Sequence record: LR756502.1
Length of the DNA: 64,000 bases
Strand: one strand, 5' to 3'
In this document: positions 1-64,000 of the stretch, in pieces
Layout of the letters: each line of letters begins with the position of its first letter
Position numbering within the stretch: position 1 is the stretch's first letter
The notes under the pieces: generated by a model
Database searches by the model: none
Seen by the model: only the letters and a program-made list of their open reading frames with translations
Told to the model about the DNA's origin: nothing
Made by a program: the position numbers and the translations under genes

Positions 1-402
1 GTGAAGATGGAAATGGTTTATTATTAAATACAAATATACTAAAAATTTATTAGCTATAATAATAAAGGTTAAAAAATTTGACAATATAGTTATTTTTATA
101 CCAGTTTTAATTTTATTTAATACAAGTGATATAATTAAAACAAATAAAAAAACATACCAGCTTTGTGTTAAAATACCAAGCATCATCCACATAAAATCTA
201 TTGCCATTATACCAGATGCTCCTATAAATGTTGTGTATTCACTATCTGTCCTGAAATCAGACTTAATAGGCTTTATTTTAGTTACCTCTTCAAATTTAAT
301 ATACCACTCTTTCACTCTATTGTATTCTTTTAACTTTATTAGTAGTGCAAGTGTCATAAATAAAGGAATAAGACCGAGTGTGTAGTATATATCTCCTAAC
401 AT
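1..402 (-). CDS. membrane protein, partial (runs off the window start)
   Basis: Hand-translated from ATG at 402: MLGDIYYTLGLIPLFMTLALLIKLKEY...; several hydrophobic segments; no stop before position 1; absent from the ORF track. Confidence 0.7.
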   Translation of the reverse strand, partial: MLGDIYYTLGLIPLFMTLALLIKLKEYNRVKEWYIKFEEVTKIKPIKSDFRTDSEYTTFIGASGIMAIDFMWMMLGILTQSWYVFLFVLIISLVLNKIKTGIKITILSNFLTFIIIANKFLVYLYLIINHFHLH

Positions 403-517
403 AGATTTAGATGTTTTTCAATTATATACAAAAGTTTTCTTTTTGTTTGAGAATATTAGAGAAACAGAAAGTAAAAATAATTATATATAGTTATATAAAA
501 TAATAATAGGATAGTAA

Positions 518-3244
518 ATGGCATCGACACCCTTGTATAAATCACTAAAATCAAATGGTACCTCATTCTATGCATTTCCTGGAGCAGCTGAGGATATATC
601 AGCAGCTTATCAGAATGAAAATTATAAGATGTACTTTTCAAAGTATACATTACTGAATCTACCAAAGCAACAGTTGGTAAATCTTGGTGGTACACAAGCT
701 ACTCCTACTTATTGGGATTTTGATGCTTTTCAAAAGTCAACAAATGCTACTCCACCTGCATCATATCAGGAACAGATTATTGAGTCACTTAGAAACTATG
801 TTGCTAACCAAGAGGTTGTTATAAGAGAATCTAGGTTAAATAACACACAGTATTATTATGATACTAAGGCCTTGGAAACTGTTAGTGAGAAATTATTTTT
901 CAAATGGTGTAAAGAACTTAATATAATCGACTTTGAACCGGCTCTTCCGGATGATGAGTATTTTTCTAATCTTGCTGAATTTCAAAGTAAGAATATAAAT
1001 GATGATACCTATTTTCCAGAATATCTTTGGAGAGAAAGAGAGGTTATTCAATGGGACACACAGTATTTCTATGAAACAGCATATCCTTTATTCCCTGGTA
1101 AACTAGAGGTTCAGTTTAATGGAACAACTAACTTTAGAGTTGGTGATATAGTTAGACTATTTGATGTTAGTAACTCAACAATAAGTTCAGATCCATACCT
1201 TGGTGGTATTGGTACATCAGATGGTATTAGCTCAACAATTCTTTCTATAATACCAGCAGTTGGTGCTACACAGGGACAAAAAGCTATATTTGATTTATCG
1301 TCTAGTTTATCAGTTGAGTATGAGACTACTGGTAAGGCAGAATTGGTATATCATAGACTTGTTCAGTATATTGGTGATGTTAATGGTATTAGTAATGTAC
1401 AAGAGGCTAATAGATCATATACTGAGGTATATGCTCATATCCCTGATCATACTGGTAGAACTCCTGATATGTTATTTAGAACATTAGTTGATGTAAACTA
1501 TAAGCCAAATATGGCATTTCCTATAATACCAAGTCAGTACCAGCCAGAAATAATGGGTGCTGAATTATTTAATTCTCCTATTGTTAGTACTCCTCAAAAT
1601 TATCCAGGAAGTTATTTTGGACAATTTGATACGTTAGATTTTACTTATGAAACATCAACCGGTGACTCTGTAAGAAGAAGTGGTGATTACTACGGTGTTA
1701 GTGGTGATATAAATACTACTATTGTTGATGGGTCTACTATCGATGGTATATCAATGGATTTTAATACAGATCACTATGTTAAGATGAATATTCAGGATAG
1801 AGTTTTAACAAATTTTGATCAGTTTAATGCACTTGAAGTAAATAATCTACCACCTGAGGATTTTGAATTTAATGCCATACTTTGGTATTATACAGTTAAA
1901 GATGATGTTAATAATATTGTTAAGACTAACTTATATGGTATAACATTTCTTGATAACCCAGATAATAACCCAAAGGATGAAGAGATTGGAATAAGATTTC
2001 CCGTATATAAGAAACTTGTCACAAATGGTGTACAAGATGGTACATCCTATGCTTTTAGTCTTAATTTAAATTTTAATATAATTAATGAGAATCCTCAAGA
2101 CTCATACAATCCAGAGGCTATTAACTCAATATTTAGTATGAATCTATTTAATGAGGCAATGAGAAGATTAGCATCTACAAATGATAGTTTCATGAATATT
2201 CTAGCTGAAAATATAGTATTGAAGAATGAGATACTTAATATTAAGCAATTAATATACACACAAACCGATTTAAATACTATAAATGCAAAAATAAATAGTT
2301 TAGAAAATCTATTAAAGCTATATAGTACTAATCAGATGGTTTCAAGTGATAGTATTACAGTTAATACAAATAATCAGACATCTCCACCACAGATATATCT
2401 AGAGAATATTGATCCTACTTATATTAAGATAGAACAAGTTGATACTACTGATATGTATAATGCTCAGGGTGTTATCCCAATTAATGTTAGTGTTCCTGAG
2501 AATAAAAACTTCTTAGTTTATATAACTAATAATGATGAGGTTGAATTGGTATTAGCTAATGATGATAAATTAATACTTGTGTTGGATAAGGATTTATATT
2601 GGAAACAAAGTGTTGATATACTTATTACTCCTGGTGATCTTTCATCTCAGAACAAGAAGTTGGATATCTATATGGTTTCTGATCCAGGATCTACTTCAAG
2701 TACGTTAACTACTACTATAAATGCTGGTGTTGAGACTTTATTGATTGGTGGTATTGATTTGCCAGTCTTCTATAATTCGGTAACGCAATTACCAAATTCG
2801 GCTAAATCTTGGAAAGATTTTAAGTTTGAAATTGACTTTGACCAACCAATAACACTTATAACTGGTGGTATACTACAAGTTCCATTAGTTGGTAATACAT
2901 CAATGATATACAACTCTGTTAAGAGTGGTGATGCTTTGGTTCTTAATAATTTATTTGTTGGAACTTCTTCTACATTTGATTTTTCTGGACAGTATCAGGT
3001 TGATTCATTGGGTGGTGTTGGTAGCTCTTATGTTATGTTGGATGTGAATAGTAATAGTGATCTCATTGCTTATGGCTCTTCCGCATCACTACCATTGGTA
3101 ATTCATGGTACTGCTTCTACATTGTTGTCTAATCTTCCTTACTTCTCACTTAATAAAGGAAAGAAGATAAGAATTACAAGAGTTGACCAAACAACATCTC
3201 CTTTAAATGAAAGATATCATATCGATATCGAGGATGTTAAATAA
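518..3244 (+). CDS. large putative virion structural protein (baseplate/tail-associated)
   Basis: 908 aa, rich in T/S/N/D and beta-type sequence; TATATA-type element upstream (479-490); no enzyme motif. Confidence 0.6.
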   Translation: MASTPLYKSLKSNGTSFYAFPGAAEDISAAYQNENYKMYFSKYTLLNLPKQQLVNLGGTQATPTYWDFDAFQKSTNATPPASYQEQIIESLRNYVANQEVVIRESRLNNTQYYYDTKALETVSEKLFFKWCKELNIIDFEPALPDDEYFSNLAEFQSKNINDDTYFPEYLWREREVIQWDTQYFYETAYPLFPGKLEVQFNGTTNFRVGDIVRLFDVSNSTISSDPYLGGIGTSDGISSTILSIIPAVGATQGQKAIFDLSSSLSVEYETTGKAELVYHRLVQYIGDVNGISNVQEANRSYTEVYAHIPDHTGRTPDMLFRTLVDVNYKPNMAFPIIPSQYQPEIMGAELFNSPIVSTPQNYPGSYFGQFDTLDFTYETSTGDSVRRSGDYYGVSGDINTTIVDGSTIDGISMDFNTDHYVKMNIQDRVLTNFDQFNALEVNNLPPEDFEFNAILWYYTVKDDVNNIVKTNLYGITFLDNPDNNPKDEEIGIRFPVYKKLVTNGVQDGTSYAFSLNLNFNIINENPQDSYNPEAINSIFSMNLFNEAMRRLASTNDSFMNILAENIVLKNEILNIKQLIYTQTDLNTINAKINSLENLLKLYSTNQMVSSDSITVNTNNQTSPPQIYLENIDPTYIKIEQVDTTDMYNAQGVIPINVSVPENKNFLVYITNNDEVELVLANDDKLILVLDKDLYWKQSVDILITPGDLSSQNKKLDIYMVSDPGSTSSTLTTTINAGVETLLIGGIDLPVFYNSVTQLPNSAKSWKDFKFEIDFDQPITLITGGILQVPLVGNTSMIYNSVKSGDALVLNNLFVGTSSTFDFSGQYQVDSLGGVGSSYVMLDVNSNSDLIAYGSSASLPLVIHGTASTLLSNLPYFSLNKGKKIRITRVDQTTSPLNERYHIDIEDVK

Positions 3245-3261
3245 TTACATACTTTAGATTT

Positions 3262-3270
3262 TAATATATA
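3262..3270 (+). promoter_or_regulatory. TAATATATA element (putative phage late promoter)
   Basis: Exact motif recurs upstream of many late-type genes; analogous to T4 TATAAATA. Confidence 0.6.
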
Positions 3271-3291
3271 CATAAAATAAAAGGGATAATT

Positions 3292-4428
3292 ATGTCATGT
3301 GAAGGTTCTTTATTTGGCCCTAGTGCTCAGTATATAAAGTTATACGGAGGGGATTTTATATCAGTTGAGGGATCTAATACAAGAGATAGATTAATAACTT
3401 CTGATCTTAGAATGCCATATAAGCAAATACTTAAGAGTAGAGTTATTTTAAAAGCTGGTCAAGTAAATTATTTATTGAACCATTTGGGTCTTGGTGATAA
3501 TGCTACATTCTTAGCTATGAAAGCTTTATACGATCCAAAATCTGTTATTGAAGAGGATAACTATGTAAATTGGAGCTTCTATACAGACCCTAATAAGATA
3601 TACACAATGGCTCAATTACTTGTTTTAACAGGTAATTCTACTAATAGAATTCAACAACTATATTTATCAAACCCTAATGCAAACTACCCAGTTTATATTG
3701 ATGTTATGATTGCTGTTATTGATGATGACTATTCATTTTTTCAAGACGCTACAAATCAAGCAGGTTTATCATTTACAGGACTTAGATATACTGATATATT
3801 AACATATGTTGTTAATGAGTCCATTGTTATTATGAGTAATAACACAATACCATCACCAATTGCTTATTTAGTTATAGATAATATTAACTCATTTGAGAGG
3901 GTTGGTAAGATAATAATAATAGATGACTCTGGAGTTGGTACTATATTTTTAGAGTTTAATACTGAGAATGATGCTTTACAGGCTCTATCACTTATTAACT
4001 GGGTTACTAGTGGAGTTGGTAGGATAATTCAAGACTTGGATCCTGTTGCTGATCTAGTTCCCCCAGTTGTTTATTTTACTCCAATTGTGGGTCTAACTGG
4101 ATCTACATTCTCTTTACCATTTGATACATCACAGGGAGTTACCTTTTCTGCGAGTTTTGCACTTACTGCATATGGTGGAACAAGTAGTGAGATTATAGTT
4201 CACGGTACAGAGAGCTCAACTTTGGTTTCTATATTGATAGATAATGTTACTGATAATAGAGATGGTCTTATCTTACTATCAACTAGTAATGTTACTGTAA
4301 AAGATTATACAAGTGCGACTGTATCATTAGTAAATGCTACGGGTACATACTCAATGAAGTTTAGTATTAGTGATATCGCTGGTAACTATATTAGTCCATT
4401 AGAAAATGTAGTTATAATTGTAACATAA
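3292..4428 (+). CDS. putative virion structural protein
   Basis: 378 aa, beta-rich, Ig-like C-terminus (YSMKFSISDIAGN); follows the TAATATATA element. Confidence 0.55.
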   Translation: MSCEGSLFGPSAQYIKLYGGDFISVEGSNTRDRLITSDLRMPYKQILKSRVILKAGQVNYLLNHLGLGDNATFLAMKALYDPKSVIEEDNYVNWSFYTDPNKIYTMAQLLVLTGNSTNRIQQLYLSNPNANYPVYIDVMIAVIDDDYSFFQDATNQAGLSFTGLRYTDILTYVVNESIVIMSNNTIPSPIAYLVIDNINSFERVGKIIIIDDSGVGTIFLEFNTENDALQALSLINWVTSGVGRIIQDLDPVADLVPPVVYFTPIVGLTGSTFSLPFDTSQGVTFSASFALTAYGGTSSEIIVHGTESSTLVSILIDNVTDNRDGLILLSTSNVTVKDYTSATVSLVNATGTYSMKFSISDIAGNYISPLENVVIIVT

Positions 4429-4429
4429 T

Positions 4430-5389
4430 ATGAAGATAAAGAATTACATACAATTTATAAAAGAATCCTCTGTTAATGACTATCATTCATTAGGTGAATG
4501 GGTAGTTTCTCTTATTGATGATGAATATGTAAGAGATATTGTTGCTAGATATACAAAAGATATTGAACATGATGTTGATTTATCAAATGCTATAAACGTT
4601 TTGGATGAAAGAACTAAACTTGATATAACTCAGCAAATAGAGAACTACATAAAAAATGGCATTGAAGATAAAGAACCAGATATTATAGTATCTTCTGTTA
4701 CCGAAGAACTGTTATCCGAAATAGCAACTGCTGGCAAAGGTATATTCTCTTCATTTATGAAGACACTTACTGCACTTGGTCTTAAAGAATCATCTCCAAA
4801 TTGGGAAAAGTGTCCAGAGGATTATTTAGTATTTTACTATTACTCGGATGTAGATGCTCAGGCTGTTAAGCAGGTCTTTGAGAGATTCAAATCACTTTTA
4901 AGATATTCTGGTATGATAGATAATGGTAAGAATGAGGTTAATCTATATTATGGTATTAAGTGTGATGGTACATTTGAATATGGGTTATCTTATGATGAAT
5001 TAAATAAAATTGGGCAATTTAGATTATCTCAATCAATAGTTAAGTGGATTGTTTCTATGGATCTATCTGCAGCATCATCATTAAAGAAGGAGTTGGTGAA
5101 TTTAACATATACTGACATAGTTACACTTGGTAAGATAAAGATTGATATGAGTACATTCAATCCAGGGTATAGTGAAAAGAGGTCTTTTCCGATAATTAAA
5201 GATAAGGTTATATCATTTGGTTATTATGGTATTGGTAAGTGGGATAATGGTAAATTAGATGAGGGAGAGTTTATGAATATTAAGAGTAAGTTCACAACTT
5301 GGTTATTATCAAAGAAATGGGGTAGTAAGGTGTTAATTAGTGTTAAGCCAAGTTCTTTTTGGTTATACATTCATATAAAATTAAAATAG
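4430..5389 (+). CDS. putative internal head protein
   Basis: N-terminus MKIKNYIQFIKE resembles the T4 capsid-targeting sequence MKTYQEFIAE. Confidence 0.55.
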   Translation: MKIKNYIQFIKESSVNDYHSLGEWVVSLIDDEYVRDIVARYTKDIEHDVDLSNAINVLDERTKLDITQQIENYIKNGIEDKEPDIIVSSVTEELLSEIATAGKGIFSSFMKTLTALGLKESSPNWEKCPEDYLVFYYYSDVDAQAVKQVFERFKSLLRYSGMIDNGKNEVNLYYGIKCDGTFEYGLSYDELNKIGQFRLSQSIVKWIVSMDLSAASSLKKELVNLTYTDIVTLGKIKIDMSTFNPGYSEKRSFPIIKDKVISFGYYGIGKWDNGKLDEGEFMNIKSKFTTWLLSKKWGSKVLISVKPSSFWLYIHIKLK

Positions 5390-5392
5390 TCT

Positions 5393-5725
5393 ATGAAATA
5401 TTTAAGAAGATATAATGAAGATGTGTCTGAGTTAGAATTTGACTTAGATTTTTCTATAGCGAAGATAAGAGAACATTTCCCGGAAGATACAGTAATTGAT
5501 ATGTTTGATAATGAAGTCTTGGAGTGGGTTGATTCTGATTGGGCTGACGAATCTGAATCTGAATATGATTGGTATATGGATCATAATAATGGTGAGGCTC
5601 AAGATGTTGTAATTGATACACTTTTAAACTGGTTTACATCCGAATTTAAAAAGAAACTTAATATGGATCAACATTGTGAACTATACGATGCTATTAAGGA
5701 AGAATATGACTTTTTACGTTTCTAA
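5393..5725 (+). CDS. acidic putative internal head protein
   Basis: N-terminus MKYLRRYNE; very acidic body. Confidence 0.5.
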   Translation: MKYLRRYNEDVSELEFDLDFSIAKIREHFPEDTVIDMFDNEVLEWVDSDWADESESEYDWYMDHNNGEAQDVVIDTLLNWFTSEFKKKLNMDQHCELYDAIKEEYDFLRF

Positions 5726-5772
5726 TCTAAAACAATTTCTTTATAATTTCTATAATTAAAAAGAAATTTCTA

Positions 5773-6270
5773 ATGACACAAAGTAAAAATCTCAAAGAAG
5801 AAGCTTTTGAAAAATGGAAGCCTATTATACAATCACTTGGTGTGACTGGTAGTAGAGCAGATTGGCTCTCAAAATATACAAATAGTCATCAATCCGGAAT
5901 ATTAGACTCAGAAAATGTAAATAGTTTATATACAGAAGAATCATTCCCATCACTTTTGCCAATCGCTAAACAAGTTGCTTCTAAAACCATTGGATTGGAT
6001 TTAGTTTCAGTATCACCAATCGGTGGTGGTAATTCAGGAGATGAGATTAGGAAAATAGATGCTGAATTAAAATCAGATAATCGTGATGGTAAAATTGACT
6101 CGATAATTGAGGGAACGGAATATGTTGAGAAAACAAGAGAAGATCATCCAGATTATATAAAACCAAAAGGACCAAGTGGTGCGCTATTTTATCTTGACTA
6201 CCAATATGGTAGTACATCTTCCCCTATTACTACTAGCATTGATGAAGATAAATTAAAAAGAATAATATGA
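5773..6270 (+). CDS. truncated gp23-like major capsid N-terminal fragment with an inserted RxxKI segment
   Basis: EKWKPII and PSLLPIAKQVASKTIGLDLVSVSPI...GPSGALFYLDYQYG align by eye to T4 gp23 NKWKPLL and VRRAIPNLIAFDICGVQPMNSPTGQVFALRAVYG; only 165 aa. Confidence 0.7.
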   Translation: MTQSKNLKEEAFEKWKPIIQSLGVTGSRADWLSKYTNSHQSGILDSENVNSLYTEESFPSLLPIAKQVASKTIGLDLVSVSPIGGGNSGDEIRKIDAELKSDNRDGKIDSIIEGTEYVEKTREDHPDYIKPKGPSGALFYLDYQYGSTSSPITTSIDEDKLKRII

Positions 6271-6464
6271 GATTTGTAAGTCCAGGTGTTTATACCAAAG
6301 AAGTAGATATTTCTGGGTATAGTATTTCAAAGAACCAAATTAGGAGAGGTAAAATATGTCGACTATTGGGTATAAAAAACACCAACCCAATTGTTGGTAT
6401 GTCTTATGGATGTACAAGTGGATTTATCTTATCCAATACTTACGAAGAATTTAAAAATACCTAA
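6267..6464 (+). CDS. mini-protein with a tail-sheath (gp18-like) N-terminal motif plus RxxKI motif
   Basis: MRFVSPGVYTKEVDIS matches the SPGVYxxExD start of contractile tail sheath proteins; followed by RRGKICRLL; 65 aa. Confidence 0.65.
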   Translation: MRFVSPGVYTKEVDISGYSISKNQIRRGKICRLLGIKNTNPIVGMSYGCTSGFILSNTYEEFKNT

Positions 6465-6478
6465 GGAACATAATGAAG

Positions 6479-6487
6479 TAATATATA
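6479..6487 (+). promoter_or_regulatory. TAATATATA element
   Basis: Exact motif 5 nt before the ATG at 6493. Confidence 0.55.
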
Positions 6488-6492
6488 ACTTC

Positions 6493-6846
6493 ATGATATT
6501 TAATGTTTATTTGGTGTGTGCTGAAATTGGTGACGAGAAATTGTATAAAATAGGATATACTAGAAGGGAGATAGAGGTTAGAATTAAGGAATTCAAAACC
6601 GGAAATGCTTCTGATTTCTTTATAGTTGATTCCTTTCAATCAAAATGGGGAACTAAAATAGAAGCAAGACTACATAAGGCTTTTAATCATAAAAGAATAA
6701 ATGGTGAATGGTTTTGTTTGAATGATGGTGATATATTTGAATTTAAGAGACTTTGTGAAATGATTCATAATAATTTTGAAATGATGTTGGAAGATAATAC
6801 TTATATAATGGATAGAGTGGAAAAAGGAAAACAAAGAATATTTTAA
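6493..6846 (+). CDS. GIY-YIG family (T5orf172/MUG113-like) nuclease
   Basis: YKIGYT..IEVR, EARLH..F..KRINGEWF motifs; start moved from 6391 to the ATG after the TAATATATA element. Confidence 0.8.
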   Translation: MIFNVYLVCAEIGDEKLYKIGYTRREIEVRIKEFKTGNASDFFIVDSFQSKWGTKIEARLHKAFNHKRINGEWFCLNDGDIFEFKRLCEMIHNNFEMMLEDNTYIMDRVEKGKQRIF

Positions 6847-6848
6847 TT

Positions 6849-7310
6849 ATGAGTGACTTGGAAATAAAAAACTTTATTTATAAAATAAAGGACTACAATA
6901 TACGCAATCATTGTTTTGATATATATATTTCTTATCAATGGAAATATGGAAGACCAGAAACTTATAAAGAGATATATAAAAGAGTAAATAGAATATCAAA
7001 AATAAAAAACATAATGTCAAAAGAAATAATACATGATGGGTCTCAACCATTAGATTGGAGTAAAATTGGACCTCAAGATAGGATAAAATTTATAATTCCA
7101 GTTGGTGGACTGTCTAAAAATAAATGGTGGCAGTTTTGGAAAAAGGATGATCTTAAGAAATCAGAAGATCAAATCTGTAAATTAATTTATGAGTATAAAG
7201 AAGAAGTTGATTGGGATAATAATACTGGTGAACTAACAATCAATAGAAAATTACCATATAATAAAGAATATTGGTTTCCTGATAATAATAGTCATAAACT
7301 ATACGAATAA
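6849..7310 (+). CDS. protein carrying a gp20-like portal fragment plus RxxKI motif
   Basis: GPQDRIKFIIPVGGLSK..K...YKEEVDWDNNTGE...KEYWFP aligns by eye to the T4-like portal segment APERRIFYIDVGNLPK.K...YRNKLVYDA.TGE...EDFWLP; 153 aa. Confidence 0.65.
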   Translation: MSDLEIKNFIYKIKDYNIRNHCFDIYISYQWKYGRPETYKEIYKRVNRISKIKNIMSKEIIHDGSQPLDWSKIGPQDRIKFIIPVGGLSKNKWWQFWKKDDLKKSEDQICKLIYEYKEEVDWDNNTGELTINRKLPYNKEYWFPDNNSHKLYE

Positions 7311-7326
7311 AAATAAATATAACAAT

Positions 7327-7596
7327 ATGAGCTCAATGAAAGAAATGGCTATTAAAGATTATATAGCTAATGTAGATTTTAGAGGTGATTGGTCAATATC
7401 TAAAATTAAAGAAGAGATGAGAAAATTCTTAGGAGAAGAACCAGGAATTGACATAATCTATAAAAAGGATGTTATGGTAAATGAGGTTTCTGGTGAGGCT
7501 AAAGAGTTTGTTGGTGTTAGTAAAGTACAAATTATTTTTACTGATACTGATGATAAGTTTAGAAAGATAGAGTTTCTTGTAGGAGATAAAATTTAA
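7327..7596 (+). CDS. hypothetical protein
   Basis: 89 aa ORF in tight operon spacing. Confidence 0.6.
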   Translation: MSSMKEMAIKDYIANVDFRGDWSISKIKEEMRKFLGEEPGIDIIYKKDVMVNEVSGEAKEFVGVSKVQIIFTDTDDKFRKIEFLVGDKI

Positions 7597-7616
7597 TTGC
7601 TAAAAATATAACACAA

Positions 7617-7979
7617 ATGGAAGTTAAATCATCAGTATTAGATTACTTGGGTAAATTTGAAGGTGGTATTATGGTACTTATTGCATTAACTTGTGATGAT
7701 GAGTATTATGAAGGTGTTTTCTTTTATACTTCTGAGAGTATTGTGTTTAGTGCTGATGAGAGACTTGAACAAAAACTTGGTTGTAAAATTGAGGATTGGA
7801 TTGGATATTCTGACCTATTAAAGGGTATTCTGAAAAATATTGTCCCATATAGTCAAATGATTAATAAGATAGATGATGTTGATTTCTCTGAGTATTTGGA
7901 AAATAAACAATCTACATCTGAAGAGGCTGAGGATATCGATTCATCTCAAATCACACAAGCTACACAGTCGTCTATTTAA
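7617..7979 (+). CDS. hypothetical protein
   Basis: 120 aa acidic ORF. Confidence 0.6.
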   Translation: MEVKSSVLDYLGKFEGGIMVLIALTCDDEYYEGVFFYTSESIVFSADERLEQKLGCKIEDWIGYSDLLKGILKNIVPYSQMINKIDDVDFSEYLENKQSTSEEAEDIDSSQITQATQSSI

Positions 7980-8373
7980 GTAGATCACTATCAGTCATCT
8001 TACCTTGTTTATCAAAAAATAAGTAGACTTTATCACTAAATCCTGATTTTCTTCTTATTCCCATTCCGTATGATTTTAGAGTTTCTTCAAAATCTAATAT
8101 TTCTTTCTTATCTTTTAATTCATTTTCATAATAGCTTTCTTCATCCAATATATCATCAATATCTTCTATCATCATAATAATACATTTAGATGCTGGATGT
8201 GATGATAAACTACTACCATAGTGGTCATTATCTTTCCAAGAACCATTCCAGATATCAATCTTTAATCCCATATCGGATAGATCTATAGATAAATCTTTTA
8301 ATAATTCAATTTTGGATTGAATCTTACTACCATAAACTTTAGCTTCGTTGAATTCTGACCACTTTTTAATCAT
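7972..8373 (-). CDS. putative internal head protein
   Basis: N-terminus MIKKWSEFNE. Confidence 0.55.
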   Translation of the reverse strand: MIKKWSEFNEAKVYGSKIQSKIELLKDLSIDLSDMGLKIDIWNGSWKDNDHYGSSLSSHPASKCIIMMIEDIDDILDEESYYENELKDKKEILDFEETLKSYGMGIRRKSGFSDKVYLFFDKQGKMTDSDLLK

Positions 8374-9133
8374 AACATAACTTATCCTTTTTGATGTATC
8401 TGTTTGTATGTGAACATAGAGGTTGTAAATTGCTGTGGTGATTGAGATTTATAACATCATCTTCTATAATAGCGGATGATATTGGTATGATGTGATCAAT
8501 GTCCCATCCATAGTTTAGTTCTCCATTATGCTTTCCGTAGTTTTCCCAAGTCATCCAAGGTTCAAATTTTGACTCTAAATATATTCTAAATTCGTTATAT
8601 GAACATCCAAGTATTGTTTGTGTTTTGGTTTTCTTTTTTAGACCTTTTGATTTTATACAATACCTTATATATGTTCTGATATTTTGTGATATTCTATATA
8701 CGGGGTCATTTATCCTTCTCTCCCTCTGCTTTTCGTTTATAACCTCATTATTGTCTTTATTTCTTCTTTTTCTTATGATATTTAGGTTTTCTCTGTTTTC
8801 TATAGCGTATTTTTTATTCCTCATATCCAATTCCTCCTTATTCTCAAGATAATAGTTATGCATGTATCTATATAATTTATCTTTATTATCGATAGCGTAT
8901 CTTCTTTTATATTCCGATACCTTATCTATATTTTCATTATAGTACTCTTTAGATTTATTTAGTAACTCTTCTTTATTTTCTGTATAGTATTTCCTACTAT
9001 ATTCTTTGGATTTATCTTTGTGTGATTTTCTATACTCCTTCTGATATTCGGATATACATGAGTTACATCTATTTGAATTTTCTTTAAATTCAGTGTTCTC
9101 TTTTTTATTTTTACAATTTAAACATTCCTTCAT
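8366..9133 (-). CDS. HNH endonuclease (free-standing, homing-type) with YYxxNKE helical repeats
   Basis: N-terminal CxxC...CxxC; repeats YYTENKE/YYNENID/YYLENKE; WDIDHIIP...NLQPLC..TN HNH core. Confidence 0.8.
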   Translation of the reverse strand: MKECLNCKNKKENTEFKENSNRCNSCISEYQKEYRKSHKDKSKEYSRKYYTENKEELLNKSKEYYNENIDKVSEYKRRYAIDNKDKLYRYMHNYYLENKEELDMRNKKYAIENRENLNIIRKRRNKDNNEVINEKQRERRINDPVYRISQNIRTYIRYCIKSKGLKKKTKTQTILGCSYNEFRIYLESKFEPWMTWENYGKHNGELNYGWDIDHIIPISSAIIEDDVINLNHHSNLQPLCSHTNRYIKKDKLCYD

Positions 9134-9139
9134 AATAAT

Positions 9140-9148
9140 TATATATTA
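9140..9148 (-). promoter_or_regulatory. TAATATATA element
   Basis: Exact motif on the - strand, 6 nt before the start at 9133. Confidence 0.55.
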
Positions 9149-9151
9149 ATT

Positions 9152-10894
9152 ATGATAATATGTGAAATAGGAATTCGAGGATATAAGTCGTTTGGTAACA
9201 ATGAGCAGGTCTTAAATCTCAAGACTGATAAAGGTGAATTATTACTCTTGGTTGGTAATAATGGGAATGGTAAGTCATCTCTCTTGGAGTCATTTGAGTA
9301 TTGTTTATATGGTAAAGTTAAATCAGGTAAAGCTAAAAAATGGAATAAACTATCATCATTACCAAATAGGATAAATGGTGAATTGCAGAATAGAATTAAG
9401 TTTATTTCAAATGGTGTAGAGATTGAGGTAAAAAGGGGTATATCTCCTAGTATTCTTGAGTTATGGGAGAATGGCATTTTAAATGAGAGAGCTGGTAAAG
9501 CTAATCTTGATGAGAAGATAGAGAAGTATATAGGATTGGATGTTGAGACATTTAAATCATTTATATCTTTAAGTGTGAATGACTTTAAAAACTTTATATC
9601 TCTATCAAATGAAGAAAAACAATTACTTCTTGATAAGTTATTTAACCTTGAGGTTATTAACATATTAAACAATATTCTAAAGGATATCAATAAGAATAAT
9701 AAAATAAGAATGGCTTCCTTGGATTCAGAAATTAGAACACTAGATGAGTCTGTTGATTCTATTAAGAGGTCTATTCAGAAGGCTATTGAAAGAGAGAAGG
9801 AAGAAGCTAAAATTCTACTTGAAAGAGAGAAGGTTGATATTCAACTTGAAATTGATAAACTTACCGAAGAGATGAACTCTAAGAAAGATGATTATAAATC
9901 ATTGAAGGAGAAAATTGATAAGATAAAGGAGAAGGAGAATGAATTAAATGAAGAAATTGATAAGGAGAAGAAACAGTATATAAATACTCAAAACGATATC
10001 AAAAACGTTCAGAAAGAGATTGACTTATATGATTCTGGTAAATGCCCAACTTGTAAAACAGATTTTACTGAATCAGAACACTTTTCAAATTTAAGAAGCG
10101 CTTTGGTTGAGAAAAAAGTCGGGTTTGAATCTATCAAAGTAGAGATAGAAGAAAACATTAGACTAGTTAAAGAAAAACAAGTTAAGTTGAAATCAATATC
10201 TGATAAAACTACAACTTCTTTTAATGATCTAAACTTTCTTCTTAGAAACTATAAGTCTCAAATAGATAAACTAGTTCAAAAGAAATCAGATGAGTCTACT
10301 CCTCTTGTCACAAAACCATCTATTAATATTCAAGAGTTTCAAAATACAATTGATGAACTTACTCAAAAGAGATCTATTGGTTTTGATAACTCTACTATCT
10401 GTAAAGAGAAGGAAATGTTTTATAAGGAGTTGAATAAGATATTTGGTGAAGATGGTGTTAAGAAATCGATAATATCTGGTATTATTAAGCCAATTAATCA
10501 TTTTATTGCCGAGAATACTAAGAAGATGGGTCTACCATTTGATGTTAGATTGGATGAGACATTTACTGCTGAGATAAGACAACTCGGTTCAATAATAGAA
10601 CATGATTCACTATCAACAGGTGAGACTAAGAAGGTAAATATTGCTATATTAATAGCTTATTTAAAGTTAATACGAACTAAGAAGCATATAAATATTCTAT
10701 TTTTGGATGAGGTATTCTCTTCAATAGATATTGAGGGCATTGATTCAATATTGGCTTTGTTGAAGTCATTTGCTAATGATTATAATATAAATATACTTGT
10801 AGTTCATCATGCTATTCTAAATCAGGAAATGTTCGATAGGATATTGAAGATAAACAAAGAGATATTCTCTTCAATAGAAGAGATAGTATATTAA
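9152..10894 (+). CDS. sbcC: gp46/SbcC/Rad50-like recombination ATPase
   Basis: Walker A GNNGNGKSS, coiled coils, CPTC zinc hook, LSTGE signature, LFLDE Walker B, H-loop. Confidence 0.92.
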   Translation: MIICEIGIRGYKSFGNNEQVLNLKTDKGELLLLVGNNGNGKSSLLESFEYCLYGKVKSGKAKKWNKLSSLPNRINGELQNRIKFISNGVEIEVKRGISPSILELWENGILNERAGKANLDEKIEKYIGLDVETFKSFISLSVNDFKNFISLSNEEKQLLLDKLFNLEVINILNNILKDINKNNKIRMASLDSEIRTLDESVDSIKRSIQKAIEREKEEAKILLEREKVDIQLEIDKLTEEMNSKKDDYKSLKEKIDKIKEKENELNEEIDKEKKQYINTQNDIKNVQKEIDLYDSGKCPTCKTDFTESEHFSNLRSALVEKKVGFESIKVEIEENIRLVKEKQVKLKSISDKTTTSFNDLNFLLRNYKSQIDKLVQKKSDESTPLVTKPSINIQEFQNTIDELTQKRSIGFDNSTICKEKEMFYKELNKIFGEDGVKKSIISGIIKPINHFIAENTKKMGLPFDVRLDETFTAEIRQLGSIIEHDSLSTGETKKVNIAILIAYLKLIRTKKHINILFLDEVFSSIDIEGIDSILALLKSFANDYNINILVVHHAILNQEMFDRILKINKEIFSSIEEIVY

Positions 10895-10905
10895 ATATTT
10901 TTTAT

Positions 10906-10913
10906 TATATTTG
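10906..10913 (+). promoter_or_regulatory. Bacteroidota-type -7 element TATATTTG
   Basis: Matches TAnnTTTG, 5 nt before the ATG at 10919; no clear -33. Confidence 0.45.
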
Positions 10914-10918
10914 TAATT

Positions 10919-11134
10919 ATGATTGAGTTGCCAAACGTAAAGGATTTGATGTATCTTATTGAAATCTTTGATAGGAAAAAATTAGCTATATATAGTCAGA
11001 AATATCAAGATGCTGCTAAGTTAAGAGATATAGAGAGGGATTTTCTTAAAAGGTTTGGTATGTCATTTTCATCAACAAGACAAGATATTGTTATCTTGAT
11101 AAGAGAATTAAAATTGAATGATGTAATTGGTTAG
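10919..11134 (+). CDS. UVR-motif mini-protein with a C-terminal RxxKL motif
   Basis: AIYSQKYQDAAKLRDIE (UvrB/C-type coiled coil); ends RELKLNDVIG. Confidence 0.65.
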   Translation: MIELPNVKDLMYLIEIFDRKKLAIYSQKYQDAAKLRDIERDFLKRFGMSFSSTRQDIVILIRELKLNDVIG

Positions 11135-12663
11135 CAGTTATCACAGCTTATCATACCATTACCATTACACTCTTCACAGGTAGTTCTTCCATTTCCATCA
11201 CAATTGTCACATTCAACCTCACCATCACCACCACATTTTGAGCATTTTATTATACCCTCAACACAATAGGGGTTATTACATGATATAGATATTCCATCAT
11301 CTTCAATTTTTCCTGTTCCTTTACACACTGCACATGCCTCCTCACCATCACCACTGCATTTATCACACTCTATTACTTCATTTCCATCACAAACAGAGCA
11401 TATAACATCTCCTCTTCCATCACATTCACCGCACTCATATTCACCATCACCACCACATCTTTCACACTCACCTCCAGAGTACCCGCCATCAGTATCTTCT
11501 AAGGTAAGAGAACCACTACTTCTGCAATTTCCAATCTCACCTTTTTCTGGATTATAGTATTTTAGTGTATCTAAATATGGGTAATTATCATATCTTCTTG
11601 GTTTTAGTTTAACATCTAATTCTATCCTTCTTACACTTCCATCTGGTGCAAATGTATCATTTCCTGTTCCACTTGAGTTTTGATATTTGCAATAGAATCC
11701 ATTCTTTTTAGCATATTGTCTAAATAGTTCAACATCGGAATCTTCGTGTGTGTAGATTCTATCCATGAACATCTTGTCATCATTAAGCTTCCAAACTAAA
11801 GCTCTTCCCCTTATTTTATTTGGACTATCCGGTGATTTGTATATAACTAGGCTAATCTTATCTGGATTTGAACAATAGATGTCAAAGAAATCATCACTTA
11901 CATTAGCCATACAAGATGATCCAAGAGTACCTCTATCAGTACCTTTTTCATATCTTTCATAATCATACCACTCAGCTATACTATATCCATTAACTATTTC
12001 GAAGTTTGAGAATATATCATTTATAGAATCAATTGTTGCTTTGTATTTATTTACAAAATCTTCAATTTCTTTATCCGATATTTCTACCTTTGCTGTGTTT
12101 AATAATGTTCTAACTCCTCTTCCAACTCTTATAATTTGTCTACTTATTTTAAAGAAATCTGAAGGATCTTCTCCACTTCCTAATCTAAGAGCTTCTATGT
12201 TTACTGGGATTGGCTTATATTCTGTATCGTCTGGTATAAATACGACAAATTTCTTTTGACTAACTGGTGATATTACTTCCTTACCAAGGGTACCCATTGT
12301 GCCTATTGGTGGTTCTGTCTCAATTTGCTTTCTCTCTAATTCCAGAGGCTCCCATAGATAATTAAATCTAGAATCAGAGTCTAAGAATTTACCAGTTATT
12401 GAATATCTCCATTTATTTTTGTTATTATCTAATATTTCTTTAACTTTTCTATCTGGAGTGAATGATATTGTATCATTTGCATCACTTATGTCGAAATAGT
12501 TTGATTGAACTGGATAATCTTTATTCTCTATATCTAATAGAGAATCCGATACTGGTCCTCCAATCTTTTTAAGAACCTTTCTAAGCTTTTCAGAGTATTT
12601 AACATCTGATTCAAGAATAAGTTCAAAATTTTCATTTATAAATTCAAAGTACTTCTTCACCAT
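11131..12663 (-). CDS. putative internal head protein with a C-terminal array of CxxCxGxG zinc-finger repeats
   Basis: N-terminus MVKKYFEFINE; central SSCM...GRALVW...MDRIY block; about 10 CxxC units, most followed by xGxG. Confidence 0.7.
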   Translation of the reverse strand: MVKKYFEFINENFELILESDVKYSEKLRKVLKKIGGPVSDSLLDIENKDYPVQSNYFDISDANDTISFTPDRKVKEILDNNKNKWRYSITGKFLDSDSRFNYLWEPLELERKQIETEPPIGTMGTLGKEVISPVSQKKFVVFIPDDTEYKPIPVNIEALRLGSGEDPSDFFKISRQIIRVGRGVRTLLNTAKVEISDKEIEDFVNKYKATIDSINDIFSNFEIVNGYSIAEWYDYERYEKGTDRGTLGSSCMANVSDDFFDIYCSNPDKISLVIYKSPDSPNKIRGRALVWKLNDDKMFMDRIYTHEDSDVELFRQYAKKNGFYCKYQNSSGTGNDTFAPDGSVRRIELDVKLKPRRYDNYPYLDTLKYYNPEKGEIGNCRSSGSLTLEDTDGGYSGGECERCGGDGEYECGECDGRGDVICSVCDGNEVIECDKCSGDGEEACAVCKGTGKIEDDGISISCNNPYCVEGIIKCSKCGGDGEVECDNCDGNGRTTCEECNGNGMISCDNC

Positions 12664-12668
12664 ATTCT

Positions 12669-12677
12669 TATATATTA
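12669..12677 (-). promoter_or_regulatory. TAATATATA element
   Basis: Exact motif 5 nt before the start at 12663. Confidence 0.6.
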
Positions 12678-12717
12678 ATTGTTATAAACCAAATTGATTA
12701 TTTTTTATATAAAAAGT

Positions 12718-13191
12718 ATGGATAAAATTACAAAAACGTATTTGATAATATCAGATACTACGGATTATCAAAACCCTTTAATTGGTACGCAATCATTCTA
12801 TTATGCTGTGGAACAGTCCACACTCCCAGATTTTAATTTGTCTCCGATTGCAATGAGTCCTAATCATGATGAAATTGTCTTAGTTTTTAATATTGATACT
12901 ACTGAGATATTTAATATGTTTGCGGATTCTAAAAAAAGAAGAAGAGTTGCCTGTGTTGTTCAATTTTGGGGGAATGTTAGTCAGGTATTTATATATATAA
13001 ATCCATTATTGGTAAGTAGAGAGTATTCTTCTCTATTGAGATCTAGATCAACTCTTAGGTTCAGGTTTGATCAGCAATCATTTTCTGAAAAAAGTAAAGA
13101 CAATACTAAATACTGGGTTAGGCAATTAGTACATCATAGAAGAGAAGAAAGGCTTGAGGAATTACTTGGTAATGATATTGATAAGATATGA
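12718..13191 (+). CDS. hypothetical protein with a RxxKI-like motif near the C-terminus
   Basis: REERLEELLG; ATG at 12718 preferred over TTG at 12694. Confidence 0.6.
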   Translation: MDKITKTYLIISDTTDYQNPLIGTQSFYYAVEQSTLPDFNLSPIAMSPNHDEIVLVFNIDTTEIFNMFADSKKRRRVACVVQFWGNVSQVFIYINPLLVSREYSSLLRSRSTLRFRFDQQSFSEKSKDNTKYWVRQLVHHRREERLEELLGNDIDKI

Positions 13192-13400
13192 AGTTTAAAG
13201 TTGGTGATATAGTATCACATGTGAATTCCTTTAATAGATTTTATGTTGTTATTGCTGACTATAAGAATGGTCAGTATGAAGTTGAAGACTATGACCCTAT
13301 ACTTGAAAATAAAGAGAAACATGTTTTTATTGGTAAGTATTTATTGACAAAGTCTTATAGAAGAAACTATGTTATTGATGACCTAATTAATAAGAAATAA
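13188..13400 (+). CDS. small SH3/KOW-like protein with a C-terminal RxxKI-like motif
   Basis: MKFKVGDIV start; ends RRNYVIDDLINKK. Confidence 0.6.
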   Translation: MKFKVGDIVSHVNSFNRFYVVIADYKNGQYEVEDYDPILENKEKHVFIGKYLLTKSYRRNYVIDDLINKK

Positions 13401-13429
13401 ACTTTTAAATAAAAAGTAATAAGAATAAT

Positions 13430-13636
13430 ATGGCAATACCAATTATGGGTCCAGTTGGACCAATGGGACCTCCCGGAGCTCCTGGATTATCAGTTGATGC
13501 GCTTGTTGAGTATACAGATATTCTATTTAGTTTAATGGGTGTTGATATAACCTTTGATAGATTTCAATCGATGTCTACTGGTGAGAGACTTCAATTTGTA
13601 AGAGATTTAAAAATTAATAAAATAATAAATGAATAA
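13430..13636 (+). CDS. mini-protein with a collagen-like start and C-terminal RxxKI motif
   Basis: GPV-GPM-GPP-GAP-GLS triplets; ends RDLKINKIINE. Confidence 0.65.
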   Translation: MAIPIMGPVGPMGPPGAPGLSVDALVEYTDILFSLMGVDITFDRFQSMSTGERLQFVRDLKINKIINE

Positions 13637-13871
13637 TAATATGATAATTTCTTTTGATCCAGCAAATTCTACTGGAGGCCTTGCTTTATCTCAAGTGGGT
13701 ACTGGTACTAGTTGGGTAAAAATGCCATCTGATAATGATATGGTAGATTTTTGTGAATTAGTTTTAGCTGTATTGGGACATGATATTACGTATCAAGATT
13801 TTCAAAAAATGTCTAAAGTAGAAAGAAATTCTTTACTTAGAGATATAAAAATTAAAAGAGTATTAGACTAA
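13629..13871 (+). CDS. paralog of 13430-13636 with a different N-terminus
   Basis: Shared C-half (LGHDITYQDFQKMS..ER...RDIKIKRVL vs MGVDITFDRFQSMS..ER...RDLKINKII). Confidence 0.65.
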   Translation: MNNNMIISFDPANSTGGLALSQVGTGTSWVKMPSDNDMVDFCELVLAVLGHDITYQDFQKMSKVERNSLLRDIKIKRVLD

Positions 13872-14068
13872 TGTTAATAATAAAAGTGGATGAAAAAGAG
13901 ACTATTGAGAAGGCTCTTAAGAGATATAAGAGAAAATTTGATAAGTCTCAAGTAGTTAAACAACTTCGTGAAAGGAAGCAATTTACTAAAAAGTCAATAA
14001 GAAAAAGAGAACAACTTAAAAAGGCTATCTATGTTCAAGATAAGTTTGGGTCTCCAGAAAATGATTAA
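13871..14068 (+). CDS. rpsU: 30S ribosomal protein bS21 (Bacteroidota type)
   Basis: MLIIKV...IEKALKRYKRKFDK...LRERKQF.K.S..KR...KA.Y; Tyr at position 54. Confidence 0.95.
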   Translation: MLIIKVDEKETIEKALKRYKRKFDKSQVVKQLRERKQFTKKSIRKREQLKKAIYVQDKFGSPEND

Positions 14069-14073
14069 TTAAA

Positions 14074-14529
14074 ATGGGGTTCGGTAAAAGATACATCAGT
14101 AGAGATACAATAATTAACACACTAGTAAATGGTGGTAGTCTATCAAAACTAAGAAAAGCGGATGCTTTGATAGTTATGGATCCTTGGTCCTATAATTTTT
14201 TTGAAGATTATAACAATGACCAAAAATATATTACAGATAGAGACTTATTACTAGATGACACAAAATATTCATCTTTTCACGAATCAATACACACTCATAA
14301 GAACTTTCAAAATTTAAAAAATCTTCCTAATATTTTAGAAAATCTATATATTTCCCCAAGTTGGGTGGATATATTATTGACATTTGAAATACTTGGTAGT
14401 GATGGAGTTGATGAATCCTCTCGTGGTAAATTTGAAAATCTTAAGAATATCTGCATTGATAAAATTAAAAACTACTATATGGTTGAGTCAAGAAATAAAT
14501 CAATTAGTGAAATAATAAAAAAAGATTAG
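14074..14529 (+). CDS. hypothetical protein with a C-terminal RxxKI-like motif
   Basis: Ends RNKSISEIIKKD. Confidence 0.6.
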   Translation: MGFGKRYISRDTIINTLVNGGSLSKLRKADALIVMDPWSYNFFEDYNNDQKYITDRDLLLDDTKYSSFHESIHTHKNFQNLKNLPNILENLYISPSWVDILLTFEILGSDGVDESSRGKFENLKNICIDKIKNYYMVESRNKSISEIIKKD

Positions 14530-14548
14530 TATTTTTAATAAATAACTT

Positions 14549-15259
14549 ATGGATACTAAAAAGAACTACTACGGAATACTTGGAGTTAATCATGACTCAA
14601 CAGAAAAAGAGATAAAGAAAGCCTATTATAAGCTATCTTTTACACACCATCCTGATAAATCAGGTGATCCGGTGATATTTAATGAAATAAATGAAGCATA
14701 TAACATACTATGTGGTGAATCTAAAACAGATTACGACCTTAAAAGTAGATATGGTAAGAATTACAATGAGTATTTTGAGTTATTTGATATAAAGGTTGAC
14801 TTTACTCACGATGATGGTAAGGAGAAAATAGAAGCATTTAAGAGAAATTCAATACTAAATATACCAATAGAAGTAGATGATACTTTCAATGGGTCAATTG
14901 AGTATGAAAGATGGGTTAAATGTAAAACTTGTGATGGTAGTGGTAAGGATTTATCATCAAAAATAGTCATAAAGGATAATAACGGTAACGTATTAAAGAC
15001 CTTTGATGCTGATGATGGGTGTGACTTCTGTGAGGGTTCTGGTAAAGATTTTAGAGGTGGTCCTTGTTCTTTCTGCTCTGGTAAGGGTAAGGTAGGTCTA
15101 ACCCCTTGTAAGACTTGTAATGGTGAAAAGAGAGTATTGGGTAAGCAAAAACTAAAAGGTCTTAAGCTTGATGGTGTTGAAACTAAGATAGAGGCTATGG
15201 GTCACTACTCAAAGGATGAGGCTGGTAAGGCTGGATATGTTCTTTTAATTAAAAAGTAA
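14549..15259 (+). CDS. dnaJ: DnaJ-like co-chaperone (J domain plus zinc finger, shortened C-terminus)
   Basis: NYYGILGV...HPDK J domain; four CxxCxGxG/K repeats. Confidence 0.9.
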   Translation: MDTKKNYYGILGVNHDSTEKEIKKAYYKLSFTHHPDKSGDPVIFNEINEAYNILCGESKTDYDLKSRYGKNYNEYFELFDIKVDFTHDDGKEKIEAFKRNSILNIPIEVDDTFNGSIEYERWVKCKTCDGSGKDLSSKIVIKDNNGNVLKTFDADDGCDFCEGSGKDFRGGPCSFCSGKGKVGLTPCKTCNGEKRVLGKQKLKGLKLDGVETKIEAMGHYSKDEAGKAGYVLLIKK

Positions 15260-15264
15260 TTAAA

Positions 15265-15296
15265 TTTGGTGGATTGAAATAAGTTCCTTATATTTG
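15265..15296 (+). promoter_or_regulatory. Bacteroidota housekeeping-sigma promoter (-33 TTTG, -7 TATATTTG)
   Basis: TTTG 15265-15268, 20-nt spacer, TATATTTG 15289-15296. Confidence 0.8.
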
Positions 15297-15327
15297 TATA
15301 TAATTAACCACTTAAACTATAACCACT

Positions 15328-15534
15328 ATGTTTAACTCAAAATTAAAGGACTTCGGTGTCTTAAAAATCGATAGAAATATCGTGAAAGTGTTTGAAACAA
15401 CAACACAATACTCTAATCTTAATGTTGGTCAAGAAATTGTAGACGCTCGATGGGCAGGCAATTGTATTCTTGTAAACTTAAAAGACGGTAAGGTACGTAG
15501 ATACTCTACTCTTAGTGTATATACTACAATCTAA
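15328..15534 (+). CDS. hypothetical beta-rich protein
   Basis: 68 aa, first gene after a host-type promoter. Confidence 0.6.
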   Translation: MFNSKLKDFGVLKIDRNIVKVFETTTQYSNLNVGQEIVDARWAGNCILVNLKDGKVRRYSTLSVYTTI

Positions 15535-15582
15535 TCTAAATTTGAAATAATTAGTACTAACCAAATAAACCCACTAAATCCT

Positions 15583-16143
15583 ATGAAAATGATAAAAAAC
15601 TTGCTTATTGGTCTAATGACCTTGATTACGTTAAATTCCTTTGCTACACCTGTAGTACATGCTGTTATTCGTGGAACAACAATAAGTGTTACTTGTAATG
15701 TTGGTGATACTTTGAAATTCTATGCGACCACCGCTTCAATGTATGGTGTTACAATAAATACTACATTGGTAGTCACACCACACTCTGTAATAGCTCCGTT
15801 ATACTACATTGGGTATTATGTTATTGTTGGTGGTGAGACATCATTTATTATTAATTCAAGTGTTAATTGGTCAGGAACAATCACAGTTAATTCTGGTGTT
15901 GGAATTAATGAGTTTTCTGATACTAATATTATTGAGATATTCCCAAACCCAGTTGTTGACTTCTTAAAAATTAAGACTACTGAAAAGACAAAGGTAAGTA
16001 TTTTTAATATCTCTGGCCAATTAGTATTATCTAAAGATATTGATGAAGCTGGAACCACCGAAATAGATATGACTACATTTACAAACGGTATCTACTTTGT
16101 TGTTGTTGGTGGTGATAAAGCAAAGAAGATTGTAAAACAATAA
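15583..16143 (+). CDS. secreted protein with a T9SS type-A C-terminal sorting domain
   Basis: Sec signal peptide MKMIKNLLIGLMTLITLNSFA; CTD IFPNPV.D.L.I...IFNISGQLV...IDMTTFTNGIYFV...KKIVKQ. Confidence 0.9.
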   Translation: MKMIKNLLIGLMTLITLNSFATPVVHAVIRGTTISVTCNVGDTLKFYATTASMYGVTINTTLVVTPHSVIAPLYYIGYYVIVGGETSFIINSSVNWSGTITVNSGVGINEFSDTNIIEIFPNPVVDFLKIKTTEKTKVSIFNISGQLVLSKDIDEAGTTEIDMTTFTNGIYFVVVGGDKAKKIVKQ

Positions 16144-16162
16144 CCTATTTGAATAAATTGAT

Positions 16163-16196
16163 AAAAAAGGAGACTAAATTAGTCTCCTTTTTTTTT
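16163..16196. terminator. bidirectional intrinsic terminator
   Basis: AAAAGGAGACT-AAATT-AGTCTCCTTTT with A/T tracts on both sides, between convergent genes. Confidence 0.85.
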
Positions 16197-16198
16197 AT

Positions 16199-19100
16199 TT
16201 AAGGTCCAACGAAGATATCTAACGCAGATGCTTCATAGGTTGGGTTTGTTACAATACCACCACCAATGCCTATACCAACTCCACTTATTGGTGTGAATGA
16301 TTGTTGTGTATGAACACTTCCTAATCCAATACTTATATTGTCTATGAAAGAGAAGTTAGAGTTTGTATAATCTATGAATGGTGCTATTCCTTGCCAAGGG
16401 ATAGATACTCCTTTATAAATATTGTCATCAAGGAAGTATTGGAAGAATGGTATCATATCCACCTCATAGTATTTTAGATTATCCATTACTACCTTAGACT
16501 GATAATATCCATCAGTTGTAGAATTGTCTGATATATCATCAAAACTAGTTCCCAAATCATCATTACCTAATAACTTCATTGATAGTGATGGTTTGTTATA
16601 GAAATATTCATACTTTTTAATACCTGGTGTTTCTAAGTGATTTACATTTTCATAGATTGGTAGATATGACATTACTGGGTAATATACATATGTTACTATT
16701 CCAAAAACTCCTAAATCGAATGATATAGTATTCCTAAATTGATTAATATTACTAAAATTTAGTACTGGTATAGGGTGTAAGTTTGATACCGGATCTATAT
16801 ATGTTATTCCTGTTGCTGTTGTTTCGGAATACTCTGATGCTTGATAATATGTCGAACTAGTTCCTGTTGAGTATGATTTTATATCAAGCTCAACAACAGT
16901 GTATCTGTTGTTACTTATATCAATATTGGTATTATTTAATATTGATCCACTCATTGTTGATGTTATTATTAGCTCCTCACCTTTTATTTGATACTCATCA
17001 CTAACACCACTATTGTATGTTGGGTCCTCAATACTTCTTTCAAACTTAGAGTATGTTCCTGAGAATGTCCATCCGAAGCTAAGGAATGTATTCAAACCAA
17101 TTCCTGTATCACCATTCATATCAAAAGGACTCTCAAACTCAGAACCTATTCCAATTTGGTCTTGGTATATCTTATACTTTGTGCCTAATTTGTAATTTTT
17201 CTTATTGAAAGTATATGAATCTCTGAATGTTGATATACTTGATAGTACATCATTTGTTGGATATCCATATAGATTATTCTGAGTATATTCTAACTTAGCA
17301 GTAGTATCATATAACCTAACAGGCTTGCCTATATTAACTGCACTTGTGTTATAGTAGTTGACATCAATCCATGAGTTAAACTGAAATACTTCTTCTGATG
17401 ATCCGGTATTTTGTGATGATACTTTACCAGCAATATTATTATCATAGAATCTAAAATTCTGAATAAGTCCAGTTGCTCTTGTATTAGAGGATGTTCCTCC
17501 TTCTAGTACCGATGAGTTTGCAAAAGCCTTGTCAAGTACTAGTAGATTATCATCCACTACATATGTTACATTTGCATTACCATCGTAGTTTGGATTTATT
17601 GACTTGTCGAATTTATCAATACTTATAACATCACCTACAACATACCCATGTGGTGTACTAAAAGATAGACCTAGTTTCCCATCAAATGTACTATCGATTC
17701 CAAAATCTGATCCTGTTATGTAGTATGTGTCATCAAAAACATATGATTCATATGTTGAGTTGAAGTGACCACCATCAAATATACCATCAATCCAGTGAGT
17801 ATCAACCATTTCAGTTATTCTAGGGAAGCCTTTGAATAGACCATAGTTCCAAATACCAGTATAGTATCCATTTAGGAACGCTCCACTTAACCAAACATTC
17901 TTTGTTACTTTAATCTTATGATTATCAGAGTCTTTTTCAATTCTTCTGAATGGGAAACTAACATCAGTTTCAACAATAATTGATGAGTCTGATTTGTTTA
18001 TTATAGTAAAGTAACCCTTTAATAGCTTTCTGGTCTCATTAATATCTATAGCTACAATATTACTAATAGAGATTCTGTCGCCTATTTCAAATTGACCAGC
18101 TGATGATGTAGGTCCAGTTAATTGAATTCTCCATCTTCTATCTGCTATTGTTCTAAATGCAACTCCAACATTATCAAACTCATATATCTGTGTATCAACT
18201 CTCCATCCACTATTCCATACACCATTTTCCCATACACCCGCTCTAAATGTTCCATTTCCGAATTGAGCATTTATTAGATTTAGGTTTGATGGTGTTCCAT
18301 TTATAGTTGACCCACTACCAACAATAAAACTAAAAGTCATACCATCAGTTGCTGTTCCTAATATTTGTAAATATGTTGGATCTGAGTATACATCACTTTC
18401 AGTGAATAAGAATTGTTCATTATTATTTGGATGGTATCCACCTTCAATTGTTGGATTTATAATACCCGCAACAAACCCACTGACATCACTTGTTGTTCCA
18501 CCAACAATGTATAAGAACTGACCATTTCCTTGCAATCCATATATTTGATGTGGTGTTGATTGAGTTGAAAATTGACTTTGAGTTAGTGTATATAGTGCTC
18601 CCGCTCCTATAGCCCCTGCGTATGAGTCTCCCTGATATATACTAAATCCATCACTAGCACTACCACCACTTGTTATATACTCAAAGTTTAGGTTATAGTA
18701 GCTATATATAACAGATTTTGAAATATAGTTTGTTGATATATCATTGTTTGTTGATAGTCCGGTTGCTCCCATTGTTGGGACTGGTTTATTTGTCCACCAA
18801 AATGTATTTATTGACTTTTCATATGACCAACCATCATAGTTAACATCATTTAATGACGCTGTTGTTCCTGGACTAAATCTTTTATAACCAGATATTTTCC
18901 AATCTAACTCATTGACCTTAATATTTGTTATTCTAGGAGATGTTGATGAATTACCACACATTGATCCGGTTGCAAATATAGATATTGAGTATACTGTTGA
19001 TGTGTTTGATGAAGGACTTGAATAGAAGAAGTATCTAGCACCAGCCGCTGCATCAACACTAACCACTCTATCAATTCTAGCATCAGAGAATATTGAGTTG

Positions 19101-19345
19101 CTTGACCAGTTATATGACGCTGATAGACCCATTGTAGTAAAGTCTCCTTTTACTTCCAACTCAAATTGATACATCTTGTTGCTCTTAAATGTGTGTGATG
19201 CGGTTAGGGCATATCTTAGTGTGCCATTTGACGCTGATGCTGCTAAAAGAGTACCTGTATTTCTTCTTTGTATACCAAGTACTGATACATTGGCGTTATA
19301 TCCCCAATATGCATTAGTTACTAAGTATGATGTTATCCATGCCAT
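16199..19345 (-). CDS. large putative virion structural protein
   Basis: 1048 aa, S/T/G-rich; central [WF]xxGx repeats (FRAGVWENGVWNSGW, WLSGAFLNGYYTGIWNYGLF). Confidence 0.6.
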   Translation of the reverse strand: MAWITSYLVTNAYWGYNANVSVLGIQRRNTGTLLAASASNGTLRYALTASHTFKSNKMYQFELEVKGDFTTMGLSASYNWSSNSIFSDARIDRVVSVDAAAGARYFFYSSPSSNTSTVYSISIFATGSMCGNSSTSPRITNIKVNELDWKISGYKRFSPGTTASLNDVNYDGWSYEKSINTFWWTNKPVPTMGATGLSTNNDISTNYISKSVIYSYYNLNFEYITSGGSASDGFSIYQGDSYAGAIGAGALYTLTQSQFSTQSTPHQIYGLQGNGQFLYIVGGTTSDVSGFVAGIINPTIEGGYHPNNNEQFLFTESDVYSDPTYLQILGTATDGMTFSFIVGSGSTINGTPSNLNLINAQFGNGTFRAGVWENGVWNSGWRVDTQIYEFDNVGVAFRTIADRRWRIQLTGPTSSAGQFEIGDRISISNIVAIDINETRKLLKGYFTIINKSDSSIIVETDVSFPFRRIEKDSDNHKIKVTKNVWLSGAFLNGYYTGIWNYGLFKGFPRITEMVDTHWIDGIFDGGHFNSTYESYVFDDTYYITGSDFGIDSTFDGKLGLSFSTPHGYVVGDVISIDKFDKSINPNYDGNANVTYVVDDNLLVLDKAFANSSVLEGGTSSNTRATGLIQNFRFYDNNIAGKVSSQNTGSSEEVFQFNSWIDVNYYNTSAVNIGKPVRLYDTTAKLEYTQNNLYGYPTNDVLSSISTFRDSYTFNKKNYKLGTKYKIYQDQIGIGSEFESPFDMNGDTGIGLNTFLSFGWTFSGTYSKFERSIEDPTYNSGVSDEYQIKGEELIITSTMSGSILNNTNIDISNNRYTVVELDIKSYSTGTSSTYYQASEYSETTATGITYIDPVSNLHPIPVLNFSNINQFRNTISFDLGVFGIVTYVYYPVMSYLPIYENVNHLETPGIKKYEYFYNKPSLSMKLLGNDDLGTSFDDISDNSTTDGYYQSKVVMDNLKYYEVDMIPFFQYFLDDNIYKGVSIPWQGIAPFIDYTNSNFSFIDNISIGLGSVHTQQSFTPISGVGIGIGGGIVTNPTYEASALDIFVGP

Positions 19346-19349
19346 TATC

Positions 19350-19358
19350 TATATATTA
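19350..19358 (-). promoter_or_regulatory. TAATATATA element
   Basis: Exact motif 4 nt before the start at 19345. Confidence 0.6.
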
Positions 19359-19373
19359 CTTTATTTCTTCTCA

Positions 19374-22300
19374 TTATCTTGGGCCGGATGATGGTGGTAA
19401 TATTACAGCTGCTGCCGCATCTATCAATGTAGGTGCATCTGTAGCATCTTCTGTGAATATATTCCAAACGTGACAAGATGATGTACCTGACCAAGACATA
19501 CCTCTAAATAAAATTTGTCTTATATAATCATCTGTTACTTGACCATCTCCAGTCAATGTAAATGATGATCCATACCAGTTACCATTTCTCCAAGTACCAT
19601 TTTCCCAGAACACATTAAATGCGTTCATGTAGTTTGCGACACCATTCTTCCATATCATACCAATTCCTGTTCCAAGTAGGAATTTACCATCATTCCACTT
19701 TGAAATATAAAAATCACTACTATCTAAATTTCCATTTTCCCAATAACAGTTATCATCAAAATTAAATGTTGATTGAGTTGACCCATTTCTCTTCACATAT
19801 GGATTGAAGGAGCTAGCTTTAAATGTTCCAGATGTGAACCTACCATCCAACCAAACAGAGTTTAACATTTCACCAGATGGATGACTAAATGTTCCAGTTG
19901 TCCAAAGTATGTTTTTAAGATTGGCCTTTTTAGTTATCTTTTTCTCTGTAAACGCTCTTTGTAACTCTGTAAATATCTTTTTGTCTTTAACAAATTTATC
20001 TTTAACATCTGTAACTGTTCCGTTTCTCCATAATCCATAGTATGAACTACTGAATGAATCTACGAAATTTGATGGATTTGAACATGTTGTTCCTAAAAGT
20101 GATATTGTTGAGTATGTTCCACTTCCTTCAAACTCACCTGATGTTAGAACACCATTGTTCCAAACTCTTCCTTTGAATTTTCCTCCATTGAACTCTCCTG
20201 TATACCAAGTTGAGTTTGTTAACCCGCTTCCGTTTCCAAATTCACCACCATTAAATATACCATCTGCCCAAGAGTAATCTGTTGAGTATGTTGATGTGCT
20301 CATAGTATATCCATATCCTGATATGAATTTTCCACCATTGAATGTTCCATTTAACCACTTGGCGTTATTTGATTCAAAAGATCCTCCATTGAAGTATCCT
20401 CCATTCCAAATCGATTCAGAGAATTCATCACTACCATCTTCTGTATAGATATTCGCTCCAAATCTACCCGCCTTGAATATTCCATTATTCCAAGTTACTA
20501 ATCTTGGTGGTTTTGATCCAGAGAATATCCAGTCTGTATTTGTTGCAAAAATATTAGCATTTTCTACAATACCATCATTGAATATACCACCATAGAAATT
20601 GGTATCTGTTGATGATATACCAACATCACCTAATACCCCATTACTAAATGTTCCATTAAACCAATCTGATAAGTACATCTTACCGCTCTTAAATGTTCCA
20701 TTTTCCCACCCACTCTTATAAAAACTACCTCCATTAAATGTACCATTTATCCAAGAATATCTATTATTATAGAAGTGACCAACTATATTACCAGATCTCC
20801 AAGATGATTGGAACTTCTCTGATTGATAAGTTATTGCTCCTGTTGATCCACCGCCAGCATTTGACTTATAAAATAATCCATTTTGGAAATTACCATCTTC
20901 CCATCTAGACTCTCTAAATACACCATTTGAGAATGTTTGTCCAAGCCAAGAGGAGTTATAATAAATACCATCTCTCCATGTGTCATTGCCACTTGTTAGA
21001 AAGCTATATACGAATAGACCAGAGTTTATATTATTACCAGTCTTTCTTAATATCATTTCAGTGAACATTAGGTCCTTTATTGCTGGTAAGTCTGTGAAGT
21101 CAATATCCCTATTATCATAAGATTGATTATAAACTACTGAATCTTTCATATATGCTCTTCTGAACATACCAGATTTTATATTTGACTTATTTACTTTTAC
21201 ATTATGTATGTAATTATATCTATTTCTAACTTCAACTCCATCTATTGCTGTTGTGAAATATGATGATGCTGTTAGTGTTGATATAACAGATGATGTTACT
21301 GATATTTCCTCCAAAATAAGTGATCTTGGTGGTAAAATGTCAATAACCTTATATGTGTCAGGTAAAGTTGTTGTATTTGATAGAATATCAACTTGGTCAA
21401 TAGAGTTTAAATACACTATAGATCCAACCTTTATCATATCGTCATCTATTGATACTGGAGATGGCATTGATATTGTCAACTTATTATCACCAATACTTGT
21501 TATTGATATATCATAATCACCTCCATATGTGGATAGATTTGGTATAACATTGTCGTAGTTATGACTTATATTACTTCCACTGTTCCAATCGGATGTCTCG
21601 AATAAACCACTTCTGAAATCAGAGTCTATTATATAAGCATCCGTTGTATCAACAGTTCCATTAGCAACTCCTAAATTATCTATGTGATCTGATGTTGTTA
21701 TAATATCTATTGATGGTAGTTGGTTAGTATTAATTACTACCGATGTGTCACCTGACATTATGTATTCATTCTCTTTTGATGTACTTAGTACTACTGTGTA
21801 CTCAAAAGAGTGTTTACCTGATAAACGATCATCATGATAAACTGCGTCATTTAGTATGAACTTTCTATCAAGAAAGTTTAAAACACTATTGTCGCTAACT
21901 AAAGCTCCTTTTATATAAAACTGATCCTTGTGTCTAAGTCTATTGTAACTATCCTCTGATATATAAAACTTATATGCTATATAGTTTATTGATGTATCTG
22001 ATGAGTCTGGTGTAATAGTCCATTCATCATATGCTAATACCTTCATAATACGGTCACTATTAAACTTTGATCCATAGAATAAAGACTCTATATAGTGTGA
22101 GTTAACAGATTTCGTTCTTATAACTCTAGAATTATTTAACCTAGAATTCTTTATTTCTGATGTTTTAATATCAGCACTTTCGAATGAACAGTTGTTAAAC
22201 TCACCACCTAGAATATTAATATTTAGTGATTGTGTTAGTGATAGTATATATGATTCAACTGTTGAAAATGCTGCTGATTGAGTTCCTAATAAACTATGAA

Positions 22301-23348
22301 AGAAATTTCCATTTAATATAAGTGACTTATCTATTTCTGAGTCAATAACATAGTTATATCCAAATCCTTTATTATTTGATTGATTTATTTTCTGGAATGG
22401 TAGTCCATATTCATCAATATCAGCGAAATAGCTTTCATTTGAATTTGAAACCGAATTCATACTACCAGTAGCCCATATTGTATTAAGTAGAGTACCTGTA
22501 TTCCAATTAGAATCAACGCCCTCCCACTTAATTTTCTTATCTTGTCTACCAAAAAGGCCTGCATTCCAGTCTCCTTTGAAGTTACCATCTCTGAAATTTG
22601 CCTTTGATATAATTGGTCTGAAATATGTTACATCAACAACCCAGTTACCATCTTCAAACTTATATACATATCCTTCTTTGAACTCCATTCCACCATAGGT
22701 AAATGTAGCGTTCATTATTTTAATTCTTTCGTTTGAAAGAGATGAAGAGTATGTACCTAAGAATGATGTGAAGTTTGTTGAGAAATCACTTGTTACATTT
22801 GTCCAACTATATGTACCTCCTTTTATAAAGAATCCTGGTGACCCTGTTAGTCCTGTATTTTCTCCAAATCCAACTGTTCCTGCATAATCGTTATCTGTGT
22901 AGATAACATTATCCTGGTATTGGTCAAATCTAAAACCAAATGAACCTCCTTCTGAGGTTAGCATTCTATTTACATATTTGAATTCAGTATCATCTCTTAC
23001 TGGATAAACTCTGACAAAACTATCTATACTATCATCATTCCAAATAGAATCACCTGTATAATCTATATCTAGTGTTATTTTACACTTATCTACTTCAAGT
23101 ACTTTATATCCATCTCTGCCTTTCTTATACTTATCATCTTTTATAAGAAGGTCACTATCATAATTTCCATTTAGTATGAAAACTCTATCACCTACTCTTA
23201 TATTAGAATTAACCTCTGTATAGATTCCAGTTTTTAAATATCCTTTAATATCAATTGGCTCTACCCAATTGACAAGTCTGGTACTGAATGGTTTATTAGA
23301 CAGATTTTTTTTAATTTCTAAAGGATTTACTGAAATTAACTTCGCCAT
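19374..23348 (-). CDS. large putative virion protein with WxxGxFxxG pentapeptide repeats (beta-helix)
   Basis: 1324 aa; dozens of [WF]xxGx units in the C-terminal 40%. Confidence 0.65.
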   Translation of the reverse strand: MAKLISVNPLEIKKNLSNKPFSTRLVNWVEPIDIKGYLKTGIYTEVNSNIRVGDRVFILNGNYDSDLLIKDDKYKKGRDGYKVLEVDKCKITLDIDYTGDSIWNDDSIDSFVRVYPVRDDTEFKYVNRMLTSEGGSFGFRFDQYQDNVIYTDNDYAGTVGFGENTGLTGSPGFFIKGGTYSWTNVTSDFSTNFTSFLGTYSSSLSNERIKIMNATFTYGGMEFKEGYVYKFEDGNWVVDVTYFRPIISKANFRDGNFKGDWNAGLFGRQDKKIKWEGVDSNWNTGTLLNTIWATGSMNSVSNSNESYFADIDEYGLPFQKINQSNNKGFGYNYVIDSEIDKSLILNGNFFHSLLGTQSAAFSTVESYILSLTQSLNINILGGEFNNCSFESADIKTSEIKNSRLNNSRVIRTKSVNSHYIESLFYGSKFNSDRIMKVLAYDEWTITPDSSDTSINYIAYKFYISEDSYNRLRHKDQFYIKGALVSDNSVLNFLDRKFILNDAVYHDDRLSGKHSFEYTVVLSTSKENEYIMSGDTSVVINTNQLPSIDIITTSDHIDNLGVANGTVDTTDAYIIDSDFRSGLFETSDWNSGSNISHNYDNVIPNLSTYGGDYDISITSIGDNKLTISMPSPVSIDDDMIKVGSIVYLNSIDQVDILSNTTTLPDTYKVIDILPPRSLILEEISVTSSVISTLTASSYFTTAIDGVEVRNRYNYIHNVKVNKSNIKSGMFRRAYMKDSVVYNQSYDNRDIDFTDLPAIKDLMFTEMILRKTGNNINSGLFVYSFLTSGNDTWRDGIYYNSSWLGQTFSNGVFRESRWEDGNFQNGLFYKSNAGGGSTGAITYQSEKFQSSWRSGNIVGHFYNNRYSWINGTFNGGSFYKSGWENGTFKSGKMYLSDWFNGTFSNGVLGDVGISSTDTNFYGGIFNDGIVENANIFATNTDWIFSGSKPPRLVTWNNGIFKAGRFGANIYTEDGSDEFSESIWNGGYFNGGSFESNNAKWLNGTFNGGKFISGYGYTMSTSTYSTDYSWADGIFNGGEFGNGSGLTNSTWYTGEFNGGKFKGRVWNNGVLTSGEFEGSGTYSTISLLGTTCSNPSNFVDSFSSSYYGLWRNGTVTDVKDKFVKDKKIFTELQRAFTEKKITKKANLKNILWTTGTFSHPSGEMLNSVWLDGRFTSGTFKASSFNPYVKRNGSTQSTFNFDDNCYWENGNLDSSDFYISKWNDGKFLLGTGIGMIWKNGVANYMNAFNVFWENGTWRNGNWYGSSFTLTGDGQVTDDYIRQILFRGMSWSGTSSCHVWNIFTEDATDAPTLIDAAAAVILPPSSGPR

Positions 23349-23407
23349 TTCTTTACTTGCATTATATCTTTAGACTATATATAAATATAATTATACTTTC
23401 TAACTGA

Positions 23408-23439
23408 TTTGGTAATATATTTTATTATCCTTATATTTG
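23408..23439 (+). promoter_or_regulatory. Bacteroidota housekeeping-sigma promoter
   Basis: TTTG 23408-23411, 20-nt spacer, TATATTTG 23432-23439. Confidence 0.8.
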
Positions 23440-23464
23440 TATATTAACCACTAAAAATATACAT

Positions 23465-23836
23465 ATGAGTTACGCAGTTCAACATAATCTACCAATATTC
23501 CATAAGAATCAAGTAACCCCGTCTGATGGTAAATTCTATATAAATGCTATTGTTGGGTTTGAATCTTATTTAGGTGTTATGAATACGAGTCCTAGAAAGG
23601 ATTATTTTGCATCCATTGATGTTGGTGGTCAATTAAAGATTGGACGCCTTGATTCTATGGATGTTATGAAGAAAATTAAAAAAGATTCAATATTTGTTGA
23701 GGTTATTCCAAATAGATATGGAACAATAGATGATTTTACAGAGTTTGTTCCGAGAATGAAATCCGGATATCTTGTGTTTAGTACTAATGATCCAGAGCTT
23801 ACATTCTTTGATTGGCTTAGATTTTTAAAAAAATAA
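23465..23836 (+). CDS. hypothetical early protein
   Basis: 123 aa after a host-type promoter. Confidence 0.6.
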   Translation: MSYAVQHNLPIFHKNQVTPSDGKFYINAIVGFESYLGVMNTSPRKDYFASIDVGGQLKIGRLDSMDVMKKIKKDSIFVEVIPNRYGTIDDFTEFVPRMKSGYLVFSTNDPELTFFDWLRFLKK

Positions 23837-23842
23837 TAAAAT

Positions 23843-24592
23843 ATGAATAAAAAGAAGATATTAATATTTAGTGGTGCTGGTGTATCCGCTGAAAGTGGAA
23901 TAAAAACCTTTAGAGATTCACTAAATGGCCTTTGGTATAATTTTGATGTAAAGGAAGTGGCTTCAATTGAAGGATGGAGGAAAGATAAATCAAAAGTACT
24001 TGACTTTTACAACAAAAGAAGGTCTGAGATGAAGTCTGTTGATCCAAATAAGGCACATACTACTATTGCTGACTTGGAAAAATATTTCGATGTTACTATT
24101 GTAACACAAAATGTTGATAACCTTCATGAGAGAGCTGGGTCTAGTAATATTATACATTTACATGGCGAATTATCTAAGGCTAGAGGATCACTATATGAGA
24201 ATAAAACATCACCACTTGATACAGTAGTTGATATTGGATATAATGATATTAAAATTGGTGATAAGTGTTCGGTAACTGATTCCCAATTACGACCACATAT
24301 AGTTTGGTTTGGTGAGGTACTAGATAGTACTAATTTAGATAATGCTAAAAAGGCAGCTGTCGATGCTGATGTTTGTATTGTTGTTGGTACTTCAATGCAG
24401 GTTTCTCCAGCAAATACTATACCATTTTTGACAAAAGAAAGTTCTATAATCTACTATGTTGATCCAAGTGAGATTAACTTCTATGTTCCTGAGTTCAGAT
24501 CCCAAAATTTTCACCACTTAAACGAACCTGCCTCAACTGGTATGGTTAAAGTGTATAATGAATTGTTAGAAACATTTATTAATAAAAAATAA
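23843..24592 (+). CDS. cobB: Sir2/CobB NAD-dependent deacylase
   Basis: GAGVSAESGIKTFRD, TQNVDNLHERAG, HGEL, RPHIVWFGE, VGTS motifs. Confidence 0.93.
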   Translation: MNKKKILIFSGAGVSAESGIKTFRDSLNGLWYNFDVKEVASIEGWRKDKSKVLDFYNKRRSEMKSVDPNKAHTTIADLEKYFDVTIVTQNVDNLHERAGSSNIIHLHGELSKARGSLYENKTSPLDTVVDIGYNDIKIGDKCSVTDSQLRPHIVWFGEVLDSTNLDNAKKAAVDADVCIVVGTSMQVSPANTIPFLTKESSIIYYVDPSEINFYVPEFRSQNFHHLNEPASTGMVKVYNELLETFINKK

Positions 24593-25008
24593 TGGATACA
24601 CAACAGCAAATTATTTTAGAGTCAGAGATATCTGACTTTATTAAACGAGACAATGGTTGTATAACACATTTTGACTATAATAGGTCAAATGAAAACTCTT
24701 TGAAGTCAATAAGAGTAACAACCTATAATCCGAAGAAGCAAGAGACTTTCTTGTTAATTGAGATTCCTTGTAAAGATGAGGATATGATTATTGAATCATT
24801 GAAACAAATTTCAAGTTGGGTTAAAACTCACAGTATTTCAGACCAAGAGTTTTCACATACAATTTTATGGGGTAAAAGGGGAGAGCCACAGACCTACAAA
24901 TCTTATTTTTACTCAACTAATGCTAGAAAGGCACTGGATAAGTTCTTCTATGATAAGAGTGAGTTGGAGTATATTATCTATCAAGTTAAGCTAAACCCAA
25001 TATCATAG
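24592..25008 (+). CDS. hypothetical protein
   Basis: 138 aa, translationally coupled to the upstream gene. Confidence 0.6.
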   Translation: MDTQQQIILESEISDFIKRDNGCITHFDYNRSNENSLKSIRVTTYNPKKQETFLLIEIPCKDEDMIIESLKQISSWVKTHSISDQEFSHTILWGKRGEPQTYKSYFYSTNARKALDKFFYDKSELEYIIYQVKLNPIS

Positions 25009-25032
25009 AAAAAATAAAAATTATCAGAATTT

Positions 25033-25185
25033 ATGAAAGATGTATTTATGAAAGATGTTTATAAGAATCTTGGCCTTGATAGTGTTGGTAGTGACAAAAG
25101 CTACCTTGAAGTTTGGATGAAAATTATTTATGATGGTAGAATAAAAACCAGAAGGATTAACAAAATCAAAAAGATATTAGGTTAA
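25033..25185 (+). CDS. 50-aa protein with a C-terminal RxxKI motif (not in the ORF track)
   Basis: Hand translation MKDVFMKDVYKNLG...KTRRINKIKKILG*. Confidence 0.55.
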   Translation: MKDVFMKDVYKNLGLDSVGSDKSYLEVWMKIIYDGRIKTRRINKIKKILG

Positions 25186-25186
25186 T

Positions 25187-25195
25187 TAATATATA
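25187..25195 (+). promoter_or_regulatory. TAATATATA element
   Basis: Exact motif 24 nt before the ATG at 25220. Confidence 0.5.
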
Positions 25196-25219
25196 CCACT
25201 AATAAAAAAGAAATAAAAT

Positions 25220-25780
25220 ATGAACTTACAAGAACTTCTTAATAAATGGAATATCAAATGTGATATTAATACTGTATTGGCTATGTGGAATGAATCACAT
25301 AGACATTATCATAGTTTAGATCATCTTAACGATTTGATTGGTCAAATAAATGAAGGTAAGTCTAAATTCTCTGAAAAGGAATATGAGAAGCTACTAATCG
25401 CGTCTATCTTTCATGATATTGTTTATGATCCAATGAAAGGTGATAATGAAGAAAAGAGTGCTGAGTTTTTCATGAATTGTGCTCTTGAAAAAGATAATTC
25501 TGATATTCTTGATATCAACCAAATGATTCTTGATACAAAGACTCACAAAGCAAATACTAAACTATCTGAATCATTCAATCACTATGATATGAATATCGTA
25601 GAAAGAGATTATAACTCTCTTTTAGATTGGGAAAACGGTATCCACGAAGAATATAAAGGATATGGAGACGAAGCCTATAAAATGGGTAGATTAAAGTTCC
25701 TTGAGTCTCTACTTGATAAGTATGTAGACAATACTGATAACTTATTGAAGTTAATTGAGTGGGTTAAAACTAACTACTAA
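25220..25780 (+). CDS. HD-superfamily metal-dependent phosphohydrolase
   Basis: RHYHSLDHL, FHDIVYDP, DNEEKSA motifs. Confidence 0.85.
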   Translation: MNLQELLNKWNIKCDINTVLAMWNESHRHYHSLDHLNDLIGQINEGKSKFSEKEYEKLLIASIFHDIVYDPMKGDNEEKSAEFFMNCALEKDNSDILDINQMILDTKTHKANTKLSESFNHYDMNIVERDYNSLLDWENGIHEEYKGYGDEAYKMGRLKFLESLLDKYVDNTDNLLKLIEWVKTNY

Positions 25781-25781
25781 A

Positions 25782-26267
25782 ATGAGTCAATATGATAAAA
25801 ATCAAACCTATTTTACAACTGGTGTAGATTTGATACCATATGGTATTCTATATGCTAGACCTGCTTTTCCAAAAGGTCATAGACTTGAATGGTTAAACCA
25901 CTGCGCTATGACTAATATTTTACCAAAAGATATTCAAAAGAAAATAAAAGAATTATCCACATTTATTAATGATAAGTATAAGGATAGTATTATTGTCCCA
26001 ATGGATAATAGAATAGTACCTGGTTGTGTATCGACTCCAGAATCAATAGATGAGATTGCTAAAGAAATATATGAGGGTATGAATAGTATCTTCAAGAAAC
26101 TAATTGGTGAAGATAACTGTACTCGTCTTGTTTATAGTGTTGGTGATATGCATGAAAATTGGATAATAAAATCTAAAACAGCTCATGAGATTGGAAATTA
26201 TCCAGTTATGGTTAAGGTTGGAAGAACTTTAGATTCCTCTAATGATCCAGGATTCTTCAAAGTCTAA
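25782..26267 (+). CDS. hypothetical protein
   Basis: ATG at 25782 directly after the upstream stop. Confidence 0.55.
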   Translation: MSQYDKNQTYFTTGVDLIPYGILYARPAFPKGHRLEWLNHCAMTNILPKDIQKKIKELSTFINDKYKDSIIVPMDNRIVPGCVSTPESIDEIAKEIYEGMNSIFKKLIGEDNCTRLVYSVGDMHENWIIKSKTAHEIGNYPVMVKVGRTLDSSNDPGFFKV

Positions 26268-26986
26268 TAGTTTAATATTAAATGTTCAGTTCCCATTATT
26301 GTCTTCATAGATTCAAATCTACATTTTGGATATAGATCCTCTAGTCCATCAAACCAAGAATAGCTAAGAGCAAATCTTCCTTTAATATTGTTAAGAGTGT
26401 CTGCTAGTTCATTATGACTTTCCTCTGTGAAATTGTGGTCAATATATAGTTTCTCTTTACCATAGTATGGTGGGTCGATATAGAAGAATGTGCTATCCGA
26501 GTCATTATTCTTTATAATATCCTTATAATCTAAGTTAGAGATCTCTGATATCTTATCTAGATGATATTTATAGGCTTTGTACTTCAATTTAAATACTTCA
26601 AACTCATTATCTCCTCTGTATAGTTCAGTTCCTACTTCATATGGTGAACTACAACACAATACTATTAACCAGTTGAGTGATATATCCATCTCATCACTGT
26701 TGTTTACTAATCTTTTTAATGCTGATTTGTATATAGATTTATTAACCGATGTTGATTTGACTAAATCTATAAATTCTGGCTTTCTTATGTTATTAAATAG
26801 TGTGTAGTTAAATCTATTTAAATCGTTGTATATGAACTTTACATTTTTGAACTTCGAGTGGTCTAGTGAAAAGAAAACACCAAACATTCCTCCAAATGGT
26901 TCTACATAAGTAGAAATATCTTTTGGTATATTTGGTGTTATAAAGTCAGCGAATCTTGTCTTTTCTCCTAAATATGGTATAAGCAT
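26264..26986 (-). CDS. dam: Dam-family (D12) DNA adenine methyltransferase
   Basis: PYLGEK, YVEPFGG, YNDLN, FFYIDPPY. Confidence 0.88.
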   Translation of the reverse strand: MLIPYLGEKTRFADFITPNIPKDISTYVEPFGGMFGVFFSLDHSKFKNVKFIYNDLNRFNYTLFNNIRKPEFIDLVKSTSVNKSIYKSALKRLVNNSDEMDISLNWLIVLCCSSPYEVGTELYRGDNEFEVFKLKYKAYKYHLDKISEISNLDYKDIIKNNDSDSTFFYIDPPYYGKEKLYIDHNFTEESHNELADTLNNIKGRFALSYSWFDGLEDLYPKCRFESMKTIMGTEHLILNY

Positions 26987-26990
26987 ATAC

Positions 26991-26999
26991 TATATATTA
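26991..26999 (-). promoter_or_regulatory. TAATATATA element
   Basis: Exact motif 4 nt before the start at 26986. Confidence 0.55.
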
Positions 27000-27007
27000 T
27001 TTTGTAT

Positions 27008-27850
27008 CTAGTAGTTCTTTATAATTACTTCGGTTGTTTCCTTTTCGCCTTTTCTGGATACCTTATTATAGTCAAATTTTAATTCTTTGCAACTAAACCC
27101 ATCTTTAATAAGCTTATCCAACATCCAACATATTTTGTTATCATGTCTAAGTACACCAGATACCATGAAAGATGATCCCTTTTCGTTTATAGAGTGTAGG
27201 TAGTTGTATAATTTTATATCATCATCTTCTTTCCAGAAAGCATTATACCCAGCCTCTGATATCTGTTTCTTACCAATGGTACCATCTTCATTTTTTATTC
27301 TACCATAAGGTGGATCACAGTAGAACATTATCTTGTCAGAAGATATCTCAATCTCATTAAATGGTTTGGAGATATATTTTATCTTATCTTTATATTTTCT
27401 GATGTGATTGGTAAATATTTCTACTTTCCTATCTGTGTTAGCATTCCATCCCCTATCACCATATGTTTGGTTGTACTTGAACTTCTGATTAAACCTCATC
27501 ATATTATTTGTTGATGATAGCATAAGAGCCCACAAACTAGATGGTGTTGGTATCTCATTGTAACTACTTCTTAAAGAAGCAAATCCTCCAGGATTTAGCT
27601 TTCCTGGGCATAGAGATTTCGTCTCTAATATAATGTTGTCGCTTTCTGATAGATCCTTATGAATACTCATTAGGTCTTTTATAACATCATTTGCTATAAT
27701 TTTCTCATACTTATCAACTACATTAGTATAGACTGATCCACCCCCTGTAAATAGGTCTACAAAATATGGCTTAGTGTAATCAAACTCTGGAAGGATTTGA
27801 TCCAGTAGTTTAAATTTTGAGCCAGTGTAATTAAAAGGAGTTTCAATCAC
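27008..27850 (-). CDS. dam: Dam-family DNA adenine methyltransferase
   Basis: PFNYTGSKFKL, DLFTGGGSV, AND, RFN...YN..YG, FYCDPPY. Confidence 0.9.
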   Translation of the reverse strand: MIETPFNYTGSKFKLLDQILPEFDYTKPYFVDLFTGGGSVYTNVVDKYEKIIANDVIKDLMSIHKDLSESDNIILETKSLCPGKLNPGGFASLRSSYNEIPTPSSLWALMLSSTNNMMRFNQKFKYNQTYGDRGWNANTDRKVEIFTNHIRKYKDKIKYISKPFNEIEISSDKIMFYCDPPYGRIKNEDGTIGKKQISEAGYNAFWKEDDDIKLYNYLHSINEKGSSFMVSGVLRHDNKICWMLDKLIKDGFSCKELKFDYNKVSRKGEKETTEVIIKNY

Positions 27851-28071
27851 TACTTTTTAGTAGATTTCTTTACTTCTTTATGAAGTTTTATGAACATTTC
27901 CTTAACCTCACTGAACTTAATCTTACCACTAATAGCTGATGTATACGCATCACTGATCTTTGATAATTCAGAACCTACATTAATTGTGTTCTTCTTTACA
28001 GCTTTTACAGCCTTTACTTTTGGAGCTACTTTAGTTGTTGTCTTTTTCACTGCCGGTTTTTTACTTTTCAT
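27850..28071 (-). CDS. small Lys/Ala/Val-rich basic (histone-H1-like) protein
   Basis: MKSKKPAVKKTTTKVAPKVKAVKAVKK. Confidence 0.6.
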   Translation of the reverse strand: MKSKKPAVKKTTTKVAPKVKAVKAVKKNTINVGSELSKISDAYTSAISGKIKFSEVKEMFIKLHKEVKKSTKK

Positions 28072-28076
28072 ATGTT

Positions 28077-29189
28077 TTATTTATTTTTGAATTCTTTTTT
28101 ATCATTTGATATGTAGAACTTATCGAAGTCATAGTATTTATCATAAACTTCTCTAATCTTCTTAAGAGTAACCTTATCTAGAATCTCGTTGACTGTCCAT
28201 CCTTCTGGATTGATCCATTGATTAACATTCTTATATCTTAATATTTCATCTTTTTGCATTCTAACCTTGTAATATTCCTTAACAAGATCAAATCTCTCTT
28301 TTGTTAAATACTTATCTGGATTTGATATTACATCTTTAACACATGCAATAACCTCATCCGCATTCTTATTTGATGTTTGTGTTGATATTGTGTTAAGTCC
28401 TTGACCATTCATTCTTGATTGATAACAACTTACATAGTATACAAGACCTCTTTTTTCTCTAATTTCTTGGTATAATGGTGACATCAATCCTAATGATAAC
28501 ATAGCATTTATGTAGTGTACATATGCGAAGTCCTCTTCAATTACAGGTGATAGAATCGCAATTGAACTTTTATCTTTGAAATCATTATTAAGTTCTAAAT
28601 CTACCTTGTGATTGCCGAATTCAATTTTATTTTCAAATTTCCTAACGGCGAAATCAAGATCATCATTTTTATATTTCTTGTTCTTTGATACATTTATTAT
28701 TTTTGAAGGCTTAGCATATTGTAGCTCAAAGTAGTTAAGACAATCCATATACTTTAGGTTTTCTAGATCACTTCTAAGTCCAATAGGATCATAGTCTTTA
28801 AATAGCTTTCTTGATAGATTTAACATATGTGATTGTGTTTGGTCATTAAAGCAATCCATGTATTCTTCTAATACAATTTTTCTCTCATTCTCGAATTGTT
28901 CTTTAGTCACATTAAATTGACCAAGTAAATCCATAAACTCACCTTTCCATTTGTTTACTTTTTCATCAAGTCCTTGTATATAGAATACAATTTCATTTGA
29001 CGATGTGTACGCATTCCAATCAATACCATCCTTATCAAAGGCTTCTTGTAGATGATCGAAGTTTTTACACATTAAATGTTCCATTAAATGTGATATTCCA
29101 TAAATTCCTGGTTTCTCTAGATTTGTAGATCCCTCATAGATAACGTAGAATCCAGATAAATCAGTTTGTGACTTTAAATTAGTAATCAT
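28077..29189 (-). CDS. M16 family zinc peptidase
   Basis: Inverted zincin GISHLMEHL, NAYTS, ERKIVLEE; C-domain LYQEIREKRGLVY. Confidence 0.9.
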   Translation of the reverse strand: MITNLKSQTDLSGFYVIYEGSTNLEKPGIYGISHLMEHLMCKNFDHLQEAFDKDGIDWNAYTSSNEIVFYIQGLDEKVNKWKGEFMDLLGQFNVTKEQFENERKIVLEEYMDCFNDQTQSHMLNLSRKLFKDYDPIGLRSDLENLKYMDCLNYFELQYAKPSKIINVSKNKKYKNDDLDFAVRKFENKIEFGNHKVDLELNNDFKDKSSIAILSPVIEEDFAYVHYINAMLSLGLMSPLYQEIREKRGLVYYVSCYQSRMNGQGLNTISTQTSNKNADEVIACVKDVISNPDKYLTKERFDLVKEYYKVRMQKDEILRYKNVNQWINPEGWTVNEILDKVTLKKIREVYDKYYDFDKFYISNDKKEFKNK

Positions 29190-29241
29190 ATATAGATATT
29201 ATTAGTTTAGGGTTATATAAAATATGATTGTTTAAGTTTAT

Positions 29242-29272
29242 TTTGTAGATATTTTATTTATCCTTATATTTG
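29242..29272 (+). promoter_or_regulatory. Bacteroidota housekeeping-sigma promoter
   Basis: TTTG 29242-29245, 19-nt spacer, TATATTTG 29265-29272; ATG only 4 nt downstream. Confidence 0.75.
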
Positions 29273-29276
29273 TCTC

Positions 29277-29840
29277 ATGATTTTAGACATATATACCGAT
29301 GCTCGTTCAGAGAACATACCAAATACTAAGCTGAAGAGGAACAAAGAGCTTAAGCAGATTGGTCTGCAAATTTCATCAATTTTTGTTGATGAAAATGATA
29401 ATGAATATAGTTTTGTTGAAGTTACCTCTGTTGATGAGTTGAAGAAAAAGTGGCCAGAGTTTGATAATATTGATTTTAAATCCGACTCTACTTGTGCTGA
29501 GATGTATTCAATTTATAAATCACTGACTGAGATAGTTTGGCTTGATTTTTTTGTTAAGAGAGTTAATATTTATACTGACTCTGAACAGGCATATAAGTTT
29601 ATAAATAAGGTTAGTAAGGATCCAAATGGTGATGTTGGGTTTAGACCATTAACACCAAAGAATAAACTTATATCAAAGATATATTATGATATTTTAGAAA
29701 AAATAGAATCTCTTAGAAAATATAACATTATTGTTGATGTAAGATGGATTAAAGGACATGACGCATGTTATTTCAACCTAAAGGCTGACTATCTATGTAA
29801 AAATACAGGATCTAACCCATTTACTACATTTACTACTTAA
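29277..29840 (+). CDS. rnhA: ribonuclease HI-like protein
   Basis: IYTDA, AEMYSI, YTDSE, WIKGH, NLKAD catalytic pattern. Confidence 0.85.
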   Translation: MILDIYTDARSENIPNTKLKRNKELKQIGLQISSIFVDENDNEYSFVEVTSVDELKKKWPEFDNIDFKSDSTCAEMYSIYKSLTEIVWLDFFVKRVNIYTDSEQAYKFINKVSKDPNGDVGFRPLTPKNKLISKIYYDILEKIESLRKYNIIVDVRWIKGHDACYFNLKADYLCKNTGSNPFTTFTT

Positions 29841-30048
29841 CTACTTTCCCGCAGTTATTGCATATATAGCAACCCTTCTTATCATGATATTCTATATCAC
29901 AAGATAAACAAGTTTCCGGCACATCACTACTTAATATAGTTAGGGTATTTTTAATATCCTTTCCAACTTCTTCTACAAAGTAGTCATCGAAATACCCAAT
30001 ATCACTATCATTATATGATAATTCAAAAGAGCTTGGTTTATCTTTCAT
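29833..30048 (-). CDS. small protein with a C-terminal zinc ribbon
   Basis: CLSC...YICNNCG. Confidence 0.55.
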   Translation of the reverse strand: MKDKPSSFELSYNDSDIGYFDDYFVEEVGKDIKNTLTILSSDVPETCLSCDIEYHDKKGCYICNNCGKVVK

Positions 30049-30064
30049 AGTTATTTTATTATTT

Positions 30065-30595
30065 TTAGTTATTAACACTTAAAGCTTCTATATTATAATC
30101 TAGAAATTTATCAAATCCCCCCTTTTTTATAAACGGTATGTAGAACCTTTTAATATAATTAACAAGTTCTGTGTATGTGATACCATTAAGATCAACTCCT
30201 GGATTCTTTGATGTATCATCTAGAAAAGAAAAGTCATCTAGATAGATGTAAACATCATAGTCATTTGTCTTATTTATCTTTATACCAAATGTTACTCTAT
30301 AGTTTTCTGATTCAACACAAAAAATATAAAACTCATCTTCATCAGTACTTGTATAGACAAAGAAGTTATCTATTTCAATATCACCATCACTTTCTTTAGA
30401 GGCTTTAATAAATGCCCTGAAGAATGGGAAGTGATAGTCTGATATTTTCGTTAGAAAATTACCTATTGTTTCCTTCTGGAAGTCATAGTCAATTTTCTTA
30501 CCAAGATCTTTGAAGTTTCCGGACAAATAGTCAATTTCGTTTTCCGCCTTGATATCAGTTGTATCAAAAAGCTCAAAAAATCTTTTAATTCTCAT
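30065..30595 (-). CDS. putative internal head protein
   Basis: N-terminus MRIKRFFE. Confidence 0.5.
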   Translation of the reverse strand: MRIKRFFELFDTTDIKAENEIDYLSGNFKDLGKKIDYDFQKETIGNFLTKISDYHFPFFRAFIKASKESDGDIEIDNFFVYTSTDEDEFYIFCVESENYRVTFGIKINKTNDYDVYIYLDDFSFLDDTSKNPGVDLNGITYTELVNYIKRFYIPFIKKGGFDKFLDYNIEALSVNN

Positions 30596-30647
30596 AAATT
30601 TGTTTTTTTGATTTATATGTTATATATTTGTATTTCAAAGCGAAATT

Positions 30648-31307
30648 ATGATTAAAGTAGGACTAACTGGTAATAGATTTTCAGGAAAGGATAGAGTTAC
30701 TAAGCTTTTTGGGCAAATTAGTATACCTGTCTTTCATGCTGATATAATTTTAAAATTTATTATCCAATATAACCTTGAGTTTGGTAGAAGAATTAAGTCC
30801 AAAATGGACCCGTCTATATATGATGCCAAAGGTCAGTTAGATCCATCTAAGATAGATAGTGATAAATTCAATCAGATAATTAATATTGTCCAACCAGAGT
30901 TATTCCGAGTATATCAAAAATTCCAATTAAATCAAAAGAACAAAAGCATTTATACAATATTCCATTCTTCTATTTTATTTGAAAGAGATTGGTATAAGGA
31001 TATGGATTTTAATATTAGTGTATTCTCTCCTAGACAGGATAGAATAAAAAGAGCGAAGGATAATACGGATCTTCCAACTGAAATTATATATGACCTTGTT
31101 TCAAAAGAAATGGATGAATTAGATAAAAACAAGTTATCCACATATATAATTCATAACTATGATGACGCTATTGATATTACTAAACAGGTTGATAATATTG
31201 ATCAACAGATAATAGATAGATATCTTAGAAGTGAGCATACCAAAAAGACGGATTCTGTATCAAGTGCTGTTAATAAGAAAATTCAAACAAAAATATATCC
31301 TTTATGA
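30648..31307 (+). CDS. coaE: dephospho-CoA kinase-like protein
   Basis: KVGLTGNRFSGKD P-loop, PVFHAD, ILFE, YIIHN. Confidence 0.8.
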   Translation: MIKVGLTGNRFSGKDRVTKLFGQISIPVFHADIILKFIIQYNLEFGRRIKSKMDPSIYDAKGQLDPSKIDSDKFNQIINIVQPELFRVYQKFQLNQKNKSIYTIFHSSILFERDWYKDMDFNISVFSPRQDRIKRAKDNTDLPTEIIYDLVSKEMDELDKNKLSTYIIHNYDDAIDITKQVDNIDQQIIDRYLRSEHTKKTDSVSSAVNKKIQTKIYPL

Positions 31308-31624
31308 TAAATTTATTTATTCTATTTCTATTAGGTTCACTATTCGGAATTTTTGCTTATATTTACATTCCGAAATTACTGGGTAGGTTTTTTCTTACTA
31401 TTAAGAAAGATTTTATTATTAATTTTACAATAACACACTTCTTCCACCCAACAGAATTGGCTAAAAGGGGTGAGTATGTAAGAGTTAAATCTATGTCAAT
31501 TAAAGTTAGTGCCAATAATGAGAATGATGCTATTGATATAGCAAATGATGTGGTTCATGATAATCTAAAGTTAGAGATTAACTCAATTGAAGAAATAACA
31601 AAAGAGATAAATGGAACAGAATAG
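31304..31624 (+). CDS. hypothetical membrane-anchored protein
   Basis: N-terminal hydrophobic helix. Confidence 0.55.
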   Translation: MINLFILFLLGSLFGIFAYIYIPKLLGRFFLTIKKDFIINFTITHFFHPTELAKRGEYVRVKSMSIKVSANNENDAIDIANDVVHDNLKLEINSIEEITKEINGTE

Positions 31625-32123
31625 GAATAGGAATATAAGAATATCTCAACGTAATACCGAAAATTGTAGATTGGCTTTTGTTAAAAATCTTAAAGATATT
31701 ACTGGATTTGGGTTAAAAGAGGCTAAGGATATCGCTGATAAACTAAATTACTCATTTAACGCTGGTGATAGAATATCAATTACCGTACCGGTCCAATTAT
31801 TAAATGTCCTTGGATCTTCAGACGTTACTACATTAGATTATGATTATTCTATACGAAATTTCACTAGGAAGATTGGTGAGTCTTGTACTGGTAATTATAT
31901 AGTAGATGTTGGAGTTGAGTGGGGTAGAGAGTCAAAATTGCTATCACTTGGTATAGGTTCTGATTCAGATTTCATATCATTCATTAAAAAAATGATTATG
32001 TATAAAAACTCTTCTGATATAGAGGATTTTATTGGTGAGTTGTTGTCTAGTAGAGATAGGGTTGAACTTGAAAAAATTTATAATAAATTAACTGAAAATG
32101 GCAAATGCATTGGTACACTCTAA
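31611..32123 (+). CDS. protein with a ribosomal bL12 (L7/L12) C-terminal-domain-like motif
   Basis: LAFVKNLKDITGFGLKEAKDIAD vs bL12 IAVIKxVRELTGLGLKEAKDLVE; also RESKLLSLGI. Confidence 0.7.
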   Translation: MEQNRNRNIRISQRNTENCRLAFVKNLKDITGFGLKEAKDIADKLNYSFNAGDRISITVPVQLLNVLGSSDVTTLDYDYSIRNFTRKIGESCTGNYIVDVGVEWGRESKLLSLGIGSDSDFISFIKKMIMYKNSSDIEDFIGELLSSRDRVELEKIYNKLTENGKCIGTL

Positions 32124-32493
32124 GTCGTCCGCTCGTAGGTTTGGTGGGACTCCTGATGATTATTTAGAACTACATATTAAAATGGACTGCTCTAAGGCTT
32201 ATGTTGCTGATAACAGACATAGGGCATTAACACACACAAGCTTTTGGATACATGAGGTAATGATACCTATATTTGGATATACTATGAAAAATTCAGATGG
32301 TAAGGATTTTTGTGTAAAAGATGTTTGTGAGCAACATATTCTGGAAGACTTTGGAATGAAGTTTATTCCAACTCCACAAGACTATCTTGAAAATATGTCA
32401 TTTGAGGATTGGATGCAGAATGGTATAAAGGGATGCCCATCATCATTCAAACTAATTAAAGAAAAAGGTAACATTAAAATAAACGCAGACTAA
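32098..32493 (+). CDS. conserved phage protein (DUF6915-like)
   Basis: HSKSSARRFGG.PDDY...HRALTH...HILED motif, recalled by eye. Confidence 0.6.
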   Translation: MANALVHSKSSARRFGGTPDDYLELHIKMDCSKAYVADNRHRALTHTSFWIHEVMIPIFGYTMKNSDGKDFCVKDVCEQHILEDFGMKFIPTPQDYLENMSFEDWMQNGIKGCPSSFKLIKEKGNIKINAD

Positions 32494-32494
32494 T

Positions 32495-33211
32495 ATGATA
32501 GTTATTGCTAAAAAGGGAACAACTAAACTTGTAAAGGGTGCTCGTTACGAAGTTCGTAGCTTATTTAATTCCACCAACAGGTCTAGGACTAACAGAGTAT
32601 ACCTAAAAGGTATTGGTGGTTATGTTGTTGATAATTTCACCACAACTGATGGACAACCACTGCCTAAAATTGATTGGCAGGAAGCTGCTGTTGTTCCTGA
32701 AAAAAGAATTGAATTTGAAGACTTAAAAGTTAACGATATTATTGTTTGTAAGAGTGATAGATATTCAACCTTAATACAAGGGGCTAAATATAGAATTGTT
32801 GATTTGAAATCTACTACCACACAAGCACCCGGTAAAAAATATATACGTACCGCAAAAAAGGTAAAATTTGAAGGATGTAATCGATACTTTGACTACTCTC
32901 ACTATAGGTTCAGAAAACTCACTATTGACGAGTCTCGTGAATTGCAATTATCTTCCGTATTGGATGATGAAGTAAACTCATGTTCTGTTGATGTAAATAT
33001 TAGAAAAATCGATGCTATTGATAATAAAAATGCCACTTTAATAAAGGTATTAGCTAAATCAATTATTGATGTGTATCGTCATGAGTTGGATGTGGTTGAT
33101 TGGGGTTGTCAAAAATCAGGATCCAAATTAAAAATCACAAGAGATGATTATAAAAAATTACTAAAAATGTCTCTAAAAGATATTCTAAATATTATTGAAA
33201 CATCAAATTAA
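32495..33211 (+). CDS. hypothetical protein with two SH3-like repeats and a RxxKI-like motif
   Basis: KLVKGARYEV / TLIQGAKYRI repeats; RELQLSSVL. Confidence 0.6.
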   Translation: MIVIAKKGTTKLVKGARYEVRSLFNSTNRSRTNRVYLKGIGGYVVDNFTTTDGQPLPKIDWQEAAVVPEKRIEFEDLKVNDIIVCKSDRYSTLIQGAKYRIVDLKSTTTQAPGKKYIRTAKKVKFEGCNRYFDYSHYRFRKLTIDESRELQLSSVLDDEVNSCSVDVNIRKIDAIDNKNATLIKVLAKSIIDVYRHELDVVDWGCQKSGSKLKITRDDYKKLLKMSLKDILNIIETSN

Positions 33212-33223
33212 AACAACAAATTA

Positions 33224-33733
33224 ATGAGCGAATTAAATAAAATAATTTTACAAGAGAAATTATCTATTATATCTGAAAAGAATAGTGAGATATTAAAACT
33301 AAAAATGGAATTATTTCAAGAGTCGTCAAAGGTATTTGATGACTTTAGAAAAGAGTTTTTCATCCAATGTCCTGATATAAAATCATTCTCATGGAGTCAA
33401 TATACACCATACTTTAATGATGGTGATACATGTACTTTTAGTGCTAATACTGACTACTTAACTGTAAATGGTGAACATATTGATGACTGTGATTGGTATC
33501 AAGAATACATTGTAACATCATATGGTACCTATGATAGAGATCTAAAAAAGTATGTTGGTAGAGTTGAGATACCAAATTTTAACTATAATAAAACAAATTC
33601 TGATAGTGTTGGTATTATCATTGAATTCCTATCTAAATTTGATAATGATTTCTATATGACTAGATTTGGTGACCACTGTGAAATTACGGTTACTGCTGAC
33701 GGTATAGAGACCGGTGACTATGAACACGATTAA
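33224..33733 (+). CDS. conserved hypothetical phage protein
   Basis: WSQYTPYFNDGDTCTF...FGDH..IT motif. Confidence 0.6.
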   Translation: MSELNKIILQEKLSIISEKNSEILKLKMELFQESSKVFDDFRKEFFIQCPDIKSFSWSQYTPYFNDGDTCTFSANTDYLTVNGEHIDDCDWYQEYIVTSYGTYDRDLKKYVGRVEIPNFNYNKTNSDSVGIIIEFLSKFDNDFYMTRFGDHCEITVTADGIETGDYEHD

Positions 33734-33801
33734 AATTAAATTTTTATAAAAAGGCGTATCCCGAAAAGCCTATCTAGAGTAGGGAAACTAAATTAAATTA
33801 A

Positions 33802-35697
33802 ATGAATAACATTTCAGAGTTTTTATCCTCCTATTGGTGGATTGGTGCTGTCGCAATGGCACTAGTACTTTACAAAGTAATTTTGCGAGTATTTTTTGGA
33901 CTAGTAATTGTTCCTGAGGACAAGATTGGTTTAGTAACAAAGAAGTTCGTGCTTTTTGGAGCAAATAAAGAACTTGGTGGTGGTCGTATCATCGCTACAA
34001 ATGGAGAAGCTGGTTTACAGGCTAAGACTCTTGGTGCTGGATTACACTGGGGTATGTGGGTTTGGCAAATTAGTGTGGATATGCAAGACTTCCTTGTTAT
34101 TCCTGAAGGACACATCGGACTTATCTCATCTAAGGATGGTTCGGTTCCTAAAACTGGTCGTATCTTGGGTCGTACAGTTGATTGTGAGAACTTTCAAGAT
34201 GCTGAGGCATTCTTAAAAAATGGAGGACAGAAAGGTCGTCAATCTTCCTTTATTCCAAATGGTGTTTATAAAATCAATACACATCTATTCGAAGTATCTA
34301 CTGTACCACAAGCTGTTATTCAAGAGAGTATGGTTGGTATTGTAACAACACTTGATGGTGAACCATTAGAGGTTGGACAAATTGCTGGTAAGAATGTTGA
34401 AGGACACAACAACTTCCAAGATTTTGATAAATTCCTTGAAGAAGGTGGTAATCGTGGATTACAACAACAAACAGTTCTTGCTGGTACTTATAACCTAAAC
34501 CCTTGGGCTGTTAGTGTAGAAGAGGTTCAAATGACTGAAATTCAAATTGGACACGTTGGTGTTATAATCTCCTTCGTAGGTGATGAGGGAGTTGATGTAA
34601 CAGGTGCTGGATTCAAACATGGTAACCTTGTTAGTAAAGGTCAAAAGGGTGTTTTGGCTGAACCATTAAACCCTGGTAAGTATGCAATCAATAAATACAC
34701 TACACGTGTAGAGATTGTTCCTACTACAAACTTAGTTCTTAACTGGGCAACTGCTCGTACAGAGTCACATAACCTTGATGCTAAGTTAAGTACAATTACC
34801 GTTCGTTCTAAAGATGGTTTCCCTTTCAACCTAGATGTCTCTCAAATCATTCACATACCAATGACTGAGGCACCTAAAGTAATTGCTAGATTCGGTAATA
34901 TGAATAACCTTGTTTCTCAGGTACTTGAGCCTACAATTGGTAACTATTTCCGTAACTCGGCTCAAGATTCTGATGTTATTGCTTTCTTAACAACACGTAA
35001 AGAACGTCAAATTTCAGCTAAAGAACATATCTCAGCTGTATTAGAAGAGTATAACGTTCATGCTGTTGATACTCTAATTGGTGATATTACACCTCCAGAG
35101 TCATTGATGAAGACACTTACTGATCGTAAAATTGCACAAGAACAAGAGGTAACTTTTGAGACACAAAAGAAAGCAGCTATCTCTCGTCAAGCATATGAGA
35201 AAGAAACTGCAGTTGCTGATATGCAAGCTGAGGTTGTTAAAGCTGACCAAGGAGTTCAAATCTCTGAAAGACACGCTGATGCGGCCGTTAAGAAAGCTAC
35301 AGGTGATGCTCGTTCAGTAAAAATTGAAGCTGAGGCAGCAGCAGAGTCAACTAAGTTAAGAGCTGAGGCAGATGCTACTAAAATAAATGTTGTTGGTAGA
35401 GCTGAGGCTGGTGTTGTCCTTGCAAAAGGAGAGGCTGATGCACAATCATATAAATTAGCTGTTGAAGCGATGGGTCCAGAAAACTTTACTACAATGAAGA
35501 CAATGGAACAAATTGGTAAGAATGGTGTGAAGATTATGCCTGATTTACTTATTAATGGTGGAGGGGCTGATAGTGGTCCTATCAGTGGTCTATTGGGACT
35601 TAAACTTCTTGGTATGATGGAAGATAAGGTTGGTGGTTTATCCAAATCCAAGGACGTGAAAGATATCCCGGTTGTGGATGTTACTAAGAAGAAGTAA
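33802..35697 (+). CDS. SPFH/band-7 flotillin-like membrane protein
   Basis: N-terminal TM helix, VRSKDGFPFNLDVS SPFH core, Ala/Glu-rich coiled coil AEAAAE..KLRAEADA. Confidence 0.88.
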   Translation: MNNISEFLSSYWWIGAVAMALVLYKVILRVFFGLVIVPEDKIGLVTKKFVLFGANKELGGGRIIATNGEAGLQAKTLGAGLHWGMWVWQISVDMQDFLVIPEGHIGLISSKDGSVPKTGRILGRTVDCENFQDAEAFLKNGGQKGRQSSFIPNGVYKINTHLFEVSTVPQAVIQESMVGIVTTLDGEPLEVGQIAGKNVEGHNNFQDFDKFLEEGGNRGLQQQTVLAGTYNLNPWAVSVEEVQMTEIQIGHVGVIISFVGDEGVDVTGAGFKHGNLVSKGQKGVLAEPLNPGKYAINKYTTRVEIVPTTNLVLNWATARTESHNLDAKLSTITVRSKDGFPFNLDVSQIIHIPMTEAPKVIARFGNMNNLVSQVLEPTIGNYFRNSAQDSDVIAFLTTRKERQISAKEHISAVLEEYNVHAVDTLIGDITPPESLMKTLTDRKIAQEQEVTFETQKKAAISRQAYEKETAVADMQAEVVKADQGVQISERHADAAVKKATGDARSVKIEAEAAAESTKLRAEADATKINVVGRAEAGVVLAKGEADAQSYKLAVEAMGPENFTTMKTMEQIGKNGVKIMPDLLINGGGADSGPISGLLGLKLLGMMEDKVGGLSKSKDVKDIPVVDVTKKK

Positions 35698-35719
35698 TAG
35701 TCTTCATCTAAAGAAAATT

Positions 35720-35757
35720 AAACCCTCTGAGTTGGTCACTCAGAGGGTTTTCTTTTT
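35720..35757 (+). terminator. intrinsic terminator
   Basis: 13-bp stem AAACCCTCTGAGT/ACTCAGAGGGTTT followed by TCTTTTT. Confidence 0.88.
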
Positions 35758-35772
35758 TAAATAAATTATCCT

Positions 35773-35780
35773 TATATTTG
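35773..35780 (+). promoter_or_regulatory. Bacteroidota-type -7 element TATATTTG
   Basis: Same TATCCTTATATTTG context as at 23427, 29260 and 48271. Confidence 0.65.
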
Positions 35781-35795
35781 TTAAAATAAGAAGTC

Positions 35796-35957
35796 ATGAT
35801 AGTAGGCAAAATAACAAAAGAGCAAATACTTAATATGGAGAGATCTGTTCGTAGATCAATTGATATTGAGAAAGGTTTTAGACCTATGGCTAATAAGGTT
35901 CATAGAAGCAAGAAATCTTATAATAGACAATCTTATAAGAGAGTTGATGCGATATAA
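35796..35957 (+). CDS. 53-aa basic protein, ArfA-like ribosome-rescue candidate (not in the ORF track)
   Basis: Hand translation MIVGKITKEQILNMERSVRRSIDIEKGFRPMANKVHRSKKSYNRQSYKRVDAI*; first gene after a promoter. Confidence 0.65.
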   Translation: MIVGKITKEQILNMERSVRRSIDIEKGFRPMANKVHRSKKSYNRQSYKRVDAI

Positions 35958-36198
35958 GTGTGGTGATATAGTTATTTGTTCTGAAAATCGTATCGGTGGT
36001 ATCATACTTGACCAGAAACTTGTAATTGGTGATAGTTATGAGGTAGTTTCGTCAATATTAGAGTGGCAAAAAACGGATGTTTTGGAACGTCTTGATGTGT
36101 ACTCTCCTTCCGTTGGAAATCTAATGTATCTACCACATTATTTATTCATACCTATTTCTGTTTATAGAGATTCAAAATTAAATGAAATATTAAAATAA
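35947..36198 (+). CDS. SH3/KOW-like protein with a C-terminal RxxKL motif
   Basis: MRYKCGDIVIC start (preferred over TTG 35860); ends RDSKLNEILK. Confidence 0.6.
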   Translation: MRYKCGDIVICSENRIGGIILDQKLVIGDSYEVVSSILEWQKTDVLERLDVYSPSVGNLMYLPHYLFIPISVYRDSKLNEILK

Positions 36199-36204
36199 TA
36201 TATA
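36196..36204 (+). promoter_or_regulatory. TAATATATA element
   Basis: Exact motif 4 nt before the ATG at 36209. Confidence 0.55.
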
Positions 36205-36208
36205 CTAA

Positions 36209-36949
36209 ATGTACCAAAAGATATATGATTTTTGTAAGGTTAGGAATATTGGAAACGTTTATGAAAACGATCCAGATGAACCAACCCCTCGTGTTAAATT
36301 TCTAATGGATCTACTTACCTCTGAAGGAATTGAGTATGAACTAGATAAATCAACAACAATAAGAACAACACTTTATAATATTATACTTAAGGGTACATCT
36401 AACCGTATGGTTGTTGCTCATCACGATATTAACAATCCAAATATCGACAATGCTAATGATAATTCTTGTTCTGTAATCAATGCGATTATGATTAAGAAAT
36501 TGATGCCATCAATGAATGTTGTTCTTTTAGATGGTGAAGAGTTTGGTGGACTTGGTTCACAAAGAGTATCTGATCAAATAAATGATGGATATTTTGGTGA
36601 TATTGAGTGGGTTCTTAACTTAGAGCTTACTGGTAAAGGTGGTAAATACTTCTTTATTGGTAATTATAAAGGAAGACTGTTTGATCATATTAAGTCAATA
36701 TTTGACTGTCCTGTTGTACATACTCCGTTTAATGACTCTGTAATTTTCAGAAAAAACGGAATTGATTCTTGTGTAATAAACCCATTACCTCCACTTAATG
36801 AGGGTAAATCTAGCGTTAAATATGATGATAAATATTTAGATTATAATATGTTGTTTAATTGTCATTCATCTGTTGATACCGTTGATACTATAGATCCTAA
36901 TGATATGAAAGAGTTTGTTGAGGATATCGTTATGAGCATATTAAAATAA
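36209..36949 (+). CDS. M28 family metallopeptidase
   Basis: VAHHD, NANDNSCSV, DGEEFG, NLELTG and a C-terminal His. Confidence 0.85.
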   Translation: MYQKIYDFCKVRNIGNVYENDPDEPTPRVKFLMDLLTSEGIEYELDKSTTIRTTLYNIILKGTSNRMVVAHHDINNPNIDNANDNSCSVINAIMIKKLMPSMNVVLLDGEEFGGLGSQRVSDQINDGYFGDIEWVLNLELTGKGGKYFFIGNYKGRLFDHIKSIFDCPVVHTPFNDSVIFRKNGIDSCVINPLPPLNEGKSSVKYDDKYLDYNMLFNCHSSVDTVDTIDPNDMKEFVEDIVMSILK

Positions 36950-36959
36950 TATATAATGA

Positions 36960-37139
36960 GTGAGATATATAAGGACATATGAAGAGTTTAGATTCAAAGA
37001 TGAAGTTGAGGTTTTAGAACCTGAGACAAAAGAAATTCTTGTTGATAGACCTGTTGATGATTCATTACTTGGTGTTGATAAAGATTCTTATATTGATTCT
37101 AGTGGTATTATTCATATAAAAAACTGGAATGTTTACTAA
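36960..37139 (+). CDS. 59-aa putative internal head protein (GTG start, not in the ORF track)
   Basis: Hand translation (M)RYIRTYEEFRFKDEVEVLEPE...KNWNVY*; TAATATATA at 36947-36955. Confidence 0.55.
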   Translation: MRYIRTYEEFRFKDEVEVLEPETKEILVDRPVDDSLLGVDKDSYIDSSGIIHIKNWNVY

Positions 37140-37480
37140 AGTTTGTAATTTTCAACCTCATAAACTATCTCCTTTATAATATTTAAGTTTTCAGGTGTTT
37201 CATATTTTTTGTCTCTGAAACCAAATTTACCCATACCACTATATTTTATAAGGTTGTTTGATATATCAAAATTTAACTTAATACCACTATTATAATCATT
37301 AGAGAAATACTGGTTTAGGCTTATTATATTTCTTTTACCAATAATAACTCCTTGTGCAGTAACTATATTGAATCCAATACTATTTAGGTGTTTTGCTATT
37401 TTATTAGCAAGATTCATTAATTTATCATCCACTTCTATTCCAAATATACTTGCCTCATTAAATTTTCTAAGGTGTTTCAT
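37136..37480 (-). CDS. putative internal head protein
   Basis: N-terminus MKHLRKFNE. Confidence 0.6.
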   Translation of the reverse strand: MKHLRKFNEASIFGIEVDDKLMNLANKIAKHLNSIGFNIVTAQGVIIGKRNIISLNQYFSNDYNSGIKLNFDISNNLIKYSGMGKFGFRDKKYETPENLNIIKEIVYEVENYKL

Positions 37481-37492
37481 GGTTTCTTTATT

Positions 37493-38197
37493 TTATTTAT
37501 CTTCTGAATTATTTCTAGCTCGATTAACTGTTGATCTTAAATTATTTCTATTAACATTAGTATTAATATCACTCGAAGGTTTTACTTGGTACATTTTTTC
37601 AAGATACATATAGATATACTTTCTATATCTTTTAATTGTCTTCTCATCACAATTATCTTTTATATCATTCCATACTTGTCTGAATTGACCAGGTGTTTTG
37701 CCTTTATCTAATTCTTTGAATGCGATATTTATATCATCACAAATCCTAAATAGGTCATTAGCTATTGTCCAAGAATAAGCCATAACTTCCTCTTTATTTG
37801 AAAGATATTCCTTTCTAATAGTAGGATTTGGGAGTACATAATTAGTCTTCATTCTTTTTGCTTGAGAAGCATGCACTTTTTCGTGCCCAATTATATCATC
37901 AACAATCTCTTTGAAATTTGGAATCATTTGTATTATTTTTTTAACACAGATAACGAACATAGGCTTTTTCCTTACTGGATTAAATAATGCAAAGAAAGGA
38001 ACCTTTCCATTATTAGGAGGAGCAGTTTTTTTATCAACATCATTTAGAGAATCATAGAACTCATCATATTCAACAACATCAAATCCATTTTTCTCACCAT
38101 ATTTAACAAGACCTTTGAAGTCTCTAAAGTCTCCTTCATTAATACCATTTGGCATTATAACCGCCTCAAATAAGTTAAATTTCTTTAGATGTTTCAT
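37493..38197 (-). CDS. putative internal head protein, possible zincin-like motif
   Basis: N-terminus MKHLKKFNLFE; HEKVH...EEVMAY resembles HExxH...E. Confidence 0.55.
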   Translation of the reverse strand: MKHLKKFNLFEAVIMPNGINEGDFRDFKGLVKYGEKNGFDVVEYDEFYDSLNDVDKKTAPPNNGKVPFFALFNPVRKKPMFVICVKKIIQMIPNFKEIVDDIIGHEKVHASQAKRMKTNYVLPNPTIRKEYLSNKEEVMAYSWTIANDLFRICDDINIAFKELDKGKTPGQFRQVWNDIKDNCDEKTIKRYRKYIYMYLEKMYQVKPSSDINTNVNRNNLRSTVNRARNNSEDK

Positions 38198-38212
38198 ATA
38201 GTATATATATAA

Positions 38213-38244
38213 ATAAAAAAAACCTCGGATTTCTCCGAGGTTTT
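38213..38244 (-). terminator. intrinsic terminator for the bS1-like gene
   Basis: AACCTCGGA-GAAA-TCCGAGGTT followed by a T-tract on the - strand. Confidence 0.85.
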
Positions 38245-38264
38245 AATTTTTAACCAATTTAATA

Positions 38265-39341
38265 TTAAGCGATAGTTAAGAAGATTTTGCGATTCGCTCT
38301 ATCAACTGATAATACTTTCACTTTTTGTTCCTGACCAGGAGTGAATTTCTTACCAAGTTTCTCCATTTCTGAAGTGTGAATCAAACCAACAGTTTCATCA
38401 TCTAGATTAACTAGAGTTCCGAATTGTTTGGTATCTCTTATTTTACCATCTAGAACTTGACCATTTTTAATGTTATCCCAAAGTGTTTCTCTAAGAATTT
38501 GAGTAAGGATAATTTTATCCTTAATTACCTCCTTAATGTAAAACTCGATTACAAATCCCGGTGAGATTGATGTAAGTTTGTCTTGCCATTCTGGGTTAAC
38601 ATTTGCTTTGTGAATCATCCCTGTTAAACATTCGCTGAATTCAACAAATACACCAAATGGTGTTGTTCCTGTTACATGTCCACTATAAACATCACCATAG
38701 GTTAATTTCTTAATTGCTGATGGGATTAGTGTTTTTAGATACTTACGTCTACTTACGATGTAAGTCCCTTCTTCTTGTGAGAAGGATTCGATCATTACCT
38801 CAAATGTCTTGTTGACAATTGATGATGGATCATGTAGTTTATTAATACCAGCTAGTGTGTTTGGCATAAACCCTGGAAGAGTTACACCATCATGTAATAT
38901 GTCTATATCAAATCCTGCAGGATTTAACGATCTAACATATGCCATAACTGGTTGGTTTAGGTCGATAGTTTGACGAGCTTTACTTTCGTAAAGTGTGCTA
39001 ACACTACCTTTAATCATGTAATTGTCATTATCAACATCAGAGATTATTACATCTATAATGTCACCAATAACAGTGTTCTTGAGGTATCGAGCCTCACTTT
39101 GTTTGACGTCAATTCTGACATCATCCTTGTATCCACTTACATGAAGTAAATACTGATCTCCTTGTATACCCATGAATTTAGCTGTTACAACAGCGCCTTT
39201 TTCAGGAGCCTGTACATCATCTAATTTGTAAAGTTTTAGGATTTCTTCTTTTTCTTTCGCTGATTTGCCGTTCTTATCATATTCATCAAATAAGTAAGCT
39301 AATTCATCGTTTGCGTAAACTGTTGTGTTGTTCATATTCAT
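38265..39341 (-). CDS. rpsA: ribosomal protein bS1-like (four S1 domains)
   Basis: Repeated S1 motifs: G.V.G.VTGTTPFGVFVEF...GMIH; GKIRDTKQFGTLVNL...GLIHTSE; YIVSRRKYL; RKIFLT. Confidence 0.85.
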   Translation of the reverse strand: MNMNNTTVYANDELAYLFDEYDKNGKSAKEKEEILKLYKLDDVQAPEKGAVVTAKFMGIQGDQYLLHVSGYKDDVRIDVKQSEARYLKNTVIGDIIDVIISDVDNDNYMIKGSVSTLYESKARQTIDLNQPVMAYVRSLNPAGFDIDILHDGVTLPGFMPNTLAGINKLHDPSSIVNKTFEVMIESFSQEEGTYIVSRRKYLKTLIPSAIKKLTYGDVYSGHVTGTTPFGVFVEFSECLTGMIHKANVNPEWQDKLTSISPGFVIEFYIKEVIKDKIILTQILRETLWDNIKNGQVLDGKIRDTKQFGTLVNLDDETVGLIHTSEMEKLGKKFTPGQEQKVKVLSVDRANRKIFLTIA

Positions 39342-39393
39342 ATTTTTAGAAGTTACAAGATGTTATAAGGTAAAATAAATTAAAGTTTTAAGG

Positions 39394-39810
39394 TTATTGA
39401 AAATTATTTAGTCTTTGTATTCCATTTCTAGTCATGTAATCTCTTATCCTAGCAGCGTCCTCAAAGTTTTCACTTTTTATACATCCATCTAGTTTAATAT
39501 TTAGATCCTTTGTTAACTCTTCCATTGATGAGTCTTTTGATAATTTTGCCTCCTCAACAATAGAATTGTAGAAATCGTTCATTTGACTTATATCAATGAA
39601 ATGTATAGGTACTATATTTGGATTCTCATCAAGTTCATCCTCTTTGGATATGTCTTTTAGCTTATCACTATCTAATATTTTCTTTATAAACTTTTGATCA
39701 AAAGCTGAATTATCTGTTAGATACTTAGCTAGATGATATGGTCTATTCTTAAACATTTTAAGTAGAATAACTAGGTTTCGATATAGTTGATCTTTATCTT
39801 CTTGACTCAT
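39394..39810 (-). CDS. protein with a C-terminal UVR motif
   Basis: CIKSENFEDAARIRD; start at MSQED (39810) follows a TATATA element. Confidence 0.65.
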   Translation of the reverse strand: MSQEDKDQLYRNLVILLKMFKNRPYHLAKYLTDNSAFDQKFIKKILDSDKLKDISKEDELDENPNIVPIHFIDISQMNDFYNSIVEEAKLSKDSSMEELTKDLNIKLDGCIKSENFEDAARIRDYMTRNGIQRLNNFQ

Positions 39811-39841
39811 AAAGAATATATAATTTATTTGACTAAATGTT

Positions 39842-40531
39842 TTAAATCTTTTCAAAAATCAAGTTGAAAAAATATTCAAATGAATACTGGTCACTTGGTT
39901 TCTCTTGTGAGAACATGACCTTTATGGATGTTTCATCATATGCTGTTTCTGTTTGAACTTTTTTCAAAATATTCTCAGCTTTTATTGCATTTGAATTCCA
40001 AACATTACTATACCTTAGTACATTTTGGTCTTTAATATCTTTATACTCAACGTATAGTTCAATAGTTTTGTATTTATATCTATTCATTATATTGCTTTTT
40101 ATATAATCCTTTATTGCAAAGTCAATATCGTTATATATCGTCATATTATTCTTCACACCCTCGAATGTTCTATACTGTTTGAGTATTGCGAATAAATAGT
40201 TGAATAATATATTCTCAAGATTTATATCCATTATCCATTTAGTATTCGTATTTAATTGATAAGATGATTGTGAATCATCTTTTAATAGTGTGTGATTTAG
40301 TAATTTATCATCAGATGAGATATACACAATAGATGGTAGACTGCTCTCAACCGATACATCCAATTGTTCCTTTTCTAGTGTTTGGTAATACAGAATACTT
40401 TGATTTGATATTGATATTGAATCTTCTATATCAAGCATCTTGGATCCAAAAAATGAACTTTGTTCCAACATGTTATATGTTCCATAAACCTTTTCGTATT
40501 TAAATTCCGGACTTATATATGTTCTTCTCAT
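39842..40531 (-). CDS. putative structural protein
   Basis: 229 aa, end of the structural operon. Confidence 0.5.
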   Translation of the reverse strand: MRRTYISPEFKYEKVYGTYNMLEQSSFFGSKMLDIEDSISISNQSILYYQTLEKEQLDVSVESSLPSIVYISSDDKLLNHTLLKDDSQSSYQLNTNTKWIMDINLENILFNYLFAILKQYRTFEGVKNNMTIYNDIDFAIKDYIKSNIMNRYKYKTIELYVEYKDIKDQNVLRYSNVWNSNAIKAENILKKVQTETAYDETSIKVMFSQEKPSDQYSFEYFFNLIFEKI

Positions 40532-43500
40532 AGACTTAGGTTTGTATTTGTATTTATTATTTGCGGCACGCTTCTATCTGTACTGCCATTATTAACACTA
40601 TTATTTGTATTTAAAATATCAACCTTATTACATTCAATATGATATTCGTAGTCCCAAGTAGACTTAAATATAAAGAAATCTGTGTAAGTGTATCCAAATT
40701 CATCAATCATCGGGTACATAGACTTATAGCTGTTATTATCTCTTAGCTTTAATACATTACCATTTCTATTAACTTTTGATATAACTCTCTGTTTAATTAC
40801 TCCAAAGTTGTTATATGATGTATCAAATTTATAATTACCTATTGGGGATGATGTTAATCCTGGTTTTGTGAATAATTCAACATTATAAAATAAAGGCATG
40901 TAATAACCACTGTGTCTATATATCTGATTCTCTGTTATATTAGTCATGCCATGGTATGTTGTTACAACATTCGAGTCATCTTTATCAAACGATATATCAA
41001 CTCCAAATGGAATATCATTATAATAGTTTAGACTAGATGTGTTAATTATTTTACCATCTCTAAGCATGTTAACTACTTTTAGTATATTCTTACCAACTGA
41101 TATTGGATTATATTTTATGGATTTTATCTTAGTAAATAGCTCATCTGGTGTCTCACAAAATAACATATACTTAAGATCTGATATATTATCAATATTATAA
41201 GTAGTTGCTACTCCACTCTCATCTATTACTACATAATTAAGGTAATCTGAGAATCCAAATTTATTCGAAACGTCATTTATACAATGAATAAAGTTATTAG
41301 CAGTTAGCTTTTTATTCAAATCTGAATATAATAAATCCCTATCAGCTCCTGATAAATATGGTGTTGTGTTGTCATTTATAAATATATTTATAAATATATT
41401 CTTCCACTTCTTATTTATGTATATGTTAATACCATTTTCTAATGTAGATCCAATATCATTTGACTCTATCATATAAATCTTATTATTAATTCCAACAAAT
41501 GGGTTAGAACCTGTTGCATAAACATAACTTGTATCTTGACTTATACTATAAACTCTTACCCATCCAGATGATATGCCTGGCTCATCACCTGTTGATCCAT
41601 CACCATAGTATACTATGTTGTTATGTATAACATATTGAACTGTGTATGTAATGCTAGGATTCCAAAGATCAATTGGTAACCACTTAGGTGTGTTTGATTC
41701 AGATGGTTCCCAATAGTTTTGCCATGTTGATGTTCCTCTGAATTGAATTCCTATATTTGGTGGAAATATATTACTTGATACATTTGATGTATAATATTCT
41801 CCTTTGAAAAACACCATATCTCCATTTGAATAGGTTATATTTGGATTCCAAAAAGAATTTGTTGACCCTGAATCATAGCAGTAGTAATATTCACTGTTAT
41901 TATATACAACATCTGTTAGTGTGGTGTATAATGTATCATAATTTGGATTCCAAAATGGAGTACCACTGTTTGATGTATTTACAATGCCATAAGAATATGT
42001 ATATGTCATCCAATTTTGATCATTATATGGTGCTGACTTTACTTGAACTCCAGATACTGTAACAACCGGTACATCTATTAAAGAGTCTTGTGTAGCTTTA
42101 TATAATATGTCGTCTAGAAGAACAACAGATCCACTTGCGTATGTTTTATCCATTTCCCAATTCTCAATTATATCCCATTGCATTGTATTTACTGTTGTCA
42201 AGCTCATATTTGTTATACAAATAGTTCCTGAACAATTTGCAATTAGAGCGACATCAGCACCTATAGAATCAACTAGTGTTACAATTGTACTTGATCCATA
42301 TGGTGTTACTGTTCCAATAAGTATTGGGTATATGGTCCCGTCAGGAAATTTACATGCTGATGTTATTTCTGCTATATCACCAACATGAATATCATCTGTA
42401 CTAGAAAAATAAATAGTGAAGTTAATAAAAATTTTACCAGGACTTAATGTTTCAAATGAGTAACAAGTGGTTGGTGTTATGTGTGATTTGTTATCTGATA
42501 GCAGTATTGAGAATTTATAGTCTTCAAATGCATTAGAATTCTTAAGGTTTATATTATCTATAACCCCTTGATTAACTTTTATAGTCTCAACATCATATAT
42601 TCTAAATTTTAGACCTCTGAATACTGTAGTATTTGGTATAATATTATCCCCGATATTTAAAAGAGAATACTTTCTAACTCCTTTTGTAATTGACCCATTA
42701 TCAAATGTAGTTTTTCTATCAAAGAAATATGAAAAATAGTCAAAACTATATGTTCCGCCTGAATATGTCCCAGTATTTAGATACTTATCAAACTCAAAGC
42801 TAAACGCATTATCTGGTACACCACCTGTATTATTCTCAACATGTAGCGTATGGTGTATATATGATGTAGTTCCAGCATTTATTGTATAAAAATAATCTAG
42901 ATTTCTTTCTATTCTTTTAGGATCTGGATCAAATGGATTAACTGATCTATTGAAATCCTCAAATAGAACTGAGTTATTCATTAGATATGGATAATCATTA
43001 GCTGATAAAGAGTCTTGATATACCCATCTACAATATGTAGCATTTTTTCTCCATAGTTCAGTAAGTCCCTTATCAACTATTCTAAATGTTTCATAGTCCG
43101 CAGTATATTCAGAAGATACTGGAATATTAACCACTTTGTCCTTGTAGTTATAATCATTCAAATCTTTTGGATTTGAATTGCTTCTAAGATCAACAGTGTA
43201 CATTTTTGTTTCATCCGTAACCGTTAGATCTTCTTTGTTCTCATATTCAAATTTAGAATATTCGGTATCTACTATACTTGTATCAAAATCCTTAATATCA
43301 GTTAGCTCTAGTCTATAGATTTTAAAATTCTTTGGTGGATTGTTAGAATCAATTACTAAACTAACAGTCTTGCTATAAGATGAATCTGATTCATTTACCC
43401 AATATATGTATCTATCTACTGGAAACTTAAATGCGTAGTCGGTATATACCTTTAGTTTTGTGCCATCCTTAACCAATTTATGGTATACTCCATCAATTTC

Positions 43501-44754
43501 AATTATCCAAATATCGGCTGACTCGAATCCATCAATTTGATAGTCGGATCCATCTAGCTTAACTAATGAGTTTGACTCATTTATGTATACTATTTTATTG
43601 TTTAATAGAGATTCTTTACCTGTTAAGTCAATATCTGATATAATTCTATATTTCGTTACTTCTAATTGAACTGGCTCGTCAATAATAACAAGTGAGTTAG
43701 AGATTCTTGATGCCCCAATTGTTGTTGGTTGTGTTTCAGTAAACTTTTCTACTTTATAAAGATTGCCTCCATACTCAACATAGTAAACCAAAGCATCTTT
43801 CCAATCTTCAACAAATGGATTTCCTGATACTGATGATATTACATTACCTGTTGATATAGATATGTCGCTTTTTAACTCATGTAGGACATGTGGCGTTACT
43901 GCGTCATACAACTCCATATCATCTATATAGAATCCAAAGTATCTATTTATACTCCATTTTCTAAGTGATATTGGTGTTGCTGGTGTGTCATCAAAAAGAA
44001 ATGATAAGTTTAATATACTTGGAAATACGACCTTATTATTTCTATATCCATCAAATACAAACTTATCAAGATCAAATAGTGGATTTCCCTTTTCCAAAGT
44101 TTCATCTAAGAAAAATGACTTATATGTATATCCTCCAGTATCATAATTAATTCCATTCCATTTGGAAAACTCTAGCCTTTTGTAGTCTAGTTCAAATGGT
44201 GTTGCTGGGAAGTTTTTATTTGATATGAAGTTATTATCCATCCACTCACCTATTGGTGTTTTCTTGGATAGGTCAAAAAATTTAACACACTTGAATTTGT
44301 CTAGAATTTCCATTCTAAAATTATCCTTTGACATAGATAGTAGACCGGGTCCATCCACTCTAAATACAATAAACCCACTAGGTATTCCTGACTTACTAAC
44401 ATATAATGGTGCAAAACATTCAAACTCCTCAACATAGTTTTTATTATCTATGATATTTCTAGCACCCATTTGATATAAGTCATCATACTGCTTAGAAAAT
44501 TTATTTGACATATTGTCATTATCATTATCATACTTTATAGTAAATGCTGTGTCGGTTGGTAGTCCATTATAAAAGTAAGGAACCAACTCATCAAAAAAGT
44601 TATCTTTGTTGAATGGTGATTTTTTATACTTTGATGATGCCAACTCTGGAGCAGAGTCAATACTCTCCAAATACATTCCGTATTTAGAATCAACCATAAT
44701 TTTTAGGTTTGTAGTTAATCCTGTATTGGTTCTTAGTAATGAAAAGCTTTTCAT
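40528..44754 (-). CDS. large putative virion structural protein
   Basis: 1408 aa; carbohydrate-binding-like repeats (WNPNITYSNGDMV, WNPSITY..V.HNNIVY). Confidence 0.6.
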   Translation of the reverse strand: MKSFSLLRTNTGLTTNLKIMVDSKYGMYLESIDSAPELASSKYKKSPFNKDNFFDELVPYFYNGLPTDTAFTIKYDNDNDNMSNKFSKQYDDLYQMGARNIIDNKNYVEEFECFAPLYVSKSGIPSGFIVFRVDGPGLLSMSKDNFRMEILDKFKCVKFFDLSKKTPIGEWMDNNFISNKNFPATPFELDYKRLEFSKWNGINYDTGGYTYKSFFLDETLEKGNPLFDLDKFVFDGYRNNKVVFPSILNLSFLFDDTPATPISLRKWSINRYFGFYIDDMELYDAVTPHVLHELKSDISISTGNVISSVSGNPFVEDWKDALVYYVEYGGNLYKVEKFTETQPTTIGASRISNSLVIIDEPVQLEVTKYRIISDIDLTGKESLLNNKIVYINESNSLVKLDGSDYQIDGFESADIWIIEIDGVYHKLVKDGTKLKVYTDYAFKFPVDRYIYWVNESDSSYSKTVSLVIDSNNPPKNFKIYRLELTDIKDFDTSIVDTEYSKFEYENKEDLTVTDETKMYTVDLRSNSNPKDLNDYNYKDKVVNIPVSSEYTADYETFRIVDKGLTELWRKNATYCRWVYQDSLSANDYPYLMNNSVLFEDFNRSVNPFDPDPKRIERNLDYFYTINAGTTSYIHHTLHVENNTGGVPDNAFSFEFDKYLNTGTYSGGTYSFDYFSYFFDRKTTFDNGSITKGVRKYSLLNIGDNIIPNTTVFRGLKFRIYDVETIKVNQGVIDNINLKNSNAFEDYKFSILLSDNKSHITPTTCYSFETLSPGKIFINFTIYFSSTDDIHVGDIAEITSACKFPDGTIYPILIGTVTPYGSSTIVTLVDSIGADVALIANCSGTICITNMSLTTVNTMQWDIIENWEMDKTYASGSVVLLDDILYKATQDSLIDVPVVTVSGVQVKSAPYNDQNWMTYTYSYGIVNTSNSGTPFWNPNYDTLYTTLTDVVYNNSEYYYCYDSGSTNSFWNPNITYSNGDMVFFKGEYYTSNVSSNIFPPNIGIQFRGTSTWQNYWEPSESNTPKWLPIDLWNPSITYTVQYVIHNNIVYYGDGSTGDEPGISSGWVRVYSISQDTSYVYATGSNPFVGINNKIYMIESNDIGSTLENGINIYINKKWKNIFINIFINDNTTPYLSGADRDLLYSDLNKKLTANNFIHCINDVSNKFGFSDYLNYVVIDESGVATTYNIDNISDLKYMLFCETPDELFTKIKSIKYNPISVGKNILKVVNMLRDGKIINTSSLNYYNDIPFGVDISFDKDDSNVVTTYHGMTNITENQIYRHSGYYMPLFYNVELFTKPGLTSSPIGNYKFDTSYNNFGVIKQRVISKVNRNGNVLKLRDNNSYKSMYPMIDEFGYTYTDFFIFKSTWDYEYHIECNKVDILNTNNSVNNGSTDRSVPQIINTNTNLSL

Positions 44755-44756
44755 AA

Positions 44757-47700
44757 TTATCTAACAGATGTATTTATTGCTTGTACGTTCTTTTTAAGAA
44801 TTACCTTATTTCTATTAATATTAAACTTTATAGTAAATGTGAATGGTCTATTCTCAGCCTCATTTTCTAAGAAGAACTTTAGCTTTTTAATATGCTTAAC
44901 TGTTTGTGTTGTTCCATTCAGGTTAATATATTGATAGTTAAGACCAGTTTGATTTATATCAAGTGCGTTCATCTTAAAGTAAATATTTATAGGTATAATA
45001 ATAGCATTTTTCTCACCACCATTTACAGTTCTAATTTTATCGGTGTTATTCTCGACAATTTTTTCTAACTCCTGAACAATTGGGTGTATAGTTGTTAGAA
45101 GCTTTGTTGTAGAAGCAACACTTACTGTAGAATCAACCCATTTTGATGGGTCAAGTAGTGAAGTATTATTTCCAACAAATGAAAGTATTGATGTTTCATT
45201 GTATCCAACATTATATTCTGTTGATGAAAGTACATCAGTAATTGAGTTTTTATTATCAGTTACAAATAAATTTCCAATATTTTCCGATAGCTTAACAACA
45301 GTTGATTGGTTAATTGTGTCGTAGTTAACATTCCAAATGAATTGGTTGTCCAACTGAGACCTTGTTTGTCCACTTGTTGATGATGACATCATCTCATCTT
45401 GGTCATTTACCCAAAATGTCTGAGGTGCACTTGTGCTATAAACATCAGAATTATTTAAGTATGTTCTACCAGATAGTAATCCAAGTGGTGATTCAACTGC
45501 TTTATTTCTAACTTTTAATACAAAGTCTTTAATTACATATATGTTATTTGTGAAAACTCGACCGGTAGGAACTCCAGTTCCTGTGAATTGATCTAAGTAA
45601 TCCTCACATTCAACATTAAATACTTGTTCAGAATTATTACTTATAACAAACTCTTGGTTATTTCTAAGAAGTATAACCTCAAGTTCACCTTTAGCTCTTT
45701 TGATTTTCTCTTCTAATGCAACTATTCTATTTGTTAGACTAGTAAGATAATCAAATAAATCAAGAGCAACTCCATTCGCATCCTTGAATCCTGATAGTAT
45801 CTTATTAGCATCATGATGAATTGTCTTGTTATTTATGACTGTTGTATCTGATAAGTGGTCATCTAACCCCTTAGCTGATAAATCATTATTCATTCTAACT
45901 CTTAAGTCTTCTTTATTAGCTTCTTGAAGTATGAAATCATTTTCATTTAAAACATTATTAAGATCATCAGGAAACTCAACAGTTAATACCTCAGACCAGT
46001 CTGACTCAACTGCTGATTCTGGCCAACCAACCTCTGATATGGATTTTATTCTCATCTCAATTTTTTCATTGACATTAATAGTAAGATCCACTTGGTTTAT
46101 ATTTGGGGTATCAGCACTCTCTATATCTTCAATTTCCCAAGTATATTCTCCAGTTTGTGGATCATAAGTTCTTTTTCTAGCATCAGTCTTAAATTCGTTC
46201 CAATTTGAGAATGCTCCAGTTTTATCTTGACCATCATTGTTCTTTATTTTGAAGGTTTCAACTGGTGTTTCTCTACCATCTTTGCTAGTATATCTATATT
46301 GTACTCTGAATTGTACAATCTCTTGAGGTGTTGTTCCTCTTGTTATAATAGCCTCCGGCATATTCCAGAATCCTCTAACACTGAACTTTGGATCTACTTT
46401 ACTCATAGGTGATTTAGATAAATCTATTATCTCCTGAGTTGTTGTTGAAAGTAATTTTGATTTACTATCTTTTTTAGTTTGTAGTTCAGTCAGTTCTAAT
46501 TCAAATTGCTTTTTAGCAGCATCAGAAGTGAATTTAGTAACCTTAGATTTCTTATTTCTATCATCTACCGCCTCTGATATCTGTCTTACTTCAGACTGAA
46601 GAGCCTGTTGGAAGTTATGCTTAGTCTTAATTAGGTTAGCATTTGGTGTATCAGTTAAGTGTTTATTTATTTGAACAACTTTGAAGTTGGTTGTATTTAG
46701 TGTAGGAGCTACTGGTGTTCCTGCCAATTTATTTGGCGTTTTCTTAGCGACCAAATCTTGTAGAACTGTTCCATAGTCATAAACAAAGTCAATATAAAAC
46801 TGCTCCATTGTTAGTCCATTTTCAGAAGTATCTGATGTTAATCTTAAGTCATTTGACCAAAATCCAGTACCAAGACTCCAGTTTTTAGCTAGTAAATAGT
46901 TATCGGTATTTAATGGTTTTATAAAAACAACATTTCTTTCATTATACCCAATACTTATTTTAAGTGTTTTGGTGTATATGACTGGTGAGTATATCTTAAG
47001 AACTCCAATACCAACAGGTATTGGATCTAGTCCCTCAACTCTTTCAAGTCTAACTCTAAACGCCGACTCAGCTGTTGATACTTCAATTACCTTATATCTT
47101 GAATTTGTTATGTCCTTATTTATAATAACTTCATCATCTATTGATAATTGTTTAATATCATTAGTTCCAGTAACTAGATAGTCTAATGTATCCATTACAT
47201 ACCAAAGTTTTCTGTTTATTCTATCCTCTTCCATTCTTAGAACACTAAATTGACCATCATATAGTAGGTCATTAGGGTCTAAATCAAATACCTGTTCATC
47301 AAAGTTTGGGTTATTTGGCTCAACTACACCTGGTGTTGCTTTATGCCATCTTTCAAACTCATCTAAGTTTATATCAGTCTTTCCTCTAAATAGCTCATTG
47401 AAGCTATTAAGTGCGGACTGACCAAGTGGTGTATAATTTCCTGCTTGATCCTTCGCAAAGTCAACAATATATCTTCTATTTAAACATTTTCTTACATTAT
47501 TCTCAATTTTACCAGTTAAATCAATGGATATCCAAAGCATTGGGTTTAATAGACCATCAAAAAACCAATTTTTAGTAGATCTGAAAGATGTTACATTATT
47601 TAGTTGTTGTATAGAGTTTGGTTCCTTGTTTAGATCAACTGTTATAATCTTCTTAAACTTATTCTGACTAGACGGTTGTATAAGTGACCCAGGAGCATCT

Positions 47701-47933
47701 ATGCTATATAATGAGTTTATATTATTATTTAGTCTATCAATTTCTGATTTCAAGAAACTAAATGATGGTAGTGAGTATGTTGTCAATACTCCTTGCTCAT
47801 CATACACTTGTACAGTAACCGATGAGTCTTGTGTTGATGTTAGAGAGCTTATCTTAGATAATATTTCAACAAGATTCTTATTGAATGTTAAGACTTGCTC
47901 CGCTACTGTTGGAAATGAACTTTGAATAGGCAT
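44757..47933 (-). CDS. large putative virion structural protein with a coiled coil and an Fn3-like segment
   Basis: 1058 aa; TAATATATA at 47956-47964; N-terminus resembles an internal segment of ORF 518-3244 (..NINSL/..INSLE). Confidence 0.55.
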   Translation of the reverse strand: MPIQSSFPTVAEQVLTFNKNLVEILSKISSLTSTQDSSVTVQVYDEQGVLTTYSLPSFSFLKSEIDRLNNNINSLYSIDAPGSLIQPSSQNKFKKIITVDLNKEPNSIQQLNNVTSFRSTKNWFFDGLLNPMLWISIDLTGKIENNVRKCLNRRYIVDFAKDQAGNYTPLGQSALNSFNELFRGKTDINLDEFERWHKATPGVVEPNNPNFDEQVFDLDPNDLLYDGQFSVLRMEEDRINRKLWYVMDTLDYLVTGTNDIKQLSIDDEVIINKDITNSRYKVIEVSTAESAFRVRLERVEGLDPIPVGIGVLKIYSPVIYTKTLKISIGYNERNVVFIKPLNTDNYLLAKNWSLGTGFWSNDLRLTSDTSENGLTMEQFYIDFVYDYGTVLQDLVAKKTPNKLAGTPVAPTLNTTNFKVVQINKHLTDTPNANLIKTKHNFQQALQSEVRQISEAVDDRNKKSKVTKFTSDAAKKQFELELTELQTKKDSKSKLLSTTTQEIIDLSKSPMSKVDPKFSVRGFWNMPEAIITRGTTPQEIVQFRVQYRYTSKDGRETPVETFKIKNNDGQDKTGAFSNWNEFKTDARKRTYDPQTGEYTWEIEDIESADTPNINQVDLTINVNEKIEMRIKSISEVGWPESAVESDWSEVLTVEFPDDLNNVLNENDFILQEANKEDLRVRMNNDLSAKGLDDHLSDTTVINNKTIHHDANKILSGFKDANGVALDLFDYLTSLTNRIVALEEKIKRAKGELEVILLRNNQEFVISNNSEQVFNVECEDYLDQFTGTGVPTGRVFTNNIYVIKDFVLKVRNKAVESPLGLLSGRTYLNNSDVYSTSAPQTFWVNDQDEMMSSSTSGQTRSQLDNQFIWNVNYDTINQSTVVKLSENIGNLFVTDNKNSITDVLSSTEYNVGYNETSILSFVGNNTSLLDPSKWVDSTVSVASTTKLLTTIHPIVQELEKIVENNTDKIRTVNGGEKNAIIIPINIYFKMNALDINQTGLNYQYINLNGTTQTVKHIKKLKFFLENEAENRPFTFTIKFNINRNKVILKKNVQAINTSVR

Positions 47934-47955
47934 TATTTAGGTCTATTGTTTTTCT

Positions 47956-47964
47956 TATATATTA
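47956..47964 (-). promoter_or_regulatory. TAATATATA element
   Basis: Exact motif heading the 39842-47933 structural operon. Confidence 0.6.
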
Positions 47965-48019
47965 AAATATTCTTATTTCTTTAGACTTGTTTTTTCATTT
48001 TATTTTTGTATTTTTGTAT

Positions 48020-48268
48020 ATGGATAAATTACACATATATAAAGTAACACATATGCATGGTGGATGGGTTACTGACGGATACCCTAATGAGGAGGTTATT
48101 ACTTTTTCAAAGGATGAGGCTATTAATATTGCATTATTTAATAACCCTTCTTGGGATAGAAGAAACACATCTGCATCCGAATTCATTATAAAGGGTTATG
48201 TTATTGAGGTGTATGATGAAAAGTCATATAATCGAGATAAAAATATAGAAAAGCTTGATATTAAATAA
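48020..48268 (+). CDS. hypothetical protein with a C-terminal RxxKI-like motif
   Basis: Ends RDKNIEKLDIK. Confidence 0.55.
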   Translation: MDKLHIYKVTHMHGGWVTDGYPNEEVITFSKDEAINIALFNNPSWDRRNTSASEFIIKGYVIEVYDEKSYNRDKNIEKLDIK

Positions 48269-48284
48269 ATTATCCTTATATTTG
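48254..48284 (+). promoter_or_regulatory. Bacteroidota housekeeping-sigma promoter
   Basis: CTTG, 19-nt spacer, TATATTTG 48277-48284; ATG 4 nt downstream. Confidence 0.7.
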
Positions 48285-48288
48285 TAAT

Positions 48289-50151
48289 ATGATAGAAAAA
48301 TTACGCGAAAAAATTATAGAAGCAAATAGGGCATATCGATTAGGTAGTCCTGTTATATCAGATGCAAGATATGACCAACTTGTTGATGAATTATCGTTAT
48401 TGGAGCCAGATGATGAATTGTTGGATGTTGTTGGTGTGTCTGTCATTGATGATACTCGTAAGAGTAAATTGCCAATAGAAATGGCATCAATGAATAAGAT
48501 TAAAACAATGGAGGACATTAACGACTGGGTTAGACTTAAAGGGATAAGTCGTAATGAACTAGTTGTAATGACTCCTAAGTTTGATGGATTATCTCTTTGT
48601 GTTAAAGAAGATGATAATGAAGCTTGGACTCGTGGTGATGGAACATTTGGTCAAAAATCAGATGAACACTACAAGTTAATTCAAAACCACTTATACGAAG
48701 ATATCTTCGAAAATGGAGATCCGTTCGGACCCATTGAATTCAAATATACATACGGTGAAGTTATGATGTCTAAGAAGTCTTTCTTAGATAAATATGCCGC
48801 TGATTTTGCTAACCCAAGAAATTTAGTAGCTGGTCTTATTAATAATAAAGAATCTACAAATCCATTATCAGATTGTCATTATATTAAATACGGTGGAATA
48901 CCTTCAAATGTATTCAATCCAAAAACAAAACAAGAAATACTTGACACTCTTAACAATGGTCAGAGAAGTAAAGTAAATTATCATATATGTAAAATATCCG
49001 AATTAACAGAAGAACTACTAGTTGGTTTATTCCATAAATGGTCTGTTGATTTTGAGATTGATGGTGTTATTATTGAAATTAATGACCTATCTAAACAAGA
49101 TTCCCTTGGACGTGAGCGTTCAAGTAATAACCCAGTTTGGGCTCGCGCCTTCAAACACGCTAGCTTTGAACAATGTGCCGAGACAGAAGTTATTGGTATA
49201 TCTTGGAATATATCTAAACAAGGCTTATTAAAGCCAATCCTACATATTAAACCTGTTAAACTTGATGGAGTTACCGTTTCTAATGTTACTGGAAACAATG
49301 CTAGATTCGTAAAAGACTCTGGTCTTGGTATTGGCGCTATTGTTGTTGTTAAGCGTTCTGGTATGGTTATACCACTTATCTGTGATGTCCTAAAAAGTGT
49401 TGACTTTATTCAGCCTGTAATCGAAGGTGTTGAAATTGATTGGAATGAAAACGGTATTGAGTTAATTACTCTTACTGAGACAGATGATCAAAAACTAAAG
49501 CAAATCATATCATTCTTTGAAATACTTGAAGCAGATAATGTTGGTGAAGGAGTTATTACCCAACTATGGGAAGCTGGTCATAGAACAATAAAAGACATAC
49601 TAAATCTTAAGCCATCTGATATGGAAAAGTTAGATAGATTTGGTAAGAGAAAGTCCACTATTGTTTATAACTCAATTCAAGGTTCGGTTAAAGATGTTAG
49701 TTTATCTAAACTACAACATGCTACTGGTATATTTCGCGGGTTAGGAAGTAAAAAACTTATTTTACTTGAACACTTTACATCAAAGCCAAGCATTAATCAA
49801 GTAATGTCTATTGATGGGTTTGCTGAAACTTCAGCAAATACTTATTTAGATAGTTATGATGTATTTTTTGACTTCATAAAAGATTTACCCGTTAGTATAG
49901 AAGAGAAAGTTGAGACAGTTGCTACTGGATCAGATTTAGAGGGCCAATCATTTGTATTTACTGGTGTTCGTAGAGGTGATCTAGAGGAGGTAATTGAATC
50001 TAGAGGAGGTAAGATTGGGTCAGGTGTTTCTAAAAACACAACCTATCTTGTTATGAAGTCTATCGGTAGTGGATCTTCTAAAGAGAAGAAAGCAGTTGAA
50101 GTTGGTGCTAAGATTATTACGGTTGAACAATTAGAAAATATATTGAAATAA
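48289..50151 (+). CDS. ligA: NAD-dependent DNA ligase
   Basis: KFDG adenylation motif, TRGDG, NPRNLVAG, DGVII, HhH motifs, C-terminal BRCT. Confidence 0.95.
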   Translation: MIEKLREKIIEANRAYRLGSPVISDARYDQLVDELSLLEPDDELLDVVGVSVIDDTRKSKLPIEMASMNKIKTMEDINDWVRLKGISRNELVVMTPKFDGLSLCVKEDDNEAWTRGDGTFGQKSDEHYKLIQNHLYEDIFENGDPFGPIEFKYTYGEVMMSKKSFLDKYAADFANPRNLVAGLINNKESTNPLSDCHYIKYGGIPSNVFNPKTKQEILDTLNNGQRSKVNYHICKISELTEELLVGLFHKWSVDFEIDGVIIEINDLSKQDSLGRERSSNNPVWARAFKHASFEQCAETEVIGISWNISKQGLLKPILHIKPVKLDGVTVSNVTGNNARFVKDSGLGIGAIVVVKRSGMVIPLICDVLKSVDFIQPVIEGVEIDWNENGIELITLTETDDQKLKQIISFFEILEADNVGEGVITQLWEAGHRTIKDILNLKPSDMEKLDRFGKRKSTIVYNSIQGSVKDVSLSKLQHATGIFRGLGSKKLILLEHFTSKPSINQVMSIDGFAETSANTYLDSYDVFFDFIKDLPVSIEEKVETVATGSDLEGQSFVFTGVRRGDLEEVIESRGGKIGSGVSKNTTYLVMKSIGSGSSKEKKAVEVGAKIITVEQLENILK

Positions 50152-50333
50152 TGGAAGAAGATAAATTTAAAATATGGTATGACGACCAGCCTAATGATGT
50201 TGTAAATAAAATATCATCCTGTCTAAAGAAATTTGGATTAACTATCGATGAACTCGATGGTGGTGATGGTTTTAATGAATATAAAATAGTAGATGTTTAT
50301 ATCACAAAAATTGATAAAGATGACAACACTTAA
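50151..50333 (+). CDS. hypothetical protein
   Basis: 60 aa, coupled to ligA. Confidence 0.5.
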   Translation: MEEDKFKIWYDDQPNDVVNKISSCLKKFGLTIDELDGGDGFNEYKIVDVYITKIDKDDNT

Positions 50334-50928
50334 AGAGATTAGAAAACATATGCTCGATTATATGAGTTATGTGCCAACAGATGATGAAATCTATGATGAA
50401 GATGGCCATTGTGGTGGTGAATTGTGGAATAATGTAAAGGGATTTTGGGAATACTTTAACACAGATGATGATTTCAGGTTTGTTGTATCATGTCAATGGG
50501 TTAGTGACTTAGACTTAGATGGTGGAAGAGATTATATCTTATCTAGCTCAAAAGTTACTCCACTGTTATTTGACTATATGTATAACACACTTGGTTGGAG
50601 AAGTAAAGACTATGAGAAAGTAATTTTCAATTCTACAAATTTGACCGAGGAATTGGAGGATATGTTTGATAATATACCGGTTATTAGAGATACTAAGATA
50701 GAAGAAATTCTAAAGAAAGAAGTTGATAATGTTGAGTCGTGTTTTGAAAATGAAGATGATTATTGGTCAAATATGATTATTAAATTTCCAATGAATAGGA
50801 AATCCGCATGTGATGGACAAGATAACTTAACTTTCGTTGGATATTCTAAATTGGATGGTAATCCTATATATAAAATGAATTTACCAAATGGATTTGAAGT
50901 TATTAAATCAGTTAATAGTTATTTATAA
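50320..50928 (+). CDS. hypothetical protein with an internal RxxKI motif
   Basis: RDTKIEEIL; ATG at 50320. Confidence 0.6.
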   Translation: MTTLKEIRKHMLDYMSYVPTDDEIYDEDGHCGGELWNNVKGFWEYFNTDDDFRFVVSCQWVSDLDLDGGRDYILSSSKVTPLLFDYMYNTLGWRSKDYEKVIFNSTNLTEELEDMFDNIPVIRDTKIEEILKKEVDNVESCFENEDDYWSNMIIKFPMNRKSACDGQDNLTFVGYSKLDGNPIYKMNLPNGFEVIKSVNSYL

Positions 50929-51419
50929 TGGAATCGGATAAAATTAAAATGGTTAGACTGCAGATAAAAAGAGCAGTAAGTAGTAAAAAATGGAGTACTA
51001 GAAGTGATGCATATTCAAGTCTTGGAGAAATGTACACTTCTTATACTTACATAGACTCAATAAATCCAGATAAGTCAATAAATCCAGATAAATGTGCCAC
51101 TATAAAAATAGTTGTGCGTCCTGGTCGTAAATGGATATCTATTGATGATAATGGTGGTGTCTGTGATAATTATGTGTCTATATCGATAAAAAATGGTACA
51201 TCCTGGTCCGAATTCAACGCCCTTTATTATGGATTCTCAAAGTTTGATATTTTCTTATTAAGAGTCAAGTTATTTTTTAAGGCTATTGATAGTAAAAACC
51301 TTAAATATGAACATAGAAAGCAAATATCAATTGATAAGCTTAGTTTGTGCTCGAGTAGATTTATTGAGGAGAATAGGGGTGATTTTAGAGACGCTACAAT
51401 TGATAAAATTATTAATTAA
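50928..51419 (+). CDS. hypothetical protein with a C-terminal RxxKI-like motif
   Basis: Ends RDATIDKIIN; contains an 18-nt tandem duplication (SINPDK x2). Confidence 0.6.
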   Translation: MESDKIKMVRLQIKRAVSSKKWSTRSDAYSSLGEMYTSYTYIDSINPDKSINPDKCATIKIVVRPGRKWISIDDNGGVCDNYVSISIKNGTSWSEFNALYYGFSKFDIFLLRVKLFFKAIDSKNLKYEHRKQISIDKLSLCSSRFIEENRGDFRDATIDKIIN

Positions 51420-51433
51420 TAAAAAATAAAAAT

Positions 51434-51826
51434 ATGTTTATACTTGGGTTAATTATTGGATTTGTTGCTGGTATTGTATCAGTGATTTTCGCACATAAAT
51501 GGGTAAAAATTAAAAGTAAGAACGATAGTATTGTCTACTCTAGAAGAGGTTTATACTATCAGGATTATAATATATCACAAGGTGGTGTACCAGGTGGTAC
51601 CCTCTCGGTTACTTTTGAGGTTGGTGAGATTGATTATAGTGATACAAAGTCTAAGATCGAAGTAATATCAATTAAGACGAATAGGTCTGAATATAATAAG
51701 AGCTCTGATGATTTAGAAAGGGTTACTAAAATGGCTGATCAGTCTTGGGTAGATTCCAAAGAAATTGAATGGATACAATCAGCTAGTAAGAGTAGAAATG
51801 ATAAAATTGATAAAATATTAGCATAA
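51434..51826 (+). CDS. membrane-anchored protein with a C-terminal RxxKI motif
   Basis: N-terminal TM helix; ends RNDKIDKILA. Confidence 0.65.
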   Translation: MFILGLIIGFVAGIVSVIFAHKWVKIKSKNDSIVYSRRGLYYQDYNISQGGVPGGTLSVTFEVGEIDYSDTKSKIEVISIKTNRSEYNKSSDDLERVTKMADQSWVDSKEIEWIQSASKSRNDKIDKILA

Positions 51827-52566
51827 TGAGAGAGGAATTAGTAAAAATATACCAAGACACAAAACAAATATGTTCTGGTATACCAGTACCCAAAAGTGAA
51901 AAGTTTAACTGGGACACTGATGAAATTTATACAAATTACAATTACAATACAAAAAAAGCTGGAAATATTATTGTTGAACCAATGGATACGGTATCAGCAC
52001 TTGTAAAATATAGTAAAAGTGGAAAGACTGCTGTTCTGAATATGGCGTCCGCCAAGAGAAAAGGTGGTGGTGTTGAGAATGGTGCTATGGCACAAGAAGA
52101 ATGTCTTTTCAGATGTTCTAATCTATTCACAATATCAGATGATTTTTACCCACTTAGTGATTATCATTACATTTATACCTATGATGCGACTTTTATAAAG
52201 GACGTTAACTATGGTGTTATGCAACCAGTAACTGCTGACGTAATAACAATTCCAGCAATAAACTTAAACGGATCTCACATTGATTTTTCCCAGCCAGGAT
52301 TCAATGATCAATATGAGAGTGTAATATTGGATAAAATGTTTTGGATGATAAACTCCGCTATTATGAGTGGTTGTGATAATATTATACTTGGTGCTTGGGG
52401 ATGTGGAGTATTCAAAAATGATCCAAATGTTGTATCTAGACTATTCAAAGAGGTATTAGAAGGTGGTTTAAAAGACTCTTTTAATAATGTAGTATTTGCT
52501 GTTATTAATGATAGAAATTCGGTTGGTAATAATTACGAGATATTTAAAAAAACTTTAGAAAATTAA
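51826..52566 (+). CDS. TIGR02452-type bacterial PARG/macrodomain ADP-ribose hydrolase
   Basis: VLNMAS...GGGVENGAMAQEECLFRCSNL; ILGAWGCGVFKNDP. Confidence 0.88.
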   Translation: MREELVKIYQDTKQICSGIPVPKSEKFNWDTDEIYTNYNYNTKKAGNIIVEPMDTVSALVKYSKSGKTAVLNMASAKRKGGGVENGAMAQEECLFRCSNLFTISDDFYPLSDYHYIYTYDATFIKDVNYGVMQPVTADVITIPAINLNGSHIDFSQPGFNDQYESVILDKMFWMINSAIMSGCDNIILGAWGCGVFKNDPNVVSRLFKEVLEGGLKDSFNNVVFAVINDRNSVGNNYEIFKKTLEN

Positions 52567-52574
52567 AATTAAAA

Positions 52575-52925
52575 ATGAAAACTATGATAGAGATGGATTA
52601 CACAAAAATTAGAGGCAAATGGGACAATATTGATCAAACATTGAAGACTATAATAGAGAATAAATTCGATTATATAGTCGAGGACTTGGAGTGTGGTGAA
52701 GTTGTTGCTACTAAGGTAAATACACCATTTATTTTAGCAGATAATGAATTTGATTTAAGAGAGGGAAATAATGACAGGGAATCATTAAATGTCTATATTA
52801 CAGAACAAGGATCATTTACTGGTGGAGGATTCTATGATATCTATGAGGTTGTTGATAAAACAAAACCTGCGTTGATATTACATGGAAATGGAGAAGAGGG
52901 GTATAACATTTTTATCTTGAACTAA
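52575..52925 (+). CDS. hypothetical protein
   Basis: 116 aa acidic ORF. Confidence 0.55.
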   Translation: MKTMIEMDYTKIRGKWDNIDQTLKTIIENKFDYIVEDLECGEVVATKVNTPFILADNEFDLREGNNDRESLNVYITEQGSFTGGGFYDIYEVVDKTKPALILHGNGEEGYNIFILN

Positions 52926-52926
52926 T

Positions 52927-53439
52927 ATGGGATGCGATATACATTTTTTTGTAGAAAAATATTCTACAGATAATTACGAAGGTCCAAAAGACCTACAGGA
53001 GGATAGAGAAGAGAAACTAGGTGTCGTTTTGTCAGATGGTAAGTTTGAGCCAAGATGGATAACCGCTGATAAGTGGGTATATGAAAATCCATATGGAGAT
53101 GGATCTGAGTGGAGTGTAGATTATAATACTAGATTCTATAATGGTAGAAATTATTATTTATTCGGAGTTCTCGCTGGTGTGAGGGGAGATACTAATATTA
53201 TTTCTGAGCCTAGGGGTGTACCTGATGATGCTTCTTATGCATATAAGAAAGAAGTGGAAAGATGGGATGGTGATGGTCATTCAAATTCATACTATACTCT
53301 AGATGAATTATTAGCAGTTGATTGGGATAAAATAAATACTGATGGTTGGATAGATGAATGGCTGAATACCATTGAGAATATGAAAAAAATTGATCCAGAT
53401 CCAAGTAAAGTAAGATGTGTATTCTTTTTTGATAACTAA
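52927..53439 (+). CDS. conserved phage protein with an inserted RxxKL segment
   Basis: MGCDIH.FVE...RNY.LF..LAGVRG...PRG.PDDAS...H..SY.TL.EL family pattern; REEKLGVVL near the N-terminus. Confidence 0.7.
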   Translation: MGCDIHFFVEKYSTDNYEGPKDLQEDREEKLGVVLSDGKFEPRWITADKWVYENPYGDGSEWSVDYNTRFYNGRNYYLFGVLAGVRGDTNIISEPRGVPDDASYAYKKEVERWDGDGHSNSYYTLDELLAVDWDKINTDGWIDEWLNTIENMKKIDPDPSKVRCVFFFDN

Positions 53440-53662
53440 ACAAACAAACAAGTTAATAGGACCGATTGTCAGTTTTGGAAAAATTTAAAATACTGGCATA
53501 AATTTTGTAATAAACAGTGGTTATTTAATTTAAAATTAATCTAAACAGAAGATAAACTTTTAGATATATATTTATATAAGATTAGATTAACGGCAATTAA
53601 ATGAATTAAAAAGTATTGAATCTTAGTTAAGGTTCAAAATAAAAAAAAATAAATGGCAAACT

Positions 53663-54265
53663 ATGGAACAATCAAAGGCAATTTTATTTTCCGAACAGGA
53701 AAAGGTCTTTAAAGAGAGAACGGGTAAAGATTTCTCTTCACTTTACACAAAATACTACCCAAAACTAATTTACTTCACCGCTAAAATGTGCAACAATCAG
53801 CAAAAAGCTGAGGACATTTCAACAGATTCATTTCTTATAGCTTTCGAGAAAGTCGAAAAGTATGATAGGGAAAAATCACAATTTTCAACATGGCTATTCA
53901 CGATAGCCAAAAATCTAGTACTACAAGATATTAAAAACTCAAAAAAGACAATGTCATTAGATATTGAACTCGATGAAGAAGGCACAACTATGAAGGATTT
54001 CATGCCAGAAGATGAGAGTGATGAGTATCTACATGAGGTTATTTCAAAGAAATCGGATATAATGAGAAAACATATATCCAATCTAAAGAATCCTTATAAG
54101 AAGGTAATAGAGATGAGAGAAATTAAGAAAATGGCATACAAAGATATTGCTGATGAATTGAGATTAAACTTATCAACAGTGAAGTCACAAATAAGAAATG
54201 GTAGAGCTATTCTAATAAGAGATACTCAGAAGGAATTTGATGATCTTGAGGAAATGCACATGTAA
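53663..54265 (+). CDS. ECF-type sigma-70 RNA polymerase factor
   Basis: Region 2 (AEDISTDSF..AFEK...FSTWLFTIAKN) and region 4 (YKDIADELRLNLSTVKSQIRNGR). Confidence 0.9.
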   Translation: MEQSKAILFSEQEKVFKERTGKDFSSLYTKYYPKLIYFTAKMCNNQQKAEDISTDSFLIAFEKVEKYDREKSQFSTWLFTIAKNLVLQDIKNSKKTMSLDIELDEEGTTMKDFMPEDESDEYLHEVISKKSDIMRKHISNLKNPYKKVIEMREIKKMAYKDIADELRLNLSTVKSQIRNGRAILIRDTQKEFDDLEEMHM

Positions 54266-54436
54266 CAAACAATTAGCAAGGATTTTCAATGCCATTAACA
54301 AAACGCGAAGAAGAAGTATGTCAGCGTTATTGGTGTTGTAATTTCTATGAAGCCCTGTCTTTTAATACTTTCGTAGGGTGGAGAAAACGAAATCTTGCAA
54401 ATTTACTTTTAATTAAAACTAACAACAAAAAAATTT

Positions 54437-55003
54437 ATGTCAGAAGCACTAAAACTCCCTAAGGCTAGGGACTTATTTTTCATCAAACAGGTAGACCAGG
54501 CGTCTATTGGTGATCTAACTCAAAAAATAATTGAAATAAATAAAGATGATGATCATCTTAAAAAGTTATACTCTGTTTATGGCTTGGATTATACTCCAGA
54601 TCCAATAAAAGTATACATAGATTCATATGGTGGGTCGGTATATCAGTGTTTTGGACTACTTTCTGTGATAGAAAGATCTCAAACACCTATTCATACAATT
54701 GTTACTGGATGTGCTATGTCTGCTGGATTTATGATATTGATATGTGGTCATAAGAGATTTGCTCATAAGCTATCAACACCTTTATATCATCAAGTGTCTG
54801 GTGGTGCTTTTGGTACAGCTAAAGAGATGGAAGAGAAGATGGAAGAAGTTAAAAGACTTCAAGGTCAATTGGAAAATATTGTTAAGGATAAAACTAAGAT
54901 ATCAAAGAAGAAATTAAGAGAAATATTTGATAATAAAGTTGACTGGTATATGACTTCAGATGAAGCTGAAGAATTGGGAGTAGTTGACGAAATACTTAAC
55001 TAA
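54437..55003 (+). CDS. clpP: ClpP-family protease subunit
   Basis: YIDSYGGSV, GCAMSAG (Ser), YHQ (His), DWYMTSDEAEELGVVD. Confidence 0.9.
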   Translation: MSEALKLPKARDLFFIKQVDQASIGDLTQKIIEINKDDDHLKKLYSVYGLDYTPDPIKVYIDSYGGSVYQCFGLLSVIERSQTPIHTIVTGCAMSAGFMILICGHKRFAHKLSTPLYHQVSGGAFGTAKEMEEKMEEVKRLQGQLENIVKDKTKISKKKLREIFDNKVDWYMTSDEAEELGVVDEILN

Positions 55004-55004
55004 G

Positions 55005-55337
55005 ATGAAACACATAGAGTTATCAATGCAAAATGGGGAAATGACACTTGTGTCAAATCTTCCTGATGAAGTTAAAGGACTAATAACAGATGACAATGAA
55101 TCTGTTATGGTTATTAACTATCCATTGTCTGATACTAATAACTTAATAATATCACCAGCTTTAGACTGGGATATGGGTGATGAGAATATCAGTAGGTCGA
55201 TTATTAATCTAAAAGTAGTTGCATCTGTTGGTGTGTTTAATGGACCATCTTGTGATGTTTATCAAAAAATAGATGATAATGATTCCGCTTGGATATTTTA
55301 TCAATTAATGGATGAGGCTATTCTAATTAAAATATAA
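55005..55337 (+). CDS. hypothetical protein
   Basis: ATG 1 nt after the clpP stop. Confidence 0.55.
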   Translation: MKHIELSMQNGEMTLVSNLPDEVKGLITDDNESVMVINYPLSDTNNLIISPALDWDMGDENISRSIINLKVVASVGVFNGPSCDVYQKIDDNDSAWIFYQLMDEAILIKI

Positions 55338-56617
55338 TGGATATTGAGTCATTAGCTAGAAAGGCTATTAATATAATAAAAGAATCCTGGACACTACCGG
55401 AAAGTGGATTCATTGCTGGTGGATCAATTTCAAATATAATATGGGAAATTGTATCTGGTAACAAGGCTATTGTTAATGATATTGATGTATTTATATTTGA
55501 TGGGATATTGGATAAGGACTCATCTATCGATATTCTATCAAGTGGTAGAAAACTAAGTTATGTTGATAAAGAATTAGTATACCATGAAGATTATGGTGGT
55601 CTTAACTTCTCTACAACTCCAAAGGAATACTATACAATAGATTCATCATCAAAAGATGGAATATTTAACTACATACACTATAGATCAAGTGTATGTGACC
55701 CAACTATTGTTATAAACTCATTTGATATAAACTGTACAACTATTGGATATAGTATAGAAGAAGATAAATTCTATTGGTTAAAGTCGTTTGAGGATTTTTT
55801 AAGTACTGGTGATCTGAAGATTTGTAGCCTAACGACACCTTGTCATACAGCGGTTAGAATATGTAAGAAACAAGATGAGTTAAATGCCAAACTTGCTGAG
55901 TTTGAACATTCATTATTGAGTTATTGTATAGGAAGCAGATTTCTAGATACTAATAAAACAAAATTTAGCACTAGATATTCAGATATGTTTGATAAGTATA
56001 GTGATAAAATGCCAAAGTATATAAAGGTTAGACAAGAGGAATCAGAAGAATTTCTAAAAACAAAGGGTATTGATATTGAATTATACACACTTTTTATTAA
56101 AAATGATATAAGTGTTGATGCGCTTTTTGAAGATCATGGGTCATTAATATTTAATGACCCAAATATATCAAAGATCTTTAGTTCTAAACACTTCTTGTTC
56201 TATATGAGAAACATTTATAATAATGATAGGCTAAAACAAATATGGGAAAAAACTAAATACTTTTTCACAACAGAGGATTATATAGATGTTACTATTGTTG
56301 ATAGTGTTAGTGTGGATAGACTCGCTAGGCTTACTGAATATGCACCAAATACAATTGAAAATCTAAGAGGACATAGGATATCAAAACAGCTTGAATTTGT
56401 TAATAAATTATTTGATAGATTTAAGGAAGATCCTATTATTGGAATATCCATACTTGAAAAACACAAACTTGAAGATATTGACCTAGATGACGACTCTTCC
56501 CTATTGGTTCTTGAACTAAGCGTTAGAAAGCTTATAATAAATGATGTAAACATGAAGGCCAATAAGATAGTTAATAAGGATCATGTTGGTATTGACAATG
56601 TATCCGAGTGGTTCTAA
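55337..56617 (+). CDS. nucleotidyltransferase-like protein (poly(A) polymerase/CCA-adding head-like)
   Basis: FIAGGSI...NDIDVF and FDINCTTIG resemble class II NTase GG..RD/DxD and DFTIN motifs. Confidence 0.6.
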   Translation: MDIESLARKAINIIKESWTLPESGFIAGGSISNIIWEIVSGNKAIVNDIDVFIFDGILDKDSSIDILSSGRKLSYVDKELVYHEDYGGLNFSTTPKEYYTIDSSSKDGIFNYIHYRSSVCDPTIVINSFDINCTTIGYSIEEDKFYWLKSFEDFLSTGDLKICSLTTPCHTAVRICKKQDELNAKLAEFEHSLLSYCIGSRFLDTNKTKFSTRYSDMFDKYSDKMPKYIKVRQEESEEFLKTKGIDIELYTLFIKNDISVDALFEDHGSLIFNDPNISKIFSSKHFLFYMRNIYNNDRLKQIWEKTKYFFTTEDYIDVTIVDSVSVDRLARLTEYAPNTIENLRGHRISKQLEFVNKLFDRFKEDPIIGISILEKHKLEDIDLDDDSSLLVLELSVRKLIINDVNMKANKIVNKDHVGIDNVSEWF

Positions 56618-56663
56618 ACTTATTCCTCTGTTTATAATATAATGTAAAAATAAAACAATAAAT

Positions 56664-56984
56664 ATGGTAGCTTTTGTAATAGAATTGAATGATAGTAACT
56701 ATCAAGATATTATCAAAAATGATTTAGTATTAGTTGATATATGGGCTGAATGGTGTGGTCCTTGTAAAATGGTTGCACCTATCGTTGATGAGATTTCAAT
56801 TGACTATCAAGGTCGTTTAACCGTTGGTAAATTGGATGCTGATGCAAACAAAGAAACACTTAGTCAACTTGGTGTTAGAAATATACCAACTCTTCTTCTT
56901 TATAAGAATGGTGAAGTTGTTGATAAATTAGTTGGTGCAGTTTCTAAACAGAAACTATCTGATATGATTAATACACATATCTAA
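56664..56984 (+). CDS. trxA: thioredoxin
   Basis: WAEWCGPCK, NIPTL, LVGA. Confidence 0.95.
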   Translation: MVAFVIELNDSNYQDIIKNDLVLVDIWAEWCGPCKMVAPIVDEISIDYQGRLTVGKLDADANKETLSQLGVRNIPTLLLYKNGEVVDKLVGAVSKQKLSDMINTHI

Positions 56985-57580
56985 TGGATATCGAAAGTAA
57001 AATTAATAACCTTTACCTGGGTAAGAGAATGATAAATCCTTTATTTCAACTCTATGAAATAATTGGTCAATCAGACTTAACTTTGATTGGGTATTCTCAT
57101 AAAGATGAGAGAATAAAAGATGCATTACTTTCCAAAATCAATCCTTTATCGATTGGGAGAGTAAAGGCATCTTTTAGCATTAAACAACATCTGAGAGATA
57201 TTAAAATAGATGGGGTATTATCCGATAAGCCATTTTTAAATGGTAAAGTAATACACATAGACCTTAATGATGTTGAAATTGATAGTGGTGAAGGTAAGTC
57301 AGCTAGCTTGGGTAGAGCTAAGATTCTTCAATCCTTTGTTGAGGAGTTAAGAGAACAATGTATTAGTTTTGGATATAAAGCGATAATGACTTCGGCTTTG
57401 TATCAAACAGCTAATGATACACCGATTCATAATTTTATGGGAGGGAGTGCACCGATGTACGCAAGTGACTTGGTTATTAAATTAAGTGGTGATCTTAAGA
57501 TCATTAAGAATAGATATTGTGGGGACTCTAAAAATTTTGATATATCTACTGATGAATTGAAAAAATTATTGTATATTTGA
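56984..57580 (+). CDS. degenerate RecA/DnaB-like fragment with an internal RxxKI motif
   Basis: IMTSALYQT...GGSAPMYASDLVIKL...IIKNRY resembles the RecA-fold helicase C-terminus; no Walker A; RDIKIDGVL. Confidence 0.5.
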   Translation: MDIESKINNLYLGKRMINPLFQLYEIIGQSDLTLIGYSHKDERIKDALLSKINPLSIGRVKASFSIKQHLRDIKIDGVLSDKPFLNGKVIHIDLNDVEIDSGEGKSASLGRAKILQSFVEELREQCISFGYKAIMTSALYQTANDTPIHNFMGGSAPMYASDLVIKLSGDLKIIKNRYCGDSKNFDISTDELKKLLYI

Positions 57581-57584
57581 TACT

Positions 57585-58022
57585 ATGTTAAAAATTGTAA
57601 ATAGAAAAGCATATCACGAATTCGCAGTATTACAAGACTATACTGCTGGTATAGTGTTGGTTGGTACTGAGGTTAAGTCTATACGAAAAGGTGATGCGAC
57701 AATTTCTGATTCATTTATATTTTTAAAAAATGGGGAAGTATTCATTAAGAATATGAAAGTTGCTAAATATAAAGAGAGTCACGTTGCTGAAAAACATGAG
57801 GAATCAAGAGATAAGAAGTTATTACTAAGTAGAAAAGAAATATTACAAATTGAGAAGTTACTACAAGATAAAGGAACAACAATGGTTCCGCTTGAAGTAT
57901 TCTCTTATAGGAATATGATAAAGGTTAAAATCGGCGTTGTTAAGGGCAAGAAGCTCTGGGACAAAAGAGAAACCATTAAGAAAAGGGATGTTGATCGAGA
58001 ACTTCGTAGATCCCAAAGTTAA
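57585..58022 (+). CDS. smpB: SsrA-binding protein SmpB
   Basis: NRKAYHEF...AGIVLVGTEVKSIR...R.KKLLL.RKEI...T.VPL...KGKK.WDKR..IK.R. Confidence 0.95.
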   Translation: MLKIVNRKAYHEFAVLQDYTAGIVLVGTEVKSIRKGDATISDSFIFLKNGEVFIKNMKVAKYKESHVAEKHEESRDKKLLLSRKEILQIEKLLQDKGTTMVPLEVFSYRNMIKVKIGVVKGKKLWDKRETIKKRDVDRELRRSQS

Positions 58023-58037
58023 ACTAAACTAATTATT

Positions 58038-58385
58038 ATGAGTCAAAATCTTGAACTAATTATTGAAAGCCTTGAGAAGTCAACGACCGAAGAGGATATT
58101 ATAGATAATCTTATGAAGATTATTAAGGGGTTTAATATAGATCAATACAAAAATAGGATCTTATCAAATCCATATTTTAAGTCTTTAATCCCAGATGTTA
58201 AAGATATTATATTAAAAGATATTCAGTTCTATCGAGACAGTATAAAGGAAGAGATAGAAGAAATAGATAAAGAATTAGTTAGCTCCGAGGATAAATATAT
58301 TGATAAGTTAAAATCTTTGAGAAGAGACTGTGTTTCATTACTATATGAAATAGACCAGAGAGAAAAGGACATTAAGACCTTATAG
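58038..58385 (+). CDS. hypothetical helical protein
   Basis: 115 aa. Confidence 0.55.
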   Translation: MSQNLELIIESLEKSTTEEDIIDNLMKIIKGFNIDQYKNRILSNPYFKSLIPDVKDIILKDIQFYRDSIKEEIEEIDKELVSSEDKYIDKLKSLRRDCVSLLYEIDQREKDIKTL

Positions 58386-60014
58386 AATAGATTTTATATA
58401 CGTTTCAATAACATCCATTTTTTTATTAGACTCAGTTATTTGTGATTCACTCATTCTAGAAATTGAGTGATAACTATCATTGTCTGTATATCTAAGATTA
58501 TCAATAAATGCAAGAATACTACCACTAAATGTTAAATGTTCATTAGTTAAAATTTCTTTAATAGAAGATATTTTAATACCTATTATTCTAAGATCGTTCA
58601 AAGTTTCTATCTTAGATGAAGAAATCTTATCTGATATATATTGTCCAATAGAAAGAAATCTTTCAACTAACTTCACCTCTTCATTCTTGTTATTTAATTT
58701 TAGCTTATCAATAATTTCAATAATCTTAGTTCTGTATGTTGATGGCTCTTTATCTTGAAAAATATTAGTAATTAGTAAAAGTATTTGATCATATCTCTGT
58801 TTAATAGTTTCCTTCCTTCTAATAGAAAGTGGTTTTTCTGAGCTATTATACTCCTCAATTAACCTACTTAAAATGGTTATAATATCATTTATCTTTCCAG
58901 AAACACCCTTCCACCCAATGTAGTATATTGATAATTCCCCAGTAAGTATTCTACTTAATACCCTTTCTAAGTTTTTTGTATTTATTGCACTAGGTTCATT
59001 TTCATAGTCTAGCCCCAATCCAATACAAATTCTATTCATATATCTATCGATGTTTGCCTTTCTAATCTTATCATCGCCTAATAGAGCATATGCTCCTTCT
59101 TTGGTATCTTTCCTGATTTTAATTAAATCAGATGGTCTTTTAATTTCTGAACTTACCAGTCTGTCATAATATAGTATAATAGCAAAATCTGATTGTTTAA
59201 ATTCCTCTTCATGTATTGAGTTGTATGAATCCTCCCACCATGATTTTGGATTTTTGTTATTACCTGATAGTGGTAGGTTAAATTCCATTGGTTCTGTAGT
59301 GTTTGTAGTATTTTTGTCTGACATCCCTATGCCATCTATATTTAAAATACTTCCGTCATCAATATACTGACATAGATTTGCATTATCACTACTCTTTGCT
59401 CCATCACTGCCTATTGTCCAAGAATGGTTACCATATTGTTTCCAGTCATCACCTGAAGGTGTATTTCCTCTTGAAAGGCTTTGTATAGCGTATAAGCGAC
59501 CTCCTTGTTTGTATGCTGTTGCTATTTGATATGGTCTAGAAGAATCACTATCAAATATACCAACTAGTTTATCTCCTGTTTTAATATCACTAATATCACG
59601 AGTCAACTTCTTAAGTGTTCCTTTAGTAATACCAAGATCTATTAAGTTATTATATGTTATTGATCCTGTATTAGTTGGTCTTCGAATATTTTTTTGTTTT
59701 GATATGTTACCTGTGTATGTGTATCCTTGATATCCCTTATCAATTGAAAACCAAAATTTTAGGCAAAATACACCATCCGCATTCTCAACCGGTGATTCAT
59801 TTCTTACTAAAAGAGCATCTTTCCTACCGAGATATTCAAAATAACTATCATCGATATTACTAATTGGTAAATCATATATATCCTTCACCTTTACTATTGA
59901 TCCAAGAAATCTATCTCTAGCTACTTTACCAACTTGTTTATCCAAAAAATTAATAGTTTTGGATATAGTTTTTGATGTAAATGCCTCAAATAATAATATA
60001 TGTTTGTTTTTCAT
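58380..60014 (-). CDS. putative internal head protein
   Basis: N-terminus MKNKHILLFEAF. Confidence 0.55.
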   Translation of the reverse strand: MKNKHILLFEAFTSKTISKTINFLDKQVGKVARDRFLGSIVKVKDIYDLPISNIDDSYFEYLGRKDALLVRNESPVENADGVFCLKFWFSIDKGYQGYTYTGNISKQKNIRRPTNTGSITYNNLIDLGITKGTLKKLTRDISDIKTGDKLVGIFDSDSSRPYQIATAYKQGGRLYAIQSLSRGNTPSGDDWKQYGNHSWTIGSDGAKSSDNANLCQYIDDGSILNIDGIGMSDKNTTNTTEPMEFNLPLSGNNKNPKSWWEDSYNSIHEEEFKQSDFAIILYYDRLVSSEIKRPSDLIKIRKDTKEGAYALLGDDKIRKANIDRYMNRICIGLGLDYENEPSAINTKNLERVLSRILTGELSIYYIGWKGVSGKINDIITILSRLIEEYNSSEKPLSIRRKETIKQRYDQILLLITNIFQDKEPSTYRTKIIEIIDKLKLNNKNEEVKLVERFLSIGQYISDKISSSKIETLNDLRIIGIKISSIKEILTNEHLTFSGSILAFIDNLRYTDNDSYHSISRMSESQITESNKKMDVIETYIKSIL

Positions 60015-61741
60015 TATAGTACTAATCCTTTTAATATTACGGATATACCGTTGCTCTTTAATTTATCTATATATTCTTTATTATCTTTATTCTTAATAAC
60101 ATCACCTGATATAGTTAATTTTTTAAGATTTAACAACCCTATTATATCTTCTAGTTTTTCTTTAGTGGATATAGTATACAATAACTCAAGATCTTCTAAC
60201 TCAGTAAATATAGATAGCTTTTCTAAACTATCAACATCAACACTACCAAGTGATAAACTTTTTAATCCAGGTGATACTTTATATAAGTCCTCCAGGAAGT
60301 TATTATTTAACTTACATTGGTATAATGATACTGAATTTGTCATTATATTATTAAATAAACTGAAATCATTTATGGATATGTATTTAAACTTTATCCAATC
60401 TGGTTTAAATTTAACATCAAAGAAGTTCTTAGGTATATCTGGTGTCTCTATAATTAGCTCTTTAATATCAACGTCTTTATCAATTATTACATTTGACCAA
60501 TCATAGTTATTACTTAAGTATAGAACTTTGGTATTTTTACCTATTCTAGTGCCTTTAACTATGTCTAAATTATCCATATATGGATCTCCTAAAGTGTCCC
60601 AATCTTTTATCTGAACATCTGGAGCAAATGGGTATTTTCTTATGTAGTCTGTGTCAGCTGGTTCATTTTCACTATACTTCATTATCATCTTCTGTAGAAT
60701 ATCTCTCATCCTCTCTGGATATGTCTTATCAAAGTAAAGTTTGGTCTCACTATTTGATTCACTAAATGGTTCAATAGATCTAATAAGTAATCTACAAAGT
60801 GGAAGAACATCTGATAGTTTCTCAGGATCTCCTCCACTTTCGGTTATATTATAATATGGTGTGTTAAATATCAAGAATGCTGGTATTGTATTTGGGTCAA
60901 ATACATTCGCCAGTAATCCTTTCATATATTGCTCACCATGTCCACCTCCAAAATACAATTCTTGACAAGACTTATAGAACTTAGAAACCGACATATTCAT
61001 TATATTAACCGCATTATGTTCTATTAGAAGATACATTTCATGATCTCCAAATAGGTCAAAGTCGATTATATCAGGATTATCATCTATCATGTTAGTTATA
61101 TTTTGAATATTACTATTTAGGAAAATGGAACCATCTACTTTATTATCAGGGTAAGATGAATTGAATCCAGATATAAACGTATTTATATTAGCAACATTTG
61201 CTGAAAATGATGGATCACCTGGTTCCTTAGATACTTTTATAATGTTATTATCATCATCCCTAACAGGAAGACCAGTTTTCTCATCCTTTAATACTTTTGT
61301 GTCAGCCTTTGTCTCCGCTGAATTTAATTGCTTGAATATTGGATAGTTTAAACATGATATTTGACTTATTTTAAGCTTTTTAATATCAAATCCGTCTTTG
61401 AATCCTTCAGATACCCTCTCCCTTTGGTCTCTACTAAGGTTGGTGTTGTTTTCCATGGATAGACTTTTTGATAGAACCTCAGAAAACTTATCAGGTAGGC
61501 TTGCTAACATTTCCCTTACCCAAGAATAATTAGTTTTGAAAAATCTGTTTATAACAGCATCTTTATCCTCTTCGGTTAATTTCCATCTACCTTGTTTTAT
61601 TCTATCAGTTGGTAATACCTCTTCATAATCCAAATACTTCTCACCCCATACTCTTAGAAGAACCTTCTTTTGTGGTGCTGATAGTACATCTCTTAGCTTT
61701 GCTTCATTAATAAATCTGTTTCTTGGTAATATCCATTTCAT
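60014..61741 (-). CDS. putative internal head protein with a C-terminal LRR-like region
   Basis: N-terminus MKWILPRNRFINE; LKSLSL/LEDLEL/LKKLTI repeats. Confidence 0.6.
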   Translation of the reverse strand: MKWILPRNRFINEAKLRDVLSAPQKKVLLRVWGEKYLDYEEVLPTDRIKQGRWKLTEEDKDAVINRFFKTNYSWVREMLASLPDKFSEVLSKSLSMENNTNLSRDQRERVSEGFKDGFDIKKLKISQISCLNYPIFKQLNSAETKADTKVLKDEKTGLPVRDDDNNIIKVSKEPGDPSFSANVANINTFISGFNSSYPDNKVDGSIFLNSNIQNITNMIDDNPDIIDFDLFGDHEMYLLIEHNAVNIMNMSVSKFYKSCQELYFGGGHGEQYMKGLLANVFDPNTIPAFLIFNTPYYNITESGGDPEKLSDVLPLCRLLIRSIEPFSESNSETKLYFDKTYPERMRDILQKMIMKYSENEPADTDYIRKYPFAPDVQIKDWDTLGDPYMDNLDIVKGTRIGKNTKVLYLSNNYDWSNVIIDKDVDIKELIIETPDIPKNFFDVKFKPDWIKFKYISINDFSLFNNIMTNSVSLYQCKLNNNFLEDLYKVSPGLKSLSLGSVDVDSLEKLSIFTELEDLELLYTISTKEKLEDIIGLLNLKKLTISGDVIKNKDNKEYIDKLKSNGISVILKGLVL

Positions 61742-61748
61742 ACTTTGT

Positions 61749-61757
61749 TATATATTA
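61749..61757 (-). promoter_or_regulatory. TAATATATA element
   Basis: Exact motif 7 nt before the start at 61741. Confidence 0.6.
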
Positions 61758-61884
61758 ATATCTACTATTCAAAAATTCAAAAAATTTTAAATTGATTTTT
61801 AATTTCAAAACTTTTGCTATATCTTTGTATAAGAATAAAGTTAGTTATCTAAACAACAATTGTGGTGAGGATTTCTAATATTAT

Positions 61885-62043
61885 ATGGAGAAAGGCAGAA
61901 TGGTAACACTGCAAAACCAAGGGACAACTAGATTCGATCGAAAGTCTTTTAAGAAGAGGCAATTAGATCACCAAAAGTAATGTCCCTGGTGCAACAGGGA
62001 AGGTTCTAGACTTCTGACCTAGCATTACAGACGTTCCCTCCAT
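61885..62043 (+). ncRNA. candidate structured ncRNA (family unidentified)
   Basis: GC-richer intergenic island; ATGGAG/CTCCAT closing stem, GCAG/CTGC, GTAATGT/GCATTAC and CCCTG-GTGCAA-CAGGG hairpins; downstream of TATCTTTG (61820-61827). Confidence 0.45.
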
Positions 62044-62063
62044 TTTATTTATATTTAAAGAAA

Positions 62064-62456
62064 ATGACACAGAAAGAGAAAATAGAAAAAGACTACATTG
62101 TTGCTTTCAAGGCAAAGAACACTGTAGCAAAAAACCTTTTATCAGTAGTAAAGGGAGAAATTCAAAATACAGAAAAGAATGTTGGACAAACATCACTTTC
62201 AGATGAGGATGTAAATAAAATATTATCAAAGATATCTAAAAGTCTGAAAGAAACTAATGATGAAGAGTCTAAACAGCAATTAATAATTGTGGATGGATAT
62301 CTTCCTACTCAAATGTCTAAAGAGGAAATTACAAAGAAAGTATCCGAAATTGTAAATTCTGGCATCACTAATATTGGTGGCATAATGAAGGAGTTTGCAT
62401 CATTGCCAGCCGACAAGAAGATGGTGTCTGAGGCTATTAAAGAAATTGTAAAATAA
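62064..62456 (+). CDS. yqeY: GatB/YqeY domain protein
   Basis: A.KAK....NLL..VKGEI...; YLPTQMSKEEI; IGGIMK; ADKKMVS. Confidence 0.88.
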   Translation: MTQKEKIEKDYIVAFKAKNTVAKNLLSVVKGEIQNTEKNVGQTSLSDEDVNKILSKISKSLKETNDEESKQQLIIVDGYLPTQMSKEEITKKVSEIVNSGITNIGGIMKEFASLPADKKMVSEAIKEIVK

Positions 62457-62470
62457 AAAAGAAAAATAGA

Positions 62471-62689
62471 ATGGAAAAAAAACCACTTAAGAATTTTGGA
62501 ATGATTACCGAAAAGGATTTCCTTGGTAAGACACTAGAAGAAGCAACTGAAAAAGCAGTTAATGACGGATACTCAACAAGAGTAACGGAGAGAGATGGTG
62601 ATTCATTTATATTAACAATGGATATTAGAGTGGATAGAATGAATTTCAGAATTAATAAAAATATAGTAATCGGTGTTTATGTTGGTTAA
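62471..62689 (+). CDS. I78/potato-inhibitor-like small protein
   Basis: FLGKT.EEA...RV...TMDIRVDRMNF.I...V.G. Confidence 0.6.
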   Translation: MEKKPLKNFGMITEKDFLGKTLEEATEKAVNDGYSTRVTERDGDSFILTMDIRVDRMNFRINKNIVIGVYVG

Positions 62690-62843
62690 TAATAAGATAC
62701 CAAATTTCTGGAAAATATATCAATCATTAATAGATGAGTGGGTAGCTGATAATAGAGAAATCACTTGTAATGAGGACTATGAAGTAGCTATTTTATATAC
62801 ATTGGAAAGAGTATATGAAATGACAAAAAAAGGAGAAATTTAA
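62679..62843 (+). CDS. 54-aa hypothetical protein (not in the ORF track)
   Basis: Hand translation MLVNNKIPNFWKIYQSLIDEWVADNRE...MTKKGEI*. Confidence 0.45.
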   Translation: MLVNNKIPNFWKIYQSLIDEWVADNREITCNEDYEVAILYTLERVYEMTKKGEI

Positions 62844-62913
62844 AATAAATTTGGTGGAATTAAAACTTTACCATATATTTGTACTAATAATAAAAAAAGG
62901 GACTTAAAAAGTT

Positions 62914-62922
62914 TAATATATA
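62914..62922 (+). promoter_or_regulatory. TAATATATA element heading the tRNA unit
   Basis: Exact motif 7 nt before the ATG at 62930. Confidence 0.6.
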
Positions 62923-62929
62923 AGAAATA

Positions 62930-63016
62930 ATGAGAACAATTAACAAACATAAACATTTTAGTAAATTGAATAAGTGGTTTAGTAACCATCGATTCGAAGC
63001 TAAAGCGTTTTGCTAA
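62930..63016 (+). CDS. 28-aa candidate leader peptide of the tRNA cluster
   Basis: Hand translation MRTINKHKHFSKLNKWFSNHRFEAKAFC*. Confidence 0.5.
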   Translation: MRTINKHKHFSKLNKWFSNHRFEAKAFC

Positions 63017-63050
63017 ATTGTTAATAAACATAAAGGCATAAACTTACTTG

Positions 63051-63087
63051 AACTCTCGAATTGAAAAATTCGAGAGTTTTTTATTTT
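63051..63087 (+). terminator. intrinsic terminator/attenuator upstream of the tRNAs
   Basis: 12-bp stem AACTCTCGAATT-GAAA-AATTCGAGAGTT followed by TTTTATTTT. Confidence 0.85.
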
Positions 63088-63096
63088 AAATTATAT

Positions 63097-63168
63097 GGTG
63101 GTTATCGTCCAAAGGAAGGATGTGTCCCTGTGAAGGACAAGATGTGGTATCGAGATCCATTAACCACC
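63097..63168 (+). tRNA. tRNA-His (GTG)
   Basis: G-1, acceptor GTGGTTA/TAACCAC, anticodon arm TGTCC-CTGTGAA-GGACA, C73. Confidence 0.85.
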
Positions 63169-63173
63169 CAAAA

Positions 63174-63246
63174 GGATCCTAAGCTAACTTGGTAGAAGCG
63201 TATGCCTGAAGAGCATGAGGATTTGGTTCGAAACCAAAAGGATCCA
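63174..63246 (+). tRNA. tRNA-Phe (GAA)
   Basis: Acceptor GGATCCT/AGGATCC, TATGC-CTGAAGA-GCATG, T arm TTTGG-TTCGAAA-CCAAA. Confidence 0.9.
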
Positions 63247-63256
63247 CAAAAAATAT

Positions 63257-63333
63257 GGTGATTGTAGCTCAATTGGTAGAGCGCTTGACTGTGAGTCAAG
63301 AGGTAGTGGGATCGAATCCCACCTTTCACCCCA
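63257..63333 (+). tRNA. tRNA-His (GTG), second copy, CCA encoded
   Basis: CTTGA-CTGTGAG-TCAAG; acceptor GTGATTG/CTTTCAC has two T:T mismatches. Confidence 0.85.
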
Positions 63334-63335
63334 AT

Positions 63336-63407
63336 GGAGGATTAGCTGAGATGGTTTAGCGTCTGGTTGAAGACCAGAAGACCTCGGTTCGATTCCGGGA
63401 TTCTCCA
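63336..63407 (+). tRNA. tRNA-Phe (GAA), second copy
   Basis: GGAGGAT/ATTCTCC, TCTGG-TTGAAGA-CCAGA, TTCGATT T loop. Confidence 0.9.
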
Positions 63408-63416
63408 CAAAAATAT

Positions 63417-63495
63417 ACACTCGCTCATTGGCGTGACCAGTCGGTTCCCCGATAAAGCGTAAGCGTGGTTAAGAGTTCGAATCTCTTCGGGTGTT
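63417..63495 (+). tRNA. aberrant tRNA-like element (anticodon undetermined)
   Basis: Acceptor ACACTCG/CGGGTGT and T arm AAGAG-TTCGAAT-CTCTT are intact; anticodon arm GTCGG-TTCC-CCGAT has a 4-nt loop; long variable region. Confidence 0.55.
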
Positions 63496-63500
63496 CAAAT

Positions 63501-63571
63501 ACGTGATACTGGCAAGGTGTCGGTCAGGTCTCCAAAACCTCGATGGGTGGGTTCAATTCCTACATCACGTG
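63501..63571 (+). tRNA. tRNA-Trp (CCA)
   Basis: ACGTGAT/ATCACGT, AGGT-CTCCAAA-ACCT, GTGGG-TTCAATT-CCTAC. Confidence 0.85.
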
Positions 63572-63589
63572 CTAAAAGAAAGAAAAGAA

Positions 63590-63619
63590 ATGAAAACAAA
63601 ACGAAAATATAAAAGATAA
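63590..63619 (+). other. 9-codon Lys-rich micro-ORF (MKTKRKYKR*) followed by a hairpin
   Basis: AAA at every second codon; hairpin 63620-63645; directly before three tRNA-Lys genes. Confidence 0.35.
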
Positions 63620-63660
63620 CTGCTCACTGGATTTTCCATGGGCAGTATAATATAACACAA

Positions 63661-63746
63661 GTGTCCGTGAGTGAATGGTTGAAACTACCAGTCTTTTAAA
63701 CTGGCTACCGAAAGGTACAATGTGGGTTCGAATCCCACCGGGCACA
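63661..63746 (+). tRNA. tRNA-Lys (TTT) with a long variable arm and type-II-like body
   Basis: GTGTCCG/CGGGCAC, CCAGT-CTTTTAA-ACTGG, V arm TACC-GAAA-GGTA, A73. Confidence 0.85.
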
Positions 63747-63758
63747 CAAACATACAAT

Positions 63759-63847
63759 GTTTCTGTCGCTCAGCGGTCGAGAGCATCGGTCTTTTAAACC
63801 GAAGGATTTATATCCCATCGTGAGTTCAAATCTCACCAGGAACACCA
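63759..63847 (+). tRNA. tRNA-Lys (TTT) with a long variable arm, CCA encoded
   Basis: GTTTCTG/CAGGAAC, TCGGT-CTTTTAA-ACCGA, V arm GGAT-TTAT-ATCC. Confidence 0.88.
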
Positions 63848-63848
63848 A

Positions 63849-63929
63849 GGATCTGTCGCTTAGCGGCTATAGCAACTGGCTCTTAACCAGTCGAGAAATC
63901 AACCGTGGGTTCGAGTCCCACCAGATCCA
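63849..63929 (+). tRNA. tRNA-Lys (CTT) with an extended variable region
   Basis: GGATCTG/CAGATCC, ACTGG-CTCTTAA-CCAGT, 13-nt variable region CGAGAAATCAACC. Confidence 0.88.
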
Positions 63930-63933
63930 CAAA

Positions 63934-64000
63934 ATGATACTATACAGACCAGTAAACGGAAAGGAATTGGATTTGATAATCGAAAGTGGATATACAAAAT
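63934..64000 (+). CDS. CDS start, partial (possibly ADP-ribosylation/crystallin J1-like family)
   Basis: MILYRPVNGKELDLIIESGYTK; only 22 codons visible. Confidence 0.5.
   Translation, partial: MILYRPVNGKELDLIIESGYTK

Follow-up and report, generated by a model that had tools for sequence, protein, structure and literature searches.

The analyzed window is the whole 64,000-nucleotide stretch taken from LR756502.1, a 642-kb freshwater megaphage with a predicted Bacteroidetes host (PMC7162821). Near its end, two promoter-like elements are followed on the (+) strand by a 28-codon ORF, an intrinsic terminator and a tRNA array, with every element where the first-pass annotation had placed it. The ATG ORF at 62930-63016 (28 codons plus stop) encodes MRTINKHKHFSKLNKWFSNHRFEAKAFC, in which Lys (5), Phe (4), His (3) and Trp (1) account for 13 of 28 residues. 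The terminator at 63050-63087 has a 13-bp stem (5' arm 63050/51-63062, 3' arm 63067-63078/79), a GAAA loop (63063-63066) and a T-tract extending to 63087, with a predicted stability of -16.5 kcal/mol. About 10 nt further on, tRNA-His begins (63098-63168), which was missed by ARAGORN at default settings but scored 44.6 bits against Rfam. It is followed by tRNA-Phe at 63174, tRNA-His at 63258, tRNA-Phe at 63336, an aberrant tRNA-like stretch at about 63417-63490 that was not detected as a tRNA, and tRNA-Trp at 63501-63572, which was detected by ARAGORN under relaxed settings. Two tRNA-Lys(UUU) and one tRNA-Lys(CUU), 82-89 nt long, occupy 63661-63930.

Promoter-like elements upstream of the leader ORF

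The first promoter-like element, at 62850-62881, is of the Bacteroidetes type (TTTG, 20 nt, TATATTTG). There are 5 matches in the window against 0.67 expected, and an element of the form T[TA][TA]G-N19-21-TAnnTTTG lies 45-58 nt before the ATG in 55 of 67 distinct upstream regions of homologues. The second, at 62896-62922, consists of AAAGGGAC, a spacer and TTTAATATATA, and ends 7 nt before the ATG; this is the element seen as TAATATATA in the first-pass annotation. The motif TTAATATATA (62913-62922) occurs 7 times in the window against 2.2 expected, each time just upstream of a gene start that looks like the first gene of an operon. In homologues, TAATATAT(A) is present in 58 of 61 distinct upstream regions, and in 53 it ends 5-7 nt before the ATG. 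Promoter function is inferred for both elements, as is a role of the second as a phage-specific promoter giving a leaderless or near-leaderless mRNA. In homologues, the gap between terminator and first tRNA is mostly 8-34 nt, leaving no room for a separate promoter.

Leader composition matches the downstream tRNAs at several clusters

To assess whether the His/Phe/Trp/Lys content of the leader could arise by chance, we compared it with all 269 ATG ORFs of 20-45 codons in the window (mean 16%, sd 7.5%). The leader has the highest content, and is the only ORF that reaches at least 13/28. We then asked whether leader composition tracks tRNA content elsewhere. Six further tRNA clusters of this genome have their own leader ORF plus terminator, as illustrated by MTTSFQQQQQQQ before four tRNA-Gln and SSRSRSS before Arg/Ser. 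In more detail, MKTTIKNTSSRSRSSKS... precedes Arg and Ser tRNAs, ...IETIGYTGYEGAYSE... precedes Glu, Tyr, Glu, Tyr, Glu, ...ISVGVIAIGAG... with three ATA codons precedes Ile(UAU), Gly, Ala, MKTMNLNMNLNTLTVVNNTLCIR... precedes Asn, Leu, Val, Ile, Thr, ...DQDQPD... precedes Pro and Asp, and MTTSFQQQQQQQINRTD precedes Gln x4. For the seven units of this genome, and likewise for seven units in LR745206.1, the true leader-to-cluster pairing is the unique best of 5040 permutations, both by amino acid and by codon. Over 14 leader ORFs from this genome and a relative, cognate triplets make up 40% in frame 0 against 17% and 11% in the other two frames.

Lineages with rearranged arrays provide natural experiments, in that they have correspondingly different leaders. 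Lineages that merge Tyr, Glu, Ile, Gly and Ala into one run carry the leader ...IEAIGYAYEAG..., another lineage has ...ITTGTTTTTKTGKGKPM... before Met, Thr, Lys, Gly, and the 735-kb phage LR756501.1 has ...INLLNSLCLLGIKL... before five tRNA-Leu, together with a diverged HFWK leader.

Homologues of the leader under study were recovered with degenerate DNA patterns, whereas megablast against the phage collection found only the source record and a 95-nt tRNA match in LR745206.1, and blastn found mostly unrelated phage tRNAs. The 89 loci recovered give 63 distinct leader and terminator sequences and 51 distinct peptides. The ORF is open, with its ATG at the same position, in all 87 loci where it could be traced, and every locus with downstream sequence carries His, Phe, Trp and/or Lys tRNAs, in varying order, right after the terminator. 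Because the search pattern fixed the core codons, their conservation among these homologues is not independent evidence. The N-terminal 18 residues are highly conserved, including Ser and Asn codons that are not cognate to the downstream tRNAs, while the C-terminal halves vary freely in sequence and length.

Alternative RNA helices co-vary across homologues

The segment ATTCGA at 62992-62997, or with its preceding G 62991-62997 (region 2), is a short copy of the terminator 3' arm and pairs with the terminator 5' arm at 63056-63062, as the first-pass annotation had proposed. Across the 63 homologues, 98.2% of cells in this antiterminator helix are paired and 5 of 8 pairs are compensatory; 0 of 500 shuffles reach the observed values, and slid controls give 63% or less. 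The terminator helix is 95.3% paired with 9 of 13 pairs compensatory. A third helix, in which region 1 (TTGAAT, 62966-62971) pairs with region 2 (62992-62997), is part of the predicted MFE hairpin; it is 88.9% paired and shows two compensatory pairs, with a covariation score reached by 3 of 500 shuffles; support here is weaker than for the antiterminator. At the tip of this structure, a small inner hairpin (TGGTT/AACCA, 62975-62988) is 85% paired with one-sided changes only, which is weak evidence. Family B co-varies too. It should be noted that the compensatory changes fall into only about four sequence types among related sequences. Complementarity of leader to 5' arm exceeds that of shuffles, with a mean z of -2.1 over 15 units and -3.4 over 63 homologues, although the window's own antiterminator is the weakest of the family (-6.7 kcal/mol, z -1.0, p = 0.16 taken alone); given the stability of the terminator, the switch must be kinetic. 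A second pairing proposed in the first-pass annotation, between the K-W-F codons (62972-62981) and 63039-63049, forms in this copy but has no comparative support, being 66.9% paired against 67.1% in shuffles with no compensatory change, and was rejected.

To model the effect of a translating ribosome, we folded the nascent RNA with a ribosome footprint blocked. The probability of the antiterminator is 0.82-0.99 when the A site is at codons 6-17 (62945-62980), 0.02 without a ribosome, and about 0 from codon 18 to the stop. In this modelled sensing window (K H K H F S K L N K W F), 9 of 12 codons are read by the downstream tRNAs, while four cognate codons lie after it. Across 14 units, cognate codons are enriched in sensing positions (odds ratio 3.0, p = 3e-7). 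The equilibrium model works cleanly for the window copy and for sequence L006, but it gives high antiterminator probability without a ribosome in sequences L002, L025, L046 and L010, and never predicts the chosen antiterminator in units B1 and D1. The simple model therefore does not fit everywhere, and is used here only as supporting evidence.

A proposed leader-peptide attenuator gating a phage tRNA array

Taken together, these sequence analyses support the core interpretation of the first-pass annotation, namely that the locus is a ribosome-mediated (leader-peptide) transcription attenuator that gates a phage tRNA array; we put the probability of this reading at roughly 0.8. In the proposed sequence of events, transcription starts at one of the two promoter-like elements and enters the 28-codon ORF, the translation of which is inferred. 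If His, Phe, Trp and Lys codons are read quickly, the ribosome clears codons 6-17, region 1 pairs with region 2, the terminator forms and RNA polymerase stops about 10 nt before tRNA-His. If instead a ribosome stalls in codons 6-17 for lack of charged tRNA, it masks region 1, region 2 pairs with the terminator 5' arm, the terminator cannot form, and the polymerase reads into tRNA-His, Phe, His, Phe, Trp and on towards the Lys tRNAs. The new tRNAs would relieve the stall and termination would resume, in a negative-feedback, supply-on-demand loop. That termination is regulated, and what triggers it in nature, are likewise inferred, and the suggestion in the first-pass annotation that host anticodon nucleases are the trigger remains speculation. 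If the TAATATATA element is read by a phage polymerase that ignores intrinsic terminators or is not coupled to ribosomes, the device would work only on host-polymerase transcripts.

The Lys tRNAs sit behind a second, 9-codon Lys-rich mini-ORF (MKTKRKYKR, 63590-63619) and a hairpin (63620-63645) that starts directly after its stop codon. The pattern MKTK[LMRQI]KYK[RQ] occurs in 17 distinct sequences from several phage lineages, in which the Arg codon varies synonymously (AGA/CGA/CGC/CGG), and the hairpin is conserved in structure (-13 to -21 kcal/mol) with different sequences in 17 homologues. Attempts to explain it by the same logic failed: the hairpin has no U-tract and starts at the stop codon, so a terminating ribosome would melt it.

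A broader reading, which we regard as probable though somewhat less so, is that these megaphages split their tRNA genes, of which at least 56 were called in the 70 kb of this genome that was read, into amino-acid-specific regulons, each behind its own multi-codon leader-peptide attenuator. The phage would then measure, codon family by codon family, whether the infected cell can still decode its genes, and transcribe only the tRNAs that are short; such a sensor could answer host tRNA depletion or cleavage by defense nucleases. This would be the first case of ribosome-mediated attenuation controlling tRNA genes. If true, phage tRNA arrays are demand-regulated rather than constitutive cargo, which gives a reason why tRNA genes in these genomes are grouped by amino acid. 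It would also make testable the question of why large phages carry so many tRNAs (codon-usage mismatch, host tRNA turnover or escape from tRNA-cleaving defenses), the leaders reporting which codons the phage itself treats as limiting, and would offer compact, naturally diversified, multi-amino-acid sensors for synthetic biology.

Alternative explanations

Of the alternatives, all of which we consider unlikely, the one that survives best is a real attenuator with a different signal or purpose, such as a timing device in which host-polymerase transcripts terminate early and a terminator-resistant phage polymerase reads through late, or a general translation-capacity sensor rather than a sensor of particular tRNAs. 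The stacking of two different promoter-like elements and the weak antiterminator of the window are in its favor. However, a pure timing device needs neither an ORF nor amino-acid-specific codons matched to each cluster, and the co-varying antiterminator implies conditional read-through.

It is also improbable that the unit is an independent small gene making a micropeptide or a small RNA with a function of its own, with the array expressed by constitutive leak-through or from a promoter type not recognized here. The conserved N-terminal residues, including the non-cognate Ser and Asn codons, and the strong terminator are consistent with this view, and the promoter types of the phage polymerase are unknown. 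Nevertheless, it does not explain why seven unrelated leaders each mirror their own tRNA set, why leaders change when arrays are rearranged, or why an internal segment co-varies with the terminator 5' arm; the freely varying C-terminal halves and the short gap to the first tRNA also speak against it.

A translation-independent RNA switch, which would bind tRNA directly as a T-box does or act as a processing or stability element with the ORF incidental, is similarly doubtful. Alternative helices do exist and the leader nucleotides are strongly conserved. On the other hand, a permissive Rfam scan of 62000-64000 at E <= 1 returned only tRNA-clan matches and one weak, unrelated match far below its gathering score (Plastid-ycf2, opposite strand over a tRNA-Lys), with no T-box (RF00230) and no match in the leader region, although the GATTCGAAG segment looks a little like a T-loop. 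Moreover, the enrichment of cognate triplets is specific to the frame set by a conserved ATG, leaders carry many codons for two to seven amino acids rather than one specifier, ORF length varies only in whole codons in the aligned conserved part, and runs such as seven Gln codons are typical of ribosome sensing.

Finally, a chance ORF in AT-rich DNA, which favors Lys and Phe codons, in front of a terminator serving only the upstream genes (ending at 62843) is contradicted by the comparative data: the ORF is conserved, the permutation result was obtained twice, the helices co-vary, and the terminator lies 207 nt after the last upstream ORF with two promoter-like elements and a conserved ORF in between, whereas the same kind of hairpin with a T-tract sits 11-23 nt after ordinary gene ends at 16163, 35720 and 38219.

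Comparison with known systems

Attenuation has been a textbook mechanism for about 50 years, known for amino-acid operons and a few synthetase genes. The leader-peptide attenuators of amino-acid biosynthesis operons (trpL, hisL, pheL, thrL, leuL of Enterobacteria; PMC3082878, PMC4046918) likewise have a short translated ORF rich in regulatory codons, four RNA segments forming mutually exclusive 1:2, 2:3 and 3:4 helices, an antiterminator weaker than the terminator, and an intrinsic terminator directly before the regulated genes; codon runs also occur, with seven Gln here and seven His in hisL. Here, however, the regulated genes are tRNA genes and not enzymes, so the product is the sensed molecule itself. 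Most leaders sense two to seven amino acids at once, and the device is in a phage, repeated at least seven times in one genome, with a predicted Bacteroidetes host and an mRNA that may be leaderless. The pheM leader and pheST attenuator of E. coli appears to apply leader-peptide attenuation to a component of the decoding machinery, but it is cellular, senses a single amino acid and controls a synthetase, so that the output is a protein and not tRNAs. T-box riboswitches gate downstream genes by an antiterminator/terminator choice according to the state of a particular tRNA, but bind uncharged tRNA directly through a specifier codon and a conserved T-box sequence, without translation. In mycobacteria, leaderless poly-Cys short ORFs act as Cys-responsive attenuators (bioRxiv 10.1101/834739); there a short ORF rich in one amino acid, possibly translated from a leaderless mRNA, controls cysteine-related protein genes, in a different phylum, and not tRNAs. 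Large phage tRNA sets, as in T4, T5 and mycobacteriophages, are thought to sustain translation late in infection or under tRNA-targeting defense, compensating for codon-usage mismatch or host tRNA cleavage. We found no description of codon-specific feedback control of such arrays, or of attenuators before phage tRNA genes, in the literature searched, the coverage of which was incomplete.

The element occurs in at least 89 loci in IMG/VR and in freshwater, marine and other metagenomes, and was absent from 185,579 species-representative bacterial and archaeal genomes; no host copy was found. Just past the end of the window, the array is followed by a W/Y-class synthetase-like gene, which may be co-transcribed with it.

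The tRNA leader region and its chance expectation

The region analyzed corresponds exactly to positions 310001-374000 of LR756502.1, a 642,428-bp uncultured phage genome that was assembled from a French freshwater lake (PMC9723777) and that belongs to the group of genomes above 634 kb predicted to replicate in Bacteroidetes (PMC7162821). The window contains no N. All of the elements noted in the first-pass annotation, i.e., an upstream motif, a short ORF, a terminator and a tRNA cluster, are present. The motif TTAATATATA lies at 62913-62922 and is followed by an ATG ORF at 62930-63016 that encodes MRTINKHKHFSKLNKWFSNHRFEAKAFC. Downstream of the ORF, a hairpin with arms at 63050-63062 and 63067-63079 has the loop GAAA and is followed by TTTTATTTT. 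ARAGORN called Phe, His, Phe and three Lys tRNAs; Rfam added the first tRNA-His at 63098-63168, and ARAGORN with relaxed settings added Trp at 63501-63572. Neither tool recognized the tRNA-like stretch at 63417-63490, between tRNA-Phe and tRNA-Trp. The homologous stretch in LR745206.1, a 634-kb relative (7504-7576 of the extract L002), is called tRNA-Trp(CCA) only at relaxed threshold; the window stretch is possibly a decaying or highly unusual tRNA. The gene upstream (62064-62456) is YqeY-like (PF09424), and a short (239 aa) class-I Trp/Tyr-type aminoacyl-tRNA-synthetase-like gene follows directly downstream of the Lys tRNAs, just past the window end (2258-2977 of L001, a stretch of LR756502.1 beyond the window), and is possibly co-transcribed with the array. 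To assess whether the composition of the ORF could arise by chance, we compared it with the 269 ATG ORFs of 20-45 codons found in all six frames of the window. In the leader ORF 13 of 28 residues are H/F/W/K, whereas the mean is 16% (sd 7.5%) and no other ORF reaches 46%.

Leader composition tracks the tRNA content of other clusters

The first-pass annotation had proposed that leader composition should be compared with the tRNA content of other clusters. To do this, we read the record beyond the window end (the stretches L001 and L003), where the tRNA genes continue in groups. Nearly every group is preceded by a short ATG ORF and a strong hairpin with a U-tract, and then the first tRNA within a few nucleotides. 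The leader MKTTIKNTSSRSRSSKSGEVRLYS precedes Arg(ACG), Ser x4 and Arg(UCG); MNRFTNIETIGYTGYEGAYSELLVRPLSML precedes Glu, Tyr, Glu, Tyr and Glu; MKNLHNISVGVIAIGAGSVCLWLNYVS, in which all three Ile codons are ATA, precedes Ile(UAU), Gly x3 and Ala x2; MKTMNLNMNLNTLTVVNNTLCIRP... precedes Asn, Leu, Val, Ile, Thr and Met; ...VVVDQDQPD... precedes Pro and Asp; and MTTSFQQQQQQQINRTD precedes four tRNA-Gln. Unlike the other tRNA groups, a tRNA-Met(CAU) at L001 16780-16911 (LR756502.1 about 388779-388910) sits directly behind a Bacteroidetes-type promoter-like element with no leader ORF or terminator. A 103-nt tRNA-like gene with an apparent insertion lies at L001 16573-16675.

The relative LR745206.1 has the same seven units with diverged sequences. 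When each leader was scored against the amino-acid set of each cluster, the true assignment was the single best of all 5040 permutations in both genomes, and the same holds at codon level with wobble rules. Over 14 leaders from the two genomes, cognate triplets make up 40% of frame 0 but 17% and 11% of the other frames; the frame set by the ATG therefore matters.

Homologous and rearranged units in related phages

A degenerate pattern derived from the leader core found homologues in 17 IMG/VR contigs and 70 metagenome contigs, and none in 185,579 species-representative bacterial and archaeal genomes. The homologues give 51 distinct peptides, in which the ATG always lies 18 nt before the pattern and the ORF is always open, at 28-39 codons. 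They also give 63 distinct leader and terminator sequences, and wherever downstream sequence was available these are followed by His, Phe, Trp and/or Lys tRNAs in varying order and number. Because the pattern fixed the core codons, their conservation is not evidence; the conserved start, the open frame, the whole-codon indels in the aligned conserved part and the tRNA content are evidence. In the array downstream of the leader at 8306-8469 of one 508-kb contig (L019, IMGVR_UViG_3300049793_000366), which contains His, Lys, Trp and Phe tRNAs, ARAGORN also calls a tRNA with anticodon UUA (an ochre-suppressor type).

We further surveyed all 94 fetched loci automatically and without regard to composition, accepting any terminator within 110 nt of a tRNA and taking the longest ATG ORF ending within 55 nt of the stem. 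This survey returned 86 distinct leaders falling into the same families. In lineages where Tyr, Glu, Ile, Gly and Ala tRNAs form one run, the leader reads ...IEAIGYAYEAG... More distant contigs have ...ITTGTTTTTKTGKGKPM... before Met, Thr, Lys and Gly tRNAs. The 735-kb phage LR756501.1 has ...INLLNSLCLLGIKL... before five tRNA-Leu, and a diverged KHSKHF..KWF leader before Trp, His, His, Phe and Lys.

Covariation of the alternative RNA helices

To test for alternative RNA structures, the 63 homologues were aligned and base pairs were counted for each helix. For the terminator (helix 3:4; 63050-63079), 95.3% of cells are paired and 9 of 13 pairs show compensatory change, with 0/500 shuffles reaching the observed values. 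For the antiterminator (helix 2:3), formed by 62991-62997 with 63056-63062, 98.2% of cells are paired and 5 of 8 pairs show compensatory change, again with 0/500 shuffles reaching the observed values. This is the pairing between ATTCGA and the terminator 5' arm that the first-pass annotation had pointed to. Examples of its pair types are G:C 31 with A:U 30, U:A 36 with C:G 26, and C:G 36 with U:A 26, and sliding the partner by one column drops pairing to 63% or less. For the anti-antiterminator (helix 1:2), formed by 62966-62971 with 62992-62997, 88.9% of cells are paired and 2 of 6 pairs show compensatory change, with the covariation score reached by 3/500 shuffles. Conversely, a second pairing suggested in the same annotation, 62972-62981 with 63039-63049, has no support: 66.9% of cells are paired against a shuffled mean of 67.1%, and 0 pairs show compensatory change.

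The antiterminator types are GTTCGG/CCGAAC, AACTTGG/CCAAGTT, ATTCGG/CCGAAT and, in the window, ATTCGA/TCGAAT. These are related sequences and the independent events are few; even so, the same segment tracks two partners and the terminator tracks it. Family B, the Ser/Arg leaders, shows the same behavior, i.e., TCGAAC with GTTCGA, TCGGAT with ATCCGA, and CCTTCGG with GCGAAGGC. Complementarity between the leader and the terminator 5' arm exceeds that of dinucleotide shuffles, with a mean z of -2.1 over 15 units and -3.4 over the 63 homologues, although the window copy is the weakest of the 63 (-6.7 kcal/mol, z -1.0).

Modelled effect of ribosome position

To model where a stalled ribosome would count, the nascent window RNA was folded up to the terminator loop with a ribosome footprint held single-stranded (-15 to +12 around the A-site codon). 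The antiterminator has a probability of 0.02 with no ribosome, 0.82-0.99 with the A site at codons 6-17 (K H K H F S K L N K W F), and about 0 from codon 18 to the stop. Nine of those twelve codons are His, Phe, Trp or Lys. The equilibrium model is not clean for several homologues, and as in the trp operon the terminator is much more stable than the antiterminator, so any switch must be kinetic. Across 14 units, cognate codons are enriched in the modelled sensing positions (odds ratio 3.0, p = 3e-7), with the reservation that orthologues are not independent.

Transcription signals flanking the leader

A Bacteroidetes-type element (TTTG, 20 nt, TATATTTG) lies at 62850-62881, and there are 5 such matches in the window against 0.67 expected. 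The same kind of element lies 45-58 nt before the ATG in 55 of 67 homologue upstream regions. The motif TAATATATA, which had been noted in the first-pass annotation, occurs 7 times in the window against 2.2 expected. Occurrences of TTAATATATA at 3261, 9140(-), 12669(-), 25186, 47956(-), 61749(-) and 62913 are always 5-24 nt upstream of a gene start that looks like the first gene of an operon, and are often preceded by AAAGRGAC. The motif is present in 58 of 61 homologue upstream regions and ends 5-7 nt before the leader ATG in 53 of them. We infer that it is probably a second, phage-type promoter, in some cases giving a leaderless or nearly leaderless mRNA. The gap from the terminator to the first tRNA is mostly 8-34 nt, so read-through is the obvious way into the array. 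Hairpins of the same style end ordinary genes at 16163, 35720 and 38219.

A proposed attenuation mechanism with tRNA genes as the target

On the basis of these sequence analyses, we propose classical ribosome-mediated attenuation with tRNA genes as the target. In this model, fast decoding of the leader lets the 1:2 helix and then the terminator form, whereas a ribosome stalled at codons 6-17 frees region 2 to sequester the terminator 5' arm, and RNA polymerase runs into the tRNA genes, the products of which relieve the stall. The device would respond to any shortage of charged His, Phe, Trp or Lys tRNA and cannot tell tRNA loss from amino-acid starvation; the data do not address whether the natural trigger is codon-usage mismatch, host tRNA decay or a defence nuclease, the last being an example raised in the first-pass annotation. 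The element satisfies every sequence-level criterion of a leader-peptide attenuator, the exception being the nature of the regulated genes. Judged by the Rfam search, it is not a T-box. No report of attenuators before tRNA genes, in phages or cells, was found in the two papers describing these genomes or in the partial literature searched.

A second conserved element and other features of the arrays

Between tRNA-Trp and the Lys tRNAs lies a second conserved element, consisting of a 9-codon Lys-rich ORF, MKTKRKYKR (63590-63619), followed immediately by a strong hairpin without a U-tract (63620-63645), about 15 nt before the first tRNA-Lys. It occurs as MKTK[LMRQI]KYK[RQ] plus a hairpin of varying sequence in 17 distinct sequences from several megaphage lineages, and the Arg codon varies synonymously. 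The element looks translated and Lys-specific, but a terminating ribosome would melt the hairpin, and the simple attenuation logic does not fit. In L006, one of the extracts examined, a homing-endonuclease-like ORF (11890-12432) separates tRNA-Trp from the Lys mini-ORF; similar ORFs are inserted inside tRNA arrays at L001 18180-18805 and L003 about 11000-11560, all three being judged by eye from the sequences and not by a family search.

Many tRNAs of normally short-armed classes are 79-92 nt long (Lys 82-89, Glu 86, Gln 85, Asn up to 92), as at 63661-63930 in the window and at L001 17162-17247 and L003 31131-31215, which suggests long variable arms or insertions. Outside the window, a full-length GOLLD RNA (Rfam RF02032, 275 bits) at L003 42685-43091 (LR756502.1 434685-435091) lies immediately before an odd tRNA-like gene (L003 43101-43174), and a similar arrangement seems present in LR745206.1 (extract L005, about 19650-19900).

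Follow-up and report, generated by a model that had tools for sequence, protein, structure and literature searches.

Lysine tRNAs are expected to carry a short variable loop, yet the only three tRNA-Lys genes of a 642-kb freshwater phage all carry an extra hairpin arm at this position. Are these arms real, are they peculiar to this phage, and do the tRNAs that bear them still decode lysine? The genes lie near the end of a 64,000-nt stretch (hereafter, the window) comprising bases 310001-374000 of LR756502.1, an unannotated 642,428-bp record of an uncultured phage. This phage has been placed among the largest megaphages; it comes from a French freshwater lake, and its nearest relative, LR745206.1, comes from the Japanese subsurface (PMC9723777). 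An earlier note, made from the sequence alone, had described the long arms and proposed that they were gained three times independently, most simply to evade nucleases that attack tRNA-Lys, or alternatively that the first copy is leucylated and recodes AAA. The observation made in that note is confirmed here. Its interpretation is only partly supported: the anatomy and the inference of selection hold, whereas neither the three independent gains nor the Leu alternative is supported, and nuclease evasion remains a plausible inference.

The features of the region are as follows, in the numbering of the window:

62930-63016 (+), leader mini-ORF (leader L1) encoding MRTINKHKHFSKLNKWFSNHRFEAKAFC, rich in His, Phe, Trp and Lys codons, upstream of the His/Phe/His/Phe/Trp tRNA run
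63051-63083 (+), terminator-like hairpin with a T run, between leader L1 and the first tRNA
63098-63571 (+), upstream tRNA run: a His-like tRNA at 63098-63168 (detected by Rfam only), Phe at 63174-63247, His at 63258-63333, Phe at 63336-63408, a tRNA-like stretch of no assigned type at about 63418-63495, and a Trp-like (CCA) tRNA at 63500-63571
63590-63619 (+), leader mini-ORF ATG AAA ACA AAA CGA AAA TAT AAA AGA TAA (MKTKRKYKR)
63620-63645 (+), hairpin starting directly after the stop codon of this leader
63646-63651, TATAAT hexamer
63661-63746 (+), tRNA-Lys(UUU), copy 1; variable region at 63705-63721
63759-63847 (+), tRNA-Lys(UUU), copy 2; variable region at 63803-63819, encoded CCA at 63845-63847
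63849-63929 (+), tRNA-Lys(CUU), copy 3; variable region at 63892-63904

Architecture of the three tRNA-Lys genes

ARAGORN identified tRNA-Lys genes at 63661-63747 (UUU), 63759-63847 (UUU) and 63849-63930 (CUU). The Rfam tRNA model (RF00005) scored them at 59.5, 62.9 and 59.6 bits, respectively, against a gathering score of 29, and placed the extra bases as an insertion in the variable region. A cloverleaf parse gave variable regions of 17 nt (CTACCGAAAGGTACAAT), 17 nt (AGGATTTATATCCCATC) and 13 nt (CGAGAAATCAACC), in exact agreement with the earlier note. Each consists of one unpaired base, a hairpin and a four-base tail, namely C, TACC-GAAA-GGTA and CAAT in copy 1; A, GGAT-TTAT-ATCC and CATC in copy 2; and C, GA-GAAA-TC and AACC in copy 3. 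Unconstrained minimum-energy folding returned the cloverleaf with these hairpins for all three. The acceptor/T arms are 7/5 with all 12 pairs formed, the anticodon loops are CTTTTAA, CTTTTAA and CTCTTAA, with U33 and A37, and the discriminator is A73 in every copy. Copy 1 has a 3-bp D stem (AGT/ACT with a G13/A22 mismatch) and A15 with U48, whereas copy 2 has a 4-bp D stem and copies 2 and 3 have G15:C48. The stem of copy 3 is only 2 bp; its closest relatives have stems of 3-4 bp, and some of them carry a UUU anticodon. The whole record, scanned in 15 overlapping pieces, holds 46 ARAGORN tRNAs, of which only these three are tRNA-Lys, so that every tRNA-Lys gene of the phage is of the long-arm kind.

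Distribution and conservation of the arm

A survey of long-arm tRNA-Lys in phage genomes, one of the checks suggested in the earlier note, showed that these genes are not a local oddity. IMG/VR was scanned for a UUU anticodon loop followed, at long-arm spacing, by a common T arm. The scan returned at least 118 stretches, and at least 100 loci, counted over these stretches plus the loci L002 and L003, hold an ARAGORN tRNA-Lys of 81 nt or more, often inside tRNA arrays on contigs of up to 618 kb. In a second scan allowing both short and long spacing, 8 of 115 stretches were long, or about 7% of viral tRNA-Lys(UUU) pattern hits (95% CI 3-13%). Of the 100 loci with a long tRNA-Lys, 58 also hold a short one; thus, the long form is not simply a replacement. 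Among cultured viruses, the unrelated Caulobacter phage CcrRogue has two annotated tRNA-Lys genes of 87 and 90 nt with the same layout, on which the phiCbK genome paper does not remark. Six Caulobacter phage records matched, of which only CcrRogue was inspected, and no other cultured carriers were identified: BLAST of two other long-Lys sub-families against cultured phages found nothing at E <= 1e-8. In 185,579 cellular species genomes, the same pattern gave mostly chance hits, but 19 of 120 stretches hold real long tRNA-Lys genes. Eleven or twelve of these lie in phage-like tRNA arrays, while five Actinomycetota MAGs (Frankiales and Mycobacteriales, 69-73% GC) share a nearly identical lone tRNA-Lys(UUU) gene among ordinary chromosomal genes, with no integrase nearby.

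To determine whether the arm is under selection, sequences were chosen by arm length alone. In 23 distinct tRNA-Lys with a 15-nt variable region, the three stem positions pair in 98.6% of cells, and in 15 sequences with a 17-nt variable region, a group that includes copies 1 and 2, the four stem positions pair in 81.7% of cells. Every stem pair in both groups shows changes on both sides, whereas controls in which partners were slid by 1-3 columns pair in only 31-48% of cells. The stem of copy 1, for example, reads TACC/GGTA in this phage, GAGA/TCTC in L002 and L109, and TCC/GGA in L093, these three being loci from related huge phages. The arms are thus under selection, as shown by compensatory change. 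The core is remodelled together with the arm, as U8-A9 occurs in 84 of 107 short forms but in only 24 of 92 long forms. In addition, the 15:48 tertiary pair covaries across the family, with AG.. D loops accompanying C48 and AA.. D loops accompanying U48, in support of these being real tRNAs.

Long variable arms are limited by textbooks to Leu, Ser, bacterial Tyr and Sec tRNAs, the class II tRNAs, and a conserved, widespread tRNA-Lys with such an arm breaks this rule for one of the best-studied isoacceptors. As in class II tRNAs, the variable region exceeds 10 nt and forms a conserved stem-loop, and copy 1 has a 3-bp D stem with an unpaired 13:22; like class II tRNAs, these molecules would have to be accepted by the ribosome and EF-Tu. 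The stems are short, however, at 2-5 bp, and the layout is distinct. Among 102 distinct long tRNA-Lys, the commonest number of unpaired bases is 1 on the 5' side (59 cases) and 4 (43 cases) or 3 (21 cases) on the 3' side, whereas phage Leu has 0 and 1-2, Ser has 1 and 1, and Tyr, the nearest, has 0-1 and 3. Allo-tRNAs likewise carry long variable arms on tRNAs whose anticodons are not Leu, Ser or Tyr, and occur in both bacteria and phages, but they have 8/4 or 9/3 acceptor/T arms and behave as Ser or Ala acceptors, and Lys anticodons were seen only once in that study (Mukai et al., PMC5389517). The 7/5 arms of the present tRNAs do not fit this group, and the present tRNAs carry Lys-type features. 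No description of long-arm tRNA-Lys, or of leader-controlled phage tRNA genes, was found in literature searches, although most subscription journals lay outside their reach and a prior description cannot be excluded. Annotation and tRNA-seq pipelines should expect these forms.

Long arms are not confined to lysine tRNAs. In the loci that carry long tRNA-Lys, long-arm versions were found for Ile(UAU) (11 of 20), Thr(UGU) (8 of 36), Cys (7 of 26), Trp (8 of 42), Met(CAU) (7 of 54) and Asn (5 of 47), but not for Asp(GUC) (0 of 44), Pro(UGG) (0 of 44) or Gly(GCC) (0 of 29); long arms also occur in Glu and Gln tRNAs of phages. Any explanation specific to lysine is therefore incomplete. The discriminators of the long versions fit their anticodons (Trp G73 in 10 of 10, Cys U73 in 7 of 7, Asn G73 in 8 of 9), which argues that the arm does not redirect charging. 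The present genome itself holds long and short pairs for Glu(UUC), Thr(UGU) and Gln(UUG) and, conversely, short tRNA-Leu next to long ones.

Amino acid identity

The earlier note had regarded A73 and A15:U48 as bacterial LeuRS determinants, but that these features mark Leu identity here is not supported. A73 is the discriminator of 101 of 107 ordinary short phage tRNA-Lys(UUU), and A15:U48 is replaced by G15:C48 in two of the three copy-1 orthologues examined (L109 and L093). Among long Lys(UUU), the anticodon loop is CUUUUAA in 91 of 92 and A73 occurs in 71 of 92, although 19 of the 92 have U73, a base of uncertain meaning for LysRS. Copy 1 is nevertheless unusually Leu-like for a non-Leu tRNA. 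It shares U8-G9, a 3-bp D stem with G13, A14-A15, U48 and A73 with the long tRNA-Leu genes of this phage, and it scores above 97% of non-Leu tRNAs on a long-Leu profile, but this places it only at the 7th percentile of true long Leu. On the short-Lys profile with the anticodon masked, copy 3 lies at the 84th percentile of true members and copies 1 and 2 at the 34th-36th, copy 1 being at the 34th, with a classifier that is only 77% accurate. Bacterial tRNA-Ser usually carries G73, and the Ser arms measured here have about 5 bp or more with a 1/1 layout; the three copies, with A73, stems of 2-4 bp and a 1/4 layout, do not conform to this type.

The meaning of AAA was examined in the NAD-dependent ligase of the phage, aligned to five cultured-phage ligases. 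AAA codons align with K at 0.28, R at 0.10 and LIVM at 0.14, and AAG codons with K at 0.37 and LIVM at 0.08, whereas Leu codons align with LIVM at 0.58-0.63 and K at 0.02-0.07. AAA thus behaves as Lys in this protein and recoding to Leu is not supported, although low-level ambiguity cannot be excluded. AAA is also a very common codon here, at 39 per 1000. A P-loop motif test of the same question gave counts too low, with a motif too loose, to be of use, and the catalytic Lys of the ligase and the Walker A Lys of the SbcC-like protein both use AAG and say nothing about AAA. The phage has no class II LysRS by tblastn, the only hit being a non-discriminating AspRS.

Origin of the array

Each of the three copies has a long-arm orthologue in related huge phages (L002, L012, L109 and L093), with body identity of 0.85-0.95. 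The orthologues of copy 1 are L002 7017-7103, L109 3516-3602 and L093 5804-5888; that of copy 2 is L109 3412-3502 (0.88); and those of copy 3 are L012 12587-12674 (0.95) and L002 7107-7190 (0.94). The arrays keep the same order and are headed by an ordinary 74-nt gene that this phage lacks, and the sister phage has four tRNA-Lys in the same place, an ordinary 74-nt gene followed by three long ones. The arms therefore predate this phage and, given their shared layout, fit inheritance plus duplication. No related phage whose array holds short-arm orthologues of these same three genes was seen. That the arms arose three times in this phage is accordingly very unlikely, even though the three bodies differ: by profile, copy 3 is clearly Lys-like, whereas copies 1 and 2 are ambiguous between Arg and Lys. 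Nearest-neighbour identity could not assign body origins, because differences of 0.68-0.77 are within noise, and was replaced by profile scoring. Across phages at large the bodies are heterogeneous (32 Lys-like, 31 Cys-like and 14 Tyr-like by the 77% accurate classifier), such that several origins in phages at large remain possible.

Possible roles of the long-arm tRNAs

The three genes are best read as working elongator tRNAs that accept lysine and belong to a widespread class of phage tRNA-Lys with a class-II-like build. That they are functional lysine tRNAs is likely. In this view, the phage inherited the array from the ancestor it shares with related huge phages and lost the ordinary 74-nt gene that heads the array in those relatives, so that every tRNA-Lys it brings into the cell would be the long-arm kind, reading AAA and AAG as lysine. 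LysRS recognition through the anticodon and A73 is expected to be unaffected because the arm would project away from those elements. The most likely use of the arm would be to make the phage tRNA-Lys differ in shape from that of the host at the junction of the anticodon stem, variable loop and D stem, so that host factors aimed at tRNA-Lys, above all defence nucleases, would fail to act on it. What the analysis shows is the anatomy of the genes, their wide distribution, their orthologous arrays and the compensatory change in their arms; expression, charging by LysRS, nuclease resistance and coupling of the array to AAA decoding are all inferred. Nuclease evasion itself is possible but short of probable, being inferred without knowledge of the host or of any nuclease it may carry, and the explanation as a whole is tentative.

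A defence context is plausible, as tRNA-Lys(UUU) is a repeated target of nucleases. AriB of PARIS cuts between positions 40 and 41, and phage T5 tRNA-Lys(UUU) escapes it (PMC12409363), while a bacterial Schlafen cuts at 30/31 (PMC13056530); PrrC also cuts this tRNA, and phage tRNA-Lys rescues infection. The AriB and Schlafen sites both flank the place where the arm emerges. The T5 tRNA is, like those here, a phage-encoded tRNA-Lys that differs from that of the host, and the isoacceptor is the same, but it escapes through two base substitutions in the anticodon stem (39 and 41) and keeps a short variable loop, whereas here a whole arm is added. By sequence alone, copies 1 and 2 have A39 and copy 2 also has C41, but positions 39-41 do not differ in any obvious way between long and short phage tRNA-Lys. 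The arm offers a concrete structural candidate for how phages keep lysine decoding going when hosts attack tRNA-Lys.

Other roles for the arm can be envisaged, although each appears unlikely on present evidence. The arm may be a handle or self-mark for a phage-encoded partner, such as a modification or processing enzyme, or a factor that removes host tRNA-Lys while sparing that of the phage, rather than a shield against host nucleases. The coexistence of long and short versions of one isoacceptor in many phages, including the Glu, Thr and Gln pairs of this genome and its short and long Leu, resembles two deliberately different pools, and the arm loops are often GNRA tetraloops (GAAA in 25 of 102), which are common docking elements. 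However, no partner gene was identified, the stem sequence is free to vary with only the pairing kept, and the chromosomal copies in Actinomycetota have no phage partner. Somewhat less likely still, the arm may be a structural stabiliser that helps an A/U-rich tRNA-Lys, or other weak tRNAs, to fold or to last in a foreign cell lacking the host's usual modifications, with no conflict with defence systems involved. This would accord with the occurrence of the class in phages of many environments and in high-GC Actinomycetota chromosomes, and with the joint remodelling of position 9 and the D stem, but copy 3 keeps only a 2-bp stem, a sub-family has A-rich variable regions of 11-12 nt with little pairing, and the reading does not explain why Lys(UUU) is the main carrier.

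Charging of copy 1, or of the whole class, by LeuRS, SerRS or TyrRS through its class-II build, placing another amino acid at AAA, is very unlikely. The Leu-like features of copy 1 favour it, as does a UUU-anticodon tRNA with a typical Leu-type D arm in a Thalassovita isolate, but the codon alignment, the high frequency of AAA, the percentile rankings, the replacement of A15:U48 by G15:C48 in orthologues, the arm layout and, for Ser, the A73 of all three copies weigh against it. Mimicry of a codon or anticodon by the arm loop was also considered and was rejected for Lys, since GAAA and other GNRA loops occur equally in long Thr, Trp, Asn, Leu and Ser arms.

Leader frames upstream of tRNA clusters

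Directly upstream of the lysine array lies the 9-codon frame at 63590-63619, in which four of the nine sense codons are AAA. Its stop codon abuts the hairpin at 63620-63645 (-15.2 kcal/mol; z = -5.0 against shuffles), which is not followed by a U tract. The same peptide, with synonymous differences elsewhere, sits about 70 nt upstream of the first tRNA-Lys in L002, L012, L109 and L076; all 20 Lys codons in the five phages are AAA, and the orthologous leaders carry hairpins of different sequence at the same place. K-rich mini-ORFs precede 18 of 233 tRNA-Lys blocks, against 15 of 758 run starts of other isotypes (odds ratio 4.1, P = 9e-5), and their Lys codons are 69 AAA to 11 AAG, against 403 to 319 in the genes of the window.

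This arrangement recalls the leader-peptide attenuators of amino acid operons (his, trp, leu, thr and phe types), in which a short upstream frame enriched in the codons of one amino acid is followed by a hairpin, although the genes downstream are here tRNA genes rather than biosynthetic genes. It suggests, by inference, that the output of the array is tied to how well AAA is being decoded. The regulatory reading is weak on mechanism, because no antiterminator pairing was found for the two terminator-bearing leaders that were folded (Gln and L1) and the Lys leader hairpin lacks a U tract; the link is therefore statistical. If regulatory, such frames would be a new way of controlling tRNA genes. 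A more speculative and unlikely possibility, which the evidence leaves standing, is that array and leader together form a back-up that senses depletion: the leader would report how well host tRNA-Lys(UUU) is decoding, for example after a defence nuclease has cut it, and would then set the output of long-arm tRNA-Lys that the nuclease cannot recognise. More broadly, huge phages would control their tRNA clusters through leader frames written in the codons of the tRNAs downstream, a form of tRNA homeostasis that is not known to have been described for any cell or virus.

Over 880 tRNA runs, 15 have a leader enriched in cognate residues at P < 1e-3, whereas permuted assignments give 4.6 on average and at most 11 in 200 trials. 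Elsewhere in this genome, four tRNA-Gln genes follow a frame with seven Gln codons in a row plus a terminator, an Arg/Ser tRNA group follows a Ser/Arg-rich frame, and a frame with three ATA codons and several Gly codons precedes tRNA-Ile(UAU), with two tRNA-Gly(UCC) genes following 95 nt after it. The Gln, Arg/Ser, Ile/Gly and His/Phe leaders have a hairpin plus a T run. Within the window, the His/Phe/Trp run, whose Trp gene is called by ARAGORN in L002, follows leader L1 and its terminator, and a homologous leader (MRTINKHKHFSK..KWFSN..) precedes a Phe/His/Lys/Trp tRNA run in another locus, L144.

Leader reading frames upstream of tRNA runs

A conserved 9-codon frame, MK[T/S]K.KYKR, which contains four AAA codons and is followed at once by a hairpin, was observed about 40 nt before the tRNA-Lys array of the window (63590-63645). 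The frame also occurs in phage locus L002 (about 6860-6920) and in L012, L109 and L076, upstream of their first tRNA-Lys, and all 20 Lys codons in the five phages are AAA.

Short leader frames enriched in the codons of the tRNAs that follow them were found in the window (62930-63083) and, within LR756502.1, upstream of the tRNA runs that start at 375561, 389799, 422131 and 423053 (stretches L001 and L229 of the record). For example, seven Gln codons in a row precede four tRNA-Gln genes, and His/Phe/Trp codons precede a His/Phe/Trp run. Most of these frames are followed by a hairpin and a T run. Similar frames that start MRT.. occur in other huge-phage contigs (L030, L144, L112, L024 and L040).

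Variable arms of other isoacceptors

Long variable arms were also seen in tRNA-Ile(UAU) genes of 88-95 nt (loci L028, L032, L041, L044, L065, L074, L103, L131, L224, L226 and others), in which the 7-nt loop of the variable-arm hairpin reads CAGATTA or a close variant. AGAT is present in 15 of the 16 distinct UAU sequences listed. The loop contains GAU, the ordinary isoleucine anticodon, so it may mimic an anticodon loop for IleRS.

Within LR756502.1 itself, stretch L229 contains long-arm genes for three further isoacceptors, each alongside a short version of the same isoacceptor, as well as two short tRNA-Leu genes that sit next to long-arm tRNA-Leu genes:

389161-389246, long-arm tRNA-Glu(UUC)
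402558-402638, long-arm tRNA-Thr(UGU)
423131-423215, long-arm tRNA-Gln(UUG)
402643-402716, tRNA-Leu(UAG), 74 nt, with a 4-nt variable loop
402726-402801, tRNA-Leu(UAA), 76 nt, with a 4-nt variable loop

In the sampled phage loci, roughly two-fifths of tRNA-Leu are short.

Long-arm genes with a UUU anticodon in cellular genomes

Five high-GC Actinomycetota MAGs (Frankiales, Mycobacteriales) share a lone, nearly identical long-arm tRNA-Lys(UUU), located at L298 5179-5263, L306 2977-3061, L307 1157-1243, L358 877-961 and L363 2919-3003, where each handle denotes a stretch from one MAG. Its neighbours are ordinary genes (DSBA-like, alcohol-dehydrogenase-like), with no integrase. In addition, the genome of an isolate, Thalassovita litoralis DSM 29506 (L277 7824-7909), has a UUU-anticodon tRNA with a typical Leu-type D arm, a long arm and A73. 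This is the kind of Leu-bodied "tRNA-Lys" that the earlier note had in mind when it described one copy as having a tRNA-Leu-like body.

Other genes of the window and the phage record

Three tRNA-like stretches of the window are missed by ARAGORN:

63098-63168, a His-like tRNA (Rfam, 44.6 bits)
about 63418-63495, an unassigned tRNA-like stretch
63500-63571, a Trp-like (CCA) tRNA that Rfam matches only weakly, through the Sec model, and whose L002 counterpart is called tRNA-Trp

The phage also encodes an archaeal-type non-discriminating aspartyl-tRNA synthetase (NF003483, 469 bits) at L229 42564-43841 (LR756502.1 426363-427640), about 3 kb from the Pro/Asp/Gln tRNA clusters. The window encodes an NAD-dependent DNA ligase, an SbcC/Rad50-like ATPase and an SPFH/Band 7 protein (48289-50151, 9152-10894 and 33802-35697); most other large reading frames have no Pfam match.
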